Source: Candidatus Methanomethylicia archaeon
GTDB lineage: Archaea; Thermoproteota; Methanomethylicia; CALHIW01
Direction of reading: 5' to 3'
Length of the DNA stretch: 64,000 bases
NCBI GenBank assembly: GCA_038845975.1
Contig: JAWBQF010000001.1
Coordinates: 32,733-96,732 of the forward strand
Each line of letters starts with the position of its first letter. Positions within the stretch are counted from its first letter, which is position 1. The translations under genes and the position numbers were made by a program. The notes under the pieces are model-generated. The model was not told where the DNA came from and made no database searches. It was given only the letters and a program-made list of their open reading frames with translations. Positions 1 through 64,000 of the stretch are shown here, in pieces.

Positions 1-424
1 CATTCATTATTGGTAGAGCTGAATGGTTAAGTGGAGAACTTTAGGAACTTAATTTACACATCAATATAATGCCTTTAGTCCTAGAAGTAGTTAGAATCAA
101 TCTTTCCATCATTCAAATAGAGGACAGAATCCTCTTAACACCATATAATAAACATAGAATAAACAAGATTTAAAATAGGTAAACATCCAATACCAAGATT
201 ATTCTACAAAAATATTCATACTTTAACACTCAACTTGAGAAGATGAGTTTAAGTTGCTGCATTCTAAGCTCCATCAATCATTCCTGATTTCGTTTATTAA
301 GTATTTATTACGATGTAGTGCTCAGCTAAGAATGTAAAGCTTAACCTAGTATTGGACATATCCTTTATACCTCTAATTTACGATATTAAGGTCTATCACT
401 TCAATATAGCTTAGCTAGTCAGGA

Positions 425-475
425 GTAATCAACTGTAATCAACTGTAATCTAGCTCTCAGCAAACCTATATATAT
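425..475 (+). promoter_or_regulatory. Three phased GTAATC(AACT) direct repeats followed by BRE/TATA of the surface protein gene
   Basis: GTAATCAACT at 425 and 435, GTAATCTAGCT at 445, then CAAACC-TATATATA about 40 nt upstream of the ATG at 516. Confidence 0.6.
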
Positions 476-515
476 CCCACATTAAAGACTAATTTGGGAA
501 ACTCTGGTGTAAAAT

Positions 516-3500
516 ATGAGGAAGACAATATTAGCTTTAATACTAGTCCTAACAATAGTGTTTAGTGGACTATTTATAGTCCCAGTAACATTAACTGCAG
601 AAACATACGATGTAAAAATGAAACTAATAAGGGTAAGAGATGGAAGCGTTTGGGATTGTGGTGAACTCATTATAGAGAAATATGAATCTGTAAGAATCAA
701 CATTACTGCTCCATCAATAAATACAAGATATGGAAAGCCAGTATATAGATACAACTACTCTATAACAGTACTGGACCCAGAAGGACATATATTTAAAGAC
801 TGGTTTAATCTAGCACCAGGAAAGTACACGATCTTTACATATCCAGGTGGATTTACAGGTGCTACTACAAAGTATGAAGGTACATATACTATTCTAATTC
901 ATGAATACTACTTTGATGAATATGGTAACCCATGTATAACTCTTAGAGGTGAATGCACATTCATAGTAGAGCTGGAATTAAATGTTGAAGTAGAAGTTTA
1001 CAATACAACAATGGAAGTATCAGAGAAGGATGTTTGGAGATGTGATACTATAGTAAGAGTTGAAGCTATAATTACCCGTGCAGCAACAGGAGATGCTCCT
1101 AAGACTCCTGCAACTGTATATCTTACAGTTCACGACTCTACTGGTGTACCACTAGGATCATGGAGTATGATGCAGATAGGTCCTACTAGATGGAGAGCCA
1201 CAATTAATATGAGAATAAACTCTACAAATCCTACTGGAGACTGGGTTTTCGTAGTTGAAGCTACAGATGCTGATGGATACCATGGTAGAGGATCAACATA
1301 CATAACAGTTGTAGAGAAAAAAGATCAAGAACCAGACTGGGTTAAAGTCTATAAGCAGTGTGGTGGAGAAGAACCAACATTCCTAAGTGAAGGGAAAGGT
1401 ATTCCTAGATGTGTAACCCTACTAATAACTACCAAGCTGACTGAATGTGATGGTAAAATAGTTACTGGAAAGAATGGAACTGCAACAGCAATAATACAGA
1501 GAAAGGTAAAAACAACAGTAACAGTATGTGATGAATGGGAATGGGTTTGGGATCCTGAAGCTGGAGAATACGTTAAAGAGTGTAAGAAATCTCATGAAGA
1601 AACAAGATATACATGGGTTGAAGTAGCATCAGTCCCTATGAGCTATGACTATGATGATGAACGCTGGGAGGCATTATGGGATGTTCCATTAGACTTCCCA
1701 GTAGGAGATATGAGAATTAACATAACAGCTTCAGATACTGCTGTTAAACCAAATACATGGAGGTCTAGAGCTTACGAGTATAAGGTTACTAAAGCCAATG
1801 TTGATGTTAATGTATCCTTCGATAAGGATGTTGATGAAGAAGCTTATGAAAGATGTGAAACAATAACTATTACAGTTAAGGCTAGATACGACTGCTGCAA
1901 TAAGCCATTTACAGGTACAGGTACAAACGTAACAGCAGTACTATCATATAAAGGTACACTCATAAGTAAGGTGTATTTAAGCGATACAGGTATATCTGAT
2001 GCGGAAGGATATGAGGTATGGAAGGGAACTTATAAGATAAAGCTTTCAGATCCAGCATTTAAGGACGCCTTAGATGATGAAGCATTACAGTGGGATATAA
2101 TAGTTAGAGCATTTGATTCAGCAGATCCTGTAAATGAGGGGTATGTTTACGATAAGATTCCAGTAGAACCTGCAACAATAGATGTTAAAGCATCTATATG
2201 GTCTACAATGTCCTACGTTAAGGATGATACTGAGGAATGCAGAGCATTCATATACATGTGTATAAGCGGAACACTATGTGGTGAACCGTTAAATGACACA
2301 TACTGGGAGGATGATACAAAGATTGGTGAAACAAGAGTTGAAATAACTCTATATCATGAAGGTAAACCATTCCTAACCATAACCAATAAAGAAGAGCCAC
2401 CAGCTCAATATAGAGATATAGTTAGTAAAATACTGTGGAGTGAAGATACTAAGACATGGTGCTTTAATGCATGCATATCATGTCTTGGCTATGAATATCC
2501 AGGTGTATGGAATGCTACAGTAAAAGTTAAAACAATATTCTACAAGGTCACAAGCGATCCTAATGAAGGATCTAGAAAGGTAGGAACTCCAGTAGCAATA
2601 CTTGGACTTAAGAGCTGGAATGAAGAATTTGTATATGAAGGTATTGAGTATCCAGTACAGTATCGTAGTAGTATTGTATGGCTAAACCTAGACTGTCCAA
2701 TACGTCCATATACTTATTGTGGTGATAAGAGATATGTTCCTTCAGGCTACCTATACTTCGGAGTTAACCAAACCACTCCACTCTACTTCAACGTTACATT
2801 AATAGATGGTACGTTAAAGGCTGAATCCGTTACTGCTGAAATATGGAAGTATGTAGATGGTACTCCTACAGTTGTTGTTCCATCAATTACCTTACAGAAG
2901 GTCGATATGATAAAGGATGAGAAGAATCTATATCCATCAGGTACCGATAAGTATATGGGTTCAGTAACACCATGCTTATCTCCAGGAACATACTATGTGA
3001 AGGTTAAGGTTACATATCCAGGTACTTATGTTTCAGATCCTGTTGAATGCTGTCTCGTCTGTCCAGGATGCCCAGTTAGAGAAGTATGCTGCCCAGCTAT
3101 ACCATCCCTACCTGAAGTTCCAAGTAATGTTGTTGAGGGACATCTAGGAAGGGTAAAGATTGCTCCAATAATAAGTGCTACCAACTCAAAGATATCTACT
3201 GCAGCTGAGTATAATCCAGGTGATGTAATCGCCTTTGAGGGAGTAATTAAGGATGTATGTGCAGGACTTAAGGATGCTACAGTATCTATAAAGGTTAAGG
3301 ATCCTGATGGAGTAATCATATTCACTGATGAAATAACTACAACAACTGGAGGTGCATTACCATGGTTTGGATTTACACTACCAGCAAATGCAAAGCTAGG
3401 AAAATACACATGGGAGGCTGAAGTATCCTATGCTAAGAATTACGCCTACTACGAGGCAAGAACTCCATTTACTGTAAGCAAGTTCGGTGTTGAAAAAGTT

Positions 3501-4031
3501 AAACTTAGTGGAAGCTTTAATGTTGTAGCACTGCTTAAACCGAAGGTTTACTTAACACTTCCATCATGGGTATATAGTGACTCTGTTGTAAAGATAACTG
3601 CAGACGTATATAATGAAGCAACAGGAGCTAAGGTTAAGGGTGTGGTTTCAGGTGAAGTTGTAAGACCTGACGGAGTTAAGGAGACATTAACATTTACAGA
3701 GACAGCTCCAGGAGCATACTCTGCAACATATAAAGCACCAAGCATTGCAGGAACATATACGGTAGCCGTTAAAGCAACTGTAGATGGAAAAGTTGCCGAG
3801 GCAACAGGTAGCTTCTACGTAGAAATTAGACCAACAACTCCTCCAGTAACAACTCCTCCAGTAACAACTCCTCCACCAGTAACAACAACAGTAGTGACAA
3901 CAGTAACCCAACCACCAGTAACAACAACAATAGTTGCTCCAGTTGATTTAACACCAATCTACATATTGTTAATAATAGCAATAATAATAAGCTTAGCAGC
4001 ATTAGCAATAATACTAAGAAAGGTTAAATAA
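516..4031 (+). CDS. Large Cys-rich cell-surface protein (signal peptide, tandem Ig/MG2-like domains, Thr/Pro linker, C-terminal TM anchor); possible S-layer component
   Basis: MRK plus hydrophobic N-terminus; beta-rich repeats such as YNPGDVI..VKDPDG; PPVTT repeats; TM helix ending RKVK. Confidence 0.8.
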   Translation: MRKTILALILVLTIVFSGLFIVPVTLTAETYDVKMKLIRVRDGSVWDCGELIIEKYESVRINITAPSINTRYGKPVYRYNYSITVLDPEGHIFKDWFNLAPGKYTIFTYPGGFTGATTKYEGTYTILIHEYYFDEYGNPCITLRGECTFIVELELNVEVEVYNTTMEVSEKDVWRCDTIVRVEAIITRAATGDAPKTPATVYLTVHDSTGVPLGSWSMMQIGPTRWRATINMRINSTNPTGDWVFVVEATDADGYHGRGSTYITVVEKKDQEPDWVKVYKQCGGEEPTFLSEGKGIPRCVTLLITTKLTECDGKIVTGKNGTATAIIQRKVKTTVTVCDEWEWVWDPEAGEYVKECKKSHEETRYTWVEVASVPMSYDYDDERWEALWDVPLDFPVGDMRINITASDTAVKPNTWRSRAYEYKVTKANVDVNVSFDKDVDEEAYERCETITITVKARYDCCNKPFTGTGTNVTAVLSYKGTLISKVYLSDTGISDAEGYEVWKGTYKIKLSDPAFKDALDDEALQWDIIVRAFDSADPVNEGYVYDKIPVEPATIDVKASIWSTMSYVKDDTEECRAFIYMCISGTLCGEPLNDTYWEDDTKIGETRVEITLYHEGKPFLTITNKEEPPAQYRDIVSKILWSEDTKTWCFNACISCLGYEYPGVWNATVKVKTIFYKVTSDPNEGSRKVGTPVAILGLKSWNEEFVYEGIEYPVQYRSSIVWLNLDCPIRPYTYCGDKRYVPSGYLYFGVNQTTPLYFNVTLIDGTLKAESVTAEIWKYVDGTPTVVVPSITLQKVDMIKDEKNLYPSGTDKYMGSVTPCLSPGTYYVKVKVTYPGTYVSDPVECCLVCPGCPVREVCCPAIPSLPEVPSNVVEGHLGRVKIAPIISATNSKISTAAEYNPGDVIAFEGVIKDVCAGLKDATVSIKVKDPDGVIIFTDEITTTTGGALPWFGFTLPANAKLGKYTWEAEVSYAKNYAYYEARTPFTVSKFGVEKVKLSGSFNVVALLKPKVYLTLPSWVYSDSVVKITADVYNEATGAKVKGVVSGEVVRPDGVKETLTFTETAPGAYSATYKAPSIAGTYTVAVKATVDGKVAEATGSFYVEIRPTTPPVTTPPVTTPPPVTTTVVTTVTQPPVTTTIVAPVDLTPIYILLIIAIIISLAALAIILRKVK
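3831..3930 (+). repeat. Coding tandem repeat (ACAACTCCTCCAGTA)n encoding the Pro/Thr linker
   Basis: Repeated 15-nt unit encoding TTPPV. Confidence 0.8.
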
Positions 4032-4045
4032 ATACTAAATACAAA

Positions 4046-4060
4046 TATTTTTTATTTTTC
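4046..4060 (+). terminator. Oligo-T archaeal terminator
   Basis: T7-A-T5 tract just after the stop codon at 4031. Confidence 0.55.
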
Positions 4061-4769
4061 ATTCTTACTCAGGTATTGTTGATGTTTATTTCTATTATTA
4101 GATTATTCTTGCCTCTCTTTGAAGTTTGAATGGATTTATGTATGTTTTATGTTTTGCTTTGATATTCCTATGGTATGATGAGGATTTATCAGTATAAACA
4201 TTTAACCTGTTTTACCTACTCTTTAAGAACTTAACTATGGCGTTCTCTTCTACATTTTGATGTTATGTAATTTTATAATCCATTATACTCAACAATTATG
4301 ATTATGAATAATCCTCTATTTATACACCTTCTACTACGTATACTCTCAGTTTCTCTTCCAGGATTTCCACCTATAAATTTAATCTTGGCATTACTACTTC
4401 TACTCTTCAATTTAGCCTTAATGCAGGTTTCATTAACCCTCATTGAACCTACAATTATATGTTTTAATCTAACCCTATAGAAAGCATCCATAATTCTTCT
4501 AGCTACTCAATACATGATACCCGTAACTCCTACTTAATAACTCCTTATAGACAATAAGTATTGATGTATGTAAACATTTTAATAGATATATTAAGTAGAA
4601 CTAATTCTTAAGAAGAATTCTTAGATATGGGAAAATGGTCTTAGTCTTATCGTTAAACATCTTAAAGCAATTCTTACAGCAATACCTACAATATTACTCT
4701 CCATGTAATTCCACTTAATAACATCATATGAGCTACAATAAAACATCTAACATCATTAATCACTAACCA

Positions 4770-4900
4770 TGCTTTGTGGCTTAATTCTGAAATTTGCAAA
4801 TTCAAGTTTACATAAAGTACGAAAAAGCTTAATAAGCATTCCTATAACCATAGTATTTAATGATATAGATTACGAGAAATGAATATTAAGCCACAAAGCT
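4770..4900. mobile_element. MITE of about 131 bp (copy 1)
   Basis: TIRs GCTTTGTGGCTTAAT / ATTAAGCCACAAAGC; CTAACCA on both flanks; near-identical inverted copy at 52107-52238. Confidence 0.85.
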
Positions 4901-5077
4901 CTAACCAACCTAAATAGTATAAACTCCACTTAGAAAGAAGATAAAGAAAATCACATAAACTAAGATAGGAAAAAACATTAACAAATACCTGAGGAAAGAC
5001 AGTATTTTAATAATGTGTTAGGTTGAGATGTGGTTTACTTAATGAAAATTTATAAGCTTGTTTTCTACTTTCACTTT

Positions 5078-5536
5078 ATGTCGTCTCTTGCACCGTTTGT
5101 CCCAACCCCTCCTGATGTTATTTATAGAATGCTTAAGTTAGCTAATGTTGGTCCTGATGATGTTGTTTATGATTTAGGATGTGGTGATGGACGTATATTA
5201 ATAGCTGCTGTTGAGGGGTTTAAAGCTAAAATGGCTGTTGGTATTGAAATTAGGGACGATCTTGTTAAGAAAGCTCTTATTGAGGTTTCAAATAAAGGTC
5301 TTGAAGGAAGAATTAAAATAATAAATAATGACATATTTAATGTAGATATTAGCGAAGCAACTGTTGTTACACTATATTTAACCTATAGTGGTAATGCTAG
5401 ACTTAAACCTAAGCTTGAAAGAGAGTTAAGAAATGGTGTAAGGGTAGTATCTTACACATTTGAAATTCCAGGATGGAATCCTAGGAAAATCGATAAGTAT
5501 AGTGGTTGGCAAACCATATATCTATACCAGCTATAA
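5078..5536 (+). CDS. Class I SAM-dependent methyltransferase, archaeal protein-lysine methyltransferase (aKMT/FAM173-like)
   Basis: PFVPTP, YDLGCGDGR, TLYL and RVVS motifs; ATG at 5078 lies about 25 nt after TTTATAAG, so it is preferred over 5030. Confidence 0.8.
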   Translation: MSSLAPFVPTPPDVIYRMLKLANVGPDDVVYDLGCGDGRILIAAVEGFKAKMAVGIEIRDDLVKKALIEVSNKGLEGRIKIINNDIFNVDISEATVVTLYLTYSGNARLKPKLERELRNGVRVVSYTFEIPGWNPRKIDKYSGWQTIYLYQL

Positions 5537-5566
5537 GTAACTTCACTTTTAATTTTCAAATAGTAT

Positions 5567-6228
5567 GGCTTTATTAACTTAAGCATGTATCTTTTCATTA
5601 ATCCATGTTTGTTTAGTAGATATACTATTGACTTAATAAGCATTAATACATGTTCATTATCGCATTTATCCTCATGCATTATGCATAATTATTGAAATAT
5701 ACTGTAATTATTTTCCCATTAGATCTCTAACCTCTAAACTATACTTCATGTTTAGATTTGATATTCTACATGATGCTTTATAGTATTGAGCTCAATCACT
5801 TAGTACAATTATATTAGCCGTAGATAGCTCTAATCCTTTAATGTTAGTGGTAAAGTATATTTACAACATTGCAAAATCCATACGTATAGAATTCTCCTCA
5901 ACAATGGTTCGAATACAACATACATAACCCTATTCTTATACTACATTTATAATAGCATCATCAACTATAGCAATCCTAACATCTTCTCTATCGAATTCAA
6001 ATAGGAAGCTTAAAGAATTAAACCAGGACAAAAATAGATACATAACTCTTAGTACAATAAACTTAGAATATCCGAAACCATTCTAGAAGAACATGAACGA
6101 AAACATATATAAGCACCATAAACAACTAGAGTAAATGGAGTTTCCTCCCTAATAAACCTAATAACTTTAGACATAGATTCATCATAAATAAGGAAGAAAA
6201 TTTCAAAAAAGCTAAAGTTAATAAAGTC
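5567..6228 (-). mobile_element. Decayed IS6-family element (family A)
   Basis: TIRs GGCTTTATTAACTTAAGC / GCTAAAGTTAATAAAGTC; 8-bp TSD AATAGTAT; interior homologous to 39061-39746. Confidence 0.8.
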
Positions 6229-6286
6229 AATAGTATTAGTAAAAAAGTTAAAAAGGGTGTGTGGTACTGCCTATTGGGGTTTAAAA

Positions 6287-6607
6287 TTGAGTGACTGGAT
6301 CCAAACTAGTAGGGAGGTTTTAAAAAGGCTTAAAGAACTTCAAGAAATACCTAGTGCTGATAGACTTGACCTTCTTAAATCCATGAACTATTCTCTCAGA
6401 GCTATTGAAAGAAGCATTATTGGATGGCTTGAATGGATTAATAATCCAAATCTTATGGCTAGCTTTTCACTTGAGGAAATAAAGGAAATGCATAAAACAA
6501 TACTTGACTTTGCAATAAAGTTTCTAGAATATGATATTCAAGTTACTAAGATGGGTGAAGAAATAACTGCAAGAAAGGAGGGTAGGAGAGGATACACGTA
6601 TGTTTAA
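6287..6607 (+). CDS. DUF2153 family protein
   Basis: DRLDLL..RSIIGWLEWINNP..FLEYDI pattern; TTG start after a GGGG RBS. Confidence 0.7.
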   Translation: MSDWIQTSREVLKRLKELQEIPSADRLDLLKSMNYSLRAIERSIIGWLEWINNPNLMASFSLEEIKEMHKTILDFAIKFLEYDIQVTKMGEEITARKEGRRGYTYV

Positions 6608-6615
6608 GTGTTAAC

Positions 6616-6921
6616 ATGGATGCTTTAAATGTTATACTGCTCCAACTTGGAATTGGAGGTATTGGAGGCTTTCTCGTAGGATACGCTGTTAAAAAAGTAG
6701 CTAAAATACTAGCTGTAATCTTAGGACTTGGATTCCTATCCCTCCTCTACCTATCATATAAAGGTATTATCCAGATAAGCTATGATAGGCTTCTAGGTGA
6801 AGTTGAAAGTGGACTAAAATTTATTGGTATTGGGCAATCAGTAATTTCAAGTATAATTGCAAATATTCCATTTGCTGCAAGCTTCATTACTGGATTCATT
6901 TTAGGCTTAAAGAAGGGTTAA
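6616..6921 (+). CDS. FUN14 family membrane protein
   Basis: QLGIGGIGGFLVGYAVKKVAK..GII.I.Y and GFILGLK motifs. Confidence 0.85.
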   Translation: MDALNVILLQLGIGGIGGFLVGYAVKKVAKILAVILGLGFLSLLYLSYKGIIQISYDRLLGEVESGLKFIGIGQSVISSIIANIPFAASFITGFILGLKKG

Positions 6922-7491
6922 CAACTCCAACACGAATTCCTATGAAGTTATGAATGTCTATTAAATGAACTGTAGAAGTTAATTCTTCATCGTTAAACTC
7001 TACTCCTGTAGTTTATTATTATTTTACGTAACTCAATACAATGTTTAAATACTATCTTATTATTCCATCTTCATCATCTGAATGAACTATACTTCACCAT
7101 ACCAGATTCTTGAATAATCCTATAGGTATTCTTTAATTCATAAATATAAAATATTTAGATAAGTAAGTCGTAAAGCTTAAAGTAAATATTAGAAATATAT
7201 GGATTAAGCTAGAACATCAATTTTTAATAATTAATTTATTGGTAATAGTCCAATTTAGTTTGAGACCTGTAATACTTTATGTAATTTGCCAAGCTATAAT
7301 ATTATCCTAACATACTCTGATAATCATCAATTATAGGAATTAGGATGAAGCCAACTAAGCTTACTATTAATGTTACATATTAATTGAGTTTTTCCTATAT
7401 TCTTGTTAACCCAACCATTAACTATTACTTCATACTTAAGTTTCCCATCATGTAGGTTAAGCTTTTAAAGCTATTAATATTAGTTTAATGG

Positions 7492-7833
7492 ATGATTAAA
7501 GATTCAGATATTGAAAAATTTGCAACAGTAATTTATTATCAAAACCTACCCGAAGCTGAAAGAATGCTACTTAGACTTCAACAATACGTAAATGGTGAGT
7601 ATGTTGAGGGAGTTTTTAATGCATTGAAGGGTATTTGTAGTGCTGTAAGATTTCAGGATAAATCCTCAGTAATAATGAAAATTTACGGTAATTACAACCC
7701 AAAAAAGATAGATAAATTGATAGCTAAGATCCAGATGAGTTTAAATAGGGAGTTTATATCAAGCTATGAGAAAGGATATTTTGAAGCTTGGCTACAGATA
7801 CTGAAAACATTTAAGAAGCTGGTGGAGAAGTAG
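7492..7833 (+). CDS. Conserved hypothetical protein
   Basis: 113-aa ORF with upstream TATA; abuts rqcH. Confidence 0.6.
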   Translation: MIKDSDIEKFATVIYYQNLPEAERMLLRLQQYVNGEYVEGVFNALKGICSAVRFQDKSSVIMKIYGNYNPKKIDKLIAKIQMSLNREFISSYEKGYFEAWLQILKTFKKLVEK

Positions 7834-9782
7834 TGAATATATTGAAGAGTTCTCTTTCAGCATATGATATATACTTCATAGTAAATGAGTTAAAATCCTT
7901 AATCATTCCATCAAGGATTACAAACATATATCAACTATCTCCATCTATTTTCATTATTAAAGTTTACAACTCAAAACATGGAACTCTTGAAATATTAATT
8001 GATCCCAAAAGAAGAATTAATATAACGAATTATCCATATCCTAAGCCCGGTAAGCCCCCATCTAAGTGCTTAACATTAAGAAGATTAATTAGAGGCTCTA
8101 CTATAAAGAGTATTGAGCAAATAGATTTTGAAAGAGTAGTTGTATTAATCCTCTCTAAAAACAATGAAACTTACAAGCTAATACTTGAAATATTTAATAG
8201 TGGAAACATAATACTTGAAAGAAATGAAAGAATAGTATGGATTCTTAAAAGTAGAAGTACTGGGGATCGAAAGCTGGAAGCTGGACTTCCCTATACTCCT
8301 CCACGAATAGTTAAAGATATTAATAGTTTAATACTTGAAAATTTTAGAAATACTGATAAGTCATTAGCTAAATTCCTCCTCCTACATGTAGGACTACCTA
8401 TAGAGCTGACTAAAGAGATACTATACAGATTAAATCTAGATCCCAACATTAAAGCCAGTGAAGTTTCTGAAAATCAGATAGTTCAACTACTTGATAAAGT
8501 TAAGGAATTACTCAATGAGGAAGCTAATCCAAATATTGTAGAGACAAGCAAAGGATTAACTATTCACCCTATATTGTTCAAATCCGAATCTGGTAGTGTA
8601 AAGCTATATAAAACATTTAATGAAGCTGTAGATGAATACTTTAAAAATACTACAATTATGGAGATTTCTGAGGCTAGACTTGGAAGCATTAGGGATGAAG
8701 CTGGAAGATTAAGATCTACAATTAAAATTCAAGAAGCTAAAATAGCTGAACGCTATGAGGAGGCAAAGAAACTAAGACTTCAAGCTGAAAGGCTAAAATC
8801 CAATTTAAAAGTAATTAGTGAATTGTTAGAGTATTTAAAAAGGTATATTGATGACTATGGATGGAATAGTCTTGCTAGAGATGTTAGGAATGGAGCTGTT
8901 AAGCCACCATTAAATATTATTAGAGATATTGATTTGAAAAATAAGATTGTTAAGGTTAAGATTGATGATGAACTAATACCTATCATAGCTAATAAATCCC
9001 CATATAAAAGCATAGAGGCTCTATATACTAAAGCAAAAGAAATTGAAGAGAAAAATAGAAGAGGGGAAGAAGCTCTAAAAACTCTTAGAGAAAAGCTGAA
9101 AGCTCTTGAAGATAGGATTGAGAAGAGTGTTGAAGTTAAGATATTTAGGAAGAGTAAGGCATGGTATGAAAAGTTTCATTGGTTCATATCTTCTGAAGGA
9201 TTTCTCGTAATAGCTGGTAGAGATGCTACGCAAAATGAGGTTTTATATAGGAGATACATTGAGGCACATGATATAGTACTACATGCAGATATTCATGGCT
9301 CACCATTAACAGTGGTGAAAACGCAAGGTAGACAAGTAGGAGAGCAGACACTTATTGAAGCATCAATATTTACAGCTTCATATTCAAAGGCATGGAGGGA
9401 AAATATGATTGTTGATGTCTACTGGGTATATCCAAATCAAATATCTAAAACCCCACCTTCAGGGACATATTTAAGGAAGGGAAGCTTCATAATTACTGGA
9501 CGTAAAAACTATATTAAAATACCTGAAATTAAGATATCAATTGGACTTGTTAAAAATGAACATCTAAATATAATATATGGACCTGAATCAGCAGTCCGTT
9601 CTAAGACAAGATTTTATGTTTCAATATCTCCTGGAAACATTAATGTTGAAACCACATCAAAAATGGTTAAGAAACTGCTAATGGAGAAGGTAGAACCAAG
9701 TCTTAAAGATGAGTTAAGCAATATTTCTGAAGATGAAATAAAAACACTAATACCTGGGAAAGCTTCAGTTGTGTATAGCTAG
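7833..9782 (+). CDS. rqcH: Ribosome quality-control factor Rqc2/NEMF (NFACT)
   Basis: QIDFERVV, WYEKFHWFISSEGFLVIAGRDATQNE, LHADIHGSP and GSFIITG motifs. Confidence 0.92.
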   Translation: MNILKSSLSAYDIYFIVNELKSLIIPSRITNIYQLSPSIFIIKVYNSKHGTLEILIDPKRRINITNYPYPKPGKPPSKCLTLRRLIRGSTIKSIEQIDFERVVVLILSKNNETYKLILEIFNSGNIILERNERIVWILKSRSTGDRKLEAGLPYTPPRIVKDINSLILENFRNTDKSLAKFLLLHVGLPIELTKEILYRLNLDPNIKASEVSENQIVQLLDKVKELLNEEANPNIVETSKGLTIHPILFKSESGSVKLYKTFNEAVDEYFKNTTIMEISEARLGSIRDEAGRLRSTIKIQEAKIAERYEEAKKLRLQAERLKSNLKVISELLEYLKRYIDDYGWNSLARDVRNGAVKPPLNIIRDIDLKNKIVKVKIDDELIPIIANKSPYKSIEALYTKAKEIEEKNRRGEEALKTLREKLKALEDRIEKSVEVKIFRKSKAWYEKFHWFISSEGFLVIAGRDATQNEVLYRRYIEAHDIVLHADIHGSPLTVVKTQGRQVGEQTLIEASIFTASYSKAWRENMIVDVYWVYPNQISKTPPSGTYLRKGSFIITGRKNYIKIPEIKISIGLVKNEHLNIIYGPESAVRSKTRFYVSISPGNINVETTSKMVKKLLMEKVEPSLKDELSNISEDEIKTLIPGKASVVYS

Positions 9783-9840
9783 ACACAGTACTTATCTGGA
9801 AAAATATAAATAATATCTCCCTATACTTACTTAGATAAGT

Positions 9841-10413
9841 ATGACCTCTATTAGATCAAGACTTCTCGTTAAGGATGTTATGACTAGAAGCATCATATCC
9901 ATTTCCCCTAAAGCCTCCATTACTGAAGCTGCAAGAATTATGAGTGAGAAAGATATTGGAGGTGTACTTGTAATTGATGAAAATAAGCCTGTTGGAATGC
10001 TAACTGAAAGAGATATTGTTAGGAGAGTTGTAGCGCAAGGGTTAAACCCATCAAATACTAGAGTTGAGGAAGCTATGTCAGCCCCACTATTCTTTATAGA
10101 TGCAAACGCTGAAATTTCAGATGCTGCAAGGCTCATGGCTACCGAGAATATTAGACGTCTACCAGTAATGGATAAAGGTAAGCTTGTAGGAATATTAACA
10201 ACATATGATATTCTTACAATAGCTCCAGAACTATTTGATACTTTATCAATACTTAAAGCCCAGCCTAAATCTAGAGAGTCTAAATCTAGACGTAATGATT
10301 TTATGATTGGATGGTGTGATAGCTGTAGTGAATGGTGTGACGATTTAAGGGAGGTTGACGGTCAATATCTATGTGGTGAATGTTATTTTGAACATGTAGG
10401 CTCAGAAACGTAG
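9841..10413 (+). CDS. CBS-pair protein with C-terminal Zn ribbon
   Basis: Two CBS repeats (VGMLTERDI, IRRLPV) plus CDSC..LCGEC. Confidence 0.88.
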   Translation: MTSIRSRLLVKDVMTRSIISISPKASITEAARIMSEKDIGGVLVIDENKPVGMLTERDIVRRVVAQGLNPSNTRVEEAMSAPLFFIDANAEISDAARLMATENIRRLPVMDKGKLVGILTTYDILTIAPELFDTLSILKAQPKSRESKSRRNDFMIGWCDSCSEWCDDLREVDGQYLCGECYFEHVGSET

Positions 10414-10486
10414 ATCTAAATGGCTTTTATAACTTCATCAAAATTAAGCTCAACATTAAATTATGAAATTAAGGTATTATTGAAGT

Positions 10487-10981
10487 ATGGCTGATCCTAT
10501 ATTCATAGTTGATGGAATGCTTGGCAATCTTGCTAGATGGCTTAGAATACTTGGATATGATACTATGTACTGTCCTCTTTCAGATGATATAATATTGGAG
10601 AAAGCATATAGTGAGGGAAGAATACTATTAACTAAGGATAAAGCTTTATTTAGGAGTGCTGTTAGGAAGGGAGTTAAATCAATACTTATAGATGGTGAAA
10701 ATATTGCAGATATCTTACTAAACATAGCTTTAACTCTAAATATTAGAGTTAAACCTCAAAAAACGTCACGCTGCCCAATTTGTAATGGATATCTTAATGA
10801 GGTTGGAAGCAATAATATAAGAAATCTTGTTCCAAAAAATATTCTTAGTAAAAACAGTATTTTCTGGATTTGTAGAAGTTGTGGAAAAGTTTACTGGCAT
10901 GGCTCACATTGGAGATTAATAACATCAACGTTAAGTAGAGTAGATAAAATGATTAAAAACGTCAACAAAGCTGAAATTTAG
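10487..10981 (+). CDS. Mut7-C RNase (PIN-like) domain protein
   Basis: DGMLGNLARWLRILGYD, RCPICNG and C..CGKVYW.GSHW motifs. Confidence 0.9.
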   Translation: MADPIFIVDGMLGNLARWLRILGYDTMYCPLSDDIILEKAYSEGRILLTKDKALFRSAVRKGVKSILIDGENIADILLNIALTLNIRVKPQKTSRCPICNGYLNEVGSNNIRNLVPKNILSKNSIFWICRSCGKVYWHGSHWRLITSTLSRVDKMIKNVNKAEI

Positions 10982-11113
10982 CTTTCCAACATTAATTTAA
11001 AGTATAATATTCTCTTAAAGCAATGATTTAAGACATTTATCATAAACCCTTCAAATCCACTAGTACCCAGGAAAACTTATAAATCCTTAGGATACTGTCT
11101 ATAGGGTGGCATA

Positions 11114-11752
11114 ATGTTAAGTGAGGCTGATGGTGCTTTCCTTGTATCTATTGCTAGACGAGCTGTTGAAACATATTTGAAGCATGGATATAAAATCGAG
11201 CCCCCTAAAGATACTCCGGGACATTTAATGGAGAAAATGGGTGTGTTTGTTACTATTGAAAGAATATATTTTGTTAAAGGTCAACGTAGAAAGGAGCTTA
11301 GAGGATGTATTGGATACCCTGAACCTATTCTACCACTAGTTGAGGCAACAATAGATAGTGCATTAAATGCCGCATTTAATGATCCTCGCTTCAATCCCTT
11401 AAAGGAGAATGAGCTTAACAAAGTTATTTTTGAGTTAAGCGTTTTAACACCACCTAAATTATTAAGTGTAAGTAGACCTGAAGAATATCCAAAAATGATA
11501 AAGGTTGGAAGGGATGGTTTAATCGTTGAAAGAGCATTTTATAAAGGATTACTTCTACCACAAGTTGCTGTTGAGTGGGGCTGGGATGAAGAAACATTCC
11601 TTGCTGAAGTATGTCTTAAAGCTGGTTTGCCTCCAGATGCATGGCTTTTAAAGGGGACTAAAATCTATGTTTTCCAAGCTGAAATATTTACAGAGCTTGA
11701 ACCGAATGGACATGTAATAAAAATGGACATCTCTAAGGGTATTGAGAAATAA
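11114..11752 (+). CDS. AMMECR1 family protein
   Basis: GVFVT, LRGCIG, DPRF and GLLLPQVAVE motifs. Confidence 0.93.
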   Translation: MLSEADGAFLVSIARRAVETYLKHGYKIEPPKDTPGHLMEKMGVFVTIERIYFVKGQRRKELRGCIGYPEPILPLVEATIDSALNAAFNDPRFNPLKENELNKVIFELSVLTPPKLLSVSRPEEYPKMIKVGRDGLIVERAFYKGLLLPQVAVEWGWDEETFLAEVCLKAGLPPDAWLLKGTKIYVFQAEIFTELEPNGHVIKMDISKGIEK

Positions 11753-12922
11753 TTATTTCAACTCCTTTACTACTACTGTTTTATACTCTTTATTAACAAT
11801 ACTTATCCAATTAATATCTTCTAAAATTCCTATAATGTTTTTAAGATCAACTTCTAGAGCATATTTTCCTGTAGTTAAACTACATTCCTGTACTTCCCAA
11901 TCATTGTATAATCCAATTTCTTCAGCAATTCTTCTAATTTTATATTTGCTAAGTCCTTTTAAAGGTTTAAATATAGGCACATTGATGAATCCATCTATAG
12001 ATAATATGTTTGATTTGTATGATCTATATTCTTCACAAACTACAATACCATTAGCTTTAATGTCCTTACAAAGCTTCTCCACTACCTTATACATTATCAT
12101 TCTACATACAGTACAAATCATTTCTCTAGATATCTTCCTGTTAAGCTCTTCAATAGAATATGTATGGTTAAATAAATATATCTTAAGCTTTTCTTCAGGT
12201 ATATATTCCCGTAATCTCCTCAATATATTAGTAATCCTAGCTTCATATTCTCCTGAAGCATATTGATCTAAGCTAAACTGTACAGGTACTATTACGTATC
12301 CTTCTCTAGCCATAATCCATGTAGAAATAGCACTCTTAATATCCCCTAGTATTATCGATAAAATTTTTCCTCTAATACCATATGGTAACCCTCCAACACC
12401 TTTATACTTTTCAAAATATATGTATGATTTTCTACCTTTAACATTAACAAATACTTTAATGTGAGGTTTCCTTAAACTGGTTTTAACATTTTCAATTCCC
12501 TTTTCTTCAGCTCTTGATAGTATTTCTGCACTAAGACAAACTTCAATATCCCTACTTGTAAATGATAAGTTTTCAAGCTGCCCCCTAACCCTAACAGCAA
12601 ACGTACTTCCTCTACTAATTCTTCTAGCTACAACTTGAGATCCTATACTTGTAATTTCATGAATATCTGTCTTAACTTCAACAGCTGGAATTATTGATGC
12701 AACACCAAAAACTGTTATTATATACTTTAAAATGCTTAAAGGATCTTCAGAGTAAATAAATACTTCACTACTTCCAACAGCTATTTTAAACCTACCAATA
12801 TTATATTTCAAAAGTTTAAACTTTAGGTTTTCAGCTAGCTTATTTAGTACCTTTCTATAGGTATATCTGCTCCCAAAAATATTCTCTCTACATTTAATAA
12901 TTAAAACATTATAGTCAACCAT
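11753..12922 (-). CDS. thiI: ThiI-like THUMP-domain protein with a degenerate PP-loop
   Basis: THUMP domain, G.GGLP.G..GK and CxxC.R.M motifs; the SGGxDS position reads LGDIKS. Confidence 0.7.
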   Translation of the reverse strand: MVDYNVLIIKCRENIFGSRYTYRKVLNKLAENLKFKLLKYNIGRFKIAVGSSEVFIYSEDPLSILKYIITVFGVASIIPAVEVKTDIHEITSIGSQVVARRISRGSTFAVRVRGQLENLSFTSRDIEVCLSAEILSRAEEKGIENVKTSLRKPHIKVFVNVKGRKSYIYFEKYKGVGGLPYGIRGKILSIILGDIKSAISTWIMAREGYVIVPVQFSLDQYASGEYEARITNILRRLREYIPEEKLKIYLFNHTYSIEELNRKISREMICTVCRMIMYKVVEKLCKDIKANGIVVCEEYRSYKSNILSIDGFINVPIFKPLKGLSKYKIRRIAEEIGLYNDWEVQECSLTTGKYALEVDLKNIIGILEDINWISIVNKEYKTVVVKELK

Positions 12923-12980
12923 ACCTAACTCTTACTCTAGTTAAATGTATGTTTGACTGTTAACTTAGTTTAAATGCTAA

Positions 12981-13739
12981 CTATGTCTCACCACATTCAC
13001 ACCATACTTCATGTATTAAACCGTAAAGCTCCTCAAATCCTTTACTAGTAGTTGCTGATATAGGTATTATTGTTTTTATCGGGGTTATGTTGATTAGGAC
13101 ATCAGTACATTTTAAGGCTAAATCTCTCTGAACACCATTAATTTTCCTAATAGCCTTTCTAAGCATTCTTCTATTAGAAACTATTTTAATAACTTCTTTA
13201 GATGTCACTAAGTCAAACTTATTTATAACAGCTAACGTTGGCGTTTCAAGCTTAAGCCTAACAATAAGATTTAATAATTCCATCACTACTACTTCAACTG
13301 GGCTTATTAGCGTTTTTGGGTCTATGAGGAGTATCGATATAGTCCTAATATGTTGTCTAATAGCTCTTATAATTTCTACCCCGCTCCTATGGAATAAAAA
13401 TATTTCCATTTGACCAGGTGTATCGATTAAGTACATGTTCTTATTGATATTCAGAATATTATTAACGATCTCTCCGCTTTTAGCTTCCATAAGCTCAGCA
13501 GCTCTAATTACAGCTCCATTAGGTCCCAGTTTCTCTTTAGTCATTATATCCTCAACATCAATTATCGATCTAATATCATAATCTGCATTATAAGGTATGT
13601 TTCTAGCCGCGGGATCTAAGTTAATTAATGCCGTATCAATATCTAGCTCTGAAAGCCAATAACCGAATCTATGTGTAAGTGTAGTTTTTCCACTACCCGC
13701 AGGGCCAAGAAGTACAATACATGTTTTATTTTTACTCAT
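12981..13739 (-). CDS. GPN-loop GTPase
   Basis: GPAGSGKTT, NLDPA, LGPNGA, DTPGQME and NKFD motifs. Confidence 0.92.
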   Translation of the reverse strand: MSKNKTCIVLLGPAGSGKTTLTHRFGYWLSELDIDTALINLDPAARNIPYNADYDIRSIIDVEDIMTKEKLGPNGAVIRAAELMEAKSGEIVNNILNINKNMYLIDTPGQMEIFLFHRSGVEIIRAIRQHIRTISILLIDPKTLISPVEVVVMELLNLIVRLKLETPTLAVINKFDLVTSKEVIKIVSNRRMLRKAIRKINGVQRDLALKCTDVLINITPIKTIIPISATTSKGFEELYGLIHEVWCECGET

Positions 13740-14714
13740 GATTACACATAGACTATTAAGCTTAAATACTTATGACTCTAACCATTATTTTCTCTGAAAC
13801 TAACTACCTTTATGATCTTATGTCTTAATGATTGCTAGAAGCTAAGATGAAATCTCTAGATTTAGATAACTAAATAATTTAGATATTCATTATTAACTTA
13901 AGCCATTAATTACCTCTACTTCCATATCTAAGCCTACCATAAATGTTTTTACTCTGAATACTCAGAAATTTGTAAAAATAAAAATCACAATTTCTAATTA
14001 CTATAACATCAGCTAACCGTTATTGTACTATTTCCTCAAATAAATAAGCCCAATTTCCTCTAGAAAACACCTCCTTAATGAGGAGTATACAATAAAGCCG
14101 GAATATATCTACTAGGGAGTTTAAAACTAAGTTTAATTAACTCTAGTTTTTAGAAGTGAATTTACATTCAATCGAATTAAGAAGGCAAGTACTTCAAGAT
14201 AAGCCTTAAACCCTTTAATCTATAAAAGACATTAACTCATTCTTAAATTGTTTAAGAATTTAGAAGTCAAAACCTAGGCATTGAAGGTTGTGAAGAAACT
14301 TTTAAACTGATTAATGAATCAAACTTGTAAGATGGGAGTCAATAAACAACTCATAATCCTAGTTTGGATTTAAACCATGGAATATAGTCATGTAATGCAT
14401 ATATAATATTGCATCTACCAATTTTGACTGCTTTCTTGTTAGTGTTTCTTAATCAAATAAATGGGTAAGAAGAGTAGTAATATTTAAAATGCCTATTACG
14501 ATAAATAAAATCCTAATCTATAGGTAATAAGAGGACTATTGGCTGAAATTCTTCTGAAAATTATAATACTACTAAGTCATATTATAGCTAGAGGTATGAA
14601 GACTGTTAGTAATTCTACTAATCTATGCAGTATTTCAAGAATAGATAGCTACAATTTTAAATATTTTCATGCTCTAGATACATTAATATTGCTCTATATT
14701 AGAAATTGTAAGCT

Positions 14715-14900
14715 ATGATATACATAGTGCTTTTATGTCCGTTTTGTAAATCACCTAGAATTGTTAGAGCAAACCAGAAAACAGCTTTATGCTATACATG
14801 TAATAAGAGATTTAGTATTCTGAAATGTAGGAAACTATATTCATCAGATAACCTTAAAGTTGCTATGGAGATCCTTAAAAAAGTAAAGACTAATAGGTAA
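14715..14900 (+). CDS. Small Zn-ribbon protein (DUF1922-like)
   Basis: CPFC..QKTA.CYTC pattern in a 61-aa ORF. Confidence 0.6.
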   Translation: MIYIVLLCPFCKSPRIVRANQKTALCYTCNKRFSILKCRKLYSSDNLKVAMEILKKVKTNR

Positions 14901-15007
14901 ATCTATTCTGTATCTTATGAACTTAGATGTAAAGGTAGTGTAGTTGATGGTTTAATTCAATACAATCCTAGGTACAGTAAATTTTTAAGTCTTAATTTAT
15001 ACTATAC

Positions 15008-15068
15008 ATGGCGGATGAAGATAACTCTCTATCTGATAGATGAAGATCGATGGGCGAATTGACGCCAT
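15008..15068 (+). ncRNA. Box C/D methylation-guide sRNA
   Basis: Terminal stem ATGGCG/CGCCAT; C box ATGAAGA (15015), D' CTGA (15033), C' ATGAAGA (15040), variant D TTGA (15059); guides of 11 and 12 nt; TATA TTTTTAAG at 14982. Confidence 0.82.
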
Positions 15069-15525
15069 AATTTTAAATTTTTAAGTATAGAAAAGCGTCG
15101 ACGTCTAGAAGCTCTATACTATTTAAGAGGTAAAGAAATTCTTGATGTTACTACCTATACTATCCGGTAATGGGATGGCAGAGTAGTATTAAAACGTGTT
15201 GGAACAATTGATGGTCATAGAAGAAGTCTTAAGAACAAGATAAAGCAAATTTAGGGTTAGGAGAAAAATAAATTATTACGGATACGTAAAGCTTTTTTCA
15301 ACATAAAGGGATAATTTGAAGAGGTAAAAGTAGCTATTAGTGGATTATACTAAATAGAATGGTAAAGTTCAAACTCCCCAAGATATTAGCTCTGAACTTA
15401 ATGAGAGGGAAGTATTTTCTAAAGTTTAGGTTTCTAAGGGAGAATTTCAAAATCATAGTTGCTTAGGAGGATGAGCTTACAAGAACTGGATTTAAAGATT
15501 TAATTAAGCTTATGATGTTTAGAGT

Positions 15526-17313
15526 TTAGGCTTCCTCAATAGTCTTTTCTTTAGTTTCAGTAACTACTTTTCTTTGGGAATAGTACATTTCTATAACCTC
15601 CTTAATTGTCGTTGCTTGTTCAGGTGATTTATCCGCTCTAAAGCTTACTAAGCGTGGAAATCTTAAAGCTAGGCCTGCATCTTTTTTAATGATTCCATAT
15701 CCACATGTATGCAAGGGTGAGAGAGTGATTTCATCAGCTTTTACTTCAAGAACAAGTTTTGGTATAAACCATACATCTGCCTCCATATTAGTATTAACTC
15801 TGGCATGTCTATGAGGTATAATGTAGGGCTTAAATATTTCTGGTAGTTTCTGTAGGTCTTCATCTGTAAATCCACTTCCAAGTTTACATATACTATAGAA
15901 CTCATCCTTCTCTTCATCGTACGCAGCCATTAGGAGTGCACCATATGATCCTGCACGTTTACCCTTACCGTAAAATGCTCCAATAGCTACTAGATCCAGT
16001 GTATCTGCAAGCTCCCCCTTATATGATCTCTTATACTTAATCCATAGGTATCCCCTTGCTCCAGCTTGATATACTGAATCATTTTGAATGGATTTACACA
16101 TTATTCCCTCACAGCCATTGGATATGGCCTCGTTCATATATTTTTCAAGATCATCAGATGTTTTAGCGATTTTATGCATTGATATTTTAACCCAATCTGT
16201 TTCCCTTATTATTTTTGCAAGTGTTTCTCTTCTTTCCAGAAAAGGTATTAATGTATAGTCCACTCCGTCAACATATAAAACATCGAATGCAAAAAAGACA
16301 ACTGGAAGTTCTTTAGCTACCTCCTCAACATCGTATTTTCTACCTCTTCTATGAGCAACCATCTGGAATGGAAGCATTTCACCAGTATCTGGATTAACTG
16401 CTACTCCTTCCCCTTCAATTATTGCTTCTCTAGCTATAATTGCATCTCTAATGTTTTTAGCTACATCTGGAAATTGTGAGGTTATGTTCTCAAGTCTTCT
16501 TGAGAATAGTCTAACATCTTTGCCTTTAACATGTGCCTGTATTCTTATACCATCATACTTATACTCAACGAAAGCTATACCATTAAGTTTTTCCAGAATT
16601 TCCTCAGCCGATGTAAGTCTTTCAGCAAGCATTGGTCTAATAGGGTTTCCAATTGATATTTTGAATTTTTTAACCCCATTTATTCCCTCTTCAGCTAATA
16701 CTCTTGCAACTCTACCTATATCACTACAAAGATTGTATGCTCTTTCAATATATTCCCTAACTTCCTTACTGCCACCGAATGCTACGGCTAATGCATCAAG
16801 AATTGTCATGTCAGCAATACCAAGCCTTAGTTTTCCAATAACAAATCTTGCAATAAATTTAGCTTCTTGAGGATTTGCATCATTGAAGAGACTTGTTAAA
16901 ATCCTAACTTTAATGTCTTGAGCTCCCTGTCCAGTAGCTCTAGCCATTTTCTCAAATCCTTCATAAACTCTCTCAACAGTAAGAGGTTCTGAAAATAGTG
17001 ATAGCTGTGCTTTTCTAGAAAGTATTTTCTTAGCTGTTTCTCCAAGATCTCCTATTTTTTCATATTCTTCTTCAACTATTTTTTCATTTATTCCTGCTGA
17101 TATTGCTAATGCCTTCATTGCAAGTTTTTCAGCAACTCCAATTTCAACTCCAGTAAACGGAGGATATAGCTGACCTAGAGTAAGATTAATAACTTTCTCA
17201 ATAAGGTTTTTAGGTGTTTTCTTTATAAGGTCAGCAAGATAATATGTTATTTCATTTCTTTTTGTTGTCCCCTCAATTTTATCATAAGCTTCTATGAGTT
17301 CTTCAAGTCTCAT
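15526..17313 (-). CDS. lig: ATP-dependent DNA ligase
   Basis: EYKYDGIR (motif I), EGIMCK, WIKYK and LRFPR motifs. Confidence 0.97.
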   Translation of the reverse strand: MRLEELIEAYDKIEGTTKRNEITYYLADLIKKTPKNLIEKVINLTLGQLYPPFTGVEIGVAEKLAMKALAISAGINEKIVEEEYEKIGDLGETAKKILSRKAQLSLFSEPLTVERVYEGFEKMARATGQGAQDIKVRILTSLFNDANPQEAKFIARFVIGKLRLGIADMTILDALAVAFGGSKEVREYIERAYNLCSDIGRVARVLAEEGINGVKKFKISIGNPIRPMLAERLTSAEEILEKLNGIAFVEYKYDGIRIQAHVKGKDVRLFSRRLENITSQFPDVAKNIRDAIIAREAIIEGEGVAVNPDTGEMLPFQMVAHRRGRKYDVEEVAKELPVVFFAFDVLYVDGVDYTLIPFLERRETLAKIIRETDWVKISMHKIAKTSDDLEKYMNEAISNGCEGIMCKSIQNDSVYQAGARGYLWIKYKRSYKGELADTLDLVAIGAFYGKGKRAGSYGALLMAAYDEEKDEFYSICKLGSGFTDEDLQKLPEIFKPYIIPHRHARVNTNMEADVWFIPKLVLEVKADEITLSPLHTCGYGIIKKDAGLALRFPRLVSFRADKSPEQATTIKEVIEMYYSQRKVVTETKEKTIEEA

Positions 17314-17891
17314 TAACCACCGCCCTGGGTTTTTTCAACCATTCTCTCTAGAGTCCATCGTATAGAATTCTTTAATTCCACTATTCTTCTTCTATCAGTA
17401 ATGTTTTTAATTTCAAGTCCTTTAAAAACATTGTCTTCAATTTTAACATTATACTCTATGATTTTATCCGCTGGAAGCTGTCCCTTCTCAACTTTTTCTA
17501 GGTCTGCATTTCTCATTCCCTCTAAAACCTTATTTATAAGAAATGTCCTTAAGGGAGGTATTTCAGGATCTAGTTTTAGGTTTTGTGAAACTTCAACTCT
17601 AATGTAGTTATCTCCCTCTATAAATTTTCCAAGAACAGCTCCTGTTTTTAAAGCTCTTAGAATACTTTCAACTTCTCCTGCTTTAGGTGTTGAAATTTGT
17701 GATGGTGTTGGTGCTGTTATCATTTCTGCAGCTGTTTTAAAAGAGGATTTTGAAAGCTGATCATCAACAAGCTTTAAACATATTTTTAAATCGTTTAAAA
17801 CCTTTTCATATTCTGTAATACGTTCCTCTAATGATTTTTTAAGGTTAGCGAGTTTTTTAATTTCCTCCTCGTTTAACGACATTATAATCAA
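17313..17891 (-). CDS. Hypothetical protein with N-terminal coiled coil, coupled to lig
   Basis: 192-aa ORF whose stop codon overlaps the lig start. Confidence 0.65.
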   Translation of the reverse strand: MIIMSLNEEEIKKLANLKKSLEERITEYEKVLNDLKICLKLVDDQLSKSSFKTAAEMITAPTPSQISTPKAGEVESILRALKTGAVLGKFIEGDNYIRVEVSQNLKLDPEIPPLRTFLINKVLEGMRNADLEKVEKGQLPADKIIEYNVKIEDNVFKGLEIKNITDRRRIVELKNSIRWTLERMVEKTQGGG

Positions 17892-17948
17892 TATACTATG
17901 ATTAGCTAGGGTTAATTAATATTACGGTATTTTAATAGTATTATTACG

Positions 17949-19307
17949 TTACTTCATTAATGTATTCCTCAATATTGTCTCAGCATATTTTAATAGTTTA
18001 TCTAGATCCTTCAATGTCTTTGCTTCTACTGTAATCTTTATTTGTGGTTGTGTATTTGACGGTCTTATAAGAATCCATCCATTATCAAGAATAGCTTTAA
18101 CCCCGTCGATTTCAATAGTTTTATAACCTTTCTCCTTAAAGTGTTTCTTAATTTTCTCTACAATTTCAAACTTTAAATTATCGGGGCAGCTATATGTTTT
18201 TACTGGTGATGAGTAATATTTAGGTATTTCATCTACAATCTCTGAGAAGCTTTTATTACTTAATGATAATATCTCAATCATTTTCATAGCTGCATATATT
18301 GAATCGTCAAAGCCATAAGTATCTTTAAAGTAGAAGTGGCTACTTTTCTCCCCTCCGATTTCAGCCTTTTCGCTAATCATAAGCTGAGTTATATATGCAT
18401 GTCCTACTCTGCTTTCTATAGGTATTCCACCGAGATCTCTTACGACTTCCTCAACTATTCTTGAACAGCTTACTTCAAATACTACTTTACCTCTCTTAGT
18501 TTTTGGTAGGTAATGTTTTGCAAATATAACCAATGCTATATCTCCTGGAACTATGTTTCCATTATTATCTATAAATACTGCTCTATCAGCATCTCCATCA
18601 AACCCAATTCCTATATCAAGCTTTTTATCTACAACAAGATCTTTGAGTTGTTTTAATGTTTCATCATTGGGTTCAGGTATATGTCCTGGAAACCTACCAT
18701 CAGCTTCTCCATTTAAAACCAAATATTTGCATTTAGCTATTTCTAATAGTCTTGGAACTACAAATACTCCAGCACCATTACTTAAGTCAACACCAACTTT
18801 TAAGCTACGTTTAATCTTAATTAGCCTCATAATGAAACTCACATAGTCATCTATTATGTTGTAGTATCTTGTAGCAATTCCTCTTGAAGCATTTGGTTTT
18901 AGATTTGGATTTAATGTAAGGCTTTTAATATTTTCCATCCCAATTCCTTCACCTATAACTAGTCCTCTTTCCCTACATAGCTTAAACCCATTCCATTCAG
19001 GTGGATTATGACTAGCAGTAACCATTACTCCACCGTCATATCCACCATGAACTATTGAGAAGTAAAGTATCGGAGTTGCAACAATTCCAATATCTACTAC
19101 GTAGCATCCAGCATCTATAACTCCATTAATGAAGTTGTTTTTTAGGGATTCTCCACTAATCCTAACATCACTACCTATGGTTATTCTTTTTCCCTTCCCA
19201 ATGTATTTCCCGTAAGCTAAACCAATCCTATATGCATCATCATCTGTTAGGTCAATACCGTATACCCCACGTATATCATAAGCTCTAAATATACTATCCT
19301 TAACCAT
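17949..19307 (-). CDS. Phosphomannomutase/phosphoglucomutase
   Basis: FRAYDIRG, TASHNP, FDGDADR, GEKSSH and RPSNTQP motifs. Confidence 0.95.
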   Translation of the reverse strand: MVKDSIFRAYDIRGVYGIDLTDDDAYRIGLAYGKYIGKGKRITIGSDVRISGESLKNNFINGVIDAGCYVVDIGIVATPILYFSIVHGGYDGGVMVTASHNPPEWNGFKLCRERGLVIGEGIGMENIKSLTLNPNLKPNASRGIATRYYNIIDDYVSFIMRLIKIKRSLKVGVDLSNGAGVFVVPRLLEIAKCKYLVLNGEADGRFPGHIPEPNDETLKQLKDLVVDKKLDIGIGFDGDADRAVFIDNNGNIVPGDIALVIFAKHYLPKTKRGKVVFEVSCSRIVEEVVRDLGGIPIESRVGHAYITQLMISEKAEIGGEKSSHFYFKDTYGFDDSIYAAMKMIEILSLSNKSFSEIVDEIPKYYSSPVKTYSCPDNLKFEIVEKIKKHFKEKGYKTIEIDGVKAILDNGWILIRPSNTQPQIKITVEAKTLKDLDKLLKYAETILRNTLMK

Positions 19308-19350
19308 AAAAATGAAGTTATTAAAGAAATTTAAATGTTATGAAGTATTA

Positions 19351-19872
19351 TCAATACTTTTCTAAGTGTATTTTTCTTGATAACGGTATTCTTTCAGGTT
19401 TAAGTGGTTTTTCAGCCGGTATTCCAATAGGTATTATAGCTACAGGTCTAACATGTTCTGGTATGTTGAGGATTTGTGAAACTTTTCTCTCACTAAATGC
19501 TCCAATCCAGCATGCTCCATAACCTAGAGCATATGCTGCTAGAATTAATCCATATGTTGCTGCAGCTGTATCTTGAATACAGTATAGGTTTTCCCCTCTA
19601 TCTCCATAACGTGATGATGATATACGTTTATTAGCGCATACAACCACGACTATAGGCGCCCCACTTATAAAATCTTGTCCGTAAGCTGCATCAACAAGCT
19701 TCCTCTTAGTTTCTTCGTTTTTAACTATTACAAACTCCCATGGTTGAAGATTTCCAGCTGATGGTGCCTGGATAGCATAATCCAAGATTTTCATTAAGTC
19801 TTCTTCAGGAATTGGACTACTTTTAAAACTTCTTATACTTGTCCTTTCATAAATAGCTTTAAATAAATCCAT
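19351..19872 (-). CDS. Nitroreductase family protein
   Basis: RTSIRSF, APSAGNLQPW and GYGACWIGAF motifs. Confidence 0.92.
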   Translation of the reverse strand: MDLFKAIYERTSIRSFKSSPIPEEDLMKILDYAIQAPSAGNLQPWEFVIVKNEETKRKLVDAAYGQDFISGAPIVVVVCANKRISSSRYGDRGENLYCIQDTAAATYGLILAAYALGYGACWIGAFSERKVSQILNIPEHVRPVAIIPIGIPAEKPLKPERIPLSRKIHLEKY

Positions 19873-20125
19873 CCTCCCACTAGTTTCTGTAGTTTAGATA
19901 CTATATTAGGTTTTCGACAAATTACTAGCGACTTTAATGAACCCTAAATATGGAAGGTATATGTGTTAATGGCTAGTTAACAAGATGTTACTAGTATAGA
20001 ACGTCTCGTGAACTTAAGCAATCACCATACTCCCCATATCTAAAGCTAACGGAGCTGTCTAGAGTTCATGTAAACTTGATATGCCCATTAATAAATAATT
20101 TGCAGATCCTATATGGCTTAGCATA

Positions 20126-20611
20126 TTAACGTTTATAGCCTATATCTCTTAAGAACTTTTTCCGTTCCTCCTTCTCTTTTTCTCCCTCTACACCTTTAGA
20201 TTTAAATCCATCAACAACCCCAAGGATCCCTCTTCCATTTTCAGTTTCAGCAATTATAACTTCAACAGGATTTGCTGTTGCACAATATATAGTACATACT
20301 TCTTGAATGTTTTTTATAGTATTCAGAACATTTATTGGATATATGTTTCCAAGAACAATTATGAAAAAATGTCCAGAGCTTACTGCTAAAGCATTTTTAA
20401 CAGCTATATTTTCTAGTTCAGAATCTGTTCCATCATGTCTTATAAGGCATGGTCCTGAAGACTCGCAGAATGCAACTCCAAATTTGGCTCCAGGTACTGA
20501 TGTTACTATTGCCTCATAAATGTCCTCGACAGTCTTAATAAAATGGGACTGCCCAAGAACAACATTACATCCCTTAGGAAAATCTATTTTAACAGTTTTT
20601 ATTTCAACCAT
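20126..20611 (-). CDS. Adenosine-specific kinase family protein (DUF355)
   Basis: GQSHFIKTVED, FCESSG, ATANP and LRDIGYK motifs. Confidence 0.9.
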   Translation of the reverse strand: MVEIKTVKIDFPKGCNVVLGQSHFIKTVEDIYEAIVTSVPGAKFGVAFCESSGPCLIRHDGTDSELENIAVKNALAVSSGHFFIIVLGNIYPINVLNTIKNIQEVCTIYCATANPVEVIIAETENGRGILGVVDGFKSKGVEGEKEKEERKKFLRDIGYKR

Positions 20612-20713
20612 AAATTTTCTAGTATTCAGCCTCTCAAATACTTTTCCACTAAATTATTGAAGGCCGCGAAGTTATATAAAATCTGTAGAGTAGTAGTGTT
20701 GAGAGGTGTTCTT

Positions 20714-21358
20714 ATGTCTAGGAAATTTGCTAAGAAGTGGGTTAGTGAGCCTAGTAAATCAATGATTGAAAGAATCATGGAGACTGTTCATCCAAGTCCA
20801 AGTCTAAGAGAGAAACTTGCACAGACATTGTATAGAATTTCTATATTAAAATCCAGGCTTGAGCAGGAATCATATAAGCTTCAACAACGTGATAAAGAGC
20901 TATTTAATAAATGTGTTGATGCGTTATCTTCTAAAGATGAATTAAGAGCTAAAATCTATGCTACTGAATGTGCTGAAGTTAGGAAGACCGCTTCTCTCAT
21001 ATTGAGAAGTCAGCTTGCACTTGAACAAGTTCATTTAAGACTTCAAACAATACAGGAGTTTGGAGATATTACAGCTATTATTGCTCCAGTAACTAAGGTT
21101 GTTAGCGCTGTTAGGAGTCAGCTTTCAGGAATTATGCCTCAAGTAAGTTATGAGCTTAGCGAAGTAGGTGAGACCTTGAACTCGATAATGATTGATGCTG
21201 GAGTAGCTATTTCTGGAGGTATTGAAATAGAGGCTTCAAGCGAGGCACAAAGTATTCTAAGTGAAGCATCAATAGTTGCTGAGCAGAGAATGAGAGAAAA
21301 GTTCCCTGAAATACCTGTTTCACAGGCAATACCTGGAAGTGAGAAAACTGGAGGTTGA
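20714..21358 (+). CDS. ESCRT-III/Snf7 paralogue (CdvB1/B2-like, no winged helix)
   Basis: Snf7 core A.IYATECAEVRK..LEQVHLRLQT; ATG at 20714 follows GAGGTG, with TATA at 20672. Confidence 0.88.
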   Translation: MSRKFAKKWVSEPSKSMIERIMETVHPSPSLREKLAQTLYRISILKSRLEQESYKLQQRDKELFNKCVDALSSKDELRAKIYATECAEVRKTASLILRSQLALEQVHLRLQTIQEFGDITAIIAPVTKVVSAVRSQLSGIMPQVSYELSEVGETLNSIMIDAGVAISGGIEIEASSEAQSILSEASIVAEQRMREKFPEIPVSQAIPGSEKTGG

Positions 21359-21363
21359 TTTAA

Positions 21364-22035
21364 ATGTTGTTTGATAATATTAAGCATTTCTTATCGAAAA
21401 CCATTAAGGATAGCTATGGAAGAGATGTTGGGCAACTTATATGTATAAACCCAAATACTAAGAATGAAGTTGTATCTCTTAAGCTTAAACTAAGTGATAG
21501 AAACTTTACCCAGTTTCCAATTAGATATTTTAGGCTTGAAGGTAATCAGTTAATATTCTTATATGATTGGATGATAGATTCCGAGGATTTAATTAAAGAG
21601 TTTACATTATTATCGAAAAGAATGGAGGCACTTGAAGGTCTTCTCAGTAAAGGTGAAGTTTCAAAGGAGGTTTACGACGAGCTTAACAATATCTTTTCAA
21701 AACAATATGATACTCTTAAGGAAAAGCAGGAAAGCCTTATTAAGGAGCTCTCCAGAAACCTTGAAGAGATAGAAAATAGTATTAAGGAGCTAAATATTGC
21801 TCTTGCAGTTGTCAAAATGCAGAGAGTTCTGAAAGAAATTGATGAGGAAACATTTAAAAGCATAAGTCTAACCATCCAAACAGGTATTAATAAAGCCATA
21901 GCTGAGAAAAAAGATATTGAGCAGACAATTCAGAGAATAAAGAATCTATCAACTAAACCTATACAGCATCCAGTTGTTGATTCTAAGAAGGAAGGTAGAA
22001 CTGAACAACCATTAACTGTTCAGGTAATTGATTAG
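21364..22035 (+). CDS. cdvA: Cell-division protein CdvA
   Basis: PRC-barrel KDSYGRDVG, long coiled coil and C-terminal PLTVQVID ESCRT-III-binding peptide; lies in the cdv cluster. Confidence 0.85.
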   Translation: MLFDNIKHFLSKTIKDSYGRDVGQLICINPNTKNEVVSLKLKLSDRNFTQFPIRYFRLEGNQLIFLYDWMIDSEDLIKEFTLLSKRMEALEGLLSKGEVSKEVYDELNNIFSKQYDTLKEKQESLIKELSRNLEEIENSIKELNIALAVVKMQRVLKEIDEETFKSISLTIQTGINKAIAEKKDIEQTIQRIKNLSTKPIQHPVVDSKKEGRTEQPLTVQVID

Positions 22036-22906
22036 TAGTGTGATGGCCCCTATGACCAGATGGACTAAGAATAATGGTTCAGGTAGACTTGGAGAAGTTA
22101 GTAAGAAAATGCTTAGTAGATTTAGGAGGGGTCAATCATTAAAGGAGAAAATAGATTTTGCTATTATAAGACTTAAATCACAGCTTGAAAAACTTGAACA
22201 AACAGGATTTAAGCTTGAGAACAGAGATAAGGAAATGTTTCAGAAGGCTGTTAATGCAATTACAAGTAAGGATTTTGCACATGCAGTAATATATGCTACT
22301 GAATGTGCCGAAATTAGGAAAATGGCTAAAATAGTTCTATCAACTCAGCTTGCTATTGAAAGAGTAATACTTAGACTACAGACTGTTGAAAGCCTAGGAG
22401 AACTTATAGTTGCTATGGGTCCAGTTGTAGGTGTTGTTAGACAGCTTAAGGATCAAATTATAGGTATTATGCCTGAAATCTCTTTCGAGCTTGAGAACGT
22501 AAACTCTATGCTTAGTGGTCTTGTAGTTGAAGCAGGATTATCTGATGTAAAATCTATTGAGGTAAATGTTGAAAACCCTGAGGCGAAACGAATAATTGAT
22601 GAAGCCAGCCTAATAGCTGAACAAAGAATAAATGAAAGATTTCCTTCGCCTCCATCACTACCAATACTTGAAAAGCAGCAAGAAAGAATATTGGAGGCTG
22701 AAAGTATATCTCTAGATACCGTTAAGCCCATAAACTTAAATATTAACAAGTCTACAACCATAGATGATGACTTGATAGAGTATATTAGAATGAAAGGCTC
22801 TCAGATAAGCATATCCGAATGTGCAAAGGAGCTTAAAGTATCTCCTGATGATGTTAGGAGGGCATTATTTAGGCTTCATGAGTCTGGAAAAATTGAGATA
22901 AAGTAA
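22028..22906 (+). CDS. cdvB: ESCRT-III protein CdvB with C-terminal winged helix
   Basis: Snf7 core, MIM2-like FPSPPSLP and wH ISECAKEL..VRRAL..L...GKI; true start may be ATG at 22052. Confidence 0.88.
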   Translation: MISSVMAPMTRWTKNNGSGRLGEVSKKMLSRFRRGQSLKEKIDFAIIRLKSQLEKLEQTGFKLENRDKEMFQKAVNAITSKDFAHAVIYATECAEIRKMAKIVLSTQLAIERVILRLQTVESLGELIVAMGPVVGVVRQLKDQIIGIMPEISFELENVNSMLSGLVVEAGLSDVKSIEVNVENPEAKRIIDEASLIAEQRINERFPSPPSLPILEKQQERILEAESISLDTVKPINLNINKSTTIDDDLIEYIRMKGSQISISECAKELKVSPDDVRRALFRLHESGKIEIK

Positions 22907-22920
22907 CTTAGTGGAGATTT

Positions 22921-24054
22921 ATGGCTGCAGAAGAACTTGAAGCTATGGCTGCAAGATACGCTAAAGAAGCAATGCAGCTTGATAGCCAAGGCTCAAGGGG
23001 ATTAGCTATTCAAAAATATCGTAGAGCTGTTGAAATACTACTAAAGCTTGTTAATTTATATCCTAATACACCCCATGCAAGAATATATCTTGAAAGAGTT
23101 AAGCAATATCAGGATAGAATAAATGATCTTCAATCTCAAATATCTTCTCAAATACCTATTGAAAAAGCATCACCAGGTTCTGAGGCAAGATATGATCAGC
23201 TTGTATTAAAAGAAAAGCCTAACGTAAAATGGGGTGATGTTATTGATCTTGAGGTTGTTAAGAGAGCATTACGTGAAGCTATAGTCTACCCTACATTACG
23301 TCCAGATTTATTTCCTCTAGGTTGGCCTAGAGGAATACTATTGTTCGGTCCTCCTGGATGTGGTAAAACATATATAGCTGCTGCAGCAGCCACAGAAATA
23401 GATGCTATATTCTATGTTGTTGATGCAGCAAGTATAATGTCTAAATGGCTTGGAGAATCTGAAAAAAATATTGCAATATTGTTTAATGATGCTAGAAAGA
23501 TTGCAGAAAGCGGTAAACCAGTAGTTATATTTATAGATGAAATAGACTCACTAACAGGTATAAGAATACAGGAAGTTGGAGGTGAAGTTAGAGCACGAAA
23601 TCAACTTCTTAAGGAGATGGATAGCATCCACGATAAAAGTAAAAATTACCAAGTATACGTTGTAGGAGCAACTAATAAGCCATGGGCTCTTGACGATCCA
23701 TTTATTAGAAGATTTCAAAAAAGAATTTATGTACCATTACCTGACTATACAGCTAGAATTGCACTATTTAAATTATATACAAAAAACCTAAAGCTTGACT
23801 CAGATATTGACTTTAAAGAACTTGCAAAGAAGTGTGACGGATATTCCGCAGCTGATATAAGAGATATATGTCAAGGTGTACAGATAAAGGTTGTAAGGGA
23901 GTTTTTTGAGTCAAATGATGATATTAGTAAGGGTGAGCCACGCCTAATAAGAATGGATGACTTTCTTAGTGTTATAAGTGGGAGGAAGCCTAGCGTTTCA
24001 AGAGAAATCATTAAAGCTTATGAAAAATGGCTAGAACAATATGTTGCATTGTAA
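22921..24054 (+). CDS. cdvC: Vps4-like AAA+ ATPase CdvC
   Basis: MIT domain plus GPPGCGKT, SKWLGESEK, FIDEID, GATNKPW and RRFQKR motifs. Confidence 0.95.
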   Translation: MAAEELEAMAARYAKEAMQLDSQGSRGLAIQKYRRAVEILLKLVNLYPNTPHARIYLERVKQYQDRINDLQSQISSQIPIEKASPGSEARYDQLVLKEKPNVKWGDVIDLEVVKRALREAIVYPTLRPDLFPLGWPRGILLFGPPGCGKTYIAAAAATEIDAIFYVVDAASIMSKWLGESEKNIAILFNDARKIAESGKPVVIFIDEIDSLTGIRIQEVGGEVRARNQLLKEMDSIHDKSKNYQVYVVGATNKPWALDDPFIRRFQKRIYVPLPDYTARIALFKLYTKNLKLDSDIDFKELAKKCDGYSAADIRDICQGVQIKVVREFFESNDDISKGEPRLIRMDDFLSVISGRKPSVSREIIKAYEKWLEQYVAL

Positions 24055-24099
24055 ATTTCAAGCTTAGTACTTAGAAACTAAGTAAATATGATTAGTTTA

Positions 24100-24950
24100 A
24101 TGACTGAATCAATTAAAAAGCTTCTCAATAAAATTCACCAATACCTCCTCCTACAACTCTAATATAGCTTATCAAATCTATGAATTAATCCGCGTATATG
24201 TTTAACTTCTTATAGAATATACTTCGAAATGTTTCAAATATATTACGCTTTTCATAGTCTACATTTCATGTAAACTATTATACATGTGAGTATTATCGTT
24301 GTTCTTTGAATATTTTTAGTTATGCATTAAATTTTCTATTATTGACATCGTTCTCCTATAGCTTTTTCATTGTATGAACCATTCCTCTTTTCCATTCCTC
24401 GAGTTTAGATGGTTTGCTTCTACTTCATTACTCCTTAACTTATCTGTACCCTATACTGAGTTTCTATAAAGTCCTTAGACTTATACTCAATATTATCGTA
24501 AAGTTCTCTAAAGGCTTTTGAGTCATGAGTATTGTCGAGACTTATTGCTGTAATAATTGGTAAAGAGCTTTTATCAATAATTACATGGATCTTCATACCT
24601 TCCCTTCCTATGTTTAAATCAATCATAACCCATCATCTTACCCTATTTTTAGCCTTTATGGTTATACTATTTATTACTCACTTCTTTAGGTATAAAATGT
24701 CTAATATTCTATACACCATTCTCTTGAAGTCTTCCAACATCCTTCATACAGTAACATAGGAACCATATTTAACAAGACACATCCATTCATCTATAACCAG
24801 TATTAACCGCGTATAGAATGTCATAATCGTTGATTTATCATTAACCATATGTCTACCACCTTTAGTAAACCTAAGAGGAAGAGAAGGTCTAATAAGTCCA
24901 CTCAAAATCACTAAACTCCATAAAACATTAGAAAACAAAACTCAAATATT
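24100..24950 (-). pseudogene. Fragmented IS5-family transposase; boundaries approximate
   Basis: Fragments GMKIHVIID..LPI..THDS and a C-terminal IHRFDK-like motif, broken by frameshifts. Confidence 0.55.
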
Positions 24951-25088
24951 TTGAAACTATTTTCCTAAACATACCATAATAGTATCCTTACCACCCTAGG
25001 GAATTCATGTTCATAAATCATAACAATATAGAATAAAAACACCTCTAAATAAAACTTCTAAAGTTGACGGGACAAATACTTCTGGGCA

Positions 25089-25130
25089 TGGCAACTTAGC
25101 ATATTATAACTTCTTTTTTCTTAGTTGTCA
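25089..25130. repeat. About 40-bp palindromic mini-element (second copy at 50629-50668)
   Basis: TG(G/A)CAACTTAGCATATT...AGTTGTCA present in both copies. Confidence 0.6.
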
Positions 25131-25201
25131 GATACAATACTTCTAAACGAAAAGTATAAATTGGGGTTTACTAATAATTTCTTGAACTATTATTTGGGGG
25201 T

Positions 25202-25522
25202 TTGGACTTCTTGGCATATAAGCGTTGCACTCCTACATGCTCATTCTTCAGATGTGGAAGAAAGGCTCTACTTAATGGTAGAAAATTAAGAAACCCAAAG
25301 ATTATGTGTTCATGGGCTGGGGATGAATGTAAAGGTTCACTATGTAATTACGCCTTTTGTGAACGTAGATTAATGTTAACGGATGGTCTCTGTGGATTGG
25401 AGGAGCGTAAAGGAGAGAAACATATAAAATCTCTTGAAGAAGAAGCTGAAGAATTAGGAAGAAGTCTTAAATCAGCTCAGGAAAAGCTTAAAAGATCCGG
25501 TATGAGAGAGCTTATGATTTAA
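25202..25522 (+). CDS. Small Cys-rich hypothetical protein with coiled-coil tail
   Basis: 8 Cys in the first 65 aa; upstream BRE/TATA CGAAAAGTATAAA. Confidence 0.7.
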   Translation: MDFLAYKRCTPTCSFFRCGRKALLNGRKLRNPKIMCSWAGDECKGSLCNYAFCERRLMLTDGLCGLEERKGEKHIKSLEEEAEELGRSLKSAQEKLKRSGMRELMI

Positions 25523-25570
25523 TTTTCTAAAACTATTTATAATTTAAAACATAAGTAATCTAGGATTCCT

Positions 25571-26101
25571 ATGTGTATTATAGGTAGAAATGAACTGTTA
25601 AAATTAATATCTAAATATAAATGTATACATCCATTTAATGAGTTATTAATGGATGGGGACGGCTATGTTTTATCTGTTAGAGAAGATGTACTATTAAACT
25701 ATCTTGAACATAAAAATATAGTATCACATGAAATAGTATTTACACCACCGAATTTTGTAGCTCATTTAACTGCAAAAAGTAAGTATGGTAGATTAGGTCT
25801 TTCATTTCTTAATGCTGCAAAGGTACACAGTGGATTTGTAGGTAGGCTTGCACTTGAACTTGTTAACTTAAACAATACTAGAGAACCCATAGTGATTAAA
25901 AGAGGTGACCCATTCATGCATATAGAATTTATAACTAGACACGGTGATCCATCACCATATCTTGGTCCATATATGTTTCAATACATGGATGATGAAGAAG
26001 TTGAAATGTATATATCTATTCTCATAGAGAATTTTTCTGAATGCTTTAATAAGGAGAAACTGAAAGAACTTGCAAGAAATAGAGTTTTAAGAGACTTCTA
26101 A
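25571..26101 (+). CDS. Divergent dCTP deaminase/trimeric dUTPase-family protein
   Basis: KSKYGRLGL..VHSGFVGRLALEL and PSPYLGPY match the dcd fold motifs. Confidence 0.7.
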   Translation: MCIIGRNELLKLISKYKCIHPFNELLMDGDGYVLSVREDVLLNYLEHKNIVSHEIVFTPPNFVAHLTAKSKYGRLGLSFLNAAKVHSGFVGRLALELVNLNNTREPIVIKRGDPFMHIEFITRHGDPSPYLGPYMFQYMDDEEVEMYISILIENFSECFNKEKLKELARNRVLRDF

Positions 26102-26751
26102 ATACATAAATTAATCAACTAATATAGCCGTGCTTGCTAACTTTAGATGCTATATCATTTCTATCATTTCTCTTGCTAATACCTTCATTATTCACCTTAA
26201 TTCTCTATTTCTATATGGTGTCTTACTTATTTAGTGATGTGTATAGTCCTTCTAATTATAATATTATGCTACATTATTATTCTTTAGCGCGATGACATGA
26301 GAAGAAATTAAGCTTGTAGTATCTAAGTCATTTTGTGAGTGCCTATATTGGTTTGAATGTTTATAGAAGTTTCATTACTGTTCCTGATATAAGTAGTAGG
26401 GTTTTTATTCAGTTTGGGAATAGAGAGATTCTAGGTTTTCTTGAATTGATGTTTTGAAGATGATCAATAATAATATTAAGCCACATGAAACTGTATAAAA
26501 TTCACGAATTACTAGAGATAATTTAGCTGAGCCTTGCGAAATTTAGATATGAAAGTATTTGTGGTTAATGATTTTGAATTCATGAAATAATTGACAGGCA
26601 AAAAATGTTTAGTATTTTAAAATTGCCGGTCAATTCTAAACTCTAATTGAAACTTAATTGGAAATATAGCTAGAGATAATAAACCGCTTAAGTTCACAAA
26701 GCTGATTCTTATCAAGATAAGTTTATAAGTCAGTAGTTTATGATATATTAG

Positions 26752-26822
26752 ACTGGTTGTAATGGGGCTCTTTGTCTTCTTTACAACCAGTACTAACCCA
26801 TAAATGGGTAACCGTGAGGTGA
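26752..26822 (+). promoter_or_regulatory. Structured 5' leader of the TRAM gene
   Basis: TATA at 26722; 11-bp stem ACTGGTTGTAA/TTACAACCAGT; second hairpin ACCCA-TAAA-TGGGT; RBS GAGGTGA. Confidence 0.65.
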
Positions 26823-26827
26823 GTATA

Positions 26828-27049
26828 TTGGAAGGTAGGAGAAGAACTTTTGGAAAGTCGTTTCCATCAAAGCCAGTAGAACAGGGGAAAGAATATGAAG
26901 TAGATATTAAGGAAGTAAGTCAGCGTGGAGATGGTGTTGCTAGAGTGAAAGGATTTGTAGTATTTGTTCCTGGAACAAAGCCTGGTGATCATGTTAAGGT
27001 TAGAATTACAAATGTTGCGAAAAGGTTTGCTGTCGGTGAAGTGATTTAG
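26828..27049 (+). CDS. Single-TRAM-domain RNA chaperone
   Basis: KPVEQGKEYEVDI..GDGVARVKGFVVFVPG; TTG start after GAGGTGA. Confidence 0.92.
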   Translation: MEGRRRTFGKSFPSKPVEQGKEYEVDIKEVSQRGDGVARVKGFVVFVPGTKPGDHVKVRITNVAKRFAVGEVI

Positions 27050-27093
27050 TGAAATAGTTTAATAGAGTTCGATGATGTGTGGACATTAATGTT

Positions 27094-27333
27094 TTATTTA
27101 CTATTTTTTACTTTAACTACTGATAAAGCATCATCAATCATCTTCTTCTTAACCATTTCCTCATAAATTCTCCATACACGTTTAACAGTAATGTGTTTTG
27201 TATTAAATCCCTCTTTACTGAGTTTATCAATAACTGTCTCATAGAATGTTTGAGGGTCAACTAAAAAGTATTCATAAATCACGCTTCTAATAGCATTCAT
27301 TAAATCTTTACCATATGGATATTTTCGTTTCAT
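27094..27333 (-). CDS. Conserved hypothetical protein
   Basis: 79-aa ORF with KRVWRIYEEMV motif, possibly HTH-like. Confidence 0.6.
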   Translation of the reverse strand: MKRKYPYGKDLMNAIRSVIYEYFLVDPQTFYETVIDKLSKEGFNTKHITVKRVWRIYEEMVKKKMIDDALSVVKVKNSK

Positions 27334-27433
27334 TTCAAGTATTATGAGTTAATTAAGCTAATAAATTCCTCTATAAGGAAGCCATTTATACTTTTACTTT
27401 GGACATAAAGCTTAATATTTATCCTGTTGTTAG

Positions 27434-27985
27434 CTATGCCTTCCACCATTTAAATACATAGTAGTTGATTTCTCTTGTTTTTTGATTTATACAAGCTATG
27501 ATAAACTTCTTCTTTACGCTATGGCTTAATCGTCCAGCTCTAACTATTTCGATCGGGTCTATTGTTGTTTCCGGCTGGAATACATGTACTAGAAAGGGGG
27601 CGTGATCTATTCCTGGTCCATATTTGTATACAGCAAATGTTGTTCCGAATTTTAAACCTGGTTTAATTATGTATCCTTTAAGTCTAAGATCCTCATATAC
27701 ATGATATACGTCTCTAAATCTTGTAAACCATTTTTCTGCTCTTTCAATAAGTTCATTACAGCTTAGCTCCCTTTCATCTTCATATATCTTTATGATTTTA
27801 TTTTTACACAGGTAGACGGCTTCAATTAATGATAGTTCTAATGGGGCTCTAAACTCTAAGTCCTTAACCTTTCTAATACCTAGAGGCTTACCATAGAATC
27901 CACTTCTATATAGTCTATTTGCTGCTTCAATATCCCATACTACAACTCTACTTCCTACAAGATCGGCTCTTATCTTTTCAATCAT
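27434..27985 (-). CDS. endA: tRNA-splicing endonuclease, catalytic subunit
   Basis: GLKFGTTFAVY..GPGIDHAP..GRLSHSVKK (Tyr/His/Lys triad); YGKPLGIRKVK loop. Confidence 0.93.
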   Translation of the reverse strand: MIEKIRADLVGSRVVVWDIEAANRLYRSGFYGKPLGIRKVKDLEFRAPLELSLIEAVYLCKNKIIKIYEDERELSCNELIERAEKWFTRFRDVYHVYEDLRLKGYIIKPGLKFGTTFAVYKYGPGIDHAPFLVHVFQPETTIDPIEIVRAGRLSHSVKKKFIIACINQKTREINYYVFKWWKA

Positions 27986-27990
27986 GTGAT

Positions 27991-28668
27991 TTACCCTATT
28001 CTATGTAAAGCAATGATTCTAAGATCATCTCCTGCTCTCTTCATATAGTCAACAGCGTTCTCCATAGCGTAGACGATGTCTCTTAATTGAAGTATTGCTA
28101 CTATAGGTATATTGCTTTCAGCTATTTTTAAATCAAGTACTCTTCTAATTTCATCTACTTTCTCCTCCTCTATATCTATCTTATCACATAATTCAACAGC
28201 TCTTTTAACATTTACGGAGTATGCAAAAATAGAATCCCTTAAGGCATCATATGTGAATAATACTCCTTCAGCTAGTTTTTTCAAATCATATATAACTTCA
28301 GCTGGTGGAAATATTTCCCTTTCACTACTTAAATATATTCTATAAGCTGCACTTATAATATAATCTGACATCGAGTCAAGATTAATAGCAAGTCTAACCC
28401 AGTCTTCTCGGTAGACCATTCCTAACCCTACTCTTGAAATATATTCGTAAAGTTGCTTTTTTAATTCCTCTGCTTCAAGATCAAGTTTTCTAAGTCTACT
28501 ATATATTATTTTAGCATCCTCCTTTGAATGGTTTGAAAACTTATCTATAGCGGAAATAAGTTCCCTAATCTGTTCACCAATTTTTCTAACATGGTCTTGT
28601 ATTAAAGATAGTATTTTTTGATCTGCTATAGTTCCCATACTTTCAGGCATTAAACTCATAAGTCTCAA
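27991..28668 (-). CDS. DUF47/PhoU-like protein
   Basis: REDW..LA..LD..SD and EEKVDE..E.A.D helical-bundle motifs. Confidence 0.8.
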   Translation of the reverse strand: MRLMSLMPESMGTIADQKILSLIQDHVRKIGEQIRELISAIDKFSNHSKEDAKIIYSRLRKLDLEAEELKKQLYEYISRVGLGMVYREDWVRLAINLDSMSDYIISAAYRIYLSSEREIFPPAEVIYDLKKLAEGVLFTYDALRDSIFAYSVNVKRAVELCDKIDIEEEKVDEIRRVLDLKIAESNIPIVAILQLRDIVYAMENAVDYMKRAGDDLRIIALHRIG

Positions 28669-28971
28669 TTGAAGTATAACAAACCATATTTAAGCTTTTA
28701 TGTTTCAGCTATGAGTAATGGTCTAAATAATATTTAATATTAAGCTAATACTGAAAATAATTTTGAACGTATTATTTTACTCTATGAACTTTGAAAAGTA
28801 TATGTAGTTGATAGCTTAATTTATCAGAACAGTATTATTGATGCTGTTAATCTTAGATAAAGTAATATTTAAACTTTAGAAAGCTTATATAATCTATATT
28901 AAGGAATATACTAAGTTCACAGAGCCACACTATAAAGGAAAAGTATTAATATCTGAATCTATAAATTCACG

Positions 28972-30693
28972 GTGTCAATAAGTTTATATGATCGTATTGT
29001 AGACTTAGCAAGGAGAAGAGGTTTTTTCTGGCCGTCTAGTGAAATATATGGTGGTGTTAGTGGATTTATTGACTTCGGCCCCTTAGGTTTTCTACTTAAA
29101 AAAAATATTGAAGAGAAATGGCGTAAATGGTTTATTTTAAGACATCAAGACTTTATTTATGAAATTGAAACACCCATAATTATGCCTGAAAGAGTTTTTG
29201 AAGCATCAGGCCATCTACAGCATTTTACTGATACTATTGTTGAATGCTTAAACTGTAGGAGAAAGTTTAGAGCAGATCATTTAATTGAGGTAGCTACTGG
29301 ATTAAAGAATTTGGAGGGTTATACTCCAAGTCAGCTTGTAGAGATTATTAGAAACAGAAATATAAAATGCCCTGAATGTGGAGGTGAGCTTAGCGATGTT
29401 AGAACTTTTTTACTACTATTTAAAACGAATATAGGTCCATACAATGAAAGCATTGGATATGCTAGACCTGAAGCAGCTCAAGGTATGTTTACAACATTTA
29501 TGAGAATATTTAGAACGCAGAGAGAAAAGCTTCCTATAGGTATTGCTCAAGTTGGAAAGGTTCTACGTAATGAAATATCGCCTAGACAGGGATTAATAAG
29601 ACTTAGAGAATTTACGATAATGGAGTTAGAGTTGTTTTTTGATAAAAACAATCCATCATGTGATCTTATAAATGAATATCTAAATGAGAAATTGAGATTA
29701 TTACCGGAAGTTATGGTGGAGAAAGCTATTGAAGAGGGAATTGAGGTAACTGTTGATGAAGCTTTAAAGAAGGGTTACATTCTAAATCCCTGGAATGCCT
29801 ACTTTATGGTCTTAGCGAAGAAATTCATATTAGAGCTTGGTGTTAGTGAAAATAAACAGCGATTCGTAGCTAAGCTTAAATCTGAAAGAGCTCATTACTC
29901 AGCTCAAACATATGATCAGCAAGTACTTGTAGATAAATGGGGATGGATTGAGGTTTCAGGTCATGCATATAGAACAGATTATGATCTTAGAAGACATATG
30001 ATTTTCAGCGGTCAAGAAATGTATGTACATAAGAAGCTTAGCCATCAGATGGATGTTGAGGTTATTGAAGCTATACCTAAAATAGATTTAATTAAGGAGA
30101 AATACCCTAAAGACTTTAATAACGTTATTAAAATATTAAGGGAGATAGACTCTGATTTTCTTAAAAAAGCTTTAGATGAATTGGGTAAATATAATGTTAA
30201 GGGTTTTGAAATTACAAGAGATATTGTTGAGTTTAAGGCAAGTAGAACTCTAAGTAGTAGTAGGAAATTTATTCCAAATGTGGCTGAGCCATCATTTGGA
30301 CTTGAGAGGCTAGTATATATAGTAATGGAAAATGCATATAGTGAAGTTAATAATAGGGTAGTCTTAAAACTACCAAGAGACATAGCTCCAATACAGGTAA
30401 TAGTACTTCCTCTAGTAAATAGAGGAGGAATACCGGAGAAGGCTATATACATATGTAAAATGTTGAGAAACAATGGATTTATAACTGAGTATGATGATAA
30501 GGGAAGTATAGGTAGAAGATATGCTAGAGCTGATGAAATTGGAATACCAGTTGCAATAACAATTGATGGGCAAACACTAGAAGATAATACTGTAACTGTA
30601 AGAGATAGAGATACATGGAAGCAAGTTAGAGTAAGAATTGACGAATTACCCAACTTTATAAAAAACTTCATAGAGAAAGGCATCAATATTTAA
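28972..30693 (+). CDS. glyS: Glycyl-tRNA synthetase (alpha2 type)
   Basis: RRGFFWPS.EIYGG, RNEISPRQGLIRLREF, EPSFGLER and GSIGRRYARADE motifs. Confidence 0.97.
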   Translation: MSISLYDRIVDLARRRGFFWPSSEIYGGVSGFIDFGPLGFLLKKNIEEKWRKWFILRHQDFIYEIETPIIMPERVFEASGHLQHFTDTIVECLNCRRKFRADHLIEVATGLKNLEGYTPSQLVEIIRNRNIKCPECGGELSDVRTFLLLFKTNIGPYNESIGYARPEAAQGMFTTFMRIFRTQREKLPIGIAQVGKVLRNEISPRQGLIRLREFTIMELELFFDKNNPSCDLINEYLNEKLRLLPEVMVEKAIEEGIEVTVDEALKKGYILNPWNAYFMVLAKKFILELGVSENKQRFVAKLKSERAHYSAQTYDQQVLVDKWGWIEVSGHAYRTDYDLRRHMIFSGQEMYVHKKLSHQMDVEVIEAIPKIDLIKEKYPKDFNNVIKILREIDSDFLKKALDELGKYNVKGFEITRDIVEFKASRTLSSSRKFIPNVAEPSFGLERLVYIVMENAYSEVNNRVVLKLPRDIAPIQVIVLPLVNRGGIPEKAIYICKMLRNNGFITEYDDKGSIGRRYARADEIGIPVAITIDGQTLEDNTVTVRDRDTWKQVRVRIDELPNFIKNFIEKGINI

Positions 30694-30726
30694 ATATGAA
30701 TCCTATTAGCTTAATTACAGATCCCT

Positions 30727-31002
30727 ATGGCAATTCAAAAATGGGTTGAAAAAAGATTAAAAGTCAGGGGTAAAGATAATGTTCCTAAAGGCTATGCTAG
30801 AATAAATCCTGAAACAATGAAAATTTTAAACATAGTAGATGAGGTTGAAGGAGTTGTTGCTGGAAAACGGAAATTCATATATAAGGTTATGCCGTCTGAA
30901 AATGTACCTGTAAATGAGGTATGGTGTAATACTGAAGATATGAAGATATTAGGAATGGCTGATGGAACTATAACAACTATTAGAAAACCATTAAGAAAAT
31001 AG
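30727..31002 (+). CDS. Stand-alone double-psi beta-barrel protein resembling the CDC48/VAT N-terminal domain
   Basis: Internal duplication ARINPETMKILNI / VWCNTEDMKILGMADG. Confidence 0.6.
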   Translation: MAIQKWVEKRLKVRGKDNVPKGYARINPETMKILNIVDEVEGVVAGKRKFIYKVMPSENVPVNEVWCNTEDMKILGMADGTITTIRKPLRK

Positions 31003-31175
31003 CTATGTAAAATTAACATTTAGGTTTAAGAAGATTTAGTTCATCTATTTTAGATGATATATTAAGCGGTAGTTATGGAATTTATAACATTATATCAAGT
31101 ATTACTTCCCAATCTAAATCTATAATTGTTATGCTAAAATTTAAATTTAAGAATTTCTTCAGCCTATAGGTTAAA

Positions 31176-33215
31176 ATGATGAGATATATAAAGTTTGCAT
31201 TGATTATGCTTAATATACTTCTAATCACAATATTAATACCTTTAAATAGCGGTTTAAGTAGTGAAACTCTTATCATTTATACACGTAAAGGGGATGGTAA
31301 AAGTCCGTTCTTAGCAGGAAATATAATAATAAAAGATTCTGAAGGTATTATTGTCGCGAATATTAATAATCCAAATTATTTAGGAAATGTATCAGATCCG
31401 CTTACAATGGGTTATGTTTTTACACTGCCCGTAGGAACATATCATATTGAAGTTTATAGGTTTAATATACTTGTAGGTAAATCCACAGTAGAGCTTATAA
31501 AAGGTAGGAACATAACGTTAACATGTGATGTTTTAGATCTACCAGTAGTACTAGTTGAAGAAGCAAACCAGGAGGTTCCAGTTGGAAACGTAACATTAAA
31601 GATATATAGTAGTAAAAGCATTCTTATAGAAGAGGTATTAGTAGGCTCTAATGGTAAGTATATAGTTCACGACTTACCATATGGTGAATATATTTTTAAA
31701 GTGTTTAAATTCAATATAACCATAGCTGAGGAGAAATGTAAAATAATATCGTACCATATAAATTCAACATCTCAGCTTAGTATTAAATGCAAGGTTGGAG
31801 ATTTAAGCGTTAAACTTATAGATCAAAATGGACGTATGGTTGATGAAGGAGTATTAGAGGTTATGATTAACAATTATCTATACGATTCTGCGAGGGTTAG
31901 TCAAGGTAAAGTCTTATTTAGACAGATACCAGTAGATTACTTATTAGGATCTACAAACATAAATTTACATTTTAAAGTATACGGTATACCTGTAAGCATT
32001 AACATGACAACAATACATATGAATAACTCTAAAAGCATAGTTATTCAATCCATGCTTTACGATTTAAGTATTAAACTTAATGATCTAGCTAATAGGATAG
32101 TAAATAATGCTACCCTAATTTTAATTAGGAATAATTTAGAGATTAAAAGCTTTAATGTAGATGAAGGAAAACTTACAATAACCCAAATTCCAGAAGGTAA
32201 ATATGTATTAGTTGCTAAAAGATTCAATATTTCAATAGCTGAGAAGGAAGTTACAGTACGTGCAGATTCAAGTCTAGTAATAAATTGTAAAGTTGCTGAT
32301 GTTGTATTATCTGTTTTTGATAAGTATGGTAAACCTATAAGCCAGGTTAAAATCAATTTACTACATAATGGACTACTTCTAGCATCTAATATATCTGTAA
32401 ATGAAACAATAAGACAGCTTCCACTATCAAAGTATACTGCTAACCTATGGCGTGAAGGAGTTCCAGTAGGTAATTACTTAGTAGATTTAACTACTTACAC
32501 TGAGCCGTCTATAACTTACGAAATTAGAAATATATCTTTACCTTCTTTAACTATTAACTGTATTGATTTAAATGGTAAGCCAATACTTAACTTTAAGATT
32601 TTAATCTATGATTTAATGATTGGTAATCCAGTAGAGGCTACAACTAGTAATGGCTACATATTACTTAGCGATTTATGGCCTGGTAAATATGTTGTTATGG
32701 CTGAGTTTGAAGTGGCTGTGGGTTCTGAAGTTTTTAATGTTAAGTCAAGCAGAAATATAGTTGACGTACCTGGAACATCCTTATCTACAAATTATGTTCT
32801 AATATGTCCATTAAACATTAATGGAGTAGTAAAAGTTGTAGATGCTTATGGTAATCCAATACCACATATTCCAGTTAATATCACTACTATAATCAATTCT
32901 AGGAGTTATACATGGATTAGAGATACTGACGAAGATGGTATAGCTAGGTTTAATGGCTTATTTGGTTCTAAATATTTGATTCAGATATATGTTGGAGGAA
33001 TACTGCGTTCAATGCAAGTTATAGAGTACTCCAATAACTTTAATGTAGAGTTAAAAATATACTCTGTACAGTTAACACCATTCGGTATTCTTGAAGTATG
33101 GTTTATACAGTTAATGACATACATCATATTAATTGTAGTTTTATCATTAATACTTTATTATGCATTTAAGAAGCTTAGGAAAACGGAGAAAAAGCTTTTC
33201 CTAAATAGTTACTAA
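31176..33215 (+). CDS. Membrane-anchored surface protein with tandem carboxypeptidase-regulatory/transthyretin-like domains
   Basis: Signal peptide, about 80-aa repeats (L.V.L.D..G..LP.G.Y), C-terminal TM followed by basic residues. Confidence 0.75.
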   Translation: MMRYIKFALIMLNILLITILIPLNSGLSSETLIIYTRKGDGKSPFLAGNIIIKDSEGIIVANINNPNYLGNVSDPLTMGYVFTLPVGTYHIEVYRFNILVGKSTVELIKGRNITLTCDVLDLPVVLVEEANQEVPVGNVTLKIYSSKSILIEEVLVGSNGKYIVHDLPYGEYIFKVFKFNITIAEEKCKIISYHINSTSQLSIKCKVGDLSVKLIDQNGRMVDEGVLEVMINNYLYDSARVSQGKVLFRQIPVDYLLGSTNINLHFKVYGIPVSINMTTIHMNNSKSIVIQSMLYDLSIKLNDLANRIVNNATLILIRNNLEIKSFNVDEGKLTITQIPEGKYVLVAKRFNISIAEKEVTVRADSSLVINCKVADVVLSVFDKYGKPISQVKINLLHNGLLLASNISVNETIRQLPLSKYTANLWREGVPVGNYLVDLTTYTEPSITYEIRNISLPSLTINCIDLNGKPILNFKILIYDLMIGNPVEATTSNGYILLSDLWPGKYVVMAEFEVAVGSEVFNVKSSRNIVDVPGTSLSTNYVLICPLNINGVVKVVDAYGNPIPHIPVNITTIINSRSYTWIRDTDEDGIARFNGLFGSKYLIQIYVGGILRSMQVIEYSNNFNVELKIYSVQLTPFGILEVWFIQLMTYIILIVVLSLILYYAFKKLRKTEKKLFLNSY

Positions 33216-34616
33216 TAATTTTATTTCCTCGATAGCTTTAAGTAAGTTCTCTCCCTTATCAGTTAATGAGTATACTTTTCTTCTTCCAACTATTTGGGAT
33301 CTAATTAAGCCTAACTTTTCCAATTCATTTAGATGTTGATATATCGCTTGTATCTTTATGATTCTCCCAATTCTCTTCCATATTTCATAACCATGCATAT
33401 TTCTCATACTTAGAACATTTAGTATCTTAACCTTTGTCGATGCATATATGTTAAATTTTCCCCATCCTCTTTCATAAGCTCCAATAAGATCTATAGTTTT
33501 AAGTCCACTTCCACTTATGAAGCATAGTATTGTTTCATCTTTTTCAAATACTTCCTGACCTGAAAGCTTTTCAAGAGCTGCAATTGTAGATGCTGCGGCG
33601 GGCTCTACAAATAATCCTTCAAGCTTTGATAAGTTTTTCTGGCTTCTTAAAATATCCTCATCTGAAACTGATACAGCTATTCCTCTACTATCTTTTAAGG
33701 CTTCTAATGCTCTGTTACCGTAGAGTGGATTTGCAATACATATTCCTGAAGCTATTGTCTGCGGATTTTTAGCCTTAACTATTTCTGAAGATTTTAAAAA
33801 CGCTGTAACTATTGGGGAACATCCCTCCGCTTGTACAGCTATAAGTCTAGGTTTTCTTTCAATCAATCTCATTTCGTAGGCTTCACTAAACCCCTTCCAA
33901 ATTGAATAAATTATTGATCCACTACCTGTCGGGCATATAATCCAGTCAGGTACTCCTACTTGCTCAATTAATTCATACGCGATTGTTTTCTGTGCTTCAA
34001 TAGATATTGGGTTAAGCTCAGGTGTTCCCTGATACCAGCCGCTTCCTTCCCCCCTCATAGCTTTCAATATTGCTTCATCAATTGTTTCACCAACCTGCTC
34101 TATAATTCCACCATACATTATTATTTGTGCTAGTTTTCCAATATCAACATACATTGGAGCATATACATAGCATGTAAGCCCAGCCTTAGCTACATAAGCA
34201 GCTAAAGATGCACCCATGTTACCGTTTGATGCACAAATTACTACCTCATAGCCCCAGTCAACAGCTCTAGACGATACTATTGAGGCAGCTCTATCTCTAA
34301 ATGAACCAGTAGGATTTCTTGAATCATCCTTTACATAGACTTCCTTAGCCATAATTCTCAAACTGTTTTTCAGCCTCTTAATAGGATATGTTGGAGTAAA
34401 ACCCTCATTCAGGCTAATCGTGTTATTAATTTTAGGTAGTAGTTTCCTATACCTCCATATTGACCCCATATTATCTAGAACATTATAAAAATCAACATCC
34501 TCCAAGTTATATCTATATTCAAGCTGTATACCACATTTAGTACACCTATATGTACCTGGCTTCTCTTTATACTCCAATTTACACTGCGGACAAATCAATG
34601 TGTAAACAATATTCAA
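33201..34616 (-). CDS. Threonine-synthase-like protein with Lys-to-Arg at the PLP site, fused to a PadR/ArsR-like wHTH
   Basis: Zn ribbon, NPTGSFRDR, EGLFVEPAAA and ISGSGLK motifs; C-terminal MHGYEIW..IYQHLNELEKLGLI..YSLTDKG. Confidence 0.85.
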   Translation of the reverse strand: MNIVYTLICPQCKLEYKEKPGTYRCTKCGIQLEYRYNLEDVDFYNVLDNMGSIWRYRKLLPKINNTISLNEGFTPTYPIKRLKNSLRIMAKEVYVKDDSRNPTGSFRDRAASIVSSRAVDWGYEVVICASNGNMGASLAAYVAKAGLTCYVYAPMYVDIGKLAQIIMYGGIIEQVGETIDEAILKAMRGEGSGWYQGTPELNPISIEAQKTIAYELIEQVGVPDWIICPTGSGSIIYSIWKGFSEAYEMRLIERKPRLIAVQAEGCSPIVTAFLKSSEIVKAKNPQTIASGICIANPLYGNRALEALKDSRGIAVSVSDEDILRSQKNLSKLEGLFVEPAAASTIAALEKLSGQEVFEKDETILCFISGSGLKTIDLIGAYERGWGKFNIYASTKVKILNVLSMRNMHGYEIWKRIGRIIKIQAIYQHLNELEKLGLIRSQIVGRRKVYSLTDKGENLLKAIEEIKLLVTI

Positions 34617-35387
34617 ATTAACACCCTATTAACCATTATAAAGTTATTAGTAAATTTAAGTATTTCCATAAACTTGATGAGTGTAGTAGTTTAAGAAGCT
34701 ATATGAATTGCTGTCAATATTGTAGAAGTCTTTAAGAGAAGTAAGACCCCATTGGAGATTAAATATTTGATGATTTTCTACATATAGATTTTTAGAATAG
34801 TTTAGGACATTATTTAATCATGGGTATCTAGATAGCTATCGGTAGGTAAGTAAGCTTAAAGGAGAATAGAAATACTAGGTTTATGGTTAGAAGGATAATA
34901 TGATAGTTTAAGAGTCTATCATAAAAGAACATTATGATGTTAAGGTTATTTAGTAATTAAATTATTGTAATGAAAGCAATATCCTCATTGGCAATATATC
35001 ATGGCTTTCTTGAGAGCTTGGACTACCATTGCTAAATCTTATCAGTAAGAGGAGTGTAGTAATGTCATGTATCCATTATTTAGTAGACTGGAGGATTTTT
35101 AATTAATAACATTAACTCAATAAACCACTATATAATAGGAGGGCGCTTAAATACTGGAATCTATTCATACTGTATAAACCGCCTAAAAAGCATGTTAAGC
35201 CTTAGTACCCGGCTTAATTAAAGTCAGTAGAGCTATTAGAATAACTTTTCTCTTGATTCTAAGTCTTTATGGCTTAAGAACAGTTTAGATAGTTTAAGAG
35301 AAGGATTATAGTTAAATAGATTTTGAATATGCTGAAGCTAATGAAAGATTTAAATATTGTTACTAAACTTAGGAGTAAAATTATTTC

Positions 35388-36155
35388 ATGATGTTAATTA
35401 TGAATGCTTTTGCTATTATCGGTAAAAGAAGAGGAGTAGGTAAGACTGAGCTAGGATTGAAAATTGTTAGGTATCTGAAAGACCGGAATATTCCTGTTGT
35501 TGTTATTAAACACGCACATAAAATAGATCTAGATGATAAAGACTCTTTTAAGTACTTCGATGTAGGAGCAGACAATGTAATTACAGTTTCTAGTGATTTT
35601 ACGTTAACTATAAGCAAACCAGCTAGGAGTATTGAAGATTTCAGTAGAAGTATTGATAGCGTAGTGGTTATTGAAGGATTTAAAACATCAAACTTACCTA
35701 AAATAATTGTTGCTAGAAATCTTGATGATTTAAACTTTAGGTTTAATGGTTATGTGATTGCAGCTGTGGTTTCTGAAGATCTTATAGATAAAGCTAGAGA
35801 AATTTTTCCAGGAAGTAATGTATTATCATTCAATGATTTAAATGCTTTAAGTAGATTATTTAGGGATGTAACATTAAAGGCTTTAATAAGTATTCTTCCA
35901 AACATAGACTGTAGAATATGTGGTTACTCTACATGTTTAGACTTTGCTAAAAATATTGTTGATGGTGTAGATGATATCTACAAGTGTGTTAAGTATCATG
36001 ATGATATTATAGTTAAAGTTAATGGTTTAAGGCTTAATTTAGGTAAGTTTCCACGGGAAATTTTAAAAAACATACTAATAGCTTATTTAAAAACTCTTAA
36101 GGGTATTCCTGAAAAACTGAATGAAATTGAAGTTTACATTAAAAATAAACAGTAG
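35388..36155 (+). CDS. mobB: MobB-family protein with a 4Fe-4S domain
   Basis: GVGKT, VIKHAH and IEGFK motifs; LPNIDCRICGYSTC..C. Confidence 0.82.
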   Translation: MMLIMNAFAIIGKRRGVGKTELGLKIVRYLKDRNIPVVVIKHAHKIDLDDKDSFKYFDVGADNVITVSSDFTLTISKPARSIEDFSRSIDSVVVIEGFKTSNLPKIIVARNLDDLNFRFNGYVIAAVVSEDLIDKAREIFPGSNVLSFNDLNALSRLFRDVTLKALISILPNIDCRICGYSTCLDFAKNIVDGVDDIYKCVKYHDDIIVKVNGLRLNLGKFPREILKNILIAYLKTLKGIPEKLNEIEVYIKNKQ

Positions 36156-36347
36156 CCAATTAATGCTCTGTCATATCTAGTAGATAGTCAATTGATTAAT
36201 GTTTATCTAATTATATATCTTAAATGTTGCCAATAGATTTTATTTTATCTCCAGCCATTCAACTTCACTTAATAGAAAAATATTTCAAATCCTCATCATT
36301 AATTAATAACTCTTATAAGTAGTAAAATCCTAATTTATAAAGGGCTA

Positions 36348-36986
36348 ATGAATTTTAATTCATCATCAAATAATTTAGTAAGTAAACCAAGACTTAGCTT
36401 ATGGGAGAGAATATATAGGAAAATTAATCCAATACCGTTAAGAAATCAGATTGTAAATACACTTATTAAACTAAATGTTCAGAAGAATAGACTGTCTCAT
36501 GGCAGAGCTGAGCTTGAAGCTATAGCTAGAAACATCTATAATTGGATTTCTGAAGCTAAAGTTAGCAGTGATTGGAATAAAGTTAAAATTTATGTTAATG
36601 AATATGTAGAAATTAGAAAGATATGTAAACTCATAGTTGAGGCGGAGCTTGTTTTAGAGGCTACTTTACTAAGACTAGAAACAGTTAAAAGCTTTAGTGA
36701 TATTGCAGCTGCAATAACCCCCTTACAAACAGTAGTTAATACGCTAAGATCAGAGTTTGCAGATTCCATACCTAAACTATCTGCTGAATTTTCAGGGGTG
36801 TTTGAAAGTATTAAGTCAATCATGATTGAAATATTTGAAACCTCCTCAAACCTATATAGAGAAACTATAATAGATGAAGCTGAAAAAATACTTAAGGCAG
36901 CATCAATAGCTGCAGATCAGAGGATTAATGAGAAATTACCGGAAATACCTATACAGGAGCTAGTTCCAGAAAAAGTTGAATCTTAA
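36348..36986 (+). CDS. Third ESCRT-III/Snf7 (CdvB) paralogue
   Basis: YVNEYVEIRK..LE..LRLETV and EAEKIL..A..ADQRINEKLPEIP align with the other two paralogues. Confidence 0.82.
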   Translation: MNFNSSSNNLVSKPRLSLWERIYRKINPIPLRNQIVNTLIKLNVQKNRLSHGRAELEAIARNIYNWISEAKVSSDWNKVKIYVNEYVEIRKICKLIVEAELVLEATLLRLETVKSFSDIAAAITPLQTVVNTLRSEFADSIPKLSAEFSGVFESIKSIMIEIFETSSNLYRETIIDEAEKILKAASIAADQRINEKLPEIPIQELVPEKVES

Positions 36987-37075
36987 ACATTAAGGTTAGA
37001 CTGACTGATTTTATTTTCTAACAAACTTTCAGAAGGTTTAAATTTTATTTCTCTAGAAATTATAGGGCTCAAACT

Positions 37076-37348
37076 ATGTGTAGTGAAGAGTTTATAGAGA
37101 AAATATCAAGAGCAATTAATAGATATAATATGTATAGAGATAAGGAAGCTAATGCTAAATTAATATTTGCTAGTAGAAATAAAATTATAATTGAATTTTC
37201 AGGCTCATTTTGCTATTCATGTGGTTTTTACGATTGGATTGATGATTTGAGATATGAACTTATAGATGAGCTTAATTTAGATATTAAAATATCATCCATA
37301 GATGAAATTAAGCTTGGTGTTTATAGCGTTGTATACACATTAAGCTAA
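37076..37348 (+). CDS. Small NifU-C-like CxxC protein
   Basis: IEFSGSFCYSCG motif. Confidence 0.55.
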   Translation: MCSEEFIEKISRAINRYNMYRDKEANAKLIFASRNKIIIEFSGSFCYSCGFYDWIDDLRYELIDELNLDIKISSIDEIKLGVYSVVYTLS

Positions 37349-37580
37349 TATACAATTATATTATGAACTAAATTACATAATGGTAATCAATTTGATTTAT
37401 TTCCACTAACTACTATTAATAGTGAAATCTTAGGATATTTCCATATCAGTTTGTCTCAGCAACACTGTATTGTAAACTTTAGCTTTATTCAGAGTTCTCT
37501 TCCCTTTTATGACGAATTTATTGTTAAAGTTATTAGTTTTGTTAGAAAGAACTTCACTTATTCCATTTGTATGGTACCCA

Positions 37581-37640
37581 GGCTTTGTGAACTTAAGCAA
37601 TCAATTACATGTACTTCTCACATTTAAAGTCCACAAAGCC
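37581..37640. mobile_element. 60-bp MITE, best-preserved copy of a dispersed family
   Basis: TIRs GGCTTTGTGAACTT / AAGTCCACAAAGCC, matching the ends of the IS6-like family A. Confidence 0.75.
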
Positions 37641-37696
37641 GATCTTCAAGAGGTAAGCTTTAATCTCTAATTGTTAAATTATACTGGTGATCTATT

Positions 37697-38860
37697 ATTT
37701 ACTTTAGTAGAGTTAAGAGAGTAAAGTGTTTAACATGTGGTAAAGAATCCCTAGGTATATCAGAGGTTCTTGGAGTATGTAGGGAATGTATTATTAGTAG
37801 GTTTGATGAAGTACTACCATACATTCACCAAGCTCATGTTAAGGCTAGGTCTATGTACGGTTTACCTATTAGTCCACCAAGGGATAGTAAAGGAATACGA
37901 TGTAATATATGTTCAAATCAATGTACTATTAGTTCTGGAGGAAAAGGGTATTGTGGATTAAGACTTAATATTAATGGTAGACTTCAATGTAAAGTTACAA
38001 GTAGTAAAGCCCTATTATATGCATATAAAGATCCACATGTAACGAATTGTTGTGCAGCGTATTTTTGTCCTGCTGGTACTGGAATTGGCTATCCTAGATT
38101 CGCTTATACTCATGGTCCTGAATATGGATACTATAATTATGCTGTCTTCTTCTATGGTTGTAACTTTTCATGTTTATATTGCCAAAATTTTTCACATAAG
38201 AATTTGTTTGAAGCTACCGAGATCGACATTGAAAGCTTTACTAAAGCTATTATTAGGGATCGATTAATATCTTGTATATGCTATTTTGGCGGTTCTCCTG
38301 AACCAAGCTTACCATTTGCTATAGCTGCTTCTAGAAGAGTTCTTGAGGAATGTCATAAACGAATTATTAGAATATGTTTTGAATGGAATGGTTGTGGGAA
38401 TAAGATACTTGTAAGAAGAGCATCTGAGCTTTCTCTTATATCTGGTGGAAATATAAAATTTGATCTTAAGTGCTTTGATGAAAGGCTAAGTATAGCATTA
38501 AGCGGCGTTTCAAATAGGCAAGCATATGAAAACTTTAAACTTATTGCTGAAGAGTATTATCCACAGAGAAGAAGTATACCTGTTTTGAACGCTACAACTT
38601 TACTTGTACCTGAATATGTTAATGCAGATGAAGTTGAGAAAATAGCCCTATTTATAAGCGAGATAAATGATGAAATACCCTATAGCCTCCTTATCTTTTA
38701 TCCCAACTTTATGATGACTGATATGCCTATAACACCATTAAAGCAAGTTATTGAATGCTATAAAGTAGCTAAGAAATATTTAAAAAACGTTCATGTTGGA
38801 AATTTACACTTAATAGGTTTTAAATCAATGCAACATTTCCGATCAGTTATAAATAATTAA
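37697..38860 (+). CDS. Radical SAM protein (PflA/AmmeMemoRadiSam-like) with N-terminal Cys clusters
   Basis: GCNFSCLYCQN and FGGSPEP motifs; the frame is open upstream of 37853 (CLTC..GVCREC), so the start is uncertain. Confidence 0.85.
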   Translation: MYFSRVKRVKCLTCGKESLGISEVLGVCRECIISRFDEVLPYIHQAHVKARSMYGLPISPPRDSKGIRCNICSNQCTISSGGKGYCGLRLNINGRLQCKVTSSKALLYAYKDPHVTNCCAAYFCPAGTGIGYPRFAYTHGPEYGYYNYAVFFYGCNFSCLYCQNFSHKNLFEATEIDIESFTKAIIRDRLISCICYFGGSPEPSLPFAIAASRRVLEECHKRIIRICFEWNGCGNKILVRRASELSLISGGNIKFDLKCFDERLSIALSGVSNRQAYENFKLIAEEYYPQRRSIPVLNATTLLVPEYVNADEVEKIALFISEINDEIPYSLLIFYPNFMMTDMPITPLKQVIECYKVAKKYLKNVHVGNLHLIGFKSMQHFRSVINN

Positions 38861-39060
38861 ATTCTGATCTAAACTTAAAATCTCAACATTCCCTATAATT
38901 TTATTAACTATTATAAACTCAACAAGAAGTTTAGAACTTTAGTTCTGAATGTCCCTGTGAACTTAGGTAATCAACTACGTTTATCATTAACCTAGAGAGT
39001 TGCTTTTACTCCTCTACGTTTAAAATAATCTCTTATCTCTCTAGTATTGTATGCTGAGTT

Positions 39061-39746
39061 GGCTTTGTTAACTTAAGCATGTTTTATCGCCTCTATTTTG
39101 GTATTGTGCTTCTATTAATTCTTAGCTTTATCTTCTTATTAATCCATGTTTGTTTAATGTATACTGTTGACTTCATAAGTATTGATACATATTCATTATC
39201 ACGTTTATCTTTCAAAGGTATGTAGTTATCGAATAGTTTAGTCCTATCCTTAATGTACTGTATTATCTTCTCCATTAATTCCAACTTCTAAACTATATAA
39301 TGTTTTAATTTTAATATTCTACATGCTATAATAATGAGCATAATCACTCAATACAACTATATTAGAACCATGGATAGTTTTAACCTTTTAATGTTGGGGA
39401 TGTAAGCATGTTTGCAGCATCACAAACCCATACATATAGAATCCTTCTTAATAATGACTCAAACGAACATAAATAACCTCCTCTTAGAACCCACGATTAC
39501 AATAGATCAACCATAATCCTAACATCCCTCCTATCAAATCCAAACAGCTTAAGATAAACCATAATATGGATACATAACTCCCAACAACAATAAACTAAAT
39601 TCTGAAGCCATTTCAGATGAACGAAAATATAAGCAATAAACAACTAAAGTAAATGGAGTTCTCTCCCAACAAATCTAATAACCTTAGACATAAACACACC
39701 ATAAATAAAGGAGAGAAACCCAAATAAAGCTAAAGTTAACAAAGCC
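39061..39746 (-). mobile_element. Decayed IS6-family element (family A)
   Basis: TIRs GGCTTTGTTAACTT / AAGTTAACAAAGCC; perfect 8-bp TSD GCTGAGTT; residual EKIIQYIKDRTKLFDNY. Confidence 0.85.
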
Positions 39747-39933
39747 GCTGAGTTACCGTAACCTCTTTAGGTCTATTTCTAAATCTATCATGCCTAACCC
39801 TTACATAAACCTTACTAACTAAATAGATAATAAATAACCAAATTCATGAATCCTATGTATAGCCCCATAGCTTAATAGCCTAAAACTACAACTAGAAAAA
39901 TAAATTAATAAAGCCTAAAGTACAGATATAAAT

Positions 39934-39996
39934 AATGTTCTTACCCTAACAAAGAATCCATAACCACAAATCATAACAATATAGGGTAAGAACATT
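39934..39996. repeat. 15-bp perfect inverted repeat delimiting a 63-bp mini-element
   Basis: AATGTTCTTACCCTA ... TAGGGTAAGAACATT. Confidence 0.7.
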
Positions 39997-40084
39997 CTTG
40001 CTTAAACTTCTAAAGTTAACAGGACAACGCATTGAGGATTAAAAATTTAAGTATCTGTCATTCTCTATTATACTTGGTGATTAT

Positions 40085-41446
40085 ATGTCCGGAATTCGTG
40101 AAGTTCCTGAGGGTTTAGTTGCTTGGGAGCGGATTTCGGCTCACTCTCATATTAGAGGTCTAGGTCTTGAAGGATTGAAAGCTAAATTTATCGGTGATGG
40201 AATGGTAGGTCAAACTGAAGCTAGAGAAGCTGCAGGTATTATTACACGGCTTATTAAGGAAGGTAAATTTGCAGGTAGAGCAATACTTATGGCTGGCCCT
40301 CCTGGAACTGGTAAAACAGCTATAGCAGTAGCAATAGCTAAGGAGCTTGGGAAAGATGTACCGTTTGTACCGATTGCCGCAAGTGAGGTGTACAGTACTG
40401 AAATGAAGAAAACAGAGTTTTTAACTCAAGCCCTACGTAAATCTATCGGTGTTAGAATACATGAAGTACGTAAGATATACGAAGGTGTTGTTAAGGAGCT
40501 TTCAATACAGAAGGAGCCTCATCCATATAATCCCTACATGCAAGTTCCTATTGGAGCTGTTATGAAGCTTGCAACTAAAGATGAAAGCAAGAAGCTAACA
40601 ATGGATCAGTCGTTTGCAATGCAGATAGTTCAGCAGGGAATAGAAACTGGAGATATTGTACAAATAGATGCTGATGGAGGTAGAATAACTAAACTCGGTA
40701 AAAGTAAACAAGCCATTGAGGAGAAAAAGGTTGATTTAACAGCTATTGAAGTTCTCGATATTCCATCAGGACCCGTAATGAAGGAAAAGGAGTTCGTATA
40801 TACGTTAACGCTACATCAACTTGACATTATGAATTCAAGAAGTGGTGGAAGTATATTTAGCTTACTGTTTGGTAGTGGTGGGAGGGAAATTGACGCTGAA
40901 GTAAGGAAGGAAGTAGATAATGCTGTAAGAGAAATGGTTCAAAGCAAAAAAGCTGAAATAATACCTGGAGTGGCCTTTATAGATGAGTGCAGTATGCTTG
41001 ATGTTGAAAGCTTCGCTTTTCTTAATAGAGCTCTAGAGCAAGATCTATGTCCAATAATAATATTTGCAACAAATAGAGGTATAACAACAATAAGAGGTAC
41101 AGATATAAAGTCGCCGCATGGCATGCCTCTAGATCTTCTAGATAGATTACTAATTATAAACACTAGACCATACAACGCTGATGAAATAAGAAAAATACTT
41201 GAAATAAGAGCTAAGGCTGAGAAGATAGAAATTGAAGATGAAGCTCTTAACCTTCTTACTAAGATAGGTGTTGAAACATCTCTTAGACATGCTGTTCAGC
41301 TTATGGCTCCAGCGAAGATAATTGCTGAAAATGAAAACTCAAAGATAATAACAAAAATTCATGTTGAGAGGGCTAACTTCCTATTTGCAGACATAAAGAG
41401 AAGTGTTAGTTATCTACATGAATATGAGAAGCAGTTTCTAGTTTAA
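40085..41446 (+). CDS. TIP49/RuvBL AAA+ ATPase
   Basis: HSHIRGLGL, GPPGTGKTA, SEVYSTEMKKTE and SPHGMPLDLLDR motifs. Confidence 0.95.
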   Translation: MSGIREVPEGLVAWERISAHSHIRGLGLEGLKAKFIGDGMVGQTEAREAAGIITRLIKEGKFAGRAILMAGPPGTGKTAIAVAIAKELGKDVPFVPIAASEVYSTEMKKTEFLTQALRKSIGVRIHEVRKIYEGVVKELSIQKEPHPYNPYMQVPIGAVMKLATKDESKKLTMDQSFAMQIVQQGIETGDIVQIDADGGRITKLGKSKQAIEEKKVDLTAIEVLDIPSGPVMKEKEFVYTLTLHQLDIMNSRSGGSIFSLLFGSGGREIDAEVRKEVDNAVREMVQSKKAEIIPGVAFIDECSMLDVESFAFLNRALEQDLCPIIIFATNRGITTIRGTDIKSPHGMPLDLLDRLLIINTRPYNADEIRKILEIRAKAEKIEIEDEALNLLTKIGVETSLRHAVQLMAPAKIIAENENSKIITKIHVERANFLFADIKRSVSYLHEYEKQFLV

Positions 41447-41447
41447 A

Positions 41448-42602
41448 CTATAGAATACACTTAAATACTGCAGTTTCAAGTCTTCCATGCATTACATGTC
41501 TTACATCAATTATCTTAATACCAATTTCTAAAGCCGTCTTTAGGAATTTTTGCTTAGCTGCTGTAATTAGAGTTAGTGTTAATCCACTATAAATATCTGA
41601 AATAGATTCTAGAAATTTCCTATAGAGCTCTTCAACATATCCAGTTCTTTTCTCTCTTAAACCATATGGAGGATTAACTATAATGTATTTAGGATCTAAA
41701 TCTATATATGAGTCTATTTTTATAGCATCTCTAAGAAATAGTTTTACAGTATCATTAACATCAGCTGAAACTAGGTTTTCATATGCTCCATGAATGTGTT
41801 TAGGTGATATTTCAAAACCGTATATTTCATAGTAGCCATAGTTAACCTTACTCCATACTAGTTCAGAAATTTTTTTATATAGGTTTTCATCGTGAATTTT
41901 TAATTTCCTAAATGCGTAGTCTCTCCTAAACTTTAATATTGGAATATTTCTAGCCATAAGCGCCGCCTCAATAATTATTGTTCCACCACCACACATGGGG
42001 TCAAGAACAGGTTCCCCCCTCCACTTAGAATACATAAGCATTGCTGATGCAATCGTTGATTTAAGAGCTGCTGGGTGATTATAAACTCTATAGCCTCTTC
42101 TATGTAATGAGTCCCCCGTTGTATTTATACCAATAATGAGCTCTTCATTCCTAATTAAACATAAAACCTCGATATCTGGCCTATCTAAATTAACCTTTAA
42201 TCTAACACCCGTATCCATCATGTAGCTATCTATTACGCCCTTACCAATCTTAGCAGCCGCCTCAATACTTGTAAAGTCATGACTACCTGTCCTTACAGTT
42301 CTTATAGCAAAGGACTGGTCTGGCTTTATATACTCAACGTAACTTAGGTTTTTAGCTATTTTGTAAATATCATTCAAATCATTAAATCTTCCTCTATAAA
42401 GAACTATTATAAGTTTATGAATTGTTCTTGACGTCATATTAATGATATAGATATCTTCAATATTGCCCCTAAAAAATATCTTATTAACATCAACATCTAT
42501 ATTATATTTAGTAATTCTTCTAACTTCCTCCCCACATATATCTTCCAGTCCCCAATTAGTTGTAGCTACAAGATCATACATGATGGTGATTAAATTCTGC
42601 AT
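41448..42602 (-). CDS. trm14: THUMP-domain tRNA (guanine-N2) methyltransferase, Trm14-like
   Basis: TTGDSLHRRGYRVYNHPAAL, DPMCGGGT and NPPYG motifs; start may be 42578. Confidence 0.85.
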   Translation of the reverse strand: MQNLITIMYDLVATTNWGLEDICGEEVRRITKYNIDVDVNKIFFRGNIEDIYIINMTSRTIHKLIIVLYRGRFNDLNDIYKIAKNLSYVEYIKPDQSFAIRTVRTGSHDFTSIEAAAKIGKGVIDSYMMDTGVRLKVNLDRPDIEVLCLIRNEELIIGINTTGDSLHRRGYRVYNHPAALKSTIASAMLMYSKWRGEPVLDPMCGGGTIIIEAALMARNIPILKFRRDYAFRKLKIHDENLYKKISELVWSKVNYGYYEIYGFEISPKHIHGAYENLVSADVNDTVKLFLRDAIKIDSYIDLDPKYIIVNPPYGLREKRTGYVEELYRKFLESISDIYSGLTLTLITAAKQKFLKTALEIGIKIIDVRHVMHGRLETAVFKCIL

Positions 42603-43365
42603 TCCTTTGTAAATGTTTTAAAATTGGGCAGCTTAAAAAGCTATGTAAAGTTCGATGTTAAATTAATTATGAATTCATCACAAACCTTTATTTGATTTAA
42701 CTATATTGATTCATGAAATTTACACTTCATTTATCTATCAACCTATCTGAAAAATTCTTAAAGAGGTTTGATTGTAAACCTAGATAGTAAAGTTTCAGGT
42801 ATTCTCATGAAGAAACATTCAATAATCAAATTATTATTTTCAAAGAGCTGCTTTTATATTTAAAGTATAAATTCTCACGAACTACTGCAGTAAATAATTC
42901 CGACAAACTATTTAAATACTATTAAAAGATCGAATGATTCTACATGAATTCCATGTTTAATGCTGAAGATTAGAGTTTTGAAAACTATTAGATCCTAAGA
43001 CTCTGGTTAGCACTATGTATTTATATTAGCTATTTAGAAAGATGCTAAAGTATTAATTGAACATCATAATGCATCTAGGATGATTGTTAGTAAGTTTAAA
43101 TATGAGTAAGCTTCGCTATTAGTAAGATGCTGTTACTTTATATTTAGGCTTTCATCAACCTCTAAGGTAAATACATTAACAGTCTTACACTGGAAGACAG
43201 CATATTTTAATGTTATTATAAGAGGTAAATAACATTAAAATACTAGAATCTAACATAATATAAAAGGGTGAACTTAAGCTGTTAGGTTTAAAGTTAATAA
43301 GTAAGATTAAGATTTGGCTAAATAACTTAAAGTTTAAGGTTAATTTTTACTCTAGAATATCGGAA

Positions 43366-43902
43366 TTGGGTGAAATAGCTCGTAGATACTTTGTTATGAA
43401 TGCCTTTGATGGAGTATTAGCAATTCTCGGATTAATAGCTGGTACACATATTGCTGGAAACGTTAACCCTAAGATAGTTTTAGGCTCTGGTTTAGGATTA
43501 TCCTTAACAATCTCGATATCGGGATTTTCGGGAGCATATATAGTTGAGAGAGCAGAGAGAAGTCGGAAGTTAAGGGAAATTAAGAAAGCACTTTTTATAG
43601 ATGTTAATGAGACATTACTTGATAAGGCTACGAATTTATCAGTAATTTTGATAGCATTTATAAATGCTGCGGCTCCATTAGTGACATCTATATTGGCTTT
43701 AGCACCATATATTTTAGCATCATTCAATATTATAACGTTAATGCAGGCTTTTATATTTTCACTATTAGTAATACTAATAATGCTATTTACACTAGGCTAC
43801 TACTTAGGAAGAATTACTGGTAGATCACCGTTAAAATATGGTTTAATAACCTTAATTATAGGGTTAGTTGTAGGTTTCTTAGTAATGATTTTAACAGGGT
43901 AA
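43366..43902 (+). CDS. VIT1/CCC1-like membrane protein (TIGR00267-type)
   Basis: ARRYFVMNAFDG and SG..GAY.VERAER motifs; the frame is open upstream to about 43264. Confidence 0.8.
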   Translation: MGEIARRYFVMNAFDGVLAILGLIAGTHIAGNVNPKIVLGSGLGLSLTISISGFSGAYIVERAERSRKLREIKKALFIDVNETLLDKATNLSVILIAFINAAAPLVTSILALAPYILASFNIITLMQAFIFSLLVILIMLFTLGYYLGRITGRSPLKYGLITLIIGLVVGFLVMILTG

Positions 43903-43939
43903 AATGAAAATTTAAATAAGCATGTTACTATAGTAAAAC

Positions 43940-44215
43940 GTGACTGTTGGTATAAGAAGGCTTGTTTTAGATGTATTGAAGCCAAGAGAAGTTACAATAG
44001 TGGATATTTCGAAAGCGCTATGCGCTGTTGATGGAGTTGAAGAAGTAAACGTAGTAGTAACCGAGGTGGATGTGAAAACAGAAACTATAAAACTAACAAT
44101 TAAAGGTTCAAATATATGTTATGATGATATAGCCAAGGTTCTTACAGGTTACAGCTGTGCTATTAGAAGTATAGATGAGGTAGATGTCTATAAGCATAAA
44201 CTGGTAAGAGCTTAG
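43940..44215 (+). CDS. DUF211 family protein
   Basis: IRRLVLDVLKP..GVEEVN..IRSIDEV; typical VIT1 neighbour. Confidence 0.88.
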   Translation: MTVGIRRLVLDVLKPREVTIVDISKALCAVDGVEEVNVVVTEVDVKTETIKLTIKGSNICYDDIAKVLTGYSCAIRSIDEVDVYKHKLVRA

Positions 44216-44484
44216 CTTTCATTAAGTTCTACTGTAATTATTTTGCTATTATTACAGCTTTTCAATATCTCTCTACAGCTGTCAGGAAGCTTAGAAGTGA
44301 TTAGAACAGCGTTTTTCACTTTAGTATCAAAACATTTAATATAGAATGCTATAATATTGGCATCAGAAGGATTTAACATTACATCTAGAGCAAGATATTT
44401 TGAATCATTATTAATAATGACATCAAATCTATGTTTAATACCGGAAATACCCTCAATTTCATAGTTATACTTTACATTCTGCAT
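44212..44484 (-). CDS. Small restriction-endonuclease-fold (Mrr-like) protein, probably inactive
   Basis: IEGISGIKHRFDV motif. Confidence 0.5.
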   Translation of the reverse strand: MQNVKYNYEIEGISGIKHRFDVIINNDSKYLALDVMLNPSDANIIAFYIKCFDTKVKNAVLITSKLPDSCREILKSCNNSKIITVELNES

Positions 44485-44885
44485 GTGCTATCAGACTCCT
44501 CATGCTTTAATTGTTAAAAATAATGTGAAGGTCTTTCTTAAAAATGCTTCTTTAAAAACTTACTAATTTTAGCGGAGACTTTCAGTAACTTTTAAAATTT
44601 AAAAAGCTATAACATGTATTGAGTTTCCCCTCACATTTTCCAGCAAATGATATTTACTACTCAGTCTATACAAGGCACTAATAGTTTAGCTAATACTTCT
44701 ATTATAGAATGTTTAAAACATAATATAATAGAAACAATTATTTACTAGAGGAAGTAATCAGTAACTAATTAGGTAAACGATGAAAGCTATGCTTTATGGT
44801 AAGAACATTGGGTTATATTTATAACTTTACGGCTTATTATGTAGAATCTTTATGTTCTACCTATTTATGTAAAACATTTAGGATT

Positions 44886-44976
44886 GAGCCTATCTGAAAA
44901 CTCTATAATTATTGGTAGTTAACTTAATTAACCTAATTAAGTCTTAACAACATTTAAAGAGTTTTCAGATGAGTTC
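44886..44976. mobile_element. About 90-bp MITE with 3-bp TSD (copy 1)
   Basis: TIRs GAGCCTATCTGAAAACTC / GAGTTTTCAGATGAGTTC; TSD ATT; second copy at 56706-56794. Confidence 0.82.
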
Positions 44977-45295
44977 ATTAATTAATGGGGTACTTCAAAT
45001 ATTTAAGATTTTCATACTCTATATTTCATATACATTATTATACGTAAATGTTATTGTTTCCTAATCATCGAAACTGAAATTATTGTCTATCAAACACTAT
45101 TTCAATAAGAACTGAGGTTGAATATGTTGAATCCTTAACAATAAATATATGTATTCTTAAAGTTATGAGAAAAATTAAGCCATGAATATCATTCATTAAG
45201 CTCTAACTTTCCTTAATTTTTCTAAATTCTATTAAATAATGAGAAGCTGATTTTCTATATGTCCTATGGTATTAACATTGATAGAATTAAATCAG

Positions 45296-45736
45296 TTACT
45301 TGTTTAATATCCATGTTTCACCGCGTTCTGTTACTTCCTTTTTCCATATTGGTACTTCATGTTTTACTCTTTCTACAATTTCCATTAGTGCCTGAAATGC
45401 CTCTTTTCTATGTTTTGCTGCTACAAATACGTAAAATGTTTCTTCTCCAATAGCTGCTTCCCCAGTTTTATGATAAATTTGAACATCAACTACTCCGTAT
45501 TTACTTATTGTTTCTTCAGCTATTTTATTCATTCTCTTTAATGCTTCATCACTATACACTTCATAAACCAATTTTGAAACCCTCCCTCCATTTCTTCCCA
45601 TTTCCCTAACCACCCCTATAAATGATATTATACATCCAATTTTACCTATGTTTTCATTTTCTATCTTATCTATAATCTCCTTAATGTTTATCTCCTTATC
45701 CTTTATTATAGCTATATTCATGTAGACACCAAACAA
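45296..45736 (-). CDS. moaE: Molybdopterin synthase catalytic subunit
   Basis: FIGVVR, HRKEAF and KHEVPIWKKE motifs. Confidence 0.93.
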   Translation of the reverse strand: MFGVYMNIAIIKDKEINIKEIIDKIENENIGKIGCIISFIGVVREMGRNGGRVSKLVYEVYSDEALKRMNKIAEETISKYGVVDVQIYHKTGEAAIGEETFYVFVAAKHRKEAFQALMEIVERVKHEVPIWKKEVTERGETWILNK

Positions 45737-45778
45737 TTTATTAATACTAAGTGTTTTAAATTTTAGTTTGGTGATTAT

Positions 45779-46828
45779 GTGAAGATTTCAGTAGTTATAC
45801 CGACATATAATGAACGTGAAAACCTTCCAATACTTGTTGATAGGTTATTTAAGGCTCTTAACGGTTTTGATTTTGAAATTATTATTATTGATGATAATAG
45901 TCCTGATGGTACATGGATGGTAGCTGAATCTCTCATGTTAAAGTATAGTGGAAAAATTAGAGTTTTAAAAAGACCTAATAAGCTTGGCTTAGCTTCAGCT
46001 ATTATTGATGGGTTTAAGCTTTCTTATGGAGATGTTATAGTAGTCATGGATGCTGATCTCCAACACCCTCCTGAAGCTTTAAGAAGTCTTATTAAACCGA
46101 TTGAGGCTGGCAATGCTGATCTTGTTATTGCTTCAAGATACGTTAGGGATGGATATATTGAAGGATGGAGTTTCTGGAGAGTTCTTGTTTCCCGTATAGC
46201 TACTTTAATATCTCATATGATTCTACCGGAAACAAGAAGTATTAAGGACCCCATGTCTGGATTCTTTATTTTAAGGAGAAGCATTATCAGTGGATCTAGC
46301 TTTAACCCTAAAGGCTATAAGATTCTACTTGAAATTCTTGTTAAGACTAGGCCTCTAAGATTTGTTGAGATTCCATATGTTTTTAAGGCTCGTAAACTTG
46401 GAAGCAGTAAACTCAACTTTAACGAGTATGTGAATTTTTTAAATCATATATTTAAGCTTTCAAATTATCGTCCATTGAAGTTTGCTCTTGTTGGATTGAG
46501 TGGAGTTCTCGTTAATCTCGGATTACTGGAGATGCTTATTCGTTTTAGTTTGAATATTTATTTAGCTAGTGCATGTTCGATAGAGATATCGATAGTAAAC
46601 AATTATCTGTTTAATACTTTATGGACTTTTAGGAATAGGCTTAAAAGCGGATTTATTAAAGCCTTTGCTAGATATCATATTGCTGTTGCTTTAGGAGCTG
46701 TAATGAATTGGGCTGTATTTGCTGTATTAGTGTTTTTTAATCTTCACTATATCATATCTCAGCTTATTGGAATTTTTTTAGGTTATTTAGTGAATTATGT
46801 TTTAAGTGAATATTATGTCTGGAGTTAA
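45779..46828 (+). CDS. Dolichol-phosphate glycosyltransferase (GT2) with GtrA domain
   Basis: PTYNEREN, DDNSPDGT, MDADLQHPP and DPMSGFF motifs; four C-terminal TMs. Confidence 0.92.
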   Translation: MKISVVIPTYNERENLPILVDRLFKALNGFDFEIIIIDDNSPDGTWMVAESLMLKYSGKIRVLKRPNKLGLASAIIDGFKLSYGDVIVVMDADLQHPPEALRSLIKPIEAGNADLVIASRYVRDGYIEGWSFWRVLVSRIATLISHMILPETRSIKDPMSGFFILRRSIISGSSFNPKGYKILLEILVKTRPLRFVEIPYVFKARKLGSSKLNFNEYVNFLNHIFKLSNYRPLKFALVGLSGVLVNLGLLEMLIRFSLNIYLASACSIEISIVNNYLFNTLWTFRNRLKSGFIKAFARYHIAVALGAVMNWAVFAVLVFFNLHYIISQLIGIFLGYLVNYVLSEYYVWS

Positions 46829-47573
46829 TGTTTTAACAAATACTGAGCTGGAGAGATTTAATAGGCAAATCAAGCTGTTCGGTGTTAATGGCCAGAGGAA
46901 AATAAAATGTTCAAGTATTCTTGTTGTTGGTGTTGGTGGTCTTGGCTGTTCAGCATTAATGTATTTAGCATCAGCTGGATTTGGCAAAATTATATTTGTA
47001 GATAGCGATATTGTCGAGCTTAATAATTTAAATAGACAGGTACTTCATTGGGAGGATGATATTGGAAGAGCGAAGGTTGAATCAGCTATTTGGAAACTTA
47101 AAAAAATCAATAGCAATATTCAGCTTGAGGGTTTAAATACTGAGTTTAATGAGGAAATAGGCGAGGATCTTGTTAGAAATGCCGATGTTATTCTTGACTG
47201 TCTCGACAATTTTAAAACTAGATTTATTTTGAATAGACTATGTATTAAGTATCGTAAACCTCTTATTCATGGTGCTGTATATGGATTTGAAGGTAGACTT
47301 CTTACAGTAATTCCAGGTAAAGGTCCATGTCTACAGTGTGTAATACCATTTCAACCTACTGAGACCTTAGATCTTCCAGTAGTTGGATCTACACCTGCTG
47401 TTATAGCTTCACTTCAAGTTACTGAAGCCATAAAAATAGTTACAGGTATCGGCCATCCTTCAGTTGGTAAACTTATAGTTTATGATGGCGAGTTTATGAA
47501 TTTCTTTGAGGTATCTGTTAAAAAAAGAAATGATTGTCCTACATGTAGCTTAACAAGTTATGGAGATCTATAG
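46815..47573 (+). CDS. E1-like ThiF/MoeB/UbaA enzyme
   Basis: RFNRQ, GVGGLG, NNLNRQ and DCLDN motifs; two CxxC pairs. Confidence 0.9.
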   Translation: MSGVNVLTNTELERFNRQIKLFGVNGQRKIKCSSILVVGVGGLGCSALMYLASAGFGKIIFVDSDIVELNNLNRQVLHWEDDIGRAKVESAIWKLKKINSNIQLEGLNTEFNEEIGEDLVRNADVILDCLDNFKTRFILNRLCIKYRKPLIHGAVYGFEGRLLTVIPGKGPCLQCVIPFQPTETLDLPVVGSTPAVIASLQVTEAIKIVTGIGHPSVGKLIVYDGEFMNFFEVSVKKRNDCPTCSLTSYGDL

Positions 47574-48570
47574 CCTTAATTTTCTCTATTTCATTTTTTC
47601 CCGGCTTTAAAGGATAGTTATAGTATGGTCCTGTAGGTTCCTCATTGTAGTATGGTCTATTACAATCTGGACATCCCCTAGTTATAAATGGTAAACCTGA
47701 ATCTATAATTTTTAAGAGCTTATCTTTTTCAATATTTATCCTTAAAACTTCACTTTTACTATTAAACTCTATATCCTCTAGCTTGATAATTTCTTTCTCA
47801 AGAAGATATGTTGAAAGCTGTAATCTTCTATATTTCTCTACGCTTGGCTTTGCTACATGCTCTAACCTTGTTCCCTGTATTGGAGTAAAGGCAAAAAGCC
47901 CTATTAAAGCACCCTTATTAATAACTTCATTTACAAATTTTATAGTTTCATACTCATTCTCACCAAGCCCTATGATTATATGAACTGTAACATTTCCTTT
48001 TCCAAAGACCTTTAATGCATTATCTAGAAATTTAACATGTTGGTTCCAGCTATATGTTTCACCCTTAATTTCACTAAATATTTCCGGATTTACAGCATCA
48101 AACGATATACCGATACGTTCAACTCCTATTGATTTAAACTCTTTAAGAACATTGATGCTAACTGGCGGTGTAGATAAGGATATCGGTATACCAATACTAC
48201 TTAATGAATTAACAATTCTAGAAATGTCTCTTACAAACCCATTATAGTTTAATGCTTGAACACATATACGCTTCACAGTTTTACTATTTAAAGCATCAAT
48301 AACATCACTAAGCTTAAATTTAGGCCATAAAACTCGTGAAAGCATATCTGATCTTCCCTTTGAATTTCTTGCTTGTGGGCAGAATGCACAGTTAGCTTTA
48401 CATTTACCATTATAATAGGTCATTAGGTACGCTGTAGTAGGTGTAGCTTGACAGATACCTTTAACTAATTTAAGTAGAATTGCAGTGCCTATTGAAACTC
48501 TAATATAATGCATAACTTTACATATTTTAAAACTATAAAAATATTCTATGGCTAATTTAGATAGTGACAT
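47539..48570 (-). CDS. Radical SAM protein (BioB-like archaeal family)
   Basis: CKANCAFCPQAR, LSRVLWP and GCPDCNRPYYNE motifs. Confidence 0.85.
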   Translation of the reverse strand: MSLSKLAIEYFYSFKICKVMHYIRVSIGTAILLKLVKGICQATPTTAYLMTYYNGKCKANCAFCPQARNSKGRSDMLSRVLWPKFKLSDVIDALNSKTVKRICVQALNYNGFVRDISRIVNSLSSIGIPISLSTPPVSINVLKEFKSIGVERIGISFDAVNPEIFSEIKGETYSWNQHVKFLDNALKVFGKGNVTVHIIIGLGENEYETIKFVNEVINKGALIGLFAFTPIQGTRLEHVAKPSVEKYRRLQLSTYLLEKEIIKLEDIEFNSKSEVLRINIEKDKLLKIIDSGLPFITRGCPDCNRPYYNEEPTGPYYNYPLKPGKNEIEKIKAIDLHNLLSYM

Positions 48571-48890
48571 CTAATAAGCTCAATAATTTTAACTATAGTT
48601 CCACGATAAGTAAGAAAAGAGCCCTAAACAAAGCTAAAATTCACAGAATGGTCTAATAGACTATATAAACCTTAGATATGAAAGTATATGTAGTTATGAT
48701 TTAGGTTCATGAAGATAGTTGATATTCAGAGTAAGTTTATTATACTTCCTAGTTATCAGTCAACTCCAAACCTTAAATTGAAGCTTAATGAAATATAGTT
48801 GGGGATGATAACATGCTTAAGTCCACAAAACTATGTGATGTTAAGTAAAGCTTATAAGCTGAGTGTATTATCATAATATTTAGTGATAGT

Positions 48891-49838
48891 ATGAGTTTAT
48901 GGAGACTTAGACTATCCATGATTGGATCGCTTACGCTAATTATAGGTATATCAACGCTTTTTCTAGCATTACTGCTTAGTCTATTAGGCTCATTAACTCT
49001 GTGGTCCCTCATTGGGTTTGTAGTAGTATTTAATATTTTGCAGTGGCTTATTGCACCCTATATTATTAATATTATGTACCATGTTAGAGAAGCTAATCCA
49101 TATGAGCATCGATGGCTTTATGAGGCACTAGATAGAGTTGTTGAGAAGTCAGGATTAGGAAGAACACCTAAACTTATGATTGCAAATCTTCCAATACCTA
49201 ATGCATTTGCTTATGGTAGTCCTCTTACAGGTCCGATGATTGCAATTACATCATCTATGTTAACATCTCTTAGTAGGAGTGAGATTGAAGCTGTTATTGG
49301 ACATGAAGTCGGGCATTTAAAGCATAGAGATGTACAAGTTATGATGTTTGTCTCAATGCTTCCAGCTATAATAGCTATAGCTTCAAGAATACTTTTATTC
49401 TCCGGAGTTTATAGAGATAACCGTAATAAGGGTAGTGCTCTAGCTCTTATTGGAATGATCGGTATGGTTGTTTACTTTATGCTAAGTCTACTTATACTAT
49501 GGTTTAGTAGACAAAGGGAATACTATGCTGATAGACATAGCGTAAATATTGTTGATAATGGCGCATCCAATCTTGCTTTAGCTCTTGCTAAGATATCAAA
49601 TAGTGCGTATAGCTATAAGCTTAGAGGTGGTGACACTACATATTTTGAAGGGTTTAAAACATTATTCATAGCAGATCCATCAGCTGCAAAACCAGTACAA
49701 ATATCCAGTAGGGGTTGGGAGCTTGTTGAGAAAATAGCTTCACGTAAACTATCATTCCTTGACACTTTATCTGAATTGTTCAGTACACATCCACACATAG
49801 TAAAAAGAATAAGAACGTTATTATCATTATCTAAGTAA
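48891..49838 (+). CDS. htpX: HtpX-family M48 zinc protease
   Basis: PNAFAYG, HEVGH, SRQREYYAD and FSTHP motifs. Confidence 0.93.
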   Translation: MSLWRLRLSMIGSLTLIIGISTLFLALLLSLLGSLTLWSLIGFVVVFNILQWLIAPYIINIMYHVREANPYEHRWLYEALDRVVEKSGLGRTPKLMIANLPIPNAFAYGSPLTGPMIAITSSMLTSLSRSEIEAVIGHEVGHLKHRDVQVMMFVSMLPAIIAIASRILLFSGVYRDNRNKGSALALIGMIGMVVYFMLSLLILWFSRQREYYADRHSVNIVDNGASNLALALAKISNSAYSYKLRGGDTTYFEGFKTLFIADPSAAKPVQISSRGWELVEKIASRKLSFLDTLSELFSTHPHIVKRIRTLLSLSK

Positions 49839-50966
49839 TAGTATCATCACTAATGATTTAATACTTAAACCTAAGATGTTTATATATGGTTTAAATTTTG
49901 AATTGATTTTTACTTAGCGAACTTGATAACCAATAGATAAGATATTATATATCATAACCACATTCAATGAGTAGCGCAAAATTCACTATTTAGATTCTGA
50001 TTATAGATTGAAAAATATTCCACTATTTTTTCCATCATTAGTATAGCTAGACCAATACTGTCAAGCTAGTATATAGAGCATGATAATCAGCAACTCAACT
50101 TAAAATATCAATTTATTAGTACCAATATGAAGAATAACACTAAGTTTTCTTAATAAGAGTGAATTTATGAATAAGTCGGCACTCCATGAACTACTATAGT
50201 AAGTATTAAAACTTTCTAAATTCTATAGTGTTTCTCGAATAATTTTAGCAACACTCAATTATTGGAGTATATTAAGATCAAGGCCGTAACCTGGTAAATT
50301 TCACAAAATACTATACTCCATGAAAGATTTCAACATCATGTCTAAGCTAGGTTTTCAAGGATTTTTAACAGTTGTGAAACTTTTAATGTAAACCATAAAC
50401 TATGTCCTAATAGTTAATATTCTGGTATAACCAATATCTAGGTATAAACTTGATATTGTCATAAGCTTAATCAGTCTTATCTAGAACTATAAATTCCCAG
50501 AACTATGATGAGTTTATGCTAATTCTTCTTAACTTGCTAATCTATTTATAACCTTATTGCTTAACACTGTATTTTGTATTATTCATTAAATATTACGATT
50601 ATAAAGATATTGTAGGATATCCTAGACGTGACAACTTAGCATATTGTAGCTTTTTTCTTAAGTTGTCAGTCCCGATTTCCTGTATTTATGTAAATTAGAT
50701 TTATGAATTTTAAATAAGCCATAAAATACCTATATCTTAATAAAGCTCAGAAAGTATTTTATAAATTAGGTGCCCACATTATGTTAAATGTAAATTTTAA
50801 GATTAATTAGAACTCTTGCTTCCCTTAAACATCTAACTCCTTAATTAAACCTAGTACTAACATGAACACATCAGTAATAGTGTCCATACAACCGCTTAAG
50901 TTGCTACATTTAGTTCATTAGTACAAACATTTTTAAGCCTGTCTATAGTATTTCATTAGCCCGGGA

Positions 50967-51072
50967 AGCCCGGTGGAAGTTTACCTGCCGATTGTAGTGG
51001 CCAAGCATAGCGGGCTTTGGAGCTTAGCGAAGAGCCCCGCTGACGGGAGTTCGAATCTCCCCCGGGCTACCA
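50967..51072 (+). tRNA. tRNA-Gln(UUG) with two introns (50977-50992 at position 10/11; 51021-51034 at 37/38), CCA encoded
   Basis: Spliced sequence folds into a full cloverleaf: AGCCCGG/CCGGGCT, GTGT/GCAT, GCGGG/CCCGC, GGGAG-TTCGAAT-CTCCC, A1-U72; BHB motifs at both introns; TATA at 50930. Confidence 0.92.
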
Positions 51073-51149
51073 TAGGTATGTAATATTTGTTAAGTCTTTA
51101 TTTTTAGTTTCTGTTCTAATGATTTTACTTTATTGTATTTCTGTTCTCT

Positions 51150-51700
51150 TCATGTTTTATTATTCTTAATACTACGTTCGTCATTGTGCTGCATCTTTTA
51201 GTTTATTTTGAATTCTTATGAGAATATTTTGAACTTCTAAGCTTGGATATTACATGTTTCACTACCACCCTAGTTTTAGATGGTTTATGATTATGCTCTT
51301 TTATTAATTCTTTGGCTTTCCTACTCTCATGATTCTTCCAGTAATTCTTTTCTTAAGGGTTATGAGGTATCCTATTCCTAAAGTACTTCTTTACTTCTTC
51401 ATACCTAAATTGAAGTATTGTTTGTTGGAGATTAGGCGGCTCATACACATTTTTATATTGTATCTTCTATTTGTAGCATAGGAGGCTTTACGAATGTGAA
51501 GCTATAGTGTTCGCCATGACCTCTGTCTTAACAGTATGCCTTCTCCCGCCAAAGTAATAGATTATTTCTACACTATTTTTCAGTATAAGTATTCCCTGCT
51601 CAGTAGTGTCTATGAAGACCTTAAAGCTTGAAGTAGTCTTCCAACATCACGGTCTTAAGCCTCTTCAGTATCCTCCATATTTTCTAAGTATCGATATACA
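51150..51700 (-). pseudogene. Fragmented IS5-family (ISL2/DDE_Tnp_4-like) transposase; boundaries approximate
   Basis: Minus-strand fragments VFIDTTEQ, YFGGRRHTVKTEV and EHNHKPSKTRVVVKHVISKL. Confidence 0.6.
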
Positions 51701-52106
51701 CTCTTTAACTAGAGAATTAATCATACATGTATCTCTTAACATATTACTATGATCTATGCTAAAACAAGACTTTAGAAGTATAGAAGTAATGTATAATCTG
51801 TAGTACGTTAATAATATCAACAATATTATCTATAAGCTCTAGCCTGAAAGACCTACTAGCTCTAATCCCCTTCTCTTACAACTATACAGTCTAGTAGTCT
51901 CAACTAACCTATATATATAAAAAATTGGACTCTAAATTATCAATCTTTCTGTTAAAAGATAAAGAATAGATATTGTTCTATATAGCGGTTTCCTTGAGGT
52001 ATCTGTAATTTTGCGCTAACAGTAGAGATGTATTCCATAAATGTCTAGCGAGTTTAAATAGGATAAGATAAGAAAGGTGGAAGCTGCATAATAATGGTTA
52101 AGCTTA

Positions 52107-52238
52107 AGCTTTGTGGCTTAATATTCATTTCTCGTAATCTATATCATTAAATACTATGGTTATAGGAATGCTTATTAAGCTTTTTCGTACTTTATGTAAA
52201 CTTGAATTTGCAAAATTTCGGAATTAAGCCACAAAGCA
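52107..52238. mobile_element. MITE of about 131 bp (copy 2, inverted)
   Basis: Reverse complement of 4770-4900, with only a couple of differences seen. Confidence 0.88.
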
Positions 52239-52309
52239 TAAGCTCTGTATAGTTACCATTAGTGATAGCATTAGATTAATGGGACTAGTCAGCTACAAAA
52301 ATCTCACTA

Positions 52310-52660
52310 AAGAGCGTAGGGAGAAAACTCCATTTATTATAGCTTTATGGCGCTTACACATATTTTAGTTTATCTAAATGGCTTAGGTATCCTAGCTTAT
52401 TATTATAGAATGTATCTATGTTATGGTTTAGGTTTTAGGCTATTCGAGTTTGATAGGAGAAATGGTTAAAATTGTTATAGTTAATGATACCATTATGAGT
52501 ATAAGCTCTAGGAAGAAGATTATGTATATTGCATTCTAGCCATTATTGATAGGATTCTCTACATATGGATTTGTGATTTTGCAATACATTTATATCTCTA
52601 CCATTAAAAAGATTAGAGCTGTTTATGGTTCTAGTATAATCGTTTATAGGTGATTACGCT
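52310..52660 (+). mobile_element. Partial, more decayed copy of IS6 family A
   Basis: Shares GGAGAAAACTCCATTTA and TTTGATAGGAG blocks with 63678-64000. Confidence 0.55.
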
Positions 52661-52719
52661 CACTACTATAGATAAATACTTAAATCTGTTAATCTAAACT
52701 TAACTAGTAGTGGAGTATC

Positions 52720-54048
52720 ATGAAGTTTGAAGTTGTTTTAATACTGATTCCACTATTACTAATACCTACACATATACATGTTGATAAGCAATCTCAGATA
52801 GTTGAATTCATATATTTTGAAAAGTTAACAATAGTGAATAATGGGAGTATTCCAGTAGCATTAGAGGATCACTATAGGTATTCTACTTTATTTATCAATA
52901 CGTCTAGCCAGGTATGTTTCCTTATAAACTCTACACCGTCAATAGTAAGATTTTTCAGGGATGAAGATGAAATGTTAAATATTGAGTTTAATATTACAAA
53001 AACTATAAAACCTTACAGTTACGTACAGATGAGTACCACACATAAGATAATAGTATTTAAAAATCCTAAACCACCTGAAAATCTTAATGTTAAAAATTCA
53101 GGCACACTAATGGATATACCGGGAAACTTAAGAAACTACACCACATCAGTTGGCGCATGGGCTTATAACAGTATTTGGATGACTTATCTTAGGGATAAGG
53201 CTTTTGAGCTAAAGGGAGATGATGAAAATGTTTTAAGCATAGTTTTAAAGTTTATAGATTGGATTGGTAGAAATGTAAAATATCCTGAGAAACCACTTGA
53301 GGGCCCACTATACCCAAATGAGACAATACCTAATGAAAAAATTCAGAAAGGCGATCTAGGTATTGGAGACTGTGATGACCAGGCAAGTCTTCTCATCACA
53401 CTATGTAGATCAGTAGGAATTCCAGCATATCTTCAATATGGATGTATCCATTTCAAAAATATGAAGTATTATGAAGACTTTATAAACGGACATATAAAAT
53501 ACCGCTACCACTATATTGGATGGCATGGATGGGCTATCATATATATTCCACCGTGGGGATGGCTACCAGTAGACTTAACATGGGGGTATCTTCTCACTAG
53601 GAATCCAATGGATGCAATAATGAGAGCAGCAGTATATCAATGCTGGGAAGTAGGAATACCAATATTCATACATGGAAACATCATAAATTCAGACCATGTA
53701 AAAATAAATAGGGAAATAAAAATGAAGATAGAAAATAGTTCTATATACATATACATTGACAACATCCTCATACCAGTAGATGAATCATTAAATATAGAAA
53801 TAGAAAAATTACCTAGAATACCACTAATTCAAGAAACCCATACAACAAATACCTATGAGTTCTATACAACTTCTAAGCTAGTAGAGTACAATAATACGAA
53901 ATCTACAGTCTCTAAGCCGGAAGAACAGATCAATACAATGATAATAGTAATACTTTCTATAGCTTTACTAGTATCTCTATACATAGTGTTAAGGAGAAAA
54001 CACTTGAATAGGAATGATTTACAACCAGTAATTAATTCTAAACCTTAA
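52720..54048 (+). CDS. Membrane-anchored transglutaminase-like (Cys-His-Asp) protein
   Basis: Signal peptide; GDCDDQA, HGWA and PVDLTW motifs; C-terminal TM followed by RRK. Confidence 0.85.
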   Translation: MKFEVVLILIPLLLIPTHIHVDKQSQIVEFIYFEKLTIVNNGSIPVALEDHYRYSTLFINTSSQVCFLINSTPSIVRFFRDEDEMLNIEFNITKTIKPYSYVQMSTTHKIIVFKNPKPPENLNVKNSGTLMDIPGNLRNYTTSVGAWAYNSIWMTYLRDKAFELKGDDENVLSIVLKFIDWIGRNVKYPEKPLEGPLYPNETIPNEKIQKGDLGIGDCDDQASLLITLCRSVGIPAYLQYGCIHFKNMKYYEDFINGHIKYRYHYIGWHGWAIIYIPPWGWLPVDLTWGYLLTRNPMDAIMRAAVYQCWEVGIPIFIHGNIINSDHVKINREIKMKIENSSIYIYIDNILIPVDESLNIEIEKLPRIPLIQETHTTNTYEFYTTSKLVEYNNTKSTVSKPEEQINTMIIVILSIALLVSLYIVLRRKHLNRNDLQPVINSKP

Positions 54049-54397
54049 AATTAAGACTTAATGAAAAATACATGGGAATTATATGTATACTCGAGCTTAC
54101 GAGGTAGCTTGTCTAAGGTACTTTATAAAGATGACTACACATGATATTCCATGCGCCAAAATAAACTTGTTTCAAGAGAGATAGAATAGCTATGAAACAC
54201 CGAATACACTATCCACCATAGTAGTGAAGAAACTGAAGACTTAAATCAATAAGGGAATAGATAGTCATAAAGCTGAATATCTAGTAATGGTTTCATGAAA
54301 ACTCTTTGGAAATGTACTGATTAATTGTTTAAGTTCATAATACATCATGAATAAGAGTTAAATTTAAAAGAGGAAACGCTACATTTTCTAGATTAAA

Positions 54398-54640
54398 ATG
54401 GCTGTAGCCTATGTTTTAATCAATGTTGAAAGTGGAAGTGAAGACGAAATTTTAGATAGGCTTGTAACTGTTGATGAAGTGAAGGAAGTATACTTTGTCT
54501 ATGGAGTTTACGATATAATCGTAAAGGTTGTTGCAGAAAACATCGATAAAATTAGGGAAATCATAACTTGGAAAATTAGAAGGCTTGAAAAAGTAAAATC
54601 AACGGTAACTATGATAGCAATAAAAGAAGCTATAAAGTAA
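54398..54640 (+). CDS. Stand-alone Lrp/AsnC ligand-binding (RAM) domain protein
   Basis: AYVLIN..VYGVYDIIVKV..V..TVTMI; no HTH. Confidence 0.88.
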   Translation: MAVAYVLINVESGSEDEILDRLVTVDEVKEVYFVYGVYDIIVKVVAENIDKIREIITWKIRRLEKVKSTVTMIAIKEAIK

Positions 54641-54656
54641 TATTATACATTAAACT

Positions 54657-56279
54657 CTAACTGTAGCCTCTAGCAAACTCAACCTCAATTGCAACACCAT
54701 ACCTACTCTCTAATCTTCTAAGTTTACTTAGTCTTTTCTGAAACTCTCTTGAAAAATCTCTTGGAACAATTACTTTTAAACACTTATCTCCTACCTGGAT
54801 TTCAGCCTCTGGTAGTAGCTTTTCAATTTCTCTTTCAATCTTTAATTTAGATCCCTTACCTCTAAGCCTCTTAATAGGAATTACTACTGTTTCCTCACCG
54901 AAGGTATAGATTTCGTATTCAAGCTCTCCGGTTATGAAGTCTCTAACTTCTATTACTGGCCTTGCTAAGTCAGCCTCCTGAAGACCTGTTGGAAGCTTTA
55001 CAGTCATTTTCAACTCATATACTTTAGCTACTTCACCACAATCTATAAAGATTAGAGTATCTATTATGCTCGGAATCATTCCAAGCTCAACCCTACCAAT
55101 AAATCTCTGTATTGCATCTATTGGAGATGTTGCATGAACAACCCCAACCATACCAATACCTGCAAGCCTCAAGTCAGTATAGAGCCTAAAGTCTTCATCA
55201 TTCCTCATCTCATCAAAAAACGTATAATCAGGTCTACTTAAAAGAAGAATATCATGAAGCTCCTCATTACTAGCATATGTTTTAGAGTATTGTGTTACAC
55301 TTTCTGGAAGCTGCATATCTCTCGGAGACTCTATAGTTTTAACAATTTTATTTTTAGATGCATAGAACTCTGCAAGAGCCTGAGCAAATGTTGTTTTACC
55401 CATTCCAGGAGCACCTGCAATAAGTATTCCTTCAGCTTTCTCTTCAAGCCTCTCCATAAGCCTATCAGGTAAGCCATAATCATTAAGATTTAATTTGACA
55501 ATCGGTTTAACAGCAGTTATCTCCCATCCATCAGACATTGGAGGCCTAGTAATAATCACTCTATAACCTCCAATCTGTATAATCGTTGAGCCTGCTCTAT
55601 CAATTTCTATAAAACCATTTGGAACACTTTTAGCAACCTCAATGATTTCATTAGCTAGAGACTCAATATCGCTTCTCGTTAATAGCTTATCGCTTAACTC
55701 AGTAAAGTACCATTTACCTGGACGGCCCTTCTTAGCTCTTGGAGGTACTCCCTCCTTCAAGTGGATACTCATAGTTTCACTATCGAAGAAGCCCTGAATT
55801 CCAAACTTAAGCTCTCTCTTAGGCGGTATGTAGAGAACTTTTAAGCCCATAGCTTTAGCAACCTCAGCCTGAGTTCTATCACCAGTAACAAGAATTGCAG
55901 TATTCTCCCATGCATAATCCCTAATCATTGCATCTATAGTACCATACTTAGCATATTGTATATCTATAGGTCTAGGACGATCACCAACAATTTCGAATTC
56001 TATAACTCCTTTATCAGCTAAATCACGTATTCTTTTAATCTCCTCAAGACCAACAAACCCTGTAACCTTCCCTTGATTAGCTTGTCCTTCAAGCTCTGAA
56101 AGAATAGCCCTATGAAGAGCTACTTTACCTTTAATTTCACCATTCATAATAAGTTTTGAAACTATACCCTCCACTACTACACTAGTATCTGGAACATATA
56201 CTTCTACTTCTCCATACTCATAGTCTTCCAATACCATACACCAGATTAGATTAATGATATGTACAGAGTATTTAAACAT
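54657..56279 (-). CDS. PINA: PIN domain plus PilT-like ATPase and KH domain
   Basis: VPDTSVV, GAPGMGKTTFAQA, RPDYTFFDEMR and RVELGMIP motifs; start probably near 56238. Confidence 0.92.
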   Translation of the reverse strand: MFKYSVHIINLIWCMVLEDYEYGEVEVYVPDTSVVVEGIVSKLIMNGEIKGKVALHRAILSELEGQANQGKVTGFVGLEEIKRIRDLADKGVIEFEIVGDRPRPIDIQYAKYGTIDAMIRDYAWENTAILVTGDRTQAEVAKAMGLKVLYIPPKRELKFGIQGFFDSETMSIHLKEGVPPRAKKGRPGKWYFTELSDKLLTRSDIESLANEIIEVAKSVPNGFIEIDRAGSTIIQIGGYRVIITRPPMSDGWEITAVKPIVKLNLNDYGLPDRLMERLEEKAEGILIAGAPGMGKTTFAQALAEFYASKNKIVKTIESPRDMQLPESVTQYSKTYASNEELHDILLLSRPDYTFFDEMRNDEDFRLYTDLRLAGIGMVGVVHATSPIDAIQRFIGRVELGMIPSIIDTLIFIDCGEVAKVYELKMTVKLPTGLQEADLARPVIEVRDFITGELEYEIYTFGEETVVIPIKRLRGKGSKLKIEREIEKLLPEAEIQVGDKCLKVIVPRDFSREFQKRLSKLRRLESRYGVAIEVEFARGYS

Positions 56280-56294
56280 TTTGTTATAATAGAG

Positions 56295-56963
56295 GACTTT
56301 GTTAACCTTAGCTTTATTTAGGGTTTTTCTCCTTATTTATGGTGCTTATACGTTTTCGTTCATTTAGAATGGGCTTCGGATATCTAGTTTTATTGTTACT
56401 AGAAGTTATGCATCTATATTATGGTTTAGATCTTTAAGCTATTTGAATTTGATAGAATGATTAGATTTTATAGTTGATAATACTCCTATAATTATAGTTT
56501 CTATGAAGGAGATTATTTACGTTGCTTTTGAGCAGTTATTGAGCAGTATTGAACTATTTATGGTTCTAATATAATTGTATTAAGTAACGTAGCTCAATAC
56601 TATAAACATCATGTAGAATATTGAATTTAAACATGATATAGTTTATAAGTTAGAAATCTAATGGAGAAAATAATCAGTATATTAAACAGAACTAAGCTAT
56701 TCAATGAGCTTGTCTGAAAACTCCATAATTAATTGATGGTTAACTTATAACCTAATTAAGTCTTAACAACATTCAAGAGTTTTCAGACGAATTCAATAAT
56801 TACATACTATGTAGGAGAATAAATGTGATAATGAACATGTATTAATGCTTCACAATCATTAATACAATAGTATAGCTAACAAATATGGATTAATAAGAAG
56901 GTAAAGCTAAGAATTCATAGAAACAAAATAGAGATAATAAAACATGTTTAAGTTAATAGAGCC
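56295..56963 (+). mobile_element. Decayed IS6-family element (family A) with a nested MITE
   Basis: TIRs GACTTTGTTAACCTTAGC / TTTAAGTTAATAGAGCC; perfect TSD TAATAGAG. Confidence 0.82.
56706..56794. mobile_element. About 90-bp MITE (copy 2) nested in the IS6 remnant
   Basis: GAGCTTGTCTGAAAACTC / GAGTTTTCAGACGAATTC; TSD AAT. Confidence 0.8.
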
Positions 56964-57238
56964 TAATAGAGTGACTTATGAAACTAGGTATGTTTTATCA
57001 CTTCTATATTGTTTTTCTATGAATTCTTAGCTTTTATCCTCCTATCAATTCATGTTTTGTTTGGTATGAATACACACTCACCATTACATTTCTTCTTCAT
57101 GTATAGTATATGATTTAAGTCCTGGTTTCATTGCTTTGCTAACCTAAACCATTAACTACATATACTTTTCATATTTAATGTTCACATAGTTAATTTCATT
57201 TAAGGTAGGTTTATAAGGATTAATTTCCTAGTAGGTAA

Positions 57239-58429
57239 TTGATGACTTCAAGACTTATAATATATACTGGTAAGGGAGGTGTAGGAAAATCTGTTATTTC
57301 CTCAGCTACAGGTTTAAGGCTTGCAGAGCTAGGTTATAGTGTTCTCGTAATGTCTAGTGATCCAGCTCACTCTTTAAGGGATGCATTTAATAAATCTATA
57401 GGAACTGAGCCTACGAAGATTTTAGGTAAATTGTATGCTTTACAAATCGATCCAGTATGTGAAGTTAGAAAGCATTTCTCAGATATACAGAATTATTTTA
57501 CAAAAGTATTGCTTAAAAGAGGAATAGATGAAGCAGTAGCGTATGAAGCTGCATTTATCCCAGGAGCTACAGCTATAGCTACACTTCTTGAAGCTGAAAA
57601 GCTTATTAGTGAGGGAAGCTATGATGCTATTATTGTTGATACTGTTCCATCAGGTGAAGCATTAAGACTACTAAACTTTCCGCAAGTTATTGGAAGACTT
57701 AGTAGGAAACTCATGAAAACAGCTAGCAGTATAGTATCAGTTGCTAGAGTAGCTGAACCACTATTAGGATTGCCAGTACCAGATAAGAATGTTGTAGAAA
57801 GCGAACTTAAACTTATTGAATCGCTTGAGAGAGTATCAAACATCTTAAGGAGATATGATATAACAAGTTTAAGGTTAATAGCAAATCCAGATTCATTCAG
57901 TATAGAAAACCTAAAGAGAAGCCTACTTCAAGCATGCATATATGGTATGAATACAGACTTAACAATAATAAATAAGATATTTCCTGAGGAAATTAATGAT
58001 GAGTACTTCAATGAATGGAAAAAGACACAGAATGAAATGATAGATGAAGTTGAAAGAGCAGTATACCCAATACCTGTGAAAAAGCTAAAACTATACAATA
58101 AAGAGCTAAGAGGACTAGATATGTTAAGGAAATGTGCTGAAGACCTATTTAAAGATGAGGATCCGGCAAAAATATACTTTAAGGGCAAACCAATAGAAAT
58201 ATTAGAGCATACTAATGGATTAACAATACAGGTAAGTGTACCATTTACTTCAAAGGATAAAATTGAAGTTGAAAGAATTGGAGATGAATTAACAGTAAAG
58301 ATAAATGCTGAAACAGGGGAACTAATAAATATTATACCATTACCTGCTGCAACATACTACATGAAACTTAGTAAAGCAAAACTTGAAGAGAACCGTTTAA
58401 TAATAGACTTCATAAGAGAACATAGCTAA
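57239..58429 (+). CDS. ArsA/Get3-family ATPase with C-terminal HSP20-like domain
   Basis: GKGGVGKS, SSDPAHSL and DTVPSG motifs; beta-rich tail VPF.SK..IEVER.GDEL.V..AKLEENRL.IDF. Confidence 0.88.
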   Translation: MMTSRLIIYTGKGGVGKSVISSATGLRLAELGYSVLVMSSDPAHSLRDAFNKSIGTEPTKILGKLYALQIDPVCEVRKHFSDIQNYFTKVLLKRGIDEAVAYEAAFIPGATAIATLLEAEKLISEGSYDAIIVDTVPSGEALRLLNFPQVIGRLSRKLMKTASSIVSVARVAEPLLGLPVPDKNVVESELKLIESLERVSNILRRYDITSLRLIANPDSFSIENLKRSLLQACIYGMNTDLTIINKIFPEEINDEYFNEWKKTQNEMIDEVERAVYPIPVKKLKLYNKELRGLDMLRKCAEDLFKDEDPAKIYFKGKPIEILEHTNGLTIQVSVPFTSKDKIEVERIGDELTVKINAETGELINIIPLPAATYYMKLSKAKLEENRLIIDFIREHS

Positions 58430-58627
58430 CAATACAGCTCCTACAACATAGAACTAGCTGCTCTACGCCATAACCACACCTTACATCTTGGAGTTACGAT
58501 TTAAACTCTTAGTAACTATTAAGCTCCACAAGTTTTAGATGTGAAGGTATATGTAGTTAATGACTTGAAATAGTAAGGTATAAGTATTGATCAATACCTT
58601 TATAAACTAGATTCAACTTATACCTAT

Positions 58628-58885
58628 ATGGATGAGTCGATTGACGATTTAATTAAGGATATGAAAAGGATCATTACGAGAATAATGTTAAATCCTGAAG
58701 CTATACTACTATTAATATCTCCCAATAATCTAAGAGAGCCATACGAACATTTACTAAATGCAAAAATAGAGTTTTTAAAAGCTATTAGAAGCATTATTGA
58801 TGAAAGAATTTCAAGCCTTGAAAAAATAGTAGAAGAGAATAGAAGAAAACTCGAATCTAAAAGAGAAACAGTAAAAGTTGAATGA
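58628..58885 (+). CDS. Small coiled-coil protein downstream of the ArsA-family ATPase
   Basis: HLLNAKIEFLKAIRSIIDERI helix; own TATA at 58599. Confidence 0.7.
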   Translation: MDESIDDLIKDMKRIITRIMLNPEAILLLISPNNLREPYEHLLNAKIEFLKAIRSIIDERISSLEKIVEENRRKLESKRETVKVE

Positions 58886-59219
58886 CTAACAGTTAACTGC
58901 TTAATAGCATTATTATTTAATGGCTTTTACGAAGTTTACCTACTAAAATCTACAATAAGCTTTAACAAACTATTAACCTTGCAGAAATATTTCCTTTACT
59001 GTTACGTTTATAAGTAACCATGTTAGATTGATTAAAGCTTCTTACATATGAAACATACATTCCTCTTGTTTAAGTGAGTATTAGCAATTATAGTTTATCT
59101 TTTTACTAAAGAATGATCAATAAAAGACTATTATAAAGAATTTATTGAAATAAATATTAGGCAGCTTCATAATTGGAAAGTTCATTAAGATTTATATAGA
59201 AGCTATTCAAGATGATATT

Positions 59220-59471
59220 ATGTTAAGTAGTAGCTTAGTTAGTATTGGTTGGCTTATGGTAATGATTGGAATTATATTTATATTTATAGCTGTAGTATTA
59301 ATGATTGTAGGCTCCATGAAGGGAACGGGGAAAATTCATGGTGGGGGAGCAGTACTAATTGGGCCTATACCAATAGTTTTTGGAACTAGTAGAGAAATTT
59401 TTAAGATAATGCTTATTTTAGCTATAGCAACTGTAACTATTATCTTAATATTTACATTTCTTACAGTGTGA
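59220..59471 (+). CDS. DUF131 (TIGR00304) membrane protein
   Basis: GGGAVLIGPIPIVFGT between two TMs. Confidence 0.88.
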   Translation: MLSSSLVSIGWLMVMIGIIFIFIAVVLMIVGSMKGTGKIHGGGAVLIGPIPIVFGTSREIFKIMLILAIATVTIILIFTFLTV

Positions 59472-59477
59472 TAGATT

Positions 59478-59870
59478 ATGGCTCTATGTGAAATTTGTGG
59501 AGTAAAAAGCTCAAGATATGTTTGTCAAAAATGCGGAAGAAGAATATGTGAATCCTGCGTTAACATCTATAGCTGGATTTGTAGTGAATGCTATAGTAAA
59601 ACTGAACCGCAGATAATCGAGGAACATAAAGGCATAGAGTTACCGGTAAAGCTCTTCATTATAGGGTTCGTAACGATATTTATAGGTATGATGCTAATAG
59701 CTTTCGGCTCTTTAATATTAGGTGCTAAAGTTAGTGGGGGGATAGTAATATTTCCATTTATACCAGTACCCATAGTATTTGGCTTTGGATCTGAAGCTAT
59801 TTTAATGATTATTATTGCTATGCTATTGATATTAATGATTATAACCATAATTAAAACTATTAAGTTTTAG
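59478..59870 (+). CDS. Zn-finger plus DUF131-like membrane protein
   Basis: Four CxxC pairs followed by TM-GGIVIFPFIPVPIVFG-TM. Confidence 0.75.
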   Translation: MALCEICGVKSSRYVCQKCGRRICESCVNIYSWICSECYSKTEPQIIEEHKGIELPVKLFIIGFVTIFIGMMLIAFGSLILGAKVSGGIVIFPFIPVPIVFGFGSEAILMIIIAMLLILMIITIIKTIKF

Positions 59871-61101
59871 CACTTGAATAATTTACTTTAAGTAGCTGCT
59901 TTATTACTTTGCTTACCTCCTTAGACTTAACGCTAGTAATAGATTCTGTATATTTAGCCACTACGTTGGGGTCTTTTAATCCATGACCTGTAGCTATACA
60001 TACTGTAAGATCATTTCTATCTATAATCTTCTCTTCTAAGAGCTTTCTTAATCCTGCTATTGATGCTGCTGAGGCAGGCTCAACAAATATTCCCTCAAGT
60101 CTTGCTAGAAGTTTTTGAGCTTCAAGTATTTCCGTATCTGAAACAGATATAGCATAACCCTTTGAAGAGTATATAGCATTTAAAGCTTTCTTCCAGTTTA
60201 CTGGATTACCAATCCTTATTGCTGTTGCAATTGTTTCAGGGTTTTCTATGGGCTCTAGATGTTTTAAACCGTCTCTAAAAGCATTGACAATTGGTGAAGC
60301 TCCCTCAGCCTGTACTCCAATCATTCTGGGAATACTTTCCGTTAATTTATATTGTTTAAGTTCTACAAATCCTTTAAATATTGCACTTATATTTCCAGCA
60401 TTACCTACAGGAACCACAACAACATCAGGTACAGATCCAAGCTGATCATATATTTCGTAGGCTATTGTCTTCTGGCCTTCAAGCCTAAATGGATTTATAG
60501 AGTTAAGAATATATAATCTATGTTTCTCAGCCACTTTCCTCACTATACTTAAAGCTTCATCAAAACTGCCATTAACAGATATAATATTAGCTCCATAAAT
60601 AATTGCTTGAGAAAGCTTTCCAAGAGCAACCTTACCATGAGGCAATATGACAAAACATTTTAATCCAGCTCTAGCAGCATAAGCTGCAAGAGAAGCAGAA
60701 GTATTTCCTGTAGATGCACATATAACTGCGAATGCTCCATGCTCAATAGCTTTAGATATACCAACAGTCATCCCCCTATCCTTGAAGGAACCGGTAGGAT
60801 TACCACCCTCATTCTTAACATATAGTTCACGTAAACCAAAATACTCTCTAATTTTACCACAACGATATAGTATAGTTCCACCTTCACCAAGAGATACTAT
60901 GTTAGCTATACTGTTAATAGGTAGAAGCTCAAAATATCTCCAAACACCAATTCTCCTACTCATCCATCTACTACAAAGATCGCTTGGAGGGTTTAAATAC
61001 AGAACATCAAGCAATCCCCCACAATCACATAGAATCCTATCATCATCATATATTGAGCTGCATTCAATACACTTAAGCCTATACTTAACCATAAACAACA
61101 C
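59860..61101 (-). CDS. thrC: Threonine synthase
   Basis: NPTGSFKDRG (PLP Lys intact), ASTGNTS, NSINPFRLEGQKT, PVGNAGN and TGHGLKDP motifs. Confidence 0.93.
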   Translation of the reverse strand: MLFMVKYRLKCIECSSIYDDDRILCDCGGLLDVLYLNPPSDLCSRWMSRRIGVWRYFELLPINSIANIVSLGEGGTILYRCGKIREYFGLRELYVKNEGGNPTGSFKDRGMTVGISKAIEHGAFAVICASTGNTSASLAAYAARAGLKCFVILPHGKVALGKLSQAIIYGANIISVNGSFDEALSIVRKVAEKHRLYILNSINPFRLEGQKTIAYEIYDQLGSVPDVVVVPVGNAGNISAIFKGFVELKQYKLTESIPRMIGVQAEGASPIVNAFRDGLKHLEPIENPETIATAIRIGNPVNWKKALNAIYSSKGYAISVSDTEILEAQKLLARLEGIFVEPASAASIAGLRKLLEEKIIDRNDLTVCIATGHGLKDPNVVAKYTESITSVKSKEVSKVIKQLLKVNYSSAKT

Positions 61102-61231
61102 CTATAAACATTAAGACAAAATTACCATAGAAGATTAGGAAATACATGTTCAAAACTAAATCGTTTGGCTCATATATACACCGATTAAAATCTATAAATT
61201 TAAAGTATTTAAACATTTCGTGAACTATAAA

Positions 61232-61628
61232 GGCTTTGTTAACTTAAGTCATCGGCTGTATATTATCTAGATTTATAGGTTTTCTATGTGTTCTTATTAA
61301 TTTATGAGGTTTCTATGTATTCATATTTATTCTATTAGCTTAGGTGGTGGTGGGTAAGGTTTAGCTATTGATTATGGCTATGAATATGTGATTCATGGAT
61401 TTCAGGGTTATCATAATCTATTAATTAGGGGTTTATGGTGATGAATATAATAGGTTATTTAATGAATCTGTGTTGCATTGAGAGTAGGATAATCTAATAC
61501 CATCATCACCTCATATAGTTTTGCATACTTAAAATTTTGCATACTTAAAATATTAAAGATACATTAACGGTTATTACTGATGATTTAATTATTAAAAAGA
61601 TGATAAACATGCTTAAGTTAACAAAGTC
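61232..61628. mobile_element. Non-autonomous element with family-A TIRs and a different interior
   Basis: GGCTTTGTTAACTTAAG / CTTAAGTTAACAAAGTC; TSD ACTATAAA/ACTGTAAA; interior resembles the reverse complement of about 39790-39900. Confidence 0.75.
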
Positions 61629-62111
61629 ACTGTAAACATACCCAGAGAATGCTTGACAGTTGACCTTTAGATATGGGCTAGTTCCCCTTAAAGCTTTTAC
61701 TAGATATAACCGTGATAGATAGTATAGATCAGTAGATATATGTCTAGTAGAGTATACCTGTAAGCTTAACCAGTTAATCATCAATAAATCAATACTCTTC
61801 ATAAACCGTTAACATTGTTTAAATCATACATAACTAGTAGTAGCTATATATTGCGATCTAATTTAATGTAGTTCGAAGCTTTACGCTTTTGCTATCTTTG
61901 GCTTATCTAAGCTCTATCATTTAAGTTAACAGTTAAATTCCTTAAGGATTCCGGAGGAAATTCTGAAAATTTTCAAAATTATAAATTCAGCATAACAGTA
62001 GGAAATCTAAGCTACATGAAATCTAATATATAGAATTTCATGAACTAATAAGACAATCTAGTATCAGCATAAGATTTAAATAAAATGTCCCTAAAACTTT
62101 TTGGTGAAGTT

Positions 62112-62336
62112 ATGTCTAAGAAAACTAGAGATCTAGGAAAAATTCCACCACATAGACACTGTATCTGGTGTGGAAGAGCTGTTGATGAAGATAAAAAATT
62201 TTGCTCTAATAAGTGCGAAGACGAGTACGGTAAAGCTGAGAGGAGACGTAAAAGATCATTTATAATATACATGATAGTATTAATGGCTATGTTTCTCATA
62301 TGGTTTCTACTCATAGCTGGAAGACATTCCCCCTAA
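62112..62336 (+). CDS. DUF2116-family Zn-ribbon protein with a C-terminal TM
   Basis: PPHRHCIWCG..FCSNKC motif; ATG at 62112 after GGTGA. Confidence 0.85.
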   Translation: MSKKTRDLGKIPPHRHCIWCGRAVDEDKKFCSNKCEDEYGKAERRRKRSFIIYMIVLMAMFLIWFLLIAGRHSP

Positions 62337-62485
62337 AATCTCAATATAGCACTACGCATTAGTAAGGCAATCTAGTTTTAATTTAAGTGAGAAAGCACTA
62401 CTAAATATTTCCTAAAACTATTTAATGGATAAAACATGAATATAAGGTTGATAAAGGTTGATATAAGTATAAATAGTCAATTTAA

Positions 62486-63172
62486 GATGCTGTTACTTTT
62501 AGGTTTATGTTATTGCTGGTGGTTTTCCTAGTGTTTGATGAGGTCTTATCCAGTTATACCAGAGTATGAAGAAGTTTAGGAATAGGTTGATCTTTATGAG
62601 TTTCTTGTCTGAAGTTGTGTAGAATCTTTGTTCAATCCTTAAGTGTTCGAAACCATCTCTCTATCGTATTCCTAGCGAAGGTTTGATGCCTCCATCTTAG
62701 ACCATGGTTATACAATGCCTAATACCATGACCCCTACTAGGATTAGAGGCTTATTAATGCATTCAGAACTTGCTTCAGGAAGCTCCGTATCTAGAATGCT
62801 TCGTTGCCATGAGGTCCTTATTGCTAGGAGCTCTTGGTCTTAACTCTATTGCAGCCCATAATAGAAATGATGTCTCCTCAGCTTCATCTCATCAATAGCT
62901 ACCATCCCTCTATTGGATTCACATCAATCCCTACGCTTTCAATCCTCTGAACCCAACACCATACCGATACATGGCTCACATCAACAACCGACAAACGTAG
63001 CAATATCCCTATAGCTAAAGCCATGTAGAGAATACATGCCCTCAACTTCTTTTAAGCGAAACCTTATCTGAAAACTCCTTTATCTCTTAGGGCTTTGAGA
63101 AGCTTATCTATTAAAATCACCTCCAAAGAATAACTTCTTAAAGCCCCTCAAAAATCTAAAAGTAACAGTATC
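62486..63172 (-). mobile_element. IS6-family element (family B) with pseudogenised transposase
   Basis: TIRs GATGCTGTTACTTTTAG / CTAAAAGTAACAGTATC; perfect TSD CAATTTAA; fragments DVSHVSVWCWVQR, VAIDE, LWAAI and RNTIERWFRTLK. Confidence 0.88.
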
Positions 63173-63199
63173 CAATTTAAGAAAACAGTACCTATTAAG

Positions 63200-63285
63200 G
63201 GGCTATACCCCTATACTGAGAAGTAGTTTCATCCTTAAGCATACGCTTACGTTAACTACACACTCCAGTATAGGGATGAAAGCCC
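63200..63285. other. Long imperfect hairpin of unknown function
   Basis: Nested pairings GGGCT/AGCCC, CCCTATACTG/CAGTATAGGG, GTAGTT/AACTAC and TAAGC/GCTTA. Confidence 0.55.
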
Positions 63286-63677
63286 ATTATTAAATAACTT
63301 TAGAAATTTAAACCTTACACTAATTTTATATAAATCCTAAAGAACCCTTCAAAATTTGCTCTGAATATTAGGTACTGCAATAAGAACTTGAAAAGAGTAG
63401 ACATATTCAAACACAAAAACGCAGACTAATAATTGCGGATAGAGGAATACATTAATAAACTATGGGATACATTTCTTAAAACGTGGAAGGTTGAAATTGC
63501 TTTAAAAAGCTAAGTTCAATAAATCCGATTGTTTACCAGTCATAAATAATTTACATCAGACCTTCCTATGTAGTGGTTATCATGTTGAAGCTAGAGTTTT
63601 AAGCTCAGATATTTTAATAAGAATATAGCTAATAGTTAAATAGGTATAACTACTATAAAGTTACCTTCACTCATACG

Positions 63678-64000
63678 GGCTTTGTTAACTTTAGATTTAT
63701 TTGGGAGTTCTCTCCCTTATTTATGGTGAATCTATGGTTAAAGTTGTTAAGTTTGTTAGGGAGAGAACTCCATTTACTCTAGTTGTTATGTTGCTTATAT
63801 ATATATTTTCGTTCATCTAGAATGGCTTCAGATATTTTAAGCTTCATTATTGTTTTAGGTTAGGTATCTATATTATCGTGGTTTAGATATTTAAGCTTCC
63901 TATTTGAATTTGATAGGAGGGATGTTAGATTTTATGGTTGATGATACTATTATTAATTTGGGATCTATGAGTAAGATTGTTTATGTTGTGTTTGAGCCAT
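63678..64000 (+). mobile_element. IS6 family A copy truncated by the window end
   Basis: Starts GGCTTTGTTAACTTTAG; homologous to the reverse complement of about 5900-6228 and 39450-39746. Confidence 0.82.

Follow-up and report, generated by a model that had tools for sequence, protein, structure and literature searches.

The window analysed here is a 64-kb stretch of archaeal DNA carrying, on its minus strand, an open reading frame that starts with TTG and is named threonine synthase (ThrC) in the databases, as are its relatives. The gene and its features, together with a canonical ThrC gene that lies ~25 kb away and serves as comparator, are as follows.

33201..34616, minus strand: putative regulator gene, 471 aa plus stop, a lysine-less ThrC-fold/PadR fusion (open reading frame call, Pfam, NCBIfam NF004170)
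34500..34595, minus strand: N-terminal zinc ribbon with four cysteines, residues 8-39 (Zn_Ribbon_TF matches weakly, E 0.002)
33510..34418, minus strand: fold-type II PLP-enzyme (ThrC-like) domain, residues 67-369, the proposed ligand sensor (Pfam PALP, E 5.4e-66)
34296..34298, minus strand: Arg107, an AGA codon in place of the PLP Schiff-base lysine (codon reading; alignment with the K of GSFKDR in 2zsj and 2d1f)
33441..33503, minus strand: low-confidence linker, residues 372-392 (pLDDT <50 in the predicted model)
33237..33425, minus strand: PadR-type winged helix-turn-helix (wHTH), residues 398-460, followed by a C-terminal helix (Pfam PF03551, E 3.2e-10)
59860..61101, minus strand: comparator, canonical threonine synthase with GSFKDR, 413 aa, not part of the regulator (TIGR00260, 352.6 bits, cut-off 167.1)

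A threonine synthase fold joined to a PadR-type domain

The relationship of the protein to ThrC is evident from both sequence and structure. It scores 209.8 bits against TIGR00260, above the cut-off of 167.1, and its best solved relative is the Aquifex ThrC 2zsj (sequence E 7.8e-62), to which it is 40% identical in the structural match. The predicted model, with a mean pLDDT of 84.2, matches ThrC structures with TM-scores, normalised to the target, of 0.83–0.86 among the best Foldseek matches. The zinc ribbon also occurs in the ThrC of the window, and all 36 family members compared have its four cysteines (C9, C12, C25, and C28). Against NF004170 (PRK05638, named threonine synthase), the protein scores 418.8 bits, just under the curated cut-off of 421, with residues 8-462 matching profile positions 3-441 of 442. 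Because this profile itself covers the fused architecture, its name appears to be a misnomer.

The C-terminal part was described in an earlier note on this DNA as a winged helix, and the Pfam scan bears this out, with PadR (PF03551) matching residues 398-460 at 40.3 bits against a cut-off of 27. In the predicted model, this part consists of helices at 394-404, 409-416, and 422-434, a hairpin at 438-451, and a helix at 453-470. The proposed recognition helix has six positions (A424, Y426, Q427, H428, L429, and L432) that do not vary in any of the 36 members. An Rfam search of window positions 28000-40000 returned no match.

Fold-type II enzymes need the Schiff-base lysine for the internal aldimine and for proton transfer. 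In this protein, the lysine of the S-F-K-D-R motif is absent, and Arg107 aligns to the lysine of 2zsj and 2d1f. Both motifs on which the earlier note relied, GSFRDR with its AGA codon here and GSFKDR in the paralogue, are as it read them, and the further altered segments that it listed (ASNGNM, TPELNP, and PTGSGS) are all found in the translation. Arg107 is not an assembly error, since the covering contigs from four sequencing runs, belonging to four studies, all keep AGA. Runs X1 and X5 may be the source of the present DNA, and are thus not independent of it, while run X14 represents a different strain that keeps AGA amid 30 other differences over the 1416 bases of the gene. The reading frame is intact in two strains.

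We take N133, G231, G233, and T368 to be contact positions for the PLP cofactor, and in 70 fused rows these are largely kept (N133 as 63 N and 7 D, G231 in 66, G233 in 70, and T368 as 67 T and 2 S). Residue 205, at a position that in ThrC presumably contacts the substrate phosphate, is Arg in the ThrC of the window and in 30 of 78 unfused rows; it is Ser in the putative regulator, and the fused rows have chiefly Leu (18), Phe (17), or Ser (11). Residue 131 is Asn here and Thr in ThrC.

Loss of the lysine across the family

Residue 107 was classified in 152 rows, comprising 150 library representatives, the putative regulator, and the ThrC of the window. Lysine was present in 78 of 78 full-length unfused representatives, compared with just 2 of the 71 wHTH-bearing rows. 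The other fused rows carry 15 R, 18 L, 15 I, 5 T, 4 M, 4 V, and 3 F, with S, A, Y, and N once each and one fragment lacking the position. Replacements as varied as these argue that no catalytic role constrains the site. The earlier note had proposed testing whether arginine travels with the wHTH fusion. What follows the fusion is the loss of lysine and not arginine as such, although Arg107 and both Pfam domains were found together in all of the best 120 homologues. The two fused clusters that do have lysine, P0124 (Bathyarchaeota) and P0129 (Lokiarchaeota), are both nested inside the Arg clade, and they are the only exceptions seen. The association of lysine loss with the wHTH supports the suggestion made in the same note that an enzyme scaffold was reused as the sensor of a one-component regulator. 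Two findings that the note named as refuting it, a lysine codon in other data and lysine in fused homologues, were not obtained, the two nested clusters aside.

A tree was built from the enzyme-domain columns with the lysine column masked. The fused label requires two changes on this tree, of which just one is forced by starred branches, and the ThrC at 59860..61101 clusters with the unfused, lysine-bearing proteins. Family members share a mean column identity of 67% (36 members). With the alignment as query, family loci were found in 338 species genomes; the alignment was needed, as a single-protein query for related loci returned no relative. Counting rows whose open frame spans 430 aa or more, the family occurs in ~66 of 201 Thermoproteota genomes. 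Thermococcus has a homologue as well (WP_068578498.1).

Gene neighbourhoods and candidate operators

An ECF-transporter S-component gene (PF07155) adjoins the putative regulator in 72 of 81 loci. In a second sample, drawn from Thermoproteota, the two genes were neighbours at 31 of 40 loci, and their arrangement was variously co-directional, divergent, or convergent. NCBIfam gives the S component weak matches to TIGR04002 and a folate-family model, and indicates no substrate for it or for the AIR-synthase-like protein, which resembles HypE, ThiL, and SelD; the PF07155 family is named for riboflavin carriers. At locus L135, the regulator lies beside a divergent pdxS-pdxT pair with a perfect CCTATATATAGG between them, an adjacency that counts against a B6 reading in being found at only 1 of the 40 sampled loci. 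A search of 16 regulator-bearing genomes found pdxS in two, the present genome (G000) and G105, both with a regulator-type palindrome in the pdxS promoter, and did not find it in the other 14. Upstream of the regulator, 23 of 81 loci have an oppositely oriented, lysine-bearing thrC, within 200 bp in 14 of these, which leaves room for a threonine-related role; this adjacency may simply mark the tandem duplication that founded the family.

Palindromic candidate operators were found at many of these loci. Of 67 regulator-to-ECF-S spacers, 63 contain TAGTATAGTTNNAACTATACTA, and none of the 79 regions upstream of the regulator does, a set that takes in the thrC-facing spacers. Each of five genomes (~3 Mb) has TAGTATAGTTNNAACTATACTA once, and its reversed control matched nowhere in them. 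Allowing at most one mismatch, 23 non-Arg loci (340 kb) hold 16 copies of CCTATATATAGG, compared with ~1 in shuffles, and 13 of these 16 sites, spread over 12 loci, are no more than 160 bp from the regulator. The same palindrome type precedes the ECF S component in some genomes and pdxS in L135. In G063, a perfect palindrome lies between the regulator and a gene for an unknown membrane protein, not an ECF S component or pdxS, and three other genomes of its genus have no perfect palindrome site. These palindromes adjoining family members are consistent with the predicted binding of a dimeric PadR domain to palindromic DNA. Since each of the three palindromes is specific to its lineage and two of them resemble TATA elements, some may belong to the promoter instead of serving as operators. 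No common operator emerged when the regions upstream of the regulator in 80 loci were searched for k-mers and inverted repeats. The recurrent GGAAAATCTAAATG in these regions was considered as an operator and rejected, as it resembles a ribosome site together with the start of a divergently oriented TPR gene.

In the present genome, the regulator gene is unlinked to its likely targets, which sit on another contig (C19).

G000 C19:48868-47094: ECF S-component and AIR-synthase-like operon, predicted target, with CTTGTATACAAG at the ECF-S start
G000 C19:26959-25392: pdxS-pdxT, predicted target, with near copies of CTTGTATACAAG in the promoter

The sole perfect copy of CTTGTATACAAG, a 12-bp palindrome, abuts the ECF-S start, while the pdxS promoter has 11-of-12 and 9-of-12 copies, and the remaining four matches with at most one mismatch fall within open reading frames. 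Among 2,078 other 60-bp promoter windows of the genome, a match at this threshold was observed at pdxS alone, a figure that is post hoc, since the motif came to light on inspection of precisely those two promoters that the hypothesis predicts. A genome of the same genus (G001) has retained the perfect palindrome ahead of its ECF-S gene. The Bathyarchaeial operator profile gave five matches of at least 14 bits in G000, none above chance (0–4 in 10 simulated genomes), and its consensus had no match within the 64-kb window. CTTGTATACAAG with at most two mismatches matched the window twice, where 4.9 matches are expected, and neither match is near the regulator or thrC. The genome also has a PF08543 kinase, a match that is uninformative on B6 salvage because the family covers ThiD and PdxK alike.

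Proposed function, alternatives, and known systems

These sequence comparisons suggest that the protein is not an enzyme but a one-component repressor that senses a ligand, probably vitamin B6. A switch for B6 uptake and synthesis genes is the most likely role because the protein is ThrC-like, has lost the catalytic lysine, and carries a DNA-binding tail. With Arg in place of Lys, the ThrC-derived domain could not form an internal aldimine, and with most PLP-holding residues kept, it would probably bind PLP or another phosphorylated B6 vitamer reversibly. The PadR wHTH is predicted to form a homodimer and recognise a palindromic operator that lies after the TATA box and before the target gene starts. 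Judging from operator position and the analogy with bacterial PdxR, target genes would be repressed when B6 is plentiful, and in the present genome the predicted targets, via CTTGTATACAAG, are the ECF S-component/AIR-synthase-like operon and pdxS-pdxT. The domain architecture, the family-wide lysine loss, the recurrent neighbours, and the palindromes are observed features, and the nature of the ligand, the direction of regulation, and binding as a dimer are inferred. We give about an even chance to the wider proposal of an archaea-wide family of B6 (PLP)-sensing repressors (Bathyarchaeia, Methanomethylicia, Thermoprotei, Thermococcus, and Asgard). This family would have a single origin, from a thrC duplicate that gained PadR and lost the lysine, and would be the missing archaeal counterpart of PdxR. 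The AIR-synthase-like gene would then encode a B6 salvage enzyme that has escaped recognition, with the ECF S component as the B6 importer of the many archaea that carry the system without pdxS.

The identity of the ligand is where the alternatives deserve most attention. The regulator could control the neighbouring ECF importer, with a vitamin or metabolite other than B6 being both sensed and transported. The lack of any specificity for the S component in NCBIfam, the riboflavin name of PF07155, the likeness of the co-operonic AIR-synthase-like gene to HypE, ThiL, and SelD, and the single pdxS adjacency in 40 loci all fit this. We nevertheless consider it rather unlikely, given that one palindrome type serves ECF-S in some genomes and pdxS in L135, that the ECF-S palindrome of the present genome recurs in the pdxS promoter, that the presumed PLP contacts persist in the sensor, and that B6 import would be necessary in the 14 genomes where pdxS was not found. 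A ligand from threonine metabolism, such as O-phosphohomoserine, threonine, or a PLP-amino-acid adduct, with tuning of threonine or aspartate-family genes, would suit a sensor descended from ThrC, the thrC genes upstream in other loci, and the thrC 25 kb off in the window. This reading we regard as distinctly improbable. The operator stands in 63 of 67 ECF-S-facing spacers and is missing from the thrC-facing ones, no motif lies near the thrC of the window, thrC adjacency may be a mere trace of the founding duplication, and residue 205, the presumed phosphate contact, is mostly Leu, Phe, or Ser in the fused rows. Among the ligands that the earlier note had put forward, PLP or another B6 vitamer is thus favoured, through the ECF S component and pdxS-pdxT as neighbours or motif-linked genes, and phosphohomoserine is disfavoured by residue 205 and the upstream regions.

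Two further explanations would dispense with a regulator or add an activity to it. A lysine-independent ThrC-like catalyst, or a bifunctional enzyme and regulator, would accord with the TIGR00260 score, with a mostly conserved fold and many conserved pocket residues, and with the two fused clusters that have lysine. It is very unlikely in light of the lysine requirement of fold-type II enzymes, the lysine of all 78 full-length unfused relatives against chemically unrelated residues in fused ones, and three lysine-bearing ThrC-like paralogues in this genome that could supply catalysis. That the gene is a decaying thrC duplicate, with fusion and lysine loss as functionless accidents, is scarcely credible. 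Its target genes are not obviously linked to it in the window, as decay would allow, yet the family is conserved, with an intact frame in both strains, an invariant recognition helix, and a broad distribution, which strongly disfavours this explanation.

If the B6-repressor reading is true, the threonine synthase annotation is wrong in several hundred archaeal species genomes (338 loci), and ThrC copy counts in pathway reconstructions are too high. A fold-type II PLP enzyme that had become a reversible sensor of its cofactor would offer a clean case of a pseudoenzyme turned receptor, and archaea that have the system and lack pdxS would be flagged as probably dependent on imported B6. In the literature searched, we found no description of a lysine-less ThrC/PadR family and no archaeal B6-responsive regulator. 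Archaea would thus gain such a regulator, the bacterial MocR type being stated as absent there in a published account (PMC5320631).

Compared with ThrC (TIGR00260; PDB 2zsj, 2d1f, 1v7c, and 6nmx), the protein has the same fold, clear homology, and the N-terminal zinc ribbon of archaeal ThrCs, but it lacks the Schiff-base lysine, has altered substrate-side residues, and has an added DNA-binding domain. It resembles the PadR family (PF03551) in its wHTH, in the C-terminal helix after the wing, and in its palindromic candidate operators. Typical PadR proteins are small with an N-terminal wHTH, whereas the wHTH here is a C-terminal appendage on an enzyme-like domain of ~380 residues. Archaeal ThiR, the ThiN-domain repressor of thiamine genes, reportedly couples a DNA-binding domain with the copy of a biosynthetic enzyme domain that has lost its catalytic activity, and would likewise be a vitamin regulator with an enzyme-derived sensor, although its fold is unrelated (ThiN rather than ThrC) and the vitamin is another one. 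The bacterial PdxR, MocR, and GabR proteins also combine a PLP-enzyme-derived domain with a winged helix in a one-component regulator. MocR proteins are known to retain the PLP lysine, and in this group an N-terminal GntR-type wHTH precedes a fold-type I aminotransferase-like domain, in contrast to the C-terminal PadR wHTH and lysine-less fold-type II domain of the present protein, in which the Pfam scan found no GntR and no aminotransferase domain. PdxR regulons contain pdxST, pdxK, and the transporter pdxU, according to the same account (PMC5320631), and the present prediction of a regulon with pdxS-pdxT and an ECF S component is similar in kind. The protein would then be an archaeal analogue of bacterial PdxR assembled from unrelated parts, and not a relative of it.

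A lysine-less threonine-synthase fold with a winged helix

The earlier note had read one ORF of the window as a threonine-synthase (ThrC) scaffold reused as the sensor of a one-component regulator, and our follow-up supports that core reading. The features concerned are:

33201..34616, minus strand: regulator ORF, 471 aa, TTG start
34298-34296, minus strand: AGA codon (Arg) of residue 107, as read from the ORF
59860..61101, minus strand: the window's ThrC paralogue, 413 aa, GSFKDR motif

All of the motifs reported for the regulator (GSFRDR, ASNGNM, TPELNP and PTGSGS) were found in its translation, residue 107 is AGA at 34296-34298, and the paralogue carries GSFKDR as described. The proposed C-terminal winged helix-turn-helix (wHTH) corresponds to a Pfam PadR match at residues 398-460 (E 3.2e-10, 40.3 bits against a cut-off of 27), and ahead of it Pfam places PALP at residues 67-369 (E 5.4e-66) and, by a weak match, a zinc ribbon at residues 8-39. 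An assembly error at the Arg codon was ruled out, given that contigs of four runs from four studies are unchanged at this position; two of these runs may be the source of the DNA itself, while run X14 represents a different strain, with 30 other differences across the gene's 1416 bases and the same Arg codon.

Family members are always named threonine synthase or PLP-dependent enzyme in databases. The regulator scores above the TIGR00260 threonine-synthase cut-off (209.8 versus 167.1 bits) and just below that of NF004170/PRK05638 (418.8 versus 421). The NF004170 profile (442 positions) aligns to residues 8-462, winged helix included, so the fused architecture is already contained in a curated model named threonine synthase. 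Among solved structures, genuine ThrC enzymes come nearest (2zsj, E 7.8e-62), and the structural matches included no fused protein. An AlphaFold model built from 36 family members (mean pLDDT 84.2, pTM 0.77) has a disordered linker at residues 372-392 and TM-scores of 0.83-0.86, normalised to the target, against ThrC structures.

Arg at position 107 and both Pfam domains were present in 120/120 best homologues, mostly from Bathyarchaeia. We then took the best 150 representatives of 50% clusters, which make 152 rows once the query and the window's ThrC are added, and recorded for each row the residue in the column of position 107 and, with a profile cut from alignment A1, whether a wHTH is present. 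Lys was observed in all 78 full-length unfused representatives, as in the window's ThrC, also unfused. The 71 wHTH-bearing rows had 18 L, 15 R, 15 I, 5 T, 4 M, 4 V, 3 F, 2 K, one each of S, A, Y and N, and one fragment without the position. The expectation that Arg would co-segregate with the wHTH therefore held in part: loss of Lys tracks the DNA-binding domain, but Arg as such does not. The chemically unrelated replacements argue that position 107 would no longer have a catalytic role in fused proteins. By source name, the family spans Bathyarchaeia, Lokiarchaeota, Helarchaeota, Baldrarchaeia, Promethearchaeota, Thermoprotei and Thermococcus chitonophagus.

Two rows had Arg with no wHTH match, P0200 (a 247-aa fragment) and P0128 (467 aa, match stopping at query residue 335); these and other rows under 340 aa were excluded from the tree. 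In this FastTree phylogeny (148 rows, enzyme-domain columns only, Lys column masked), the window's regulator falls in an Arg-rich fused clade of 22 rows (support 100). A second fused clade of 47 rows (support 98) has hydrophobic or Thr replacements, and one fused row, P0137, lies apart from both. The fused label needs two changes on the tree and the starred branches force only one, so a single origin of the fusion is possible. For the earlier note, fused homologues that keep Lys would have counted against its reading; two of the 71 wHTH-bearing rows do, and the remainder, apart from the fragment without the position, do not. These clusters, P0124 (Bathyarchaeota, 62 members) and P0129 (Lokiarchaeota), nest within the Arg clade. 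Since AGR to AAR is one transition, their Lys may be a reversion; alternatively, they may be forms that hold PLP covalently.

The note's assignment of catalysis to an intact ThrC agrees with the window's genome, which has three further ThrC-like paralogues, all Lys-bearing, so that catalysis is supplied elsewhere than by the regulator. Two of them lie on other contigs:

C38:8490-9644: Lys-bearing ThrC-like paralogue, 462 aa (locus L003)
C18:17276-18361: Lys-bearing ThrC-like paralogue, 371 aa (locus L004)

The 462-aa paralogue has a 459-aa ORF after it. The regulator's nearest relative (86% identity) is labelled Candidatus Methanomethylicia. Reading a match that reaches the wHTH part of NF004170 as a fused copy, we found such copies in about 13 of 31 genomes of the class, with two families having shorter matches only.

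Gene neighbourhood, pocket and vitamin B6

From 338 loci found in species genomes, we analysed the best 80 plus the window. In 72/81 loci the gene after the regulator, on its own strand, encodes an ECF-transporter S component (ECF-S; PF07155, with E-values as low as 3e-32), and in 47/81 an AIR-synthase-related gene (PF00586/PF02769; for example L066:10006-11013 and L072:3146-4159) comes next. In 23/81 the opposite strand carries a Lys-bearing thrC upstream of the regulator, within 200 bp in 14 of these. In a further set of 40 Thermoproteota loci, ECF-S adjoins the regulator in 31, in co-directional, divergent and convergent layouts; pdxS adjoins it in only one, and none of the 40 regulators has Lys. 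The NCBIfam search gave no substrate assignment for the S component. The AIR-synthase-related protein has weak HypE, ThiL and SelD matches, all below cut-off, and may be a salvage enzyme, so far unrecognised, that acts on the imported compound.

In the pocket, 70 fused rows were compared with 78 unfused rows at four positions that we take to hold the cofactor in fold-type II enzymes:

N133: 63 N and 7 D in fused rows
G231: conserved in 66 of 70 fused rows
G233: conserved in 70 of 70 fused rows
T368: 67 T and 2 S in fused rows

Residue 205, presumably a substrate-side position, is Arg in the window's ThrC and 30/78 unfused rows; the fused rows mainly have Leu (18), Phe (17) or Ser (11). This pattern would fit non-covalent uptake of PLP by a site that no longer accepts O-phosphohomoserine.

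Among 16 regulator-bearing genomes searched, pdxS (PF01680) was found in two, the window's genome and G105, and in each of the two a regulator-type palindrome lies in the promoter of this gene. No pdxS was found in the other 14 (G001, G002, G011, G020, G023, G030, G041, G051, G063, G065, G070, G072, G112 and G186), with a completeness of 90-99% for 13 of them and 62% for G001. These carriers may depend on imported vitamin B6, a need compatible with the S component being a B6 carrier.

In the window itself, the regulator gene lies between those for a MobB/Fe-S fusion (upstream) and a membrane-anchored protein of 679 aa (downstream), with no ECF-S, AIR-synthase-like gene or adjoining thrC beside it. 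The downstream gene is:

31176-33215, plus strand: 679-aa ORF with hydrophobic N- and C-terminal stretches

This ORF converges on the regulator, with a 15-base overlap at the regulator's 3' end; a same-genus locus (L016) keeps the pair, and NCBIfam gave no match for the ORF. The 770-bp spacer between the regulator and the MobB-like gene held no ORF of at least 35 aa and gave no match to Rfam. Some 530 bp of the spacer (34690-35217) are absent from the same-genus genome (L090, L016), and this extra piece, at roughly 270-510, weakly matches C1:176000-176167 and C5:17507-17751 of the window's genome (67-71% identity).

Candidate operators

Palindromes were observed that vary by lineage, two of them TATA-like. 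The Bathyarchaeial palindrome, TAGTATAGTTNNAACTATACTA, sits directly behind a TATA-like box in the spacer from the regulator's stop to ECF-S, with at most 3 mismatches in 58/67 loci and at most 5 in 63/67. A profile from these sites reached at least 14 bits in 63/67 such spacers and in 0/79 regions upstream of the regulator, all thrC-facing spacers included. With at most 3 mismatches, TAGTATAGTTNNAACTATACTA occurs exactly once in each of five Bathyarchaeial genomes (~3 Mb), at the regulator/ECF-S locus; its reversed control had no match there.

In the Thermoproteota sample, 8/17 Arg-type loci have the 22-bp palindrome, and the 23 non-Arg loci carry a different one, CCTATATATAGG, with 16 sites at ≤1 mismatch in their 340 kb versus about 1 in shuffles. 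Thirteen of these sites (12 loci) are within 160 bp of the regulator's start. In L135, the spacer from which the regulator and pdxS-pdxT diverge holds a perfect copy, the only one in the G105 genome; together with the ECF-S sites in some genomes, this places one kind of operator before ECF-S and, elsewhere, before B6 synthase genes. Another perfect copy (G063, L163:5627-5638) separates the regulator from a divergent gene for a 356-aa protein with a hydrophobic N-terminus, neither an ECF S component nor pdxS. A third type, with core AAAGTTTAAACTTT, lies between regulator and ECF-S in L133, L134, L140 and L144, whose Arg-type regulators (435-447 aa) come from a single Thermoproteota family.

For the window's genome, the Bathyarchaeial profile gave five matches of at least 14 bits versus 0-4 in ten simulated genomes, nothing above chance, and no palindrome was found near the regulator or thrC in the window. 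Contig C19 holds the same two-gene cassette as the relatives' loci, and the predicted targets are:

C19:48868-48122: ECF S-component gene
C19:48122-47094: AIR-synthase-like gene (PF00586/PF02769)
C19:26959-25392: pdxS-pdxT

This ECF-S has a TTG start, and a 12-bp palindrome, CTTGTATACAAG, lies between that start and a TATA-like box; the 2.77-Mb assembly has no other perfect copy. The pdxS promoter has 11-of-12 and 9-of-12 copies, 18 bp apart, downstream of a TATA-like box, with AAGTTTAAACTT just ahead of the start codon. The other four matches with ≤1 mismatch are all inside ORFs. As a control, we examined 60-bp upstream windows for 2,079 ORFs from a crude call: 112 of them hold a perfect 12-bp palindrome of some sort, in most cases made of A and T only, and among the 2,078 windows other than that of ECF-S, the pdxS window alone has CTTGTATACAAG with ≤1 mismatch; the test is post hoc, since the two promoters inspected are exactly those the hypothesis names. 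The same-genus G001 keeps a perfect CTTGTATACAAG before ECF-S with differing flanks, and CTTGTATACAAG shares 8/12 positions with CCTATATATAGG, symmetrically.

Proposed mechanism and known systems

The protein is very probably a transcription factor, and we consider it reasonably probable that it responds to B6; its probable targets in the window's genome are the C19 ECF-S operon and pdxS-pdxT. Because ThrC enzymes are dimers and the candidate operators are palindromic, we propose a homodimer as its working form. The former active site would bind PLP or a related vitamer reversibly, and the loaded regulator would occupy an operator that lies immediately past the TATA box and overlaps the start of transcription. 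Occupancy would block initiation, a sign of regulation suggested by the usual archaeal repressor logic of blocking just downstream of the TATA box. The domain architecture, the Lys loss throughout the family, the recurring gene neighbours and the palindromes are observed features; the ligand, the dimer and the sign of regulation are inferences.

No description of a lysine-less ThrC-PadR family was found in the main texts of the open-access papers searched. ThiR of archaea is comparable in concept, with thiamine as the vitamin. In its proposed function, the regulator comes nearest to bacterial PdxR, a member of the MocR subfamily: PdxR regulons include pdxST, pdxK and pdxU, and Archaea are reported to lack the subfamily (PMC5320631). 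The parts are unrelated: PdxR joins a GntR wHTH to a fold-type I domain, whereas the regulator joins a PadR wHTH to a lysine-less fold-type II domain.

What the first reader, a model, noticed from the sequence alone, without database searches (positions are those of the whole stretch)
50958..51072. tRNA-Gln leader duplicates the acceptor strand: a possible placeholder strand that lets a 10/11 intron be spliced
Seen: the gene reads AGCCCGG-GA-AGCCCGG-TG-G[16-nt intron]TGTAG..., and the TATA at 50930 puts the transcription start near the first AGCCCGG. The BHB of the 10/11 intron needs C5-G6-G7-U8 to pair with intronic GCCG (bulges GG^A and AT^T), which is incompatible with a formed acceptor stem. 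The leader AGCCCGGG is exactly complementary to the 3' acceptor strand CCCGGGCT (8 bp, versus 7 bp for the mature stem). Inference: in the pre-tRNA the leader occupies the 3' acceptor strand and frees nt 1-8 to build the BHB; after splicing, a strand exchange restores the true stem for RNase P. This would be a cis-encoded folding switch that orders tRNA maturation. I do not know a described case.
Basis: partly seen in the sequence, partly recalled or inferred. Interest (0 to 1): 0.85.

Follow-up and report, generated by a model that had tools for sequence, protein, structure and literature searches.

The report
Leader decoy strand for tRNA introns
This archaeal tRNA-Gln gene carries, just upstream, a spare copy of the first seven bases of the tRNA that can pair with the tRNA's 3' end, and the same spare strand turns up in many archaea wherever an intron sits near the 5' end of a tRNA, so it looks like a built-in folding aid for splicing.

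Summary
Window 50958-51072 is a tRNA-Gln(UUG) gene with a 16-nt intron at 10/11, a 14-nt intron at 37/38, encoded CCA, and a leader copy (AGCCCGG) of the 5' acceptor strand 2 nt upstream.

The copy is not a local oddity:
- In this genome all 7 tRNA genes with an intron at 3/4 to 10/11 have a G-rich leader that pairs with their own 3' acceptor strand (7 bp in 6, 5 bp in 1). The longest such helix in the 29 other genes is 5 bp.
- Of 71 distinct tRNA-Gln genes with a 10/11 insertion, 66 have a leader helix of at least 6 bp. None of 19 intron-less genes does.
- Bathyarchaeia tRNA-Lys (9/10) and tRNA-Asn (8/9) leaders pair with the 3' strand plus discriminator plus CC, often through G-U wobbles.

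Folding models predict that the splice-site helix forms only when the leader is present. They do not predict the return to the true stem after splicing.

There are no RNA data. Six full-text searches found no description of this feature. I read it as a cis-encoded surrogate acceptor strand. The pairing is well supported; its purpose is inferred.

The parts
50930..50937 (+). TATA-like box TTTTTAAG, presumed promoter
   Evidence: Sequence. It starts 28 nt before the first copy, the spacing that ordinary tRNA genes of this genome show to their mature 5' end. No transcription start data exist.
50958..50964 (+). Leader copy AGCCCGG of the 5' acceptor strand (surrogate or decoy strand), complementary to 51062-51068
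   Evidence: It is conserved in the tRNA-Gln(CUG) paralogue and in the same-genus genome, and in 66 of 71 distinct genes with the 10/11 insertion.
50965..50966 (+). Spacer GA
   Evidence: The spacer is AA in the paralogue and the orthologue. Spacer length ranges from 0 to 11 nt (once 18) in other lineages.
50967..50976 (+). Exon 1, mature nt 1-10. Nt 5-8 (CGGU) form the 5' strand of the BHB central helix.
   Evidence: BHB scan and cloverleaf score; intron-less orthologues.
50977..50992 (+). Intron 1, 16 nt, at position 10/11. It ends in GCCG (central helix) followed by AT (3' bulge together with U11).
   Evidence: The ending GCYG plus two nt is conserved in 69 of 71 distinct genes.
50993..51020 (+). 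Exon 2, mature nt 11-37 (D arm, anticodon stem, anticodon UUG)
51021..51034 (+). Intron 2, 14 nt, at the canonical position 37/38
   Evidence: central helix 4 of 4, outer helix 7 bp, inner helix 2 bp.
51035..51069 (+). Exon 3, mature nt 38-73. It includes the T arm and the 3' acceptor strand CCGGGCT (51062-51068), which is the shared partner of the leader copy and of nt 1-7. The discriminator A is at 51069.
51070..51072 (+). Genomically encoded CCA

Best explanation
The leader copy is a cis-encoded surrogate (decoy) acceptor strand. [quoted passage not shown] In a full-length transcript the GC-rich 3' acceptor strand would take that 5' strand away, because a 7-bp stem beats a 4-bp helix.

The leader lies at, or within a few nucleotides of, the transcript's 5' end and offers the 3' strand an equivalent partner. 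In some lineages this extends to the discriminator and C74 C75. The BHB can then persist, the T arm still stacks on an acceptor-like helix, and the true RNase P site is not presented.

After cleavage and ligation the real 5' strand must replace the leader, and the leader must be removed.

Status of each step:
- Shown here: the complementarity, its tight co-occurrence with 5'-proximal introns, and its register and wobble variation.
- Modelled: the effect on BHB formation.
- Inferred: the transcription start, the order of splicing and 5' maturation, the strand exchange, and the nuclease that removes the leader.
For: (1) In this genome, 36 tRNA genes were scored. The 7 with an intron at 3/4, 7/8, 9/10 or 10/11 have leader helices to their own 3' strand of 7, 7, 7, 7, 7, 7 and 5 bp. 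The 29 others reach at most 5 bp (Mann-Whitney p = 2.5e-5, though paralogues are not independent). Genes with introns at 13/14 or later have no copy.

(2) Each leader matches its own tRNA:
- AGCCCGG for tRNA-Gln;
- GGGCUCG and GGGCCUG for tRNA-Lys and tRNA-Met;
- GGGGCCG and GGGGCUG for tRNA-Pro;
- GCCGCCG for a Bathyarchaeia tRNA-Asn.

(3) In the same-genus genome, across 4 orthologous pairs, the copies are kept while the spacers change. The Lys spacer goes from GGGGAG to GA, the Pro-UGG spacer from AA to AAGAG, and the Gln spacer from GA to AA. The single change inside a copy (Trp, C to T) keeps a G-U pair.

(4) Of 71 distinct tRNA-Gln genes with a 10/11 insertion, 66 have a helix of at least 6 bp. 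They come from metagenome contigs of 28-58% GC and from 3 other genomes of the phylum sample. Spacers are 0-11 nt. None of 19 distinct intron-less tRNA-Gln genes reaches 6 bp.

(5) Of 17 tRNA-Lys-type genes with a 9/10 intron, mostly Bathyarchaeia, 16 have leaders pairing 7-10 bp with nt 66-75. The wobble variants are GGGUUCG, GGGUCCG and GGGCCUG. In one such genome, the 2 tRNAs with an 8/9 or 9/10 intron have the leader complement and 16 other tRNAs do not.

(6) The leader extensions GGT and GGC are complementary to the discriminator plus CC and are absent from the 5' strand. The partner is therefore the 3' end, and the leader is not merely a DNA duplicate. The GGT extension is seen in 3 of 24 genes that encode CC and in 0 of 38 that do not.

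(7) Partition-function folding gives a probability of the BHB central helix of 0.05-0.65 with the native leader at 37 C, against 4e-8 to 2e-4 with the leader removed. None of 29 natural leaders from other tRNA genes reaches the native value for any of the 5 genes, at 37 or 70 C. In minimum-free-energy folds the leader pairs with the 3' strand in 5 of 5 genes at 37 C.

(8) Two genes of the tRNA_int_endo family are present, which fits a two-subunit endonuclease that accepts relaxed BHBs.
Against: - No RNA data exist. No RNA run holds the locus, so the transcription start, the intermediates and splicing itself are unobserved.
- After in-silico splicing, the leader helix stays 0.3-6.9 kcal/mol more stable than the true acceptor stem in 4 of 4 genes. 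The return switch is therefore not explained by secondary structure.
- For the two genes with a 3/4 intron, the model shows no gain from the leader.
- Composition-preserving shuffles of the G-rich leaders often do as well as the native leader. They reached the native value in 0, 2, 8, 8 and 39 of 60 shuffles at 37 C.
- In short nascent transcripts the leader lowers the predicted BHB probability, because the acceptor sequences are partly palindromic. For tRNA-Gln(UUG) it falls from 0.97 to 0.06.
- Exceptions exist. One tRNA with a 9/10 intron has no leader complement (L078). One tRNA-Gln has a 10-nt leader copy but no intron (L283). The Trp gene here has only 5 bp.
- RNase P RNA was not found with two Rfam models in this 93%-complete genome.
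- Many of the compared genes are orthologues of one ancient intron, so the counts overstate the number of independent events. About 5 or 6 combinations of tRNA and position are independent.
Confidence: 0.65

Rival explanations
1. The pairing is the same, but the benefit is different. The leader helix mainly serves as a stand-in acceptor stem. It protects or presents the 3' end and keeps the T arm stacked while the 5' strand is busy in the BHB. This could guard against 3' exonucleases, support tRNase Z or CCA handling, or block premature RNase P cleavage. On this reading the BHB would form without it.
For: In Bathyarchaeia and some tRNA-Gln genes the helix extends over the discriminator and C74 C75 of an encoded CCA, burying the 3' end. 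In nascent-transcript models the BHB forms without the leader. L078 shows that a 9/10 intron can exist without any leader complement.
Against: In full-length models the BHB helix is populated 100- to 10-million-fold less without the leader. So freeing the 5' strand follows automatically from the same pairing. Sequence alone cannot separate the two benefits.
Confidence: 0.2
2. The copy is a neutral by-product of how 5'-proximal introns arise or of replication slippage. It would be a tandem duplication of the gene's 5' end that is carried along without function.
For: In this gene the two copies form a 9-nt tandem repeat. L283 and L118 show that tandem duplications of tRNA 5' ends do occur.
Against: The copy persists across lineages of 28-58% GC, while spacers vary from 0 to 11 nt and flanks diverge. 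Changes inside copies are C to U, opposite G. Several leaders are complements of nt 67-75, including the discriminator and CC, which a duplication of the 5' strand cannot produce. None of 29 and none of 19 control genes has one.
Confidence: 0.08
3. The gene model is wrong. The upstream copy is the real 5' end of the tRNA, and the second copy lies inside a longer or additional intron.
For: My scoring gives nearly equal cloverleaf scores for both starts in tRNA-Pro(GGG) (25.1 against 25.2) and a lower but acceptable one for tRNA-Lys (24.0 against 25.4).
Against: For tRNA-Gln the second copy is contiguous with U8 G9 G10. Using the first copy would need a 9-nt intron, too short for a BHB, or would lose nt 8-10. 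In the Lys and Met genes, only the second copy is followed by U8. Intron-less orthologues fix the mature sequence.
Confidence: 0.02

Closest known systems
Non-canonical BHB introns of archaeal tRNA genes (positions such as 3/4, 20/21, 29/30, 45/46 in Crenarchaeota and Thaumarchaeota; passages read in PMC4090602 and PMC8450103)
   Same: The 10/11 intron has the 4-bp central helix with two 3-nt bulges. Its removal gives a normal cloverleaf. The genome has two endonuclease-family genes and many other non-canonical introns.
   Different: The passages I read treat the intron and its BHB as self-sufficient. They do not mention a leader element that pairs with the 3' acceptor strand. The tRNAscan-SE 2.0 text has no occurrence of the word 'leader'.
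Split and permuted tRNA genes, where complementary leader and trailer sequences anneal to build the BHB (Nanoarchaeum, Caldivirga, Thermofilum, Cyanidioschyzon; passages read in PMC4090602, PMC4033280, PMC3218864)
   Same: A GC-rich sequence outside the mature tRNA is needed, through base pairing, for endonuclease processing.
   Different: In split and permuted genes the extra sequences pair with each other, form the BHB themselves and are cut off by the endonuclease. Here the leader pairs with a mature part of the tRNA (nt 66-72, up to 75). It is not part of the BHB in the 7/8 to 10/11 cases, and something else must remove it.
5' leader with 3' trailer pairing in bacterial and eukaryotic pre-tRNAs, which extends the acceptor stem and influences RNase P and the order of end processing (recalled, not checked here)
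   Same: The leader takes part in a helix at the acceptor end, and that helix is expected to delay 5' maturation.
   Different: Those leaders pair with the trailer and prolong the true stem. Here the leader replaces the true 5' strand.
Placeholder or chaperone strands in RNA maturation, such as U3 snoRNA holding pre-18S rRNA segments apart, and mutually exclusive helices in attenuators and riboswitches (recalled, not checked here)
   Same: The logic is the same: a temporary partner occupies one strand of a final helix until an earlier step is finished.
   Different: Here the placeholder acts in cis, is 6-10 nt long, sits in a tRNA precursor and is tied to the position of an intron.

Membership tests
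Archaeal BHB tRNA intron (non-canonical position) | A 4-bp central helix flanked by two 3-nt bulges on opposite strands, with cleavage after the second bulge nucleotide | tested here: met
   for the intron at 10/11 the central helix is 4 of 4 (CGGU with GCCG) and the bulges are GG^A and AU^U.
Archaeal BHB tRNA intron (non-canonical position) | Outer helices h and h' on both sides (strict hBHBh') | tested here: not met
   h is 1 bp and h' is 2 bp, so this is a relaxed motif. In other lineages h' is 4-8 bp.
Archaeal BHB tRNA intron (non-canonical position) | Removing the intron restores a canonical cloverleaf identical to intron-less orthologues | tested here: met
   a 73-nt tRNA-Gln(UUG) with all four stems; the same 5' half occurs in 20 intron-less loci.
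Archaeal BHB tRNA intron (non-canonical position) | A splicing endonuclease able to cut relaxed or non-canonical BHBs (two-subunit or epsilon type) | tested here: inconclusive
   two PF01974 genes (99.6 and 60.5 bits; ORFs of 188 and 182 aa). This is compatible with a two-subunit enzyme. Subunit roles and activity were not tested.
Archaeal BHB tRNA intron (non-canonical position) | Splicing observed at the RNA level | not testable with these tools
   no listed run is on record as RNA.
Split or permuted tRNA leader-trailer system | Leader and trailer are complementary to each other and form the BHB at the exon boundary | tested here: not met
   The leader is complementary to mature nt 66-72 (up to 75), not to a trailer. 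The gene is contiguous and collinear.
Proposed class: surrogate acceptor strand in the leader | A leader segment of at least 6 bp complementary to the gene's own 3' acceptor strand, within about 20 nt of the mature 5' end | tested here: met
   7 bp, ending 2 nt upstream of nt 1.
Proposed class: surrogate acceptor strand in the leader | Co-occurrence with an intron whose BHB uses the 5' acceptor strand | tested here: met
   (counts are given in the evidence).
Proposed class: surrogate acceptor strand in the leader | The leader is transcribed and pairs with the 3' strand in the unspliced precursor | not testable with these tools
   There is only promoter spacing and folding models.

The most novel reading that the evidence does not exclude
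A leader-encoded surrogate acceptor strand is a general and ancient third component of 5'-proximal tRNA introns in Thermoproteota-type archaea, alongside the BHB and the endonuclease. It would enforce splicing before 5'-end maturation, and it would be what allows introns to colonise the acceptor and D region at all.

This reading makes two predictions:
- the leader is essential for splicing of these precursors;
- a mirror-image trailer element exists for introns that engage the 3' acceptor strand.

It would also give gene finders a new signal for hidden tRNA genes.
Probability: 0.45. Interest if true: 0.9.

Novelty: new variant of a known kind. Interest (0 to 1): 0.8.

Why it matters
Non-canonical tRNA introns are usually described as portable BHB cassettes. 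How a BHB can form when it must borrow one strand of the most stable helix of the tRNA has not been addressed in the texts I could search.

A conserved leader strand that occupies the orphaned 3' strand would be a simple sequence-encoded answer. It would also tie together transcription start, splicing and 5'-end maturation in one folding pathway.

It is directly testable with purified endonuclease and with compensatory mutants.

It has practical value too. In this window the gene is invisible to ARAGORN and falls below the Rfam threshold. The leader signal could help annotate such genes in Bathyarchaeia, soil archaea and hot-spring lineages.

Tried and rejected
- **Standard tRNA finders.** ARAGORN in default mode and Rfam at gathering threshold found nothing in the window. 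ARAGORN with introns allowed found 25 tRNAs in the genome and mislabelled the tRNA-Gln(CUG) gene as His. I therefore wrote a T-arm-anchored scan and a BHB-plus-cloverleaf scorer. The first version timed out.
- **Incomplete tRNA census.** The scorer left several genes unresolved (Met-CAU, Pro-UGG on C10, Trp, Pro-UGG on C43, Glu-CUC). I parsed those by eye. About 10 expected tRNAs were not found, so the census is incomplete.
- **RNA evidence.** No RNA holder is listed. Laying contigs of four DNA runs showed only a near-identical strain with one intron change (50978 A>G) and an unchanged leader.
- **Shuffled leaders.** Shuffling the leader is a weak control, because G-rich shuffles still pair with the C-rich 3' strand. 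I replaced it with swaps of natural leaders.
- **TATA spacing.** The automated scan is unambiguous for only 4 of the 7 special genes. Alternative boxes 27-29 nt from the first copy in the other three were seen by eye only.
- **RNase P.** The RNA was not found with RF00373 or RF02357. Rpp30 is present. This does not show absence.
- **Integrated element.** No att-like repeat of the tRNA lies in 49800-52800.
- **Genome-collection scan.** Most of the 80 loci listed, out of 119 stretches, were chance matches in GC-rich bacteria. 18 passed my tRNA filter.
- **Phylum sample.** The exact pattern matched 5 of 401 genomes. The pattern is strict, so this is a lower bound.
- **Literature.** Six full-text searches and passages of PMC4090602, PMC4033280, PMC3218864 and PMC8450103 gave no description of a leader copy or placeholder. 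The intron tables of the tRNAscan-SE 2.0 paper, and of Sugahara 2008 (not held), could list these introns and were not seen.
Full report
**What is in the window**

Window 50958-51072 (+) holds a tRNA-Gln(UUG) gene that standard finders miss. ARAGORN finds nothing and Rfam finds nothing at gathering threshold. Only the 3' part scores, at 25.5 bits against a threshold of 29.

Reading the sequence and scoring all BHB-compatible excisions against a cloverleaf gives this gene model:
- exon 1, 50967-50976 (nt 1-10);
- a 16-nt intron, 50977-50992, at 10/11;
- exon 2, 50993-51020;
- a 14-nt canonical intron, 51021-51034, at 37/38;
- exon 3, 51035-51069;
- an encoded CCA, 51070-72.

The spliced sequence has the same 5' half as intron-less tRNA-Gln genes in 20 loci of other families of the same class.

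C5-G6-G7-U8 pairs with the intronic GCCG and the bulges are GG^A and AU^U. The flanking helices are weak (h 1 bp, h' 2 bp).

Nine nucleotides upstream of nt 1 lies a second AGCCCGG (50958-64). It is complementary to the 3' acceptor strand CCGGGCU (51062-68).

**The copy recurs in this genome**

The window lies in a 2.77-Mb, roughly 32% GC assembly of 76 contigs. The only public runs that hold the locus are labelled hot-spring metagenomes.

A T-arm-anchored scan found a second upstream copy of the 5' strand in several tRNA genes. After resolving gene structures, seven genes have an intron close to the 5' end:

| tRNA | Intron position | Leader element |
|---|---|---|
| Gln-UUG, Gln-CUG | 10/11 | AGCCCGG |
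| Lys-UUU | 9/10 | GGGCUCG |
| Met-CAU | 9/10 | GGGCCUG |
| Pro-GGG | 7/8 | GGGGCCG |
| Pro-UGG | 3/4 | GGGGCUG |
| Trp-CCA | 3/4 | GGGCC, partial |

In the two 3/4 cases the BHB central helix (GGUG with CACU) itself uses leader nt -3 to -1, so those precursors must be spliced while the leader is still attached.

I scored the longest contiguous helix between the 30-nt leader and the gene's own 3' strand. The seven genes give 7, 7, 7, 7, 7, 7 and 5 bp. The 29 other genes give 1-5 bp. Genes with introns at 13/14, in the D loop, or further downstream have no copy.

In four of the seven genes the TATA-like box starts 27-29 nt before the first copy. Clear boxes in ordinary genes start mostly 27-33 nt before the mature end (a crude scan). 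This suggests, without showing, that transcripts begin at or near the copy.

**Comparison with relatives**

- *Same-genus genome (62% complete), four orthologues.* The copies are retained while the spacers change by indels and substitutions. The one change inside a copy is C to U, opposite G.
- *Rest of the class.* None of the 60 genomes of other genera among the 62 searched has the tRNA-Gln 10/11 insertion. Their 19 distinct tRNA-Gln leaders pair at most 5 bp.
- *Phylum sample.* The same pattern matched 5 of 401 genomes, including this one and its congener.
- *Combined tRNA-Gln set.* These give 71 distinct genes with 25 nt of upstream sequence, on contigs of 28-58% GC. 66 have a leader helix of at least 6 bp to CCGGGCU and 3 have 5 bp. 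The two with 4 bp are a match that is not a tRNA (L250) and a 10-nt tandem copy without an intron (L283). Spacers are 0-11 nt, once 18. Two of the contigs are identical to this genome's genes and are not independent.
- *Register-shifted leaders.* Three genes carry GGUAGCC(C/U)G instead. It pairs with nt 67-75, including the discriminator and the encoded C74 C75.
- *tRNA-Lys-type genes with a 9/10 insertion.* A scan of the genome collection gave 17 archaeal genes, mostly Bathyarchaeia by record title. 16 have leaders of the form GGCGGG(Y)YYG that pair 7-10 bp with nt 66-75. One AT-rich archaeon (L078) has none.
- *One Bathyarchaeia genome in full.* The two tRNAs with 5'-proximal introns are Lys (9/10) and Asn (8/9, leader GGUGCCGCCG against CGGCGGCGCC). 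Both have the complement. 16 other tRNAs do not, by the 7-of-7 scan.

The leader is therefore selected to pair with the 3' end. It tracks each tRNA's acceptor sequence, tolerates G-U pairs, and is tied to introns at about 10/11 or earlier. The genes fall into perhaps five or six independent combinations of tRNA and position. The large counts mostly reflect orthologues.

**Folding models**

- In minimum-free-energy folds the leader pairs with the 3' strand in 5 of 5 genes at 37 C. Without the leader the normal acceptor stem forms and the BHB helix does not.
- The partition-function probability of the four central BHB pairs is 0.05-0.65 with the native leader at 37 C, and 0.0009-0.38 at 70 C. 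With the leader removed it is 4e-8 to 2e-4 at 37 C.
- None of 29 natural leaders of other tRNA genes, swapped in, reaches the native value in any of the five genes at either temperature.

Results that run against a simple story:
- Composition-preserving shuffles often perform as well as the native leader. They reached the native value in 0, 2, 8, 8 and 39 of 60 shuffles.
- The two genes with a 3/4 intron show no gain from the leader.
- In short nascent transcripts the leader lowers the BHB probability, because the acceptor sequences are partly palindromic.
- After in-silico splicing, the leader helix remains 0.3-6.9 kcal/mol more stable than the true stem in 4 of 4 genes.

These models ignore tertiary structure, modifications and proteins. 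They also partly restate the complementarity that was observed in the first place.

**Mechanism proposed**

The leader is a surrogate acceptor strand. It takes the 3' strand so that the 5' strand can stay in the BHB. It gives the T arm an acceptor-like helix to stack on, and it hides the true RNase P site. The intron is cut by the endonuclease, for which two PF01974 genes exist, one of them in the window at 27434-27985, and the exons are ligated. The real 5' strand then replaces the leader, and the leader is removed.

The last two steps are inferred and unexplained. Rpp30 is present, but no RNase P RNA was detected.

A variant reading puts the main benefit on protecting or presenting the 3' end rather than on BHB formation. 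Sequence data cannot separate the two. A neutral-duplication origin and a wrong gene model are both disfavoured by the evidence above.

**Novelty**

Non-canonical introns are known, including one at 3/4 in Thermoproteales and those found in Thaumarchaeota. Leader-trailer pairing in split and permuted tRNAs is also known (passages in PMC4090602, PMC4033280, PMC3218864, PMC8450103). None of those passages, and none of six full-text searches, mentions a leader that mimics the 5' acceptor strand.

Subscription papers and supplements were not searchable, so prior description cannot be excluded.

I rate this a new variant of a known kind, of high interest. The pairing and its link to 5'-proximal introns are well supported (about 0.9). 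The proposed purpose is less certain (about 0.65).

Noticed in passing
window 27434-27985 (-): A 183-aa ORF carries a tRNA_int_endo domain (PF01974, 99.6 bits). It is one of two endonuclease-family genes in the genome; the other is at G000:C30:24213-24473. It probably encodes a subunit of the enzyme that cuts these introns.
   Followed up: partly
window 49839-52719: About 2.9 kb around the tRNA-Gln gene has no ORF of 60 aa or more. There is no Rfam match other than the tRNA fragment, and no att-like repeat of the tRNA. This is unusually long for a compact archaeal genome.
   Followed up: partly
G000, many contigs: The tRNA set is very rich in non-canonical introns. Examples are 24/25 in three tRNA-Val genes, 29/30 in Gly-CCC, 31/32 in Lys-CUU, about 47/48 in both tRNA-Ala genes, and D-loop introns in Pro-CGG, Met-CAU and a second Pro-UGG. 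Met-CAU has three introns. About 10 expected tRNAs were not found.
   Followed up: partly
G000:C21 (tRNA-Ala UGC) and G000:C34 (tRNA-Ala GGC), leaders: Both tRNA-Ala genes share a GC-rich leader ending in GGTGCTGAGTGAT. It is not complementary to the 3' acceptor strand. Its role is unknown.
   Followed up: no
G000:C57, strand -, tRNA at 547-656: This Pro-like tRNA has the anticodon loop CTAGGGA, which would read as anticodon AGG, unusual for archaea. It also seems to have a long insertion in the variable region.
   Followed up: no
L283 (metagenome contig, 41% GC), about 5220: This tRNA-Gln has a 10-nt tandem copy of its 5' end (AGCCCGGTGG twice) and no 10/11 intron. It may be a relic after intron loss, or a duplication that came before intron gain.
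   Followed up: partly
L118 (Methanobrevibacter MAG): A 29-nt tandem duplication of the 5' part of a tRNA-Lys-type gene matched my intron pattern, but it is not an intron.
   Followed up: no
G000 whole genome: No RNase P RNA was found with the archaeal model (RF00373) or the type T model (RF02357), although an Rpp30 homologue is present at C38:1584-2201. Ordinary tRNA genes seem to start transcription at or very near the mature 5' end.
   Followed up: partly
L078 (uncultured archaeon, AT-rich): This tRNA-Lys-type gene has a 21-nt intron at 9/10 with a good BHB but no leader complement. It is the one clear exception among 17 such genes.
   Followed up: partly
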